Source: a virus (taxonomy: Duplodnaviria; Caudoviricetes). Taken from it: a stretch of DNA of 25,852 nt. Numbering within the stretch: position 1 is the stretch's first letter; each line of letters begins with the position of its first letter. This document shows positions 1 to 25,852 of this stretch, piece after piece. The DNA is taken from positions 1 to 25,852 of the IMG/VR virus record IMGVR_UViG_3300034357_000535. One strand, given 5' to 3'. The notes beneath the pieces are model-generated. The model worked only from the letters and a program-made list of their open reading frames with translations, had not been told where the DNA came from and ran no database searches. Made by a program: the position numbers and the translations under genes.

Positions 1-1
1 T

Positions 2-1267
2 AGGTTTAGTTTTGATACAGACTTTGCCGCTTACGCCGCAGGCACAGGTGCTTTTGTCCCTACGACTGCTATATCATTTAATCCTACAATATGGTCAGCG
101 CTTGATCCTAATGGCACAAGTCCAAATATTATTGATTTAGATCAACCTACAGGACAAATTATATCGACAGGAACGACTACAGTTGGCACAGGGCAAGTAG
201 CAATTAACAATACAAATGATGGCAGATTGATTGCATCATTAGATCAATTCCTAGATTTTGGTGGCGCACCGACATTTACAGGATCGGCGGCAACTATTAC
301 TGTGGACATTTATGGGCGTGTTGTAGGATTTACTAGCCCTGACGATTTCTTTATGACAATTGCAACATTTACTGCAACTTCAGCCCAAACTGTATTTTCA
401 GTAACAAGAGCATCATCTTATATTCAAGGTCAATGTTTAGTATTTAGAAATGGTTTATTACAAAATGAATCTTTATATACAGATACAGGTGGCGCTACAG
501 GCACAGTTACTTTTGGCACAGGCGTTACTTTAAACGACATTATTATTATTGTTTCATTTAGAGCTACATCAAGCGGCAATTATTATGATCCTACTCAATT
601 AACAGTTTCAACTGTAGGCGCATCAAGTATTGTTTGGGATATAGCTCAAATGCCGCAACAACTTATTAATACAGGCGATTTATTAACCTTTAGCAATACA
701 GGCACGCCAACAACTTACACAGTATCCACAGTTAATTATGGCACTCGCACTATTACATTTACAGGCGCTATAACGGCATCTATTGGCAATAAGGTTTATA
801 CTTATAGAGCTTCAGGATCAAGCTATCCTGTCATTAGTCGTTGGGAAGATGATTTAACTTCAGCTAATTCCTATACGCCTACGACATGGGCATTTCGTTC
901 AGGATATGAATTACCATTTATGAATGGCACAGTTGTTAATGAGCAAGACTTTGATATAGTAAGCAATTCAATTACAAATTTTCCTACCACAACTACAGGA
1001 AGATTGGTTATAATACAGTTTAGCGCCAATAATTTAACAACGCCTACAGGCACACCGCAAAATGTGGTTACATTTACAGTTAATGGGCAATTAACATATT
1101 CATTCCCATTTACGCCTAGCGCATTAAGCGTATATGCTAATGGAACTTTATTAAGACCAAGCGTTGATTATACTGAAGGCACGAATAATTATGTTTTAAC
1201 AACTGCTTACGATAATAATACAACAATTTTATTACAACAAACATTAGCTCGCGCAGGCGCGGCATAA
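2..1267 (+). CDS. Tail tip/baseplate-associated structural protein, C-terminal part (5'-truncated)
   Basis: The frame is open from position 2 (RFSFDTDFAAYAAGTG...), so the ORF-track start at 227 is not the true start. Thr/Ser/Gly-rich beta protein with repeated FTAT..QT.F...V(F/Y).NG....(D)Y modules typical of phage tail proteins. Confidence 0.7.
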   Translation, partial: RFSFDTDFAAYAAGTGAFVPTTAISFNPTIWSALDPNGTSPNIIDLDQPTGQIISTGTTTVGTGQVAINNTNDGRLIASLDQFLDFGGAPTFTGSAATITVDIYGRVVGFTSPDDFFMTIATFTATSAQTVFSVTRASSYIQGQCLVFRNGLLQNESLYTDTGGATGTVTFGTGVTLNDIIIIVSFRATSSGNYYDPTQLTVSTVGASSIVWDIAQMPQQLINTGDLLTFSNTGTPTTYTVSTVNYGTRTITFTGAITASIGNKVYTYRASGSSYPVISRWEDDLTSANSYTPTTWAFRSGYELPFMNGTVVNEQDFDIVSNSITNFPTTTTGRLVIIQFSANNLTTPTGTPQNVVTFTVNGQLTYSFPFTPSALSVYANGTLLRPSVDYTEGTNNYVLTTAYDNNTTILLQQTLARAGAA

Positions 1268-1277
1268 GGGGAAATAA

Positions 1278-2111
1278 ATGACACAAGCATTTAATTTAAG
1301 TCAATTTGCCAATAAGGTAAATTCATCAGGACTAGCAGATTTAACAACTGCCGTAACAGGAACTTTGCCTGTAGCTAATGGTGGCACTAATCAAACCACT
1401 TACACCAATGGTCAATTGCTTATTGGTAACACTACAGGAAACACTTTAACTAAATCAACATTAACTGCTGGCGCAGGCGTTACAATTACTAATGGAAGTG
1501 GTGCAATTACTATTTCTACCTCTCAAGGTCAATTACAAACGGAATTATTTACAGGGCCAGGCACTTGGACTTGTCCTTCAACAACAACTCAAGTAAGAGT
1601 AACTGTAATTGGTGGTGGAGCTGGTGCTGGAAAATTTAATCCAAGTGGTAGCATACCAGGAAAGGCTGGTGGTGCTGGTGGCCTTGCAATAGCAAATGTG
1701 CCTGTTTCTGCTCCAGTAACAATTACTGTTGGAGCAGGTGGAGTTGGGGCAACTGGTGGTGGTTCGGGAACATCAGGCGCTACAAGTTCTTTTGGCCCTT
1801 TTGTTTCAGCAACAGGCGGCGCAGGTGGGGGTGGCCCAGCCATTGGTGCTAATGGAGCTGGGACTGTTTCAACAGGCACAGTTTTAAGAACTAGCATTGC
1901 ATGGATTCCAAGTTCACCAAGCCCTCAAACTACAATAGGAACGGGAATATGGGGTGGAACTTCTAGACTTCTAAACGAACCAACAGCAATAGCTTTTTCA
2001 ACAACAGGAAATTATGCCACAGGTTCAACAGGTGCAGTTCAGGGTGGGCCTGGTCCTACGACATCAGGTGGCGGAGTAGGTGGCATAGTTTTAGTAGAAT
2101 ATATATCTTAA
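1278..2111 (+). CDS. Short tail fibre with glycine-rich C-terminal domain
   Basis: N-terminal GTLPVANGGT and GQLLIGN fibre motifs; C-terminal FTGPGTWTCP...VTVIGGGAG...GGIVLVEY glycine-rich domain; SD AAGGGG. Confidence 0.75.
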   Translation: MTQAFNLSQFANKVNSSGLADLTTAVTGTLPVANGGTNQTTYTNGQLLIGNTTGNTLTKSTLTAGAGVTITNGSGAITISTSQGQLQTELFTGPGTWTCPSTTTQVRVTVIGGGAGAGKFNPSGSIPGKAGGAGGLAIANVPVSAPVTITVGAGGVGATGGGSGTSGATSSFGPFVSATGGAGGGGPAIGANGAGTVSTGTVLRTSIAWIPSSPSPQTTIGTGIWGGTSRLLNEPTAIAFSTTGNYATGSTGAVQGGPGPTTSGGGVGGIVLVEYIS

Positions 2112-2125
2112 GAAAGGAAAATAAT

Positions 2126-2371
2126 ATGAAAAATGCTTTAATAAGTCCTAATGAAAAAATATATTTTGATAATGCTGAAATAGGTGAAAGAATTGCACAA
2201 GTTGAACCTGATGGTCAAACTTTTGAAGTAGCTTTACCTTTATATTGGATGCTTTGTGAAGATGATGTAATGGCTGATATTTATTATCTTGCTAATAATG
2301 GATCAATACAATTAAATCCAAATTATTCTCAACCTGATGAGGTAACAGACGCACTAAAAGAATTAACATAA
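2126..2371 (+). CDS. Small acidic protein, possible tail fibre accessory/chaperone
   Basis: 81 aa directly after the Gly-rich fibre; SD AAGGA. Function inferred from position only. Confidence 0.5.
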   Translation: MKNALISPNEKIYFDNAEIGERIAQVEPDGQTFEVALPLYWMLCEDDVMADIYYLANNGSIQLNPNYSQPDEVTDALKELT

Positions 2372-2380
2372 GGATAAGAT

Positions 2381-3520
2381 ATGAATACAATACAAGAGTT
2401 TCAAAATAAAGGATATGTTCATCTTAAAAGCGCATTAGATAAACAATCTTGTGAAATTTTAACTAATGAATTAAAAACATTAGTAAAAGCAAAAAAAACA
2501 ATAAAAGATTCTCAATGCCCATTATCTGAAGCGGTGCATGGCGCTCAAATATTTGATAACCTACTTGAAGCTATGTTGCCTTATTTTGAGCAACAATTAG
2601 GTTTAAAACTTTACCCTACTTATTCTTATGCTCGCCTTTATAATCAACAAGGTGAAGAATTAAAAAATCATAGAGATAGACCAGCTTGCGAAATATCTGC
2701 CACCATTACATTAGGATTTGAAGGTGATGTTTGGTCAATTTATATGGGCGATGATGAAGATAAAACGCTTAATGTAAATAAAATAGATATGGAAATAGGC
2801 GATGCCGTTATGTATCGTGGTATGGATAAATGGCATTGGCGTGAACCTTACTTTGAGGGAAAATGGCAAGCTCAAGTATTTTTACATTATGTTGATCAAA
2901 ATGGCCCACACGCTGAATGGAAATATGATAAGCGTGAATCATTAGGTATTAGTAAAACTATTCAAAATGAAATACAATCTTTTGATGAATGTTATAAAAT
3001 AGATAATGCAATTTCTGAAGGTTTTTGTAAAAAACTTATTGAAGAATATGCAAAGTCTGAAGTAGAAAAGTTACCGCCTGTTATTGGGGGTGGGGAAGGA
3101 TCAATAAATTTAGATATTCGTAATGTTCAAAGATTGCAATTACCTTTATTTGCTGGCATTGGTGCAACTTTAACTTCTATTGGATTACAAGTTAATCATC
3201 AAGTATGGCAATATCATATTACGCATTCTAATCAATCAGAATTTTTAATGTATGATATCAAAGGTAAATATGAAACTCATACTGATACTTTTCATGCAAG
3301 ATCAAACGAAACTAGAAAATTAACTGTGTTAGCATTTTTAAATGATGATTTTGAAGGCGGTAAGTTTTACATACAAAATAGCCATGAAAGAATGTATCCA
3401 CAACAAACGCCTGGCACAGTTTTAGTATTTCCTTCATTTATGCCACATGGCGTTGAGCCTGTAACAAAAGGCATAAGATATTCTATAGTTACATGGATGG
3501 TGGGTGAATATTTTAAATAA
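2381..3520 (+). CDS. Tandem two-domain 2OG-Fe(II) oxygenase (prolyl-hydroxylase-like)
   Basis: Domain 1: HRD...HWRE...QVFLHY. Domain 2: HTD...RKLT...FEGG...HGVEPVTKGIRYSIVTW. Each has an HxD...H facial triad. Confidence 0.85.
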   Translation: MNTIQEFQNKGYVHLKSALDKQSCEILTNELKTLVKAKKTIKDSQCPLSEAVHGAQIFDNLLEAMLPYFEQQLGLKLYPTYSYARLYNQQGEELKNHRDRPACEISATITLGFEGDVWSIYMGDDEDKTLNVNKIDMEIGDAVMYRGMDKWHWREPYFEGKWQAQVFLHYVDQNGPHAEWKYDKRESLGISKTIQNEIQSFDECYKIDNAISEGFCKKLIEEYAKSEVEKLPPVIGGGEGSINLDIRNVQRLQLPLFAGIGATLTSIGLQVNHQVWQYHITHSNQSEFLMYDIKGKYETHTDTFHARSNETRKLTVLAFLNDDFEGGKFYIQNSHERMYPQQTPGTVLVFPSFMPHGVEPVTKGIRYSIVTWMVGEYFK

Positions 3521-3558
3521 TTATGGTAGAATAACCTATCTAACAAGATAAGACCATT

Positions 3559-3583
3559 CGCCTTCTGTAAGCATATAGGGGCG
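3559..3583 (+). other. Intergenic stem-loop
   Basis: CGCCT(T)CTGTA-AGCA-TATAGGGGCG pairs with G-U wobbles and one bulge. No U-tract follows. Confidence 0.35.
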
Positions 3584-3605
3584 TTAATTACCTAGTGAGG
3601 AAAAC

Positions 3606-4085
3606 ATGGCTATCTTTAATAAAAACACCCTTCAACAAGTGTCGGGCTTTGATAATGAAATCATTGCTGGCGAACTTGTTTATAACCAACAAACCTTTTG
3701 GAATTTAGCATTTAATACAGACGGCACACCTGTTAATCTTACAGGTGCTACTATTGATGCTTCTATTATTCGCAGACAATTATCTAATATCCGAGATAGT
3801 CGTTATGGTCTTACTTTTGATATTGCTGATTACTCACCGCCACCTTCCGCAGTGCCACTTACTATTACTAACAGAGTTAATGCTAACGGAACATTTACGC
3901 TTGTAATTGATGAGGGCGCATGGGGTGTTATAGCATCTGATTCTCAATTAGATATTAATGCTGAAGTTTGTGTAGGCTTTTCAGGTCGCATTAAAATTTC
4001 ATTTCCAGCCGTAGGAACAACACCTGCTCAAGATATGATTATCTTTTTATTATTCTTGGTTCGTTCTGATGGTGTAATAAACTAA
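3606..4085 (+). CDS. Structural protein, BppU-N-like adaptor
   Basis: PVNLTGATI...GTFTLVI pattern resembles BppU N-terminal Ig-like domains; SD GAGG; 1 nt from the fibre gene. Confidence 0.5.
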   Translation: MAIFNKNTLQQVSGFDNEIIAGELVYNQQTFWNLAFNTDGTPVNLTGATIDASIIRRQLSNIRDSRYGLTFDIADYSPPPSAVPLTITNRVNANGTFTLVIDEGAWGVIASDSQLDINAEVCVGFSGRIKISFPAVGTTPAQDMIIFLLFLVRSDGVIN

Positions 4086-4086
4086 T

Positions 4087-6834
4087 ATGGCTAATTATTC
4101 TATTGATGTTATTGACAGTAATAATATAACTGTTGAAGTAACACCTACTGCTACTACTGAAATTACTATTGATCGTGGTGTTACAGGCGCATCAGGCATA
4201 TCGGGCTATTCAGGTTTTTCAGGTTACAGTGGAGCAACTGGAGCTGGAACTTCAGGTGTATCAGGCTATAGTGGTTATAGCGGAGCTAGCGGATTTTCAG
4301 GAGCGCAAGGTGCTTCAGGGTTTAGCGGACAATCAGGTTATAGCGGAACTAACGGAGCTAGTGGTATTAGCGGATATAGTGGCGCTAATGGTGCTTCAGG
4401 GTTATCAGGTTTTTCAGGCATATCAGGTTGGTCAGGATTTAGCGGTATCAATGGATTAAGTGGCTATAGTGGCATCAATGGATTTAGCGGAATATCAGGT
4501 TATTCAGGCTATAGTGGCGCGGTAGGTTCTCAAGGAACATCAGGTTTTAGTGGTTATAGCGGTGCAGTTGGAGCTTCAGGCGCATCAGGTATAAGTGGAT
4601 GGTCAGGCATTAGTGGAACTAATGGAGCTTCAGGTATTAGCGGATTTAGTGGCTATAGTGGCTATAGTGGAAGTGGAATAAGCGGTTGGTCAGGCGCTAT
4701 AGGAGCATCAGGAACATCAGGTTATAGTGGCGCTAACGGAACTAACGGCGATTCAGGAATTAGTGGCTTTAGTGGATATTCAGGCACATCAGGCTTTTCG
4801 GGTTTTAGTGGCGTTAATGGATTAAGTGGATATTCAGGAATAAATGGTTCTTCAGGGCTATCAGGTTTTAGTGGCTTTAGTGGACAAGTTGGTCTATCAG
4901 GTTTTAGTGGAGCTACAGGCGCACAAGGCACAAGTGGTTTTAGTGGATTTAGTGGAATTAGTGGTGTCAATGGCGCAAGCGGAACAAGCGGATTTAGTGG
5001 TTATTCAGGAATAAATGGATCAAGCGGAATATCAGGCTTTAGCGGTATTAATGGTTTAAGTGGTTATAGCGGAATTAATGGTGCTACAGGTGCATCAGGT
5101 TTATCAGGATATAGTGGCTTTAGCGGCGCAATAGGTATATCGGGCTTTAGTGGAATTTCAGGATATAGTGGAATATCAGGAGCTAATGGCGCAAACGGAG
5201 CGTCAGGAACTTCAGGCTATTCAGGTTATTCAGGTGCTACAGGCGCACAAGGTCAATCATCAAGTTTCTTTGAATATCATGCTCACACAGGATCAACTTC
5301 AGGCTATCCAGGCGATGGCGCGGTTATTTGGAACAATGCAACTCAAGTTAGTGCTACTCAAATTAATGTTAGTCATCTGACTGATAGTAATGTTGATATT
5401 GATATTTTCTTATCTAGCTTGCAACCAAGTGAAACTTTTGTTCTTCAAGATAGAACTGCAAGTGCAAATAATCAATATTGGTTAATTACAGGTGCTACAA
5501 CAAATATTAATGGCGGAACTTCCACTAGCTACTGGACTATTCCTGTAAGTTTAATTTCTTCAGAGGGAACAGGCACTACTGGATTTTCAAACAATCATAA
5601 TTTATTTTTAGCAATTGTTAATGGCGTATCAGGATATTCAGGATATAGTGGATACAGTGGATTTAGCGGTTTTAGTGGCGCACAAGGAACTAGCGGATTT
5701 TCAGGATATAGTGGAGCAGTCGGGGCTTCAGGCACTAGCGGTTACAGTGGCTATTCAGGATCGGGCATTAGTGGATATTCAGGTGCATCAGGTATTTCAG
5801 GATATAGTGGCATAAATGGCGCGTCAGGCATTAGTGGTTTTAGTGGAACTAATGGAACAAATGGTGATAGTGGCTTTAGTGGTTTTAGCGGTGCGGTAGG
5901 CACTAGCGGATTTAGCGGATATAGTGGGGCGGTAGGCACAAGTGGCTTTAGTGGTATAAGCGGATATTCAGGAACAAATGGAACTAACGGAGCTTCAGGC
6001 ATATCAGGTTACAGTGGATTTAGTGGCGCAGTAGGTCTTTCAGGATTTAGTGGTATCAACGGAGCATCAGGTATCAGTGGTTTTAGTGGGGCTAATGGCA
6101 CTAATGGAGCATCGGGCATTAGTGGCTATTCAGGATTTTCAGGTAGTGGCATTAGTGGCTTTTCAGGATTTAGCGGAATATCAGGTTTTTCAGGAACTAA
6201 CGGCACGAATGGAGCTAGTGGTATATCAGGCTATTCAGGTTTTTCAGGCAGTGGAATAAGCGGTTATAGTGGGTTTAGCGGAAGTGGTATTAGCGGATTC
6301 AGTGGATTTAGCGGAACTAATGGTTCTAACGGAGCTTCAGGTATAAGTGGTTATTCAGGTTTTAGTGGATCAGGTATTTCAGGATATTCAGGTTTTAGTG
6401 GACTGCAAGGATTATCAGGCTATAGCGGTATCAACGGAACTTCAGGCATTAGCGGCTTTAGTGGAGCTAATGGTGCTAGTGGTTTTAGTGGATTTAGTGG
6501 CGCAGTTGGAACAAGCGGATTTTCAGGAATTAGTGGATTTAGTGGTATAAGCGGATATTCAGGAAGTGGCGTATCAGGCTTTTCAGGATTTTCAGGCTAT
6601 AGCGGAAGTGCGCCTAGCATTACAAGTAAAATGATTTATGATACATTTACTGCAACCGCATCTCAAACTACATTTACCACATCAACTACTTACACTTCAG
6701 GCAAAATAGAAGTGTTTGTAAATGGTGTAAAATATAGAAACGCAACTGATGTAACTGTAACTTCAGGCACTTCAGTTGTTATGGCTACAGGATTAACATT
6801 AAATGATTTAGTTGATTTAGTATATCCAATTTAA
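4087..6834 (+). CDS. Collagen-like Gly-X-Ser repeat fibre protein (915 aa)
   Basis: Two long G-X-Y tracts dominated by GYS/GFS/GIS/GAS/GTS, split by a ~120-aa globular domain; C-terminal FTATASQTTF...VFVNGV module. Confidence 0.8.
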   Translation: MANYSIDVIDSNNITVEVTPTATTEITIDRGVTGASGISGYSGFSGYSGATGAGTSGVSGYSGYSGASGFSGAQGASGFSGQSGYSGTNGASGISGYSGANGASGLSGFSGISGWSGFSGINGLSGYSGINGFSGISGYSGYSGAVGSQGTSGFSGYSGAVGASGASGISGWSGISGTNGASGISGFSGYSGYSGSGISGWSGAIGASGTSGYSGANGTNGDSGISGFSGYSGTSGFSGFSGVNGLSGYSGINGSSGLSGFSGFSGQVGLSGFSGATGAQGTSGFSGFSGISGVNGASGTSGFSGYSGINGSSGISGFSGINGLSGYSGINGATGASGLSGYSGFSGAIGISGFSGISGYSGISGANGANGASGTSGYSGYSGATGAQGQSSSFFEYHAHTGSTSGYPGDGAVIWNNATQVSATQINVSHLTDSNVDIDIFLSSLQPSETFVLQDRTASANNQYWLITGATTNINGGTSTSYWTIPVSLISSEGTGTTGFSNNHNLFLAIVNGVSGYSGYSGYSGFSGFSGAQGTSGFSGYSGAVGASGTSGYSGYSGSGISGYSGASGISGYSGINGASGISGFSGTNGTNGDSGFSGFSGAVGTSGFSGYSGAVGTSGFSGISGYSGTNGTNGASGISGYSGFSGAVGLSGFSGINGASGISGFSGANGTNGASGISGYSGFSGSGISGFSGFSGISGFSGTNGTNGASGISGYSGFSGSGISGYSGFSGSGISGFSGFSGTNGSNGASGISGYSGFSGSGISGYSGFSGLQGLSGYSGINGTSGISGFSGANGASGFSGFSGAVGTSGFSGISGFSGISGYSGSGVSGFSGFSGYSGSAPSITSKMIYDTFTATASQTTFTTSTTYTSGKIEVFVNGVKYRNATDVTVTSGTSVVMATGLTLNDLVDLVYPI
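4177..5259 (+). repeat. Gly-X-Ser triplet tract 1 (~360 aa)
   Basis: Gly every third residue with occasional GSG/GAG interruptions; synonymous codons are diversified. Confidence 0.9.
5623..6609 (+). repeat. Gly-X-Ser triplet tract 2 (~330 aa)
   Basis: Same pattern, with recurring blocks such as GTNGASGISGYSGFSGSGISG. Confidence 0.9.
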
Positions 6835-6843
6835 AGGATTAAT

Positions 6844-7485
6844 ATGGACAAGATAACACAAGATGCTTTGGCATACTTTAAGAAGCATGATCCAAATCAT
6901 TATAGATTTTTACTTACAAATAATTATGAGCGAGCGGTTTTTCTTAAAGGCGATCCCGTTTATCCTAGAGAAGCCACTCGTTATTTATGGGCTAATCGCA
7001 ATCTAAAAGAAAACTTACTTGGACAAAATGTCCTTGAAATAGGTTGCTCTACAGGTTACGGCTCTCAATTCCTTCCAAACAATATTAATTATATGGGATT
7101 AGATTACGATCCTCTTATTATAGAGGTCGCACGCGAACAGGAATGGGGCTTAAACGCATCTTTTACTAACGCTGATATTAACACCTATCCTTTAGCACAA
7201 TACGACACCATAATCGCTTTTGAATTGATTGAGCATCTTGATAACGGACTTGAGATAGCTCAAATGCTAAAGAATCATTGCAGACGACTTCTTCTTACCA
7301 CTCCGCATAATGAGCCTAAAGGTTTTTGGGGCGAACATCATAAGCTTCATGGCTTAAATGAATCACATTTTCCTGACTTTCAATACAACTATATTAATGA
7401 GCATGGTTATATTTCAGAAACCTTACCTGAAATTAATAATGTCAATAAATTTAACCTTATGATTATGCGGTGGGATCGTGGATAA
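6844..7485 (+). CDS. Class I SAM-dependent methyltransferase
   Basis: Motif I VLEIGCSTGYG, acidic GLD, YDTIIAFELIEHL and LLTTP, typical of small-molecule/glycan methyltransferases. Confidence 0.85.
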   Translation: MDKITQDALAYFKKHDPNHYRFLLTNNYERAVFLKGDPVYPREATRYLWANRNLKENLLGQNVLEIGCSTGYGSQFLPNNINYMGLDYDPLIIEVAREQEWGLNASFTNADINTYPLAQYDTIIAFELIEHLDNGLEIAQMLKNHCRRLLLTTPHNEPKGFWGEHHKLHGLNESHFPDFQYNYINEHGYISETLPEINNVNKFNLMIMRWDRG

Positions 7486-8446
7486 AGTTCTTTGCTCGGT
7501 AGCAACTCGTGGTCGTTATCAAACTACTTTACCTTTAACGCTTAACGCTATAATTAATCAGACAAAAAAGGTTGATAAATTAGTTATCTTTGATGACAAT
7601 GATGAGCCACAAGATATGAGAAATGAGTTGGTGTATAGCTACTTTTTTCAAATGCTGGATATCAAAGGCATTCAATGGGAATGGGTTTATGCTCAAAAGA
7701 AAGGTCAGCATCATATTCATCAAATGGCTAACACTATGGGCTTTGATTGGGTATGGCGAGTTGATGATGATGCGATACCCGAACCCAATGTCTTACAAAC
7801 TTTATTTAATTACACAAGCAAAAAAGTAGGTGCAGTAGGTGGCTCAATACTAACACCGCCATTACAATTTGAAGGCTTTAAACCTACAGGCAAAATAGAA
7901 AATATAAATACAGAGCCTAACATTCAATGGTCATTTATTCACAAGGTCAAAGAAGTTGAGCATCTTCATTGTTCTTTTCTTTATCGCGCTGGAGTGCATG
8001 ATTACAATCTAGGCCTTTCAAGGGTAGCGCACCGAGAAGAAACTTTATTTACTTATGGATTATACCTAAAAGGATATACAATTCTTGCAGCTCCACATGC
8101 AAATACTTGGCATCTTAAAAACCCACAAGGTGGAATTAGATCAGAATCAAATCAACAACTATATCACCATGATGAATTAATCTTTAGAAACACTTTAGCT
8201 TATAAAGACAAAAAGATTGTAGTTTTAAATGTAGGTATGGGCGATCATATTGTATTTAAAAATGTATTGAAGGACATTACAAACGCTGAAGTATTTACTT
8301 GCTTTCCTGATATAGTTCCTGGAAGGCCAATATCTGAAGCTATGTCTTTATTTGGTGACATGGATCAATGGAGTATCTATAAGAAAATGGCTGAATGGAA
8401 TTGGACTGGTAGTTTAGAAAAAGCATTTAGAAAGCTATACCTATGA
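7478..8446 (+). CDS. GT2 (GT-A) glycosyltransferase fused to a GT9-like N-terminal segment
   Basis: VATRGR, IFDDND, RVDDDAIP (DxD), HREET; C-terminal VLNVGMGDHIVF resembles the GT9 G(L/I)GD motif; GTG start overlapping the methyltransferase. Confidence 0.8.
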   Translation: MDKVLCSVATRGRYQTTLPLTLNAIINQTKKVDKLVIFDDNDEPQDMRNELVYSYFFQMLDIKGIQWEWVYAQKKGQHHIHQMANTMGFDWVWRVDDDAIPEPNVLQTLFNYTSKKVGAVGGSILTPPLQFEGFKPTGKIENINTEPNIQWSFIHKVKEVEHLHCSFLYRAGVHDYNLGLSRVAHREETLFTYGLYLKGYTILAAPHANTWHLKNPQGGIRSESNQQLYHHDELIFRNTLAYKDKKIVVLNVGMGDHIVFKNVLKDITNAEVFTCFPDIVPGRPISEAMSLFGDMDQWSIYKKMAEWNWTGSLEKAFRKLYL

Positions 8447-8886
8447 TTATTATTAGCCCGTATTCTAAAGCTTTAAGAAATGGAAAAACCAATCCAAAGA
8501 ATTATCCTTACTGGAAGGAACTCATTAGACTAATTGATGAGCCAATAGTTCAAGTAGGCATAGAAGGTGAAGAACAATTAGTTGATGATTTTAGAAAGAA
8601 TTTATCACTAACAGAACTTGGAAGCCTTGTTGATCAATGCAGAACATGGATAAGCTGCGATTCTTTTTTTCAACATTTTTGTTGGGATCATAAAAAATAT
8701 GGTATAGTGCTATGGTCTGTTTCTGATCCTATAATATTTGGACATCCTGAAAATATTAATCTTCTAAAGGATCGGAACAATTTGGTTCAAAACCAATTCT
8801 TGTGGTGGGAACATACAGAACATGATGCAAATAAATTTGTTAGTCCTGAAATAGTGATAGAAAGTTTAAATGCAAAGTTCTCATGA
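8443..8886 (+). CDS. GT9 (heptosyltransferase-like) C-terminal domain
   Basis: IIISPYS...KNYPYW...VQVG...ISCDSFFQH...VLW pattern of the GT9 nucleotide-sugar-binding domain; ATGA overlap with the upstream gene. Confidence 0.75.
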   Translation: MIIISPYSKALRNGKTNPKNYPYWKELIRLIDEPIVQVGIEGEEQLVDDFRKNLSLTELGSLVDQCRTWISCDSFFQHFCWDHKKYGIVLWSVSDPIIFGHPENINLLKDRNNLVQNQFLWWEHTEHDANKFVSPEIVIESLNAKFS

Positions 8887-9058
8887 AACCATTGATGACA
8901 TATTCGATTTTCTACAAAATAAAACAATCAAAGATATTGGCTCTGATTATTACGATAATAAAAATTATTTGGTTATTTTATTATCTGATGGTTCTCTCTG
9001 TTATATATCTTCTAGCGGCGATTTGTTTATGGCTCTCGAGCGCCATCTCATTAATTAG
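8870..9058 (+). CDS. Hypothetical protein (62 aa)
   Basis: Fills the gap between neighbours; protein-like composition. Confidence 0.5.
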   Translation: MQSSHETIDDIFDFLQNKTIKDIGSDYYDNKNYLVILLSDGSLCYISSSGDLFMALERHLIN

Positions 9059-9072
9059 TAGAAAGAAATAAT

Positions 9073-9234
9073 ATGGATATGCAAGAACACACGAAACATA
9101 TATTAGATACAGTTTCGGGCGTTACAGTTTTAGGAACTGTTATGAAATTTTTACCAGCGATTGCGGCAGTCTTATCAATAGTTTGGTATTGTATAAGGAT
9201 TTATGAGTGGGCGCGTTCTAAAGTTAAAAAATAG
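9073..9234 (+). CDS. Small membrane protein, holin-like (53 aa; not in ORF track)
   Basis: MDMQEHTKHILDTVSGVTVLGTVMKFLPAIAAVLSIVWYCIRIYEWARSKVKK: hydrophobic core with a basic C-terminus. Confidence 0.6.
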   Translation: MDMQEHTKHILDTVSGVTVLGTVMKFLPAIAAVLSIVWYCIRIYEWARSKVKK

Positions 9235-9237
9235 ACC

Positions 9238-9597
9238 ATGCCTTTAAAAGATAAGAGCAAAACGAAAGATTATTTAAGGGCTTGGAAAGACAAGAACCGA
9301 GAAAAAAATCTTTTTCAATTAGCTCGACATCGTGCCTTAAAAAAAGGTATTGAATTCAATATAGAAATATCCGATATAGTTATTCCTGAAACATGCCCTA
9401 TCTTGGGACTTCCTATTAAAAAATTAATTGATGGTAATCGTGATTTAAGTCCTAGCCTTGATCGCATAGATAATGCTAAAGGTTACATTAAAGGCAATAT
9501 TCAGGTAATATCTTTTAAAGCTAATGCTATGAAGCTTACTGCTAATAAAGATGAATTAATTAACTTTTCTAATTGGGTGAGAGAAAACTATGAGTAA
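9238..9597 (+). CDS. HNH-like (His-Me finger) endonuclease
   Basis: CPILG...SPSLDRIDNAKGYIKGNIQVISFKANAMK, a DRID..GY...N variant. Confidence 0.75.
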   Translation: MPLKDKSKTKDYLRAWKDKNREKNLFQLARHRALKKGIEFNIEISDIVIPETCPILGLPIKKLIDGNRDLSPSLDRIDNAKGYIKGNIQVISFKANAMKLTANKDELINFSNWVRENYE

Positions 9598-9802
9598 ATA
9601 TTCGGAAGCTGGTAAAGGATCAACTAATAAGCTTAAACAAAAAAGCTTGTATGATGAGAACTACGAAAAGATTTGGGGTAGTAAAAAGAATAAGCTTTAT
9701 GAGGAACGCTATTATGATTCCGATGAAACAACTTCATGGGATCAAGATAAGGCTGATATGATTGGTCTTAATAACAATACAGGCGATCACTATATAAAAT
9801 AA
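9590..9802 (+). CDS. Hypothetical protein (70 aa)
   Basis: GKGS...Y.ENYEKIW motif of small phage proteins; overlaps the HNH stop. Confidence 0.55.
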   Translation: MSKYSEAGKGSTNKLKQKSLYDENYEKIWGSKKNKLYEERYYDSDETTSWDQDKADMIGLNNNTGDHYIK

Positions 9803-9830
9803 AAAAGGGGCAATTAAGCCCCTTAATTAT
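9801..9830. terminator. Intrinsic terminator between convergent units (strong on the minus strand)
   Basis: AAGGGGC-AATTAA-GCCCCTT stem with A6 on the left (U6 on the minus strand) and TTAATTATTT on the right. Confidence 0.8.
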
Positions 9831-9878
9831 TTGTGAATACCATTTTCTGAAGAACGCTATTCACCTTATCTAAAATAA

Positions 9879-9950
9879 CTATTTATTCATTACATACATA
9901 GTTACTTCAAATCCAAATCTCATTTCTGTAGCTGATGGAGTAGTCCACAT
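9879..9950 (-). CDS. pqqA: Coenzyme PQQ precursor peptide PqqA (23 aa; not in ORF track)
   Basis: The minus strand reads MWTTPSATEMRFGFEVTMYVMNK*, with the PqqA W..P and RFGFEVTMY signature (ExxxY). SD AAGGA lies 8 nt upstream of the ATG. Confidence 0.95.
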   Translation of the reverse strand: MWTTPSATEMRFGFEVTMYVMNK

Positions 9951-10036
9951 AGTATTTATCCTTTATCTGTAACAAGCAAAATTACTTGTTATGCAAATTA
10001 TGGGCTTTTTGCAAGACAAAACCATCAGTAAAATCA

Positions 10037-10273
10037 TTAAAATGGCATTGCTGAATCAGTTGCACTTGTATTTGATCCTGCACCATCTTTAGGTTGCGGT
10101 TCTCTCATTGTTACCCAGCCGTCAAAATTGACAGGGATAGATTCAATAAGAAGTGAAGTGCCGCCTTGTTTATTAGACATTGCAACTCCAACTTTAGTCC
10201 AGCGAGCTTTTGTTTCGCCTTCTTTGTTTACATACTCGCCTGTTTTAGCGATTAGATCATGGGTTATTGCCAT
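10037..10273 (-). CDS. Small phage ssDNA-binding-like protein
   Basis: GEY...GETKARWTKVG core; flexible tail ending in PF; follows ERF and the exonuclease. Confidence 0.6.
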   Translation of the reverse strand: MAITHDLIAKTGEYVNKEGETKARWTKVGVAMSNKQGGTSLLIESIPVNFDGWVTMREPQPKDGAGSNTSATDSAMPF

Positions 10274-10922
10274 TTTGTATTTCCTTTAAGTTATTAACAG
10301 TAGTTTCTATTTCCTGTAAGAATAAGATCACCTTATCTTCCATTGTTTTAATATATTCATCATCACGATAAATACGCTTCACAAATCCTTCTAATCCAGT
10401 AAGGTCGGGATCAAAAGAAACGAGATCACAAAATTCCATTTCAGGCATACAGGCTAATTGCCACATGCATTGGTCGTAATATTGTTCTAATTGTTTGCCA
10501 CCTGTTAAATAATTATCCAAATGGTTACTTGGATCGGGCGCTTTTAGCTCAATTAAATATGGCTTGTCAGCAAATACAATTCCATCAGGACTGCATTGAG
10601 CATTTTCAATTGTAGGATGTTTAACAATGGCTACTTGATCCACAAAGACATTATGCTTAACTTCATACCAAGAACGCGCCAACGGCTCAAGTTCGATACC
10701 TCTTATCATTGCGGGCGATTTCCAAGTATCTAATTTTTTACTTGTTAATCTTTCCCTGATTAATTCATTTTTATATTTTCTACGGGTTAATGATTCGCCA
10801 CCTGATCTGCCTTCAGTAAGCAAATCTGCAATACGGCTACCGCCTATCTTCCCGATGCGGAGCGCTTGCCATTTTTCCGATCCCTGAATTACATCCCTAA
10901 TAATTCTTTCTTCTAATTTCAT
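10257..10922 (-). CDS. YqaJ/lambda-type exonuclease
   Basis: QGSEKWQALRIGKIGGS, GIELEPLAR, SPDG, IELKAP, YYDQCMWQL. Confidence 0.9.
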   Translation of the reverse strand: MKLEERIIRDVIQGSEKWQALRIGKIGGSRIADLLTEGRSGGESLTRRKYKNELIRERLTSKKLDTWKSPAMIRGIELEPLARSWYEVKHNVFVDQVAIVKHPTIENAQCSPDGIVFADKPYLIELKAPDPSNHLDNYLTGGKQLEQYYDQCMWQLACMPEMEFCDLVSFDPDLTGLEGFVKRIYRDDEYIKTMEDKVILFLQEIETTVNNLKEIQNGNNP

Positions 10923-11365
10923 GTAGTTTCCTTGTTTAAATTTAAGTTTCTATAAGTAACGCCATCATGCCATTGCTGATCTATTGATTGCTCATAAAGG
11001 CTTATTAATCTATCAGGATGAAGCAATAAAGGTTTTTGATTCTTAAAACAAAAAGCATAAAGCAAAGGGCATTTTTCAGAGCTATACCATTCCATAAACA
11101 TTGGAAACATTTTAATTTCTGAAGCTTTAATATTGGCAGTTCCCTTTACCATTATTAACCCAGCCTTACCATTATTGTTAATATAAAAATCAGGCATATT
11201 TCTAATAAAAGTATTAAGGTCATAAAAATTAGGAATTGGATCGTTTTTCTCATCAAAGCCTAATCTTCTATAAAAATATCCTTTTGATTGGCAATAAGAT
11301 TCAAATAACATTTCCGCTATATTGACGACATTATTTCTTTGTTTATAAGAATAAGTGCCATTCAT
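10919..11365 (-). CDS. Putative PD-(D/E)XK-fold nuclease-like protein
   Basis: AEMLFESY...MPDFYI...MVKG; the expected E of (D/E)xK is replaced by M. Confidence 0.5.
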   Translation of the reverse strand: MNGTYSYKQRNNVVNIAEMLFESYCQSKGYFYRRLGFDEKNDPIPNFYDLNTFIRNMPDFYINNNGKAGLIMVKGTANIKASEIKMFPMFMEWYSSEKCPLLYAFCFKNQKPLLLHPDRLISLYEQSIDQQWHDGVTYRNLNLNKETT

Positions 11366-11535
11366 AATTTCGGACTTTGAATTTTGCCATATAAAGGAGC
11401 TAATAAGTATTTATCGCCCAGCTCTCTTTTAATAGCTTCTATTCTTGTTTTACGGGCTTCTATAGCCATTAATTCTTGCGCGGAATAGGGTAGCGTCACT
11501 CCGTAAAAATTACTGTTTCTTGATCCTTCCATCAT
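11362..11535 (-). CDS. Hypothetical protein (57 aa; not in ORF track)
   Basis: MMEGSRNSNFYGVTLPYSAQELMAIEARKTRIEAIKRELGDKYLLAPLYGKIQSPKL; ATGA overlaps with both neighbours. Confidence 0.7.
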   Translation of the reverse strand: MMEGSRNSNFYGVTLPYSAQELMAIEARKTRIEAIKRELGDKYLLAPLYGKIQSPKL

Positions 11536-12074
11536 AGCTCCGCCTTTCTTTTATCTTTAGCTTCAATTACCATTTTAGATAGAGTGCGATCATTCTTAAC
11601 TTCACCCATTACAAAATTATAATTAGCCTGGAGTTCTTCTAAAGTTTCGGAATGATTAATTCTTTGAAGATAATCTGCGGCATTAAGCGCGGCGGATTGG
11701 CCATCGTCATCATCAGCATAAAGAGCGCAAAGACTAGATATGGAGTATCGGCGAATATAAGAAATCGCTGATCCTAATCCTTGCGGATCTTGTTTCTGAA
11801 TAGGACAGACGGCAGTATCCTCAATCCATTCGCCCGAGCTATGGAGTAATCGAGTAGTTAGATGGAGTTTATTGTCGTCTGATGGGCTTAATGATTGAAG
11901 TATTGCAATACCATTATCATTAAGTGGCTTTTTAACCGCTTCAATAACTGAATTAATATTGGCATACTTGGATTTAAAATGAGGGTTAGTAGAATCTTTA
12001 GCGGCAAATCTAATTTCTTTTTGCGCCGACACTAAAGCTTCAGCTATCTGTTTGATGCTTTCGGAAGTTTTCAT
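11532..12074 (-). CDS. erf: ERF-family single-strand annealing protein
   Basis: NPHFKSKYA, LLHSSGEWI, QGLGSAISYIRRYS, DDDG. Confidence 0.92.
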   Translation of the reverse strand: MKTSESIKQIAEALVSAQKEIRFAAKDSTNPHFKSKYANINSVIEAVKKPLNDNGIAILQSLSPSDDNKLHLTTRLLHSSGEWIEDTAVCPIQKQDPQGLGSAISYIRRYSISSLCALYADDDDGQSAALNAADYLQRINHSETLEELQANYNFVMGEVKNDRTLSKMVIEAKDKRKAEL

Positions 12075-12098
12075 CTTATCTTGTCCTAAAAAGTTTCG

Positions 12099-12473
12099 TT
12101 AAATTACATGCGATATTGTATCGTTATAAGCCCATTTAGCAAAGCTATCTCTTTCATAATTTTCAGCTATAAATTTTGCTAGCCTTTTAATTTCCGCATC
12201 GTAAACATCTTTAATGCGACCTAGCTTATCATCTTTAGAATCATAAATAATATTCTTTACTTGATTTTGAACTTCAACTTCATCATAAAAATCAGAAAAG
12301 ACATCCACATTAAAAGCAATATGATATTCAATTAATTCTTGCAAAGATATATGAGGTTCTAAATCTAGGAAATCAGGATCAGGATTCATCATAGTTTGAA
12401 TATGAATCTTGTGTTGCATCTCTCGTTGCTGGTCAGACATATTTGCCCCCGTAACTTGTTGATTTTTCGTCAT
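12099..12473 (-). CDS. Hypothetical protein
   Basis: 124-aa ORF in the leftward operon; SD AAGGGG. Confidence 0.6.
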   Translation of the reverse strand: MTKNQQVTGANMSDQQREMQHKIHIQTMMNPDPDFLDLEPHISLQELIEYHIAFNVDVFSDFYDEVEVQNQVKNIIYDSKDDKLGRIKDVYDAEIKRLAKFIAENYERDSFAKWAYNDTISHVI

Positions 12474-12474
12474 A

Positions 12475-12588
12475 TTACACCCCTTTTAAGAAATTGTCTA
12501 GTAAAGGTAGTAAGACATAAAGCCACATGCCAAAATAAGCCCAAAAAGCAATTGCATAAATAATTAATTTTTTATTTTGTGTTGTCAT
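12475..12588 (-). CDS. Small single-TM membrane protein (37 aa; not in ORF track)
   Basis: MTTQNKKLIIYAIAFWAYFGMWLYVLLPLLDNFLKGV; SD AGGGG. Confidence 0.6.
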   Translation of the reverse strand: MTTQNKKLIIYAIAFWAYFGMWLYVLLPLLDNFLKGV

Positions 12589-12589
12589 A

Positions 12590-12844
12590 TTATTCCCCTA
12601 TTTCAGATTTGTAAGGATCAATTTGTGTTTGCACATACTCGTAATTACCACTTTGCGAATTATGCTTGAGTTTTGAATTAGGTGCAACAAATTCATATTT
12701 GTCGGCAGTCCAATTATATTTAAGCTTGGCTGATGCAGGGGCGTAGTTATATTTATTCTCAACCCAATTGTATCGAAGCTTAGGCGATTCGCCTGCGAAT
12801 GAAGCGATTGGTAGTGCGATTAATAGTGCGGTTAATAGTTTCAT
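12590..12844 (-). CDS. Exported protein with three 18-aa repeats
   Basis: Signal peptide MKLLTALLIALPIASFA; repeats KLRYNWVENKYNYAPASA / KLKYNWTADKYEFVAPNS / KLKHNSQSGNYEYV. Confidence 0.75.
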   Translation of the reverse strand: MKLLTALLIALPIASFAGESPKLRYNWVENKYNYAPASAKLKYNWTADKYEFVAPNSKLKHNSQSGNYEYVQTQIDPYKSEIGE

Positions 12845-12887
12845 ATTGTTTCCTTTAAGTTTCGTTAATAATATGTTGCTAGGTGTT

Positions 12888-12915
12888 AATATATACCTAT
12901 CAATAATTATTTCAA
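12888..12915 (-). promoter_or_regulatory. Putative sigma70 promoter of the leftward operon
   Basis: TTGAAA-16nt-TATATT on the minus strand in the AT-rich divergent gap. Confidence 0.45.
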
Positions 12916-12933
12916 GCTTTTTTAAATATATTT

Positions 12934-13290
12934 ATGAAAAATAACGAACACCTGGCACAGACTTTGCTTATTAAATGGTTTAGGCTTCAATATCCATTAA
13001 TGGCAAAATGTTTGTTTGCTATACCAAATGGGGGCGCTAGGCATATCGGAACGGCCTTGAAATTAAAAGCTGAAGGAGTAACGGCAGGGGTATCTGATTT
13101 ATTCCTTATGATTCCAGCAAATGGCCTTCATGGCCTATTTTTAGAGATGAAAGCCGATAAAAGTGCAAGATTACAACAAAATCAAATAGACTTCCTTAAT
13201 CTAGCAGAATCAATGGGTTATGGTGCGGAAGTGGCTTATGGGTTTGAGGAAGCTCAAAAAATAATACAAAAATACTTGCACGAATCATAG
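12934..13290 (+). CDS. VRR-NUC domain nuclease (resolvase-like)
   Basis: EH..Q, FAIPNGG, EGVTAGVSDL, FLEMK, Q.Q. Confidence 0.88.
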   Translation: MKNNEHLAQTLLIKWFRLQYPLMAKCLFAIPNGGARHIGTALKLKAEGVTAGVSDLFLMIPANGLHGLFLEMKADKSARLQQNQIDFLNLAESMGYGAEVAYGFEEAQKIIQKYLHES

Positions 13291-13305
13291 AATTCGTTTA
13301 ATAAT
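13276..13305 (+). promoter_or_regulatory. Putative sigma70 promoter upstream of the replication initiator
   Basis: TTGCAC-18nt-AATAAT. Confidence 0.35.
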
Positions 13306-13336
13306 AAAAAAGACAAGATAAAAGAAGGGAAATTAA

Positions 13337-13987
13337 TTGCATTACTATCAGCACAATATATCAGACTACAGGGCGGATACAGGCCATTTAACTCTGCTCG
13401 AACATGGTTGTTACCATCAACTATTAGATCAATATTATCTTAATGAAGAACCACTTCCATTAGATATAGACAAAATATTCCGATTACTAACTGCGAGGAC
13501 ACAAGATGAAAAGGATGCTATTAAAAATGTGCTTAAAGATTTCTTTATTGAAACTGAAGCTGGTTTTATTCAAAGACGGGCTGATGATGAGATTAAATTC
13601 TACCATGATAGGGTAGATCAAGCTGCAAAAGCAGGCCGTATAAGTGCCGAGAAACGGGCGAATTCCAACGAGCGTTCAACGGGCGTTCAACGGATGTTCA
13701 ACCAACTAATAACTAATAACAAAGAACCAATAACTAATAACAATATAGATATATTGTCCGATTTTGATATATTTTGGCAAGAGTATCCAAAAAAAGTCGG
13801 TAAGGAAGCCGCAAGAAAATCTTGGAATAAGATAAGACCTAATTTACAAGATGTTCTTAAAACTTTAGCTTGGCAGAAAACTAGCAAGCAATGGTTTGAG
13901 AAGGGTGGACAGTTCATTCCAAATGCTAGCACTTATTTAAACCAGCATAGATTCTTGGATGAGCCGTCTTTATCAGTAACATTTTAG
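13337..13987 (+). CDS. Replication initiator (DUF1376/YdaU N-terminus)
   Basis: HYYQHNISDY..DT.HLTLLEHGCY..LLD.YY; C-terminal F..FWQEYPKKVGK...P.ASTYLNQHRF; TTG start after SD AAGGG. Confidence 0.85.
   Translation: MHYYQHNISDYRADTGHLTLLEHGCYHQLLDQYYLNEEPLPLDIDKIFRLLTARTQDEKDAIKNVLKDFFIETEAGFIQRRADDEIKFYHDRVDQAAKAGRISAEKRANSNERSTGVQRMFNQLITNNKEPITNNNIDILSDFDIFWQEYPKKVGKEAARKSWNKIRPNLQDVLKTLAWQKTSKQWFEKGGQFIPNASTYLNQHRFLDEPSLSVTF
13653..13746. repeat. Putative replication origin: 11-bp iterons plus AT-rich 7-bp repeats
   Basis: CAACGAGCGTT-CAACGGGCGTT-CAACGGATGTT-CAAC followed by repeated AATAAC(T), inside the initiator gene as in lambda O. Confidence 0.7.
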
Positions 13988-13996
13988 GAAAGAAGA

Positions 13997-14350
13997 ATGA
14001 TCAATGAAATTTTATGCTTACAAGCTCTTATGTGGGGTGAAGCAAGGGGTGAAGGCAATATGGGCATGGTTGCAACGGCTTATACTGCAATTAACCGCAA
14101 AGCCGATCCAAATTATCCGAAAACTATTTGTGAAGTAATTAGGCAACCAAAGCAATACCAATTTTTGGATTATGGTATGCCTACACAAACACAGATAGCT
14201 TATTTAGAACCGCTTGCAAAAGCGATTTTAGAAAAAAGGATAAGCGATCCAACAAGGGGCGCAAAATGGTTTCATACTAAAAATATAAAACCATATTGGG
14301 CTAAAGATAAAACGATTAAATTATCATACAATAATCATATATTTTATTAG
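13997..14350 (+). CDS. SleB/Hydrolase_2 cell wall hydrolase
   Basis: CL...MWGEARGE, NR, YPKTICEVIRQPKQYQF, DPTRGAKWFH, PYWA, NHIFY. Confidence 0.88.
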   Translation: MINEILCLQALMWGEARGEGNMGMVATAYTAINRKADPNYPKTICEVIRQPKQYQFLDYGMPTQTQIAYLEPLAKAILEKRISDPTRGAKWFHTKNIKPYWAKDKTIKLSYNNHIFY

Positions 14351-14368
14351 ATAAGAAAAGGACAAGAA

Positions 14369-14638
14369 ATGACACAAGATACAACAATGGGTAATTTAGA
14401 AACTTGGGTTCGTCAGTTAAATGGCGAACTCAATGTTCAAGATATAGCAAAAACTAGACCAGCTCCAATAGAGGATGTAGTAGCTCCCTATTCGGTATTT
14501 TTAAGACATTATGATAAAGTTGGACTTTGTGCGGCCACAAATAAAAGACGCGCTAGTCGATGTAATGTAGAATTTGTATTTGATGGCAATACCCGTAAAC
14601 TTAAAAGCGTTAGATTGATTAATCAAGATGAAGAATAA
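14369..14638 (+). CDS. Hypothetical protein
   Basis: 89-aa ORF with SD AAGGA. Confidence 0.6.
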   Translation: MTQDTTMGNLETWVRQLNGELNVQDIAKTRPAPIEDVVAPYSVFLRHYDKVGLCAATNKRRASRCNVEFVFDGNTRKLKSVRLINQDEE

Positions 14639-14846
14639 AGAACCTGATACTAAAGAATGGCTTTTAAAAGTCCACAGACAAACTCAAACTGATCTTGAGT
14701 ATAGAAAAGAACTTGCTAGAGATGTTAATGAGCTTGTAGAAGCTTTAGATTGGATGGTTCAAGGATTGACGCAAGGCGATTCAAGATTTGATGAGATTCC
14801 TTGTGTTAGAAATGCAAAGGTTATATTAGAAAAACTTAAAGGATAA
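14628..14846 (+). CDS. Hypothetical protein
   Basis: 72 aa; ELVEAL...A..IL motif common in phage early-region proteins. Confidence 0.6.
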   Translation: MKNKEPDTKEWLLKVHRQTQTDLEYRKELARDVNELVEALDWMVQGLTQGDSRFDEIPCVRNAKVILEKLKG

Positions 14847-14852
14847 GACAAT

Positions 14853-15071
14853 ATGGAAACTAGAGTTTGGATGGTAGAAGAATTTGATAATAATAATAAT
14901 CTTGTATGGAAAATGCTTTCTTTCTTTCCGCCCGACACTTTAGAATGGATGAAAGACATTCGTGGTAAGAAGCACAATTTAGTTATATCAGAATTAGGAG
15001 TTATAAATTCTAAAAAAATTAATGATATTGAAAAAAAATATGATTCTAGCAAATTTGTGGTTGGCCTTTAA
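14853..15071 (+). CDS. Hypothetical protein
   Basis: 72 aa with SD AAGGA. Confidence 0.6.
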   Translation: METRVWMVEEFDNNNNLVWKMLSFFPPDTLEWMKDIRGKKHNLVISELGVINSKKINDIEKKYDSSKFVVGL

Positions 15072-15156
15072 GATTGTTGGTTTTGCTTTGTGGGCAATTG
15101 TATTCTTGGTTGTTTCACTCATCTTATTTTATATATGGGAAGAATTTAATGACTAA
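15040..15156 (+). CDS. Small membrane protein (38 aa; not in ORF track)
   Basis: MILANLWLAFKIVGFALWAIVFLVVSLILFYIWEEFND. Confidence 0.45.
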   Translation: MILANLWLAFKIVGFALWAIVFLVVSLILFYIWEEFND

Positions 15157-15253
15157 ATTTATAGATTTTGCAATAAAAATATTAATAGTAGGCGGTCTTT
15201 TTGGTATATTTTTAGGATTAGCATTAGTGTTAGAATTAACATTTATCCGATGA
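15149..15253 (+). CDS. Small membrane protein (34 aa; not in ORF track)
   Basis: MTKFIDFAIKILIVGGLFGIFLGLALVLELTFIR; overlaps both neighbours. Confidence 0.5.
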   Translation: MTKFIDFAIKILIVGGLFGIFLGLALVLELTFIR

Positions 15254-15441
15254 GTAATTGTATGGAAGTCTTATTTCGCTATATTGTATTTGATGATTTT
15301 GGCGAGCCAATTATACGCTTTAGAACAAAGCATGAAGCTGAATGTTATGTATTGCACAGACCTAACCATAAAATTCAACGCTTACCACCTCAACCAAAAG
15401 AAAATGTATTTGATTTAATAAAAGACGAGCCACCATTTTGA
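15250..15441 (+). CDS. Hypothetical protein
   Basis: 63 aa, translationally coupled. Confidence 0.55.
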   Translation: MSNCMEVLFRYIVFDDFGEPIIRFRTKHEAECYVLHRPNHKIQRLPPQPKENVFDLIKDEPPF

Positions 15442-15581
15442 GCCATTTATTAATTATTATCACAGGAGCTATTTATAGCTATATAAGTTTTGAACAGTTT
15501 TATCTTGGAAATAATGGAATGGGTATTTGTTATTTTGGCTATGCGCTAGGTAATGTTGGCTTGTATATGATGGCTAAATAA
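15438..15581 (+). CDS. Small two-TM membrane protein (47 aa; not in ORF track)
   Basis: TTG start; MSHLLIIITGAIYSYISFEQFYLGNNGMGICYFGYALGNVGLYMMAK. Confidence 0.6.
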   Translation: MSHLLIIITGAIYSYISFEQFYLGNNGMGICYFGYALGNVGLYMMAK

Positions 15582-15592
15582 AAGGATAAGTA

Positions 15593-16021
15593 ATGACATT
15601 AAACGATAAGATAGGCTTCAAATCTATGATGGATACGCTAACAACTCTTTATCAAAAACAACCATTGGATCAGGATACATTAAGAGTTTGGTTTGCAAAG
15701 CTTGAAAAGTATGAATTTAATGTAGTGACTAAAGCTTTTGATAAGCATATTGATAACAGTAAATTCTTTCCCAGTATTTTTGACATTTTGCAATTGTGCA
15801 GGGAAAAGCCAATTGAATTTGCTAGGCTAGAAGCACCGAAACTATCTAAAGAAGCTAATGCGGTCTATGCAGCAAATGTAAATAAATTTGTGCAGGACAT
15901 AAAGAGTGAAGATAAGAAGCTAAAAGATATGAGGGCTTGGGCGCATCGCATTATTGCTAACCCAAAAAATTATCCACCAATCTCACTTGAATTCGCAAAG
16001 GAAGCTATAAATGCAAAATAA
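15593..16021 (+). CDS. Putative helicase loader/inhibitor (G39P-like)
   Basis: F...M..L..LY.......LRVWF..L..Y....V..AF..HI..SKFFPSI.DI pattern. Confidence 0.65.
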   Translation: MTLNDKIGFKSMMDTLTTLYQKQPLDQDTLRVWFAKLEKYEFNVVTKAFDKHIDNSKFFPSIFDILQLCREKPIEFARLEAPKLSKEANAVYAANVNKFVQDIKSEDKKLKDMRAWAHRIIANPKNYPPISLEFAKEAINAK

Positions 16022-16280
16022 ATGGAGCAAGGTTAGTAAATATTGCATTGAGCGCAATAATTTTTATATTTCCCGATACACTCTTGCCGATGGCGCAAAT
16101 AGATTTGTATTATGGGATGGAAACAAAATGATTAAAATACACGATGACGCAAAGGCGCTAAAAGATGAAGCAGAGAGAATGGATAGTGACGCTACAGAAT
16201 ATCAATCAACTACAGATTTATTTGGAAGGTCTTATCAAAGAAGGCAAAACACCACAAGTTACGATCAAAGAAAAGGTTAG
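16011..16280 (+). CDS. Hypothetical protein
   Basis: 89 aa; its 3' part overlaps ninB by 116 nt. Confidence 0.45.
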   Translation: MQNKWSKVSKYCIERNNFYISRYTLADGANRFVLWDGNKMIKIHDDAKALKDEAERMDSDATEYQSTTDLFGRSYQRRQNTTSYDQRKG

Positions 16281-16536
16281 TGGTGATAAAAGGTCGCTTG
16301 AAGCAAATAAGTTTTTGTGGGGTAAGTTATATAAAAGCATTAGTAACTTCACAGGTTACTTACCTATGGAAGTGCATCTTTTATGCGGGCATCTTTTCTT
16401 ATCTGAACAGAAAACTATTAATGGAGTTCAAGTTCCTTATGTTCGTTCAACGAGTGATCTTACAATCGAGGAATTTACATTTTACATACAGAATATTGAG
16501 AGTTATTTTGCCCAGCTAGGATGGTCAAGTGAATAA
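16165..16536 (+). CDS. ninB: NinB-family recombination protein
   Basis: KRSLEANKFLW...RSTSDLTIEEFTFYIQNIE...G. Confidence 0.75.
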   Translation: MKQREWIVTLQNINQLQIYLEGLIKEGKTPQVTIKEKVSGDKRSLEANKFLWGKLYKSISNFTGYLPMEVHLLCGHLFLSEQKTINGVQVPYVRSTSDLTIEEFTFYIQNIESYFAQLGWSSE

Positions 16537-16819
16537 GGATGAAAAAAAACACTACGATAAACTGTCGCAATTAGGATGTATAGTTTGTAGGCGAGAAGGA
16601 TGGGGTTATTCTGCACCTCATATTCATCATATTAGACATGGTGTTGGGTTATCCCAGCGCAGTCATTTTAGCCTGGCAATACCTTTATGCCCAAACCATC
16701 ATCAAAATGGCGGTTATGGAATAGCTTTACATGCAGGACAAAAGGAATTTGAAAAAAAGTTTGGATCGGAAGTTGAGTTACTAGCAGAAACTTTAAATTT
16801 GATTAAAGGAAATTTATGA
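16529..16819 (+). CDS. Ref-like/DUF968 HNH-type nuclease
   Basis: LGCIVC...IHH...AIPLCPNHH...LHAG...FGSE. Confidence 0.8.
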   Translation: MNKDEKKHYDKLSQLGCIVCRREGWGYSAPHIHHIRHGVGLSQRSHFSLAIPLCPNHHQNGGYGIALHAGQKEFEKKFGSEVELLAETLNLIKGNL

Positions 16820-16878
16820 TAGAATTATTGCTTGGCGTTATCATTATGATTATTGCCATTTATCTTATAAATAGGTAA
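16816..16878 (+). CDS. Hydrophobic micro-ORF (20 aa)
   Basis: MIELLLGVIIMIIAIYLINR; SD AAGGA; ATGA overlap. Confidence 0.45.
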   Translation: MIELLLGVIIMIIAIYLINR

Positions 16879-16882
16879 TTTA

Positions 16883-17320
16883 ATGCCAACTGCACCTCTT
16901 AACACCAAGTGTCGGGAATTAGGTTGCAAGAATGAAAAAACTAGCCGATCCACTTTTTGTTCTGATCATGGTGGGGGTGTAACAGAAAAAGGCAAAGAAA
17001 ATAGTAAATTATATGCTACCGCCTTTTGGAAAAAACAAAGAGTTATTCAGTTAAGCAAAAAGCCATTATGTGCAGCTTGTTTAATTGAAGGTCGAGTAGT
17101 TCAAGCTATTCATATAGACCATGTATTCCCACACAGACAAGATGATAATAAGTTTAAGGTAAATCTATTTCAAAGCTTATGTCCAGCGCATCATAGCCTA
17201 AAAACACAAGAAGAAAATGACGGCAAATATTTATATTATTCACCTAATGGATTAATTACTTATACAGACGCAGACTATGACCAAGCTCTTAACGAAACAA
17301 AATCTGCGCAAAATATATAA
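16883..17320 (+). CDS. HNH endonuclease (HK97 gp74-like packaging nuclease)
   Basis: MP.AP...C...GC, LY....W...R, PLCAAC, IDHVFPH, QSLCPAHHSLKT. Confidence 0.85.
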   Translation: MPTAPLNTKCRELGCKNEKTSRSTFCSDHGGGVTEKGKENSKLYATAFWKKQRVIQLSKKPLCAACLIEGRVVQAIHIDHVFPHRQDDNKFKVNLFQSLCPAHHSLKTQEENDGKYLYYSPNGLITYTDADYDQALNETKSAQNI

Positions 17321-17624
17321 AGCATTATCATTATTACCGCCGTTTAATGAAATGCGAGGAATGCCCCAAGCTCATCGCATAACATTTTCTGTAATAAATA
17401 CAAATGAAGTAATGGGATATTTTCATACTCATCCTATGCGAATTGAAATAGATAAGATGTGTGATACTTGGGATAAGATATTTGTAACTATGTTACATGA
17501 GTGTTGCCATGTTTATTTATTTCATAATGGATATGACGATTACGATCAGCATGAAGAAAGATTTAAGAAATTAGCAAAAAGAGTATGCGATGTTTATATT
17601 GGACTTGATGTAAAGGAGTTTTAA
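17277..17624 (+). CDS. SprT-like zinc metalloprotease
   Basis: TMLHECCH (HExxH) with a downstream H...F motif. Confidence 0.75.
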   Translation: MTKLLTKQNLRKIYKALSLLPPFNEMRGMPQAHRITFSVINTNEVMGYFHTHPMRIEIDKMCDTWDKIFVTMLHECCHVYLFHNGYDDYDQHEERFKKLAKRVCDVYIGLDVKEF

Positions 17625-18106
17625 TGAATAAAGTTATAACATTTATATTGGCGCTTATCATTGGCGGACTATTAGCAATTATTTCTGACCGAGTATTTGC
17701 GGCCGATACTAATATCACTACAAATATGAAAGGCATGCCTGTTCCTTCAGCCATTGCGCCTTCTATTTCTACTATGAATCCCAAGATTTGTAAAACAGGG
17801 GTGAGTGGCGGAGCTAATACAGGTGTTGTTTCTTTTAGCGGTGGATTTACAGTAGAGGATGAAAATTGCGCAAGAGTAGTTAAAGCAGAAACCTTATCTA
17901 ATTTAGGATTAAAAGTAAGTGCGGTAAGTTTAATGTGTCAAGATGAATCAATATGGGAAGCAATGGAAATGGCATCTAGCCCTTGCCCATTCGGTGGAGC
18001 ATTAGGCGATGTTGCTAGACGCGCTTGGTTTAAACGATACCCTGAAAGATTCTATAAATTATATGGCTCGGATTTTAAACTTCCTGTTATTGCTGATAAG
18101 CAGTAA
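17624..18106 (+). CDS. Exported four-Cys protein of unknown function
   Basis: N-terminal hydrophobic signal ending VFA; SAIAPS..C.TGVSGG...DENC...MCQD...PCP. Confidence 0.75.
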   Translation: MNKVITFILALIIGGLLAIISDRVFAADTNITTNMKGMPVPSAIAPSISTMNPKICKTGVSGGANTGVVSFSGGFTVEDENCARVVKAETLSNLGLKVSAVSLMCQDESIWEAMEMASSPCPFGGALGDVARRAWFKRYPERFYKLYGSDFKLPVIADKQ

Positions 18107-19025
18107 TGCTTATGCTTGGTATTGCAATTATGTTCCTGATAGCAATGGATACATAACAAATTTACAATGCTATGGTATAGATGATGAAACTGCGCTTACA
18201 GGATATTGGTGTCCTTATTATCCTAATGATCCAATATGCGCACCTTACATTCAACCTGTTTGCACAGACGCTACAGAAACTAGAACTTTATCATGCCCCG
18301 TTAATTATTCAGGTGCATTAAATCAAGTTAGGTATTATACTTGTAGCGCGAGTAGTTGGTCGGCTTGGCAAGATAGCTCAAATAATTGTGTAGCTGATCC
18401 GCCAACTTGTATATCAGCGACAGAAACAAGGACTTTATCATGCGCGAGTGGATACGAAGGATTAATAACGGAATTAAGAGCTTCACAATGCTCCGATCCG
18501 TATGGTTTGCCAACTTGGACTGCATGGTCGGAAACATTAAATACTTGCAAGATGACATTGGACAATCAGAACAATGTAACAAGCCCTGTGAGTGTAATAA
18601 GCCCTGTGAATCCAAGCGGGATACTCAACACAAGTGTTACGCCTACGATAACCGAATCTGTAATTGCACAGACAGATATTGTGCAGACATTTAGTAACAC
18701 ATTAAATAGCACTACAAGCGAAGTCAAAAGCGAATCTAAAAAAGAAGATACCAAATCAGAGGATAAGAAAGATACAGAGATTATTCCTGGATTAGGAATA
18801 GTTTTAAGTTTGGCTTTATTACAAAGCCCAAACAATTTAACTCAACCTAATATGGTTGATTCTTATAATTTAACGCAGGAAAATGATTATGGACTTCAAC
18901 AAGGAATTTATATGGGGCTTATCACTCAAACAAGTATTTCTGATAGGTTCAACGCTTATAGCAGTCGTAGGAACGCCGATTTATTATGGAATTACGACTT
19001 TCAACAAAATGCGTTCGGTCGTTGA
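18063..19025 (+). CDS. Exported Cys-rich protein with duplicated TETRTLSC...W.AW...C modules
   Basis: Likely start ATG 18063 gives signal peptide MARILNFLLLLISSNAYA; two ~45-aa Cys/Trp repeats, a Ser/Thr-rich linker and a hydrophobic stretch IIPGLGIVLSLALL. Confidence 0.75.
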   Translation: MARILNFLLLLISSNAYAWYCNYVPDSNGYITNLQCYGIDDETALTGYWCPYYPNDPICAPYIQPVCTDATETRTLSCPVNYSGALNQVRYYTCSASSWSAWQDSSNNCVADPPTCISATETRTLSCASGYEGLITELRASQCSDPYGLPTWTAWSETLNTCKMTLDNQNNVTSPVSVISPVNPSGILNTSVTPTITESVIAQTDIVQTFSNTLNSTTSEVKSESKKEDTKSEDKKDTEIIPGLGIVLSLALLQSPNNLTQPNMVDSYNLTQENDYGLQQGIYMGLITQTSISDRFNAYSSRRNADLLWNYDFQQNAFGR

Positions 19026-19302
19026 TTCATACGATGAAAGCAAAGTGCAAGCATTAGAAATTCAAATGAAAGCTCAACAAGAGCGTTTATTAGCTATTCA
19101 AGATTCAAGCATTAGAATTAACGAGAAAGCATCAGACGCTATTGCATTGGCTCGTGAAACTTCAGCTATTGCTCGTGGATCACAAAGAGAAGTAGAAGCT
19201 TCATTAACAAGCGTTCGTTCTGAAGTTAAGGCTCAAATAGATGGCTTAAACACTCAAATGAAGGCTATACAAAAATCAATGACTAACCCAATAGGAAATT
19301 AA
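18883..19302 (+). CDS. Membrane-anchored coiled-coil protein
   Basis: N-terminal TM followed by a long heptad helix; overlaps the upstream gene by up to 143 nt. Confidence 0.7.
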   Translation: MIMDFNKEFIWGLSLKQVFLIGSTLIAVVGTPIYYGITTFNKMRSVVDSYDESKVQALEIQMKAQQERLLAIQDSSIRINEKASDAIALARETSAIARGSQREVEASLTSVRSEVKAQIDGLNTQMKAIQKSMTNPIGN

Positions 19303-19303
19303 T

Positions 19304-19786
19304 ATGCTCACCCTTATATCATCTTTACTATCATTCTTTAGTGGCGGATTGCCAAACATTCTTAACTTTTTTCAGGATCGCTCTGATAAGAAGCATGAGA
19401 TTGAGATGTCAAAGCTTCAAACAGAAAAAGAATTGCAAATGGCAGAGCGAGGTTATATTGCTCAAGCTAAAGTAGAAGAAATACATTTAGAACAATCCCA
19501 AGTAGAAGCACAAGCGCAAGAGCGCAATGCTTTATATCAACATGATATTGAAATATCTAAAGGCGCATCAAGATGGGTAGTAAATATTAGAGCTTTAGTA
19601 AGGCCTGTAATTACTTATGGATTATTTAGTTTGTTAGTTTTTGTAGAAGTATTTGGTTTCTTTTATGCTATTCGCACAGGTGTTGATTTCCAAATAGCTA
19701 TGAATTTATTATGGGATGACGAAACACAAATTATATGGGCTTCAGTTGTTTCATTTTGGTTTGGCACACAAGCGTTTAAAAAATGA
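19304..19786 (+). CDS. Holin (GTA 3TM-type)
   Basis: SRWVVNIRALVRPVITY, two C-terminal TMs, VSFWFG; directly upstream of the lysozyme. Confidence 0.75.
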   Translation: MLTLISSLLSFFSGGLPNILNFFQDRSDKKHEIEMSKLQTEKELQMAERGYIAQAKVEEIHLEQSQVEAQAQERNALYQHDIEISKGASRWVVNIRALVRPVITYGLFSLLVFVEVFGFFYAIRTGVDFQIAMNLLWDDETQIIWASVVSFWFGTQAFKK

Positions 19787-20265
19787 AGATATGCGATAAA
19801 GGTTTAGCAATCATAAAAAAATATGAGGGCTTTTATAATAGGCCTTATTTATGCCCTGCTTTAATTTATACGATTGGTTACGGCCATGTCTTATATCCCG
19901 AACAGGCAAGATTGCCATTAGCACAACGAAAAGCATATTTACTAAAAGCAGAACATAACAGAGTATGGAGCAAAGAAGAAATAAATGATTTACTTATTAA
20001 AGACCTTGCACGATTTGAAAGAGGAGTTACTATGTTATTCCCTGTGTCTTATCGATTCACTCAAGGAATGTTTAGCGCCTTATGCTCCTTCGCTTTTAAT
20101 TGCGGGACAGGATTACTACAACGCTCTACTGTTCGCTCTGCTTTGTTACGCGGTGATAAGGATATGGCGGGCGCATCGCTATTGAAATATAATCGTGGTG
20201 GTGGTAAAGTCTTAAACGGATTAGTTAAGCGTAGGCAAGATGAATATAATTTACTAATGACATAG
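19783..20265 (+). CDS. GH24 phage lysozyme (endolysin)
   Basis: KYEG...YLCPA..YTIGYGH (E-8aa-C-5aa-T triad), SFAFNCG, GLVKRR. Confidence 0.92.
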   Translation: MKICDKGLAIIKKYEGFYNRPYLCPALIYTIGYGHVLYPEQARLPLAQRKAYLLKAEHNRVWSKEEINDLLIKDLARFERGVTMLFPVSYRFTQGMFSALCSFAFNCGTGLLQRSTVRSALLRGDKDMAGASLLKYNRGGGKVLNGLVKRRQDEYNLLMT

Positions 20266-20274
20266 GATAAGACA

Positions 20275-20556
20275 ATGGATAAGACAGAGATATTAAGAAC
20301 TGCTAATGAGTATATAACTAAAGACAGACAATCAACGCATGGACAAGCAGAGAATAACTTCGCTAACATAGGAAGATTATGGTCGGCTTATCTGAATCAT
20401 CCAATCACTTCTCAAGATGTTGCAATACTAATGACACTATTAAAGATAGCTAGATATAAAGGCAATCCATCTCATGTTGATAATGCAATAGATATGTGTG
20501 GTTACGCCGCACTAGCAGGCGAGTTAGGTCAAGGAGCTAATAATGAATCGAAGTAA
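20275..20556 (+). CDS. DUF6378-like phage protein
   Basis: DRQSTHG....NF..I..LWSAYL...DVA.LM.LLKIAR...DN..D..GYAAL. Confidence 0.8.
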   Translation: MDKTEILRTANEYITKDRQSTHGQAENNFANIGRLWSAYLNHPITSQDVAILMTLLKIARYKGNPSHVDNAIDMCGYAALAGELGQGANNESK

Positions 20557-20658
20557 TAACGCTAACTTATTGAATAACTTAAACATTTTAGAGGTGTTAA
20601 ACGAGCAAGCGCGAAACCAACCTTTCGTAAAAGGGGTTTTCAAAGGGGGGTGTCTAAC

Positions 20659-21132
20659 ATGAGTGCAAGAATACCAGCCGAAGTCCATTTAATTCATGGC
20701 ACTAAAGGCGAAAAAATGGGAACGCTCCTTCCCGAATCTGTGAAGCGAAGAATTCCCGAATCGGAGTGGATGGACAATCCTGAAGCTTGGAGTAAAAAAA
20801 GATTTTACAATGAAACTGCCGATTATCTTTTTGAAGTTTATGGCATAGGTTCGGATCAAGAGCGTCACACTCTTACTATGCTGACAGATCAGATTGATAC
20901 CTATGTGGATTGCAATCGTCATATTGCCGTTGAAGGTTTAGTAACTAGCTTTAATGACGGAAAGACTATTGGTCCATCGCCTTATGTTTCTATTCGCAAA
21001 GAAGCTCTCAAACAAATTATCCTTTTAATGAATGAGCTTGGACTTACTCCAAAATCAAGATTAGCAAAACCTTCTTCAATGCCAGCTTCTACTTTAGGAA
21101 AACTAATGTTAGGACCACAAGTTAAGAGATGA
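20659..21132 (+). CDS. terS: Terminase small subunit (P27 family)
   Basis: SPYVSI...ELGLTPKSR motif. ATG 20659 follows SD GGGGG; GTG 20650 is an alternative start. Confidence 0.85.
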   Translation: MSARIPAEVHLIHGTKGEKMGTLLPESVKRRIPESEWMDNPEAWSKKRFYNETADYLFEVYGIGSDQERHTLTMLTDQIDTYVDCNRHIAVEGLVTSFNDGKTIGPSPYVSIRKEALKQIILLMNELGLTPKSRLAKPSSMPASTLGKLMLGPQVKR

Positions 21133-22787
21133 GTTATTTAACAGGTGTTCAATATGCTCAAGATGTAGTTAAGGGCAATGTTGAAGTTTGCAATAATATA
21201 AAATTAGCATGTCAGCGCTTCCTAAACTTTATGGAAGATAAGCATTGGGAATATGAGTTCTTTCCTGAATATGTTGAGCATGTATTAGATTTTATATCTG
21301 TTCTTAAACACACTAAAGGTCCTGATGCTGGCAAGCCAATAGTTCTTGAACCTTTCCAAGTTTTACTTCTTTGTGGTATTTATGGATTCCGTCATAAAAA
21401 AGACCATGAAAAAAGAATGACAACCGATGTCATTGTTTTTATTCCTCGCAAAGCTGGCAAATCAACTCTTACCGCAGTTATAGGTTTATATGAATTAGCA
21501 TTCAATGAAGCTGGCGCTGAAGTATTTACACTTGCAACCAATCGCGAACAGGCAACTATTGTTTTTGATGCGGCTCGCTCAATGGTTGAATCTATGCCTG
21601 ATGAAGTTAAAGCATGGTATCGAGTTTCTAAATACGAAATTGGAAAAGCGAATGACAGTCAAACAATGTTCCGCGCTTTATCTCGCGACAATAAAAAATC
21701 AGGCGATGGTAAAAATGCTTCATGCGCCATAATAGACGAAGCAGCTCAAATTGCTGATCGTAATAGTATAGAGGTTATATTTTCAGGCATGGTTGCCCGA
21801 AAGAATCCATTAAGGATTTATATTACTACTGCATCATTTACTAAAGACACAAAGTTCTTTGAAGATTTAACGGCCTTTGAAACTATGCTGAATGGCGATG
21901 CAATTGACAATCCTCATTGGTTTGGTTTGCTATACGGACTTGATCCGCAAGATAATTGGAAAGACGAAACTACTTGGGCTAAAGCAAATCCTATGCACGG
22001 CATTTCTGTATATCAAGATGCAATTAAAGAGCGATGCGAACAAGCTAAATCAAAACCAGCAGCACTAAATGAATTTCTTTGCAAAACTCTTAATGTTTAT
22101 GTATCTGCTAACACCGCATGGATTGATCGCGACTATTGGGATAAGTCTATAGGCGAAGATAAAGGCGATCCTGAAGAAGTATTCATTGGATTTGACTTGG
22201 CGGCAACTCGCGATTTAAATGCAGTTTGCACTTTAAAACGATATGCTTCCGATTATTATTATGCCGATTTTAAATTCTTTTTACCTGAAGAAGCGTTATC
22301 CTTGATTCCAACTCATTATCGTGGTATATTTGACCAAGCCGTTCAATCTAAAATATTGCATATTACTGAAGGCAATGTTATGGATGATCGCGAGATTTCT
22401 GAATACATAAAACAACAAGCTACTTTATATAATGTTAAAGAAGTAGGTTATGACGCTTACAATGCGGCTTCTTTAGTTGCTAGATTACACGATAATAGTA
22501 TTCCTGTTAAAAAAGTTGGACAAGGCATGGCGGTTTTAAATAACCCATCCAAGCATGTTGAAAAACTTATTATGCAAAATGCTATTAAACACAATGGCAA
22601 TCCATTTGTGGGTTGGCAACTAGGCAATTGCGAAGTTTATACCGATGTTAATGGAAATATTAAGATTCGTAAGAACGAAGCAGATAAGAGCGCAAAGGTC
22701 GATGGTATAATAGCCCTTATTATTGCGATGCATTGCTCACTAGATCATCCATTGGTTTCTACATCATTTGGATTTAGAAGTATTTAA
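21129..22787 (+). CDS. terL: Terminase large subunit
   Basis: LEPFQ, Walker A PRKAGKS, Walker B AIIDE, GFDLA and KVDGIIA nuclease motifs. Confidence 0.95.
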   Translation: MSYLTGVQYAQDVVKGNVEVCNNIKLACQRFLNFMEDKHWEYEFFPEYVEHVLDFISVLKHTKGPDAGKPIVLEPFQVLLLCGIYGFRHKKDHEKRMTTDVIVFIPRKAGKSTLTAVIGLYELAFNEAGAEVFTLATNREQATIVFDAARSMVESMPDEVKAWYRVSKYEIGKANDSQTMFRALSRDNKKSGDGKNASCAIIDEAAQIADRNSIEVIFSGMVARKNPLRIYITTASFTKDTKFFEDLTAFETMLNGDAIDNPHWFGLLYGLDPQDNWKDETTWAKANPMHGISVYQDAIKERCEQAKSKPAALNEFLCKTLNVYVSANTAWIDRDYWDKSIGEDKGDPEEVFIGFDLAATRDLNAVCTLKRYASDYYYADFKFFLPEEALSLIPTHYRGIFDQAVQSKILHITEGNVMDDREISEYIKQQATLYNVKEVGYDAYNAASLVARLHDNSIPVKKVGQGMAVLNNPSKHVEKLIMQNAIKHNGNPFVGWQLGNCEVYTDVNGNIKIRKNEADKSAKVDGIIALIIAMHCSLDHPLVSTSFGFRSI

Positions 22788-22796
22788 AGGATAAAC

Positions 22797-24206
22797 ATGG
22801 CTATACTAGATATATTCAAAAGAAAACCTAATCAAAACGCAAGCGAAAGCAACTCTCTTTTTGGTCAAACTGCACTAGGTAACAACATACTTCGCAATGT
22901 TCAAGGCCAAAAAAATCAATCAAATAATCAATTATTATATGTAACTACAAGTTCTGTAAATGCGGCTGGTCGCGTAGTCGATATGTCTATGTTATCGCGC
23001 AACTCAACTGTTATGGCTTGCGTAAATGCTAAAGCTAGAGCATTAGCTCAACTACCTATTAAGATCATGGCTTATGATGAAAATGGTAAGCTAGTTGATG
23101 CGGTTACTGATCCTAATGTTTCAGCAAGAGATAAAGCAAAAGCAAAATCAGTTTATTATTTATTAAACAATCCTAATAACTATCAATCCTCATACGAGTT
23201 TTGGTTTCAATGGTCTATGTGGTATGACCTTTCGGGCGAAACATTTACTGCTTTATGGCGTAAAGAGCAAACTAACTCTACGCTAACCCCTATGGAAATG
23301 TATCTTTTAGATTCAACTTTAATAACCGCTCAAATCACGCCAACGCGATATCCTACATATAGGCTATCGACTAGCACTTACGGATTTAATAAAGATGAGC
23401 CATTAGATTATTTCCAAGTTATTCATGCAAGTGAAATGGCTTGGCAAGGTAGCGCTGGTTTTAATAAAGGTATTCTAGCAACTGAATTAGTATCACTAGA
23501 TCAAGATATTGATTTATATAGTAATTTTATTATGCTTAATGGTGCTAAACCTAGTGGCATGTTTGTTACAGACCAAGTTATTCCTGACGCTAAATTTAAA
23601 GAAATAGCCGCAAGATTAAAAGAAGCATGGACTTCTCTTACAGGTTCTAAATCAACTGATCTATCTAAACCAGGACAAGGTATGTTGTTAGATAACGGCA
23701 TGAAGTATATGCCACTAAATATGCTAACACTTCAAGATGCTGACGCACGCGCATTAAAAGAACAAACGATGAAGCGTATCTGCGGATTGTTTGGTGTGCC
23801 GCCATCTATGATAGGTATTGGCGAAAGCAAATATAATAATACTCAAACTATGCTTGATGAATTTTACAAATCAACCATGTATCCAATGATTGTTAATATT
23901 CAACAAAAGTTTAAGACATCTTTACTAAATGGCTATCCAAATCTTTGTATTGAATTCCAAACTGAAAACTTTTTAAAAGGCGCACCATTAGATCAAATGA
24001 ATTATGCCGTAGCTGGCGTAAATTCAGGTATAATGACACCTAACGAAGCGCGAGAATATCTTGGCAAAGAAAACTTTGAAGGCGCAGACGAATTAAAAGA
24101 TACATCAAAACAAACTAGGCCTATTAGTGGCACTTCACCGCAAGATACGGGTGGCGGTGGTAACACTTCTAGCGTTGGCAAAACAGGTCAGGCAGGTAAA
24201 GCCTAA
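22797..24206 (+). CDS. HK97-family portal protein
   Basis: AQLP, PNNYQS..EF, NGAKPSG, FGVPP, MTPNEAR. Confidence 0.95.
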   Translation: MAILDIFKRKPNQNASESNSLFGQTALGNNILRNVQGQKNQSNNQLLYVTTSSVNAAGRVVDMSMLSRNSTVMACVNAKARALAQLPIKIMAYDENGKLVDAVTDPNVSARDKAKAKSVYYLLNNPNNYQSSYEFWFQWSMWYDLSGETFTALWRKEQTNSTLTPMEMYLLDSTLITAQITPTRYPTYRLSTSTYGFNKDEPLDYFQVIHASEMAWQGSAGFNKGILATELVSLDQDIDLYSNFIMLNGAKPSGMFVTDQVIPDAKFKEIAARLKEAWTSLTGSKSTDLSKPGQGMLLDNGMKYMPLNMLTLQDADARALKEQTMKRICGLFGVPPSMIGIGESKYNNTQTMLDEFYKSTMYPMIVNIQQKFKTSLLNGYPNLCIEFQTENFLKGAPLDQMNYAVAGVNSGIMTPNEAREYLGKENFEGADELKDTSKQTRPISGTSPQDTGGGGNTSSVGKTGQAGKA

Positions 24207-24316
24207 TGACATTAAAAGAGCTACTCGACAAATTAACGCAATCCGCTTTGAAAAGAAAACCAAAGCCGATTGAAACTAACGGAATGAAAAAAAAGGGAGT
24301 TCCAATCAATGATTAA
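24206..24316 (+). CDS. Small basic protein (36 aa; not in ORF track)
   Basis: MTLKELLDKLTQSALKRKPKPIETNGMKKKGVPIND; TAATG coupling to the portal stop and overlap with the protease start. Confidence 0.5.
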   Translation: MTLKELLDKLTQSALKRKPKPIETNGMKKKGVPIND

Positions 24317-25121
24317 TAAACTAAATTTTGAAAAGTATTTTTTTGAATCAAAAGTTCAATTAGGTGTTAAAGCCGATGAAGCTTCCGATTATAGTGGTGT
24401 GATTGAAGCGACAGTAACAACTTTTGGCCCTAGAGAAGGTGCTGATGGTCGTAAATTCAATTATAAAGCTGAAGGATTTGCTGATTGGATGGATGAATTT
24501 ATGAAATCAGAAAAACCTTTGCCAATGTATTTCCAACATAATGATATGTCAATGCCAGTCGGTGAATGGTATGAATTTATGATGGATGATGAAGGCATGC
24601 ATGCAAAAGGTAAGATGTTTGTCAATACAAGCATGGGTAAAGATTTATATACCATTATGAAGGAAAGCCCTAACCTTGTTGGCGGTGTTTCTGTAGGCGC
24701 TTACGCAGACGAATACTGTATGACAGATAAAGAAGGTAATGTTTTAGCAGAAGATGATGATATGGATGAAGCTTATTTCCAAATTACTAAAGGCGGATTA
24801 AGAGAAGTGTCAATTGTTATGCAACCAAATAATTTAGATGCTGAAATCTCGAAATTAGAGTGCTTTAGAGCCGATGGTTCTTTAGACTTAAAACTTATCG
24901 AGAAAGCATTGCGTGATGCAAAACTTTCAAGAAAAGATGCGACCACCGCATCTTCAATTTTCAAACAAATTTTAGCAACTCGTGATGAGCCTGAAATTAA
25001 AGTTGAAAAAGCACCTATTCAGAGTGATGCTGATGCGGTGGTAAACCAAGAAGCAGAATTGCTTAAAGCTTTTGAGCAAAGAGAACTTCTTAAACATCTT
25101 AACAATCGTTTAAAAGGATAA
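24309..25121 (+). CDS. HK97-family prohead protease
   Basis: PMYFQH...PVGEW, GGVSVG (catalytic Ser), LREVSIV..P.N. Confidence 0.92.
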   Translation: MINKLNFEKYFFESKVQLGVKADEASDYSGVIEATVTTFGPREGADGRKFNYKAEGFADWMDEFMKSEKPLPMYFQHNDMSMPVGEWYEFMMDDEGMHAKGKMFVNTSMGKDLYTIMKESPNLVGGVSVGAYADEYCMTDKEGNVLAEDDDMDEAYFQITKGGLREVSIVMQPNNLDAEISKLECFRADGSLDLKLIEKALRDAKLSRKDATTASSIFKQILATRDEPEIKVEKAPIQSDADAVVNQEAELLKAFEQRELLKHLNNRLKG

Positions 25122-25124
25122 ATC

Positions 25125-25852
25125 ATGGAAAAAATCATTGAAAAATTAGACGCTATAGAAGCGGCAAATTTAGCGAAAGTAGCTGAAGTAACAACTACTG
25201 TCGATGCTAAAATTGCTGAAACTGTAGCTTCTTTTGATGAAAAAGTAGCAGCACTTGAAGCTAAAGTTGCTTCAATTAACTCAACTCCAGTAATCAAAAC
25301 ATACAAATCAATTTCGCAAGAAGTTAATCGTATGGTTAAAGGCCAACTTGCTGAATTTGTAAAAGGCAATGGTCGCGTAGAAAAAGAAATTAAATTATTT
25401 GAAGATGCTGGTCAATATGACGCATACCTCAAAGAAGCTTCAACTCTAACAGGTTCAGGCGCAGGCATTGGTGGTAGAACTGCTTATGATCCAGTATTTG
25501 CGGCATTGCGTTTAGAAAATCCTATGCGCGGTGTATCTCGTTCAGTTGCTACTGATGGTTCTACATATCAATTTAGAGCTAAAACAGGTGATGCTGGCGC
25601 TGGTTGGGGTTATGGTATTGTTAATAATACTGCGGCTACAACTGAAGCAACTGCAATTTGGCAATTAAATCTTAAAGACTTAAATGTTCAATTTCCAATT
25701 AGAACTGCGGCTTTAGATGACATCGATGGTTTAGAATCTAATGTAGTTTCAGATATGTTAGCTGAATTTAGCCAACGCGAAGCTATCAGTATGATTACAA
25801 ACAACGATCAAGGTGCGGCTACTGCAACAGGTGGTGGTGGTTCTGACGGCTT
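25125..25852 (+). CDS. HK97-type major capsid protein (3'-truncated; not in ORF track)
   Basis: Open frame from ATG 25125 (MEKIIEKLDAIEAAN...) to the window end; helical delta-domain-like N-terminus, then ENPMRGVSR...AALDDID; SD AAGGA. Confidence 0.88.
   Translation, partial: MEKIIEKLDAIEAANLAKVAEVTTTVDAKIAETVASFDEKVAALEAKVASINSTPVIKTYKSISQEVNRMVKGQLAEFVKGNGRVEKEIKLFEDAGQYDAYLKEASTLTGSGAGIGGRTAYDPVFAALRLENPMRGVSRSVATDGSTYQFRAKTGDAGAGWGYGIVNNTAATTEATAIWQLNLKDLNVQFPIRTAALDDIDGLESNVVSDMLAEFSQREAISMITNNDQGAATATGGGGSDG

What the first reader, a model, noticed from the sequence alone, without database searches (positions are those of the whole stretch)
9879..9950. Stand-alone phage-encoded pqqA (PQQ cofactor precursor peptide)
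Seen: an intact 23-codon minus-strand ORF, MWTTPSATEMRFGFEVTMYVMNK, with a strong SD, placed last in the recombination operon; no pqqB-E in the window. Established: PqqA is the ribosomal precursor whose Glu and Tyr (ExxxY) are cross-linked by PqqE/PqqD and consumed one peptide per PQQ; PQQ is the cofactor of methanol dehydrogenases MxaF/XoxF. From memory, the peptide is nearly identical to Methylophilaceae PqqA. Inference: the phage supplies the stoichiometric substrate to the host maturation enzymes to sustain methanol oxidation during infection, a 72-nt auxiliary metabolic gene that gene callers miss. I cannot confirm how far this has already been described.
Basis: partly seen in the sequence, partly recalled or inferred. 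Interest (0 to 1): 0.9.

Follow-up and report, generated by a model that had tools for sequence, protein, structure and literature searches.

The report
Phage pqqA with captured host operator
A phage related to one that infects methanol-eating lake bacteria carries an intact, conserved 23-codon copy of pqqA behind a DNA box that also precedes the host's own PQQ genes, so it likely uses the host's regulator to supply precursor for the cofactor PQQ; a viral pqqA was first reported in 2020.

Summary
Confirmed. 9879-9950(-) encodes a true PqqA (PF08042 41.3 bits, TIGR02107 38.5; both over cut-off) in a close relative of Methylophilaceae phage P19250A (TerL 95%). It is kept in 21 of 22 syntenic relatives with enough flank (dN/dS 0.11). 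It sits unannotated in nine cultured Methylophilaceae phage records, and about 3,000 IMG/VR stretches hold its motif; no fetched viral locus held pqqB-E. Viral pqqA is already in print (Lake Baikal, 2020), although that paper said P19250A lacks it. This scan found the gene before in many other genomes.

Added here: the gene is not just the operon's tail. It has a predicted promoter with a 15-bp palindromic box that also precedes host pqqA, pqqB and a PqqU-like receptor gene. The box is at 58 of 93 phage copies (shuffles 1.6). Phages put it 22-23 nt before the -10 (36 of 44); hosts put it 45-46 nt before (86 of 88). Hosts keep several dispersed pqqA copies, so supply in trans is plausible. A benefit through methanol oxidation is inferred; expression was not shown. 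Interest moderate.

The parts
10025..10039 (-). 15-bp palindromic box TAATGATTTTACTGA, predicted activator site; its first three bases are the stop codon of the upstream gene
   Evidence: Best non-coding hit in the window of a matrix trained on host pqqA upstream regions (15.1 bits; higher or similar scores fall inside the repeat-rich coding gene at 4087-6834). Single match at up to 2 mismatches. Present in all 22 syntenic copies (21 identical, 1 variant) while the spacer behind it differs.
9997..10002 (-). -10-like hexamer CATAAT, 22 nt after the box (predicted promoter)
   Evidence: Sequence. Box + 22 nt + xAxAAT in 17 of 22 syntenic copies. Spacing peak at 22-23 nt across phages. The plain sigma-70 scan did not list it.
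9970..9991 (-). Hairpin at the predicted 5' end of the mRNA
   Evidence: Fold of 9795-10010, z -5.15. Leaders fold at z <= -2 in 31 of 34 phage and 45 of 87 host copies.
9959..9963 (-). Shine-Dalgarno AAGGA
   Evidence: Sequence. SD-like word at 119 of 120 IMG/VR copies.
9879..9950 (-). pqqA, 23 aa; Glu15 (9908-9906) and Tyr19 (9896-9894) form the ExxxY core
   Evidence: PF08042 and TIGR02107 over cut-off; dN/dS 0.11.
9833..9864 (-). 3' hairpin
   Evidence: Fold. Similar hairpins follow pqqA in P19250A, L036, L049 and L061.
9805..9824 (.). Two-way intrinsic terminator, shared with the converging gene; also present in the relative that lacks pqqA
10037..10273 (-). Upstream 78-aa gene of the ERF/YqaJ block (context, not part of the cassette)
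   Evidence: ORF; PHROG family of unknown function.

Best explanation
This is an intact, conserved phage copy of pqqA in a small cassette (operator box, -10, leader hairpin, SD, gene, terminator) that is likely switched on by the host's PQQ-gene activator and would feed extra precursor peptide to the host's PqqD/E/B/C enzymes, likely keeping the methanol dehydrogenase XoxF supplied with PQQ during infection. Shown: the gene, its conservation, the shared box and its shifted position. From the literature: PqqE with PqqD cross-links Glu and Tyr of PqqA, then protease, PqqB and PqqC make PQQ, so each PQQ uses up one peptide while the enzymes are reusable. That explains why phages carry only the 72-nt consumable part. 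Inferred: the box binds an activator, probably a NarL/LuxR-type response regulator found in all Methylophilaceae tested; the phage form, one good site next to the -35 region instead of the host's distal site plus weak proximal half-site, still recruits it; and the extra PQQ raises phage yield.
For: Identity. Phage origin: TerL 95.1% to P19250A, same gene order and same pqqA position. Selection: 21 of 24 YqaJ-found relatives carry it; 2 end too early and 1 lacks the whole cassette cleanly. dN/dS is 0.11 over 18 distinct sequences found without using the peptide. Spread: 9 cultured Methylophilaceae phage records, from 35-44 kb phages to T4-like Melnitz; about 3,000 IMG/VR stretches (estimate from 3 of 64 parts); 51 upstream and 57 downstream neighbour families over 87 loci, from capsid, terminase, portal, tail and replication modules. 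Partners are in the host: PqqE in 5 of 5 genomes, pqqB-E confirmed in G001. 81 of 81 Methylophilaceae have pqqA, 78 with two or more matches. Only 15 of 80 host loci have pqqB nearby, and all three G001 copies lie far from pqqB-E. Box: 58 of 93 phage upstream regions against 1.55 in shuffles and 9 of 210 other phage upstream regions; replicated in a separate set, 25 of 36 against 0.5. In G001 it precedes all three pqqA, pqqB and a PqqU-like receptor gene. Link to XoxF: 6 of 9 viral xoxF loci hold pqqA, three of them 200-300 nt upstream on the same strand. xoxF is the top transcript of OM43 (PMC5120137, passages).
Against: No direct evidence of expression: RNA-library contigs of close relatives reach only 29 and 20 bases into the gene, and the deep short contigs inside it may be host mRNA. 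The host already has about three copies, so extra dosage may add little. In Acetobacter, pqqAB overexpression raised PQQ only 29% against eightfold for pqqABCDE (PMC7936290, passages). One relative lacks the gene (L265). 28 of 93 phage copies have no box. Host xoxF shows no box upstream. The regulator is assigned only by adjacency in one Burkholderiales locus and by conservation. Low dN/dS could partly reflect repeated recapture from hosts.
Confidence: 0.7

Rival explanations
1. The peptide is made into PQQ, but the benefit is not XoxF flux: PQQ serves as a redox protectant, feeds another quinoprotein, or acts as a signal that holds the host PQQ regulon in a state that favours the phage.
For: The hosts tested hold a second PQQ-dehydrogenase-like gene besides xoxF. 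The box marks PQQ synthesis and uptake genes, not xoxF. Peroxiredoxin-like genes lie near pqqA in some large phages. An antioxidant role of PQQ is recalled, not tested here.
Against: pqqA lies directly before xoxF in several T4-like contigs. XoxF is the dominant transcript of these hosts.
Confidence: 0.14
2. The cassette is a decoy: at high phage copy number the box soaks up the host activator, or the peptide occupies PqqD/PqqE, lowering host PQQ synthesis.
For: The phage box is rearranged relative to the host's. Phage peptides vary more than host peptides (53 against 19 distinct).
Against: The most common phage peptides are identical to host ones, and Glu and Tyr were intact in all syntenic copies. 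The window has a single box, fixed at promoter distance and followed by leader and SD. Phages that also carry xoxF would harm themselves.
Confidence: 0.06
3. The gene is a near-neutral passenger, often picked up because hosts carry many small copies, and kept intact by repeated recombination with host and phage alleles.
For: Spacer and leader are swapped among phages with 93-100% identical YqaJ. One relative lacks it. Hosts have up to 12 matches.
Against: Close relatives of host PqqE were not found in IMG/VR, and no pqqB-E lies near any fetched viral copy. The promoter layout is phage-specific, 36 of 44 against 2 of 88, which points to selection in phages. The window's copy is closer to other phage copies (up to 66 of 66 nt) than to any host copy sampled (59 of 66).
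Confidence: 0.08
4. The locus is host DNA joined by mis-assembly, or an attachment site of a temperate phage that integrates into host pqqA.
For: The peptide is host-like and the record is a metagenomic fragment.
Against: It holds the same position in cultured P19250A and 21 other contigs. No tyrosine integrase in 5 of 5 cultured genomes. No host genes flank it.
Confidence: 0.02

Closest known systems
Cellular PqqA of Methylophilaceae (PF08042 / TIGR02107), especially the dispersed stand-alone copies
   Same: Same length, W-x-x-P leader and RFGFE-VTMY core; one residue from the commonest host peptide. Stand-alone unit with the same upstream box, leader hairpin and terminator.
   Different: Phage-borne, with no pqqB-E found. 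The strong box lies 22-23 nt before the -10 instead of 45-46 nt, and the distal site is absent.
Viral PqqA of Lake Baikal population VP_266 (Coutinho et al. 2020, PMC7678222)
   Same: Phage-encoded PqqA in a predicted Methylophilaceae phage, with the same proposed role.
   Different: That is a T4-like metagenomic phage that also carries methanol dehydrogenase; no xoxF is in this fragment of a P19250A-like phage. The paper states that P19250A lacks these genes, but it has pqqA. The passages I saw give no prevalence, selection or promoter analysis.
Cyanophage psbA (recalled analogy, not tested)
   Same: A phage copy of the one fast-consumed part of the host's main energy pathway, spread over unrelated phage groups.
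   Different: PqqA is a substrate peptide destroyed to make a cofactor, not an enzyme subunit. No infection data exist for it.
NarL/LuxR-type activation of PQQ genes (Pseudomonas ErbR/PedR systems; recalled)
   Same: A palindromic box before PQQ synthesis and uptake genes; a NarL-family regulator lies next to pqqA in one Burkholderiales locus.
   Different: The binding protein is not shown, and I found no paper describing this box.

Membership tests
PqqA | Score above curated HMM cut-offs | tested here: met
   PF08042 41.3 vs 21.1; TIGR02107 38.5 vs 20
PqqA | Glu-x-x-x-Tyr near the C-terminus with an N-terminal leader | tested here: met
   E15 and Y19; roles per PMC10906245 passages
PqqA | Short stand-alone ORF with ribosome-binding site | tested here: met
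PqqA | Maturation genes pqqB-E available | tested here: met
   Absent from the window and from the viral loci fetched; present in the inferred host family. Met in trans only, as for most host copies.
PqqA | Converted to PQQ by PqqDE, protease, PqqB and PqqC | not testable with these tools
   Needs complementation or an in vitro assay
Auxiliary metabolic gene | Lies inside a true viral genome, flanked by viral genes | tested here: met
Auxiliary metabolic gene | Intact and under purifying selection in viruses | tested here: met
   21 of 22 relatives with enough flank; dN/dS 0.11
Auxiliary metabolic gene | Expressed during infection | tested here: inconclusive
   RNA-library contigs touch leader and gene start but do not bridge by the 31-base rule
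Auxiliary metabolic gene | Changes host metabolism or phage yield | not testable with these tools
   Bench work needed
Host PQQ regulon promoter | 15-bp palindromic box upstream | tested here: met
   15.1 bits on a host-trained matrix
Host PQQ regulon promoter | Strong box 45-46 nt before the -10 | tested here: not met
   The box is 22 nt before the -10 and the distal score is about -17
Host PQQ regulon promoter | Bound by the host regulator | not testable with these tools
   Candidate only
Phage attachment site | Integrase in the phage | tested here: not met
   PF00589 in 0 of 5 cultured genomes; serine integrases not tested

The most novel reading that the evidence does not exclude
pqqA is the near-universal, overlooked auxiliary gene of Methylophilaceae phages, their counterpart of cyanophage psbA. 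Unrelated phages have repeatedly rebuilt its promoter so that the host's PQQ-regulon activator binds one strong site next to the -35 region and drives a short, stable mRNA for a cofactor precursor. That would keep methanol oxidation running in infected cells, and the gene would double as a host marker for thousands of uncultured phages.
Probability: 0.4. Interest if true: 0.75.

Novelty: new variant of a known kind. Interest (0 to 1): 0.57.

Why it matters
Methylopumilus and OM43 bacteria are abundant methanol oxidisers of lakes and coasts, and their cultured phages were described with no methylotrophy genes. If nearly all carry a PQQ precursor wired to a host regulator, infected cells may keep oxidising methanol, and a phage supplying the peptide substrate of a host maturation pathway becomes testable in existing phage-host pairs. 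The peptide plus box could also help assign hosts to thousands of uncultured viral contigs. The box defines a small PQQ regulon that I did not find described. The idea of a viral pqqA is not new, which caps the score.

Tried and rejected
Expression: two read-layings gave only contigs. Pieces of close relatives lie across the genome and cannot rank genes or show strand. The high depth inside pqqA may be host or other-phage mRNA, so I do not count it. Rfam: nothing near threshold in 9600-10300. PDB: no sequence match. PHROGs has no family for the peptide. Identity of the box: it resembles a Fur core (recalled). In G001 the intergenic hits were PQQ genes plus a rhodopsin-like gene, a cytochrome b561 and a formate dehydrogenase-region gene, not iron-uptake genes, so Fur is disfavoured but not excluded. 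The two-site host layout suggests LysR, but I saw no symmetric T-N11-A in the consensus. No regulator family recurs beside host pqqA except an OxyR-like gene at 9 of 80 loci (label from my reading of the sequence). A genome-wide box search in five cultured phages used a pattern that misses the P19250A site itself, so it is uninformative. dN/dS of the IMG/VR sample (0.12) is biased by the search pattern and is not relied on. The two Acinetobacter 'phage' hits (E 0.2) were left out of the count of nine. Cultured phages listed in NCBI taxonomy but not hit (HIM624-A, MEP431-434, Venkman EXVC038S, MG-MTP1, RSA-MFP1) may be absent from the collection, so 'all cultured phages' is not shown. A review (PMC7736144) was not held. 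No structure or complex prediction was run.

Full report
Observation. The 72 bases at 9879-9950(-) read MWTTPSATEMRFGFEVTMYVMNK*, with AAGGA 8 nt upstream. The peptide passes both curated PqqA models: PF08042 41.3 bits (cut-off 21.1) and TIGR02107 38.5 bits (cut-off 20). The window is a whole IMG/VR record, about 67% complete. It carries terminase, portal, head protease, lysozyme, ERF and YqaJ genes. Its TerL is 95.1% identical to that of Methylophilaceae phage P19250A and below 60% for the other 2,586 records matched. P19250A has the same gene order and an unannotated pqqA in the same gap. The host is therefore inferred to be a freshwater Methylophilaceae of the LD28/Methylopumilus type (P19250A host per PMC7678222, passage).

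Spread in phages. tblastn over 50,697 phage records gave 12 hits. Nine are cultured Methylophilaceae phages (P19250A, Venkman, MEP301, MEP401, MEP402, four Melnitz), one is an uncultured spring phage, and two are weak Acinetobacter hits that I set aside. None is annotated as pqqA: five show no feature, and in the two 'hypothetical' records I opened (Melnitz-1 and the spring phage) the annotated ORF is on the opposite strand. Other cultured phages named in NCBI taxonomy gave no hit and may not be in the collection. A nine-codon pattern matched an estimated 3,000 stored IMG/VR stretches (3 of 64 parts scanned). Of the 120 returned, 119 gave intact 23-25 aa ORFs and one has N bases but is otherwise intact; 119 have an SD-like word. 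A second pattern (TLY variant) gave 120 loci, 116 with intact short ORFs. Over 87 loci with long flanks there were 51 upstream and 57 downstream neighbour families and 28 neighbourhood groups, including capsid, terminase, portal, tail and T4-like replication genes (86 selected proteins scanned). Host PqqB-E proteins matched none of 151 viral loci or the window (40 of these loci are under 630 nt), while PqqB matched 15 of 80 host loci as a control. They also matched none of the second set. A scan for close PqqE relatives in IMG/VR found none, and one for XoxF found nine (both reach close relatives only).

Selection. To avoid bias I fetched relatives by the neighbouring YqaJ gene. Of 24 loci, 21 carry intact pqqA about 300 nt downstream, two end too early, and one (L265) lacks promoter, gene and 3' hairpin while keeping the terminator. 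Pooled pairwise dN/dS over 18 distinct sequences of this clade is 0.11; hosts give 0.07.

Hosts. All 81 Methylophilaceae genomes tested have pqqA, 78 with two to twelve matches, and the eleven 1.2-1.4 Mb genomes have two or three. In Ca. Methylopumilus universalis (G001) the three copies lie at 416, 457 and 1,186 kb, and pqqBCDE at about 577-580 kb. A lone pqqA acting in trans is thus the normal host arrangement, and its retention at three copies in streamlined genomes suggests that dose matters (inference). Multiple copies are also described for Hyphomicrobium (PMC9851590, passages).

The promoter. Upstream regions of host and phage copies share over-represented words that resolve into a 15-bp palindrome, T[C/A]ATGA-WWW-TCAT[G/T]A. 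A matrix trained only on hosts finds it at 90 of 100 non-redundant host regions (circular by construction) and 58 of 93 phage regions. Shuffles give a mean of 1.55 (maximum 5), and other phage upstream regions give 9 of 210, several of which share the intergenic stretch with pqqA. It is at 59 of 77 copies with the Methylophilaceae-type peptide and 3 of 16 others. The separate TLY set gives 25 of 36 against 0.5 in shuffles. In hosts the strong box lies 45-46 nt before a -10 hexamer, with a weak half-site 23 nt further on. In phages the box usually sits at that proximal place, 22-23 nt before the -10, with no distal site: 36 of 44 anchored phage copies against 2 of 88 host copies (Fisher p 3e-22, overstated because the sequences are related). 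Not all fit: 28 of 93 phage copies had no box, 8 had the host-like spacing, 6 fitted both and 16 neither. Among the 22 syntenic copies the box is constant while the spacer and leader come in several unrelated versions; 17 keep exactly 22 nt to an xAxAAT hexamer. Leaders fold into hairpins in 31 of 34 phage copies, as here. In G001, 29 sites match at up to one mismatch against 4 for the reversed control. I inspected them: most are intragenic, and the intergenic ones precede all three pqqA, pqqB, a PqqU-like receptor gene, a rhodopsin-like gene, a cytochrome b561 and a formate dehydrogenase-region gene. None precedes xoxF. A NarL/LuxR-family response regulator lies directly before pqqA in a Burkholderiales locus that has the box, and it has an orthologue in 41 of 41 Methylophilaceae. 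An earlier AI note suggested such a regulator; binding is untested.

Mechanism. PqqE with PqqD cross-links Glu and Tyr of PqqA; a protease, PqqB and PqqC then yield PQQ (PMC10906245, passages). The peptide is consumed and the enzymes are not, so after takeover of host expression the precursor would run out first (inference). xoxF is the most abundant OM43 transcript (PMC5120137, passages), and pelagic strains have only XoxF4-1 (PMC6794327, passages). Six of nine viral xoxF loci carry pqqA within the fetched flank, and a seventh contig holds it further off (L058). In three it lies 200-300 nt upstream on the same strand behind the box; the two whose flanks I scanned have T4-like genes. Against a large effect: hosts already have several copies, and pqqAB overexpression raised PQQ only 29% in Acetobacter (PMC7936290, passages). 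No tyrosine integrase is in five cultured genomes, which argues against an attachment site.

What is known. Coutinho et al. 2020 (PMC7678222, passages; the held supplement is only 572 characters, so their tables were not seen) reported PqqA in the T4-like population VP_266 and proposed boosted methanol oxidation. They also wrote that P19250A encodes none of these genes, which contradicts. PMC13188868 (passages) lists viral pqqA, pqqD and pqqE among phosphorus genes in reservoir sediments. The isolate papers for Venkman, MEP301 and MEP401/402 have no occurrence of 'pqq' in the main text, and the Melnitz paper has one, in the medium recipe (term searches). The original P19250A paper was not in the listing and Ge et al. 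2015 on the pqqA2 promoter was seen only as a reference; either may bear on the box. Searches for the prevalence or the box found no such report in this open-access library. Earlier AI notes of this scan describe the same gene in at least 95 genomes.

Verdict. Real gene, correct family, known idea. The breadth, the correction for cultured isolates and above all the captured, repositioned host operator make it a new variant of a known kind. Interest 0.57.

Noticed in passing
window 9833-9864 (-); P19250A (L001), L036, L049, L061: A 3' hairpin with a constant middle (TTCYTCAGAAAAT) and differing stems follows pqqA in phages with different gene neighbourhoods; it may be a small RNA element. No Rfam match.
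   Followed up: partly
L265:3800-3960: A close relative (80% YqaJ identity) lacks the cassette from the upstream stop codon to the pqqA stop; a natural control for fitness tests.
   Followed up: partly
L251-L273, between box and SD: Spacer and leader come in several unrelated versions between the constant box and the gene, and similar versions occur in unrelated phages, which suggests promoter module swapping.
   Followed up: partly
L011, L018, L020, L026, L033, L037, L044, L052, L060: Viral PqqA variants ending in RLGFE(V/I)TMYF-K/S lack the box and often sit tightly inside gene runs; probably phages of another, unidentified host group.
   Followed up: no
L459:4460-5001, L460, L461, L457: Phage contigs with box, pqqA and xoxF in tandem on one strand; L459 and L461 have T4-like neighbours.
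   Followed up: partly
G001:C1:443342 (L311) and 1202991 (L320): Box-like sites upstream of a rhodopsin-like gene and a cytochrome b561 in Methylopumilus, which may extend the regulon.
   Followed up: no
window 4087-6834 (+): 915-aa G-x-S repeat protein with a Pfam collagen match; the gene at the same place in P19250A is annotated as tape-measure protein, which looks doubtful. It is followed by methyltransferase and glycosyltransferase genes (6844-8446).
   Followed up: no
window 2381-3520 (+): 379-aa protein with a C-terminal 2OG-Fe(II) oxygenase domain in the tail region.
   Followed up: no
KX815270.1 P19250A_0031 (L001:3046-3702): Annotated as diguanylate cyclase/phosphodiesterase, but it holds the position of the YqaJ exonuclease gene of this window.
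   Followed up: no
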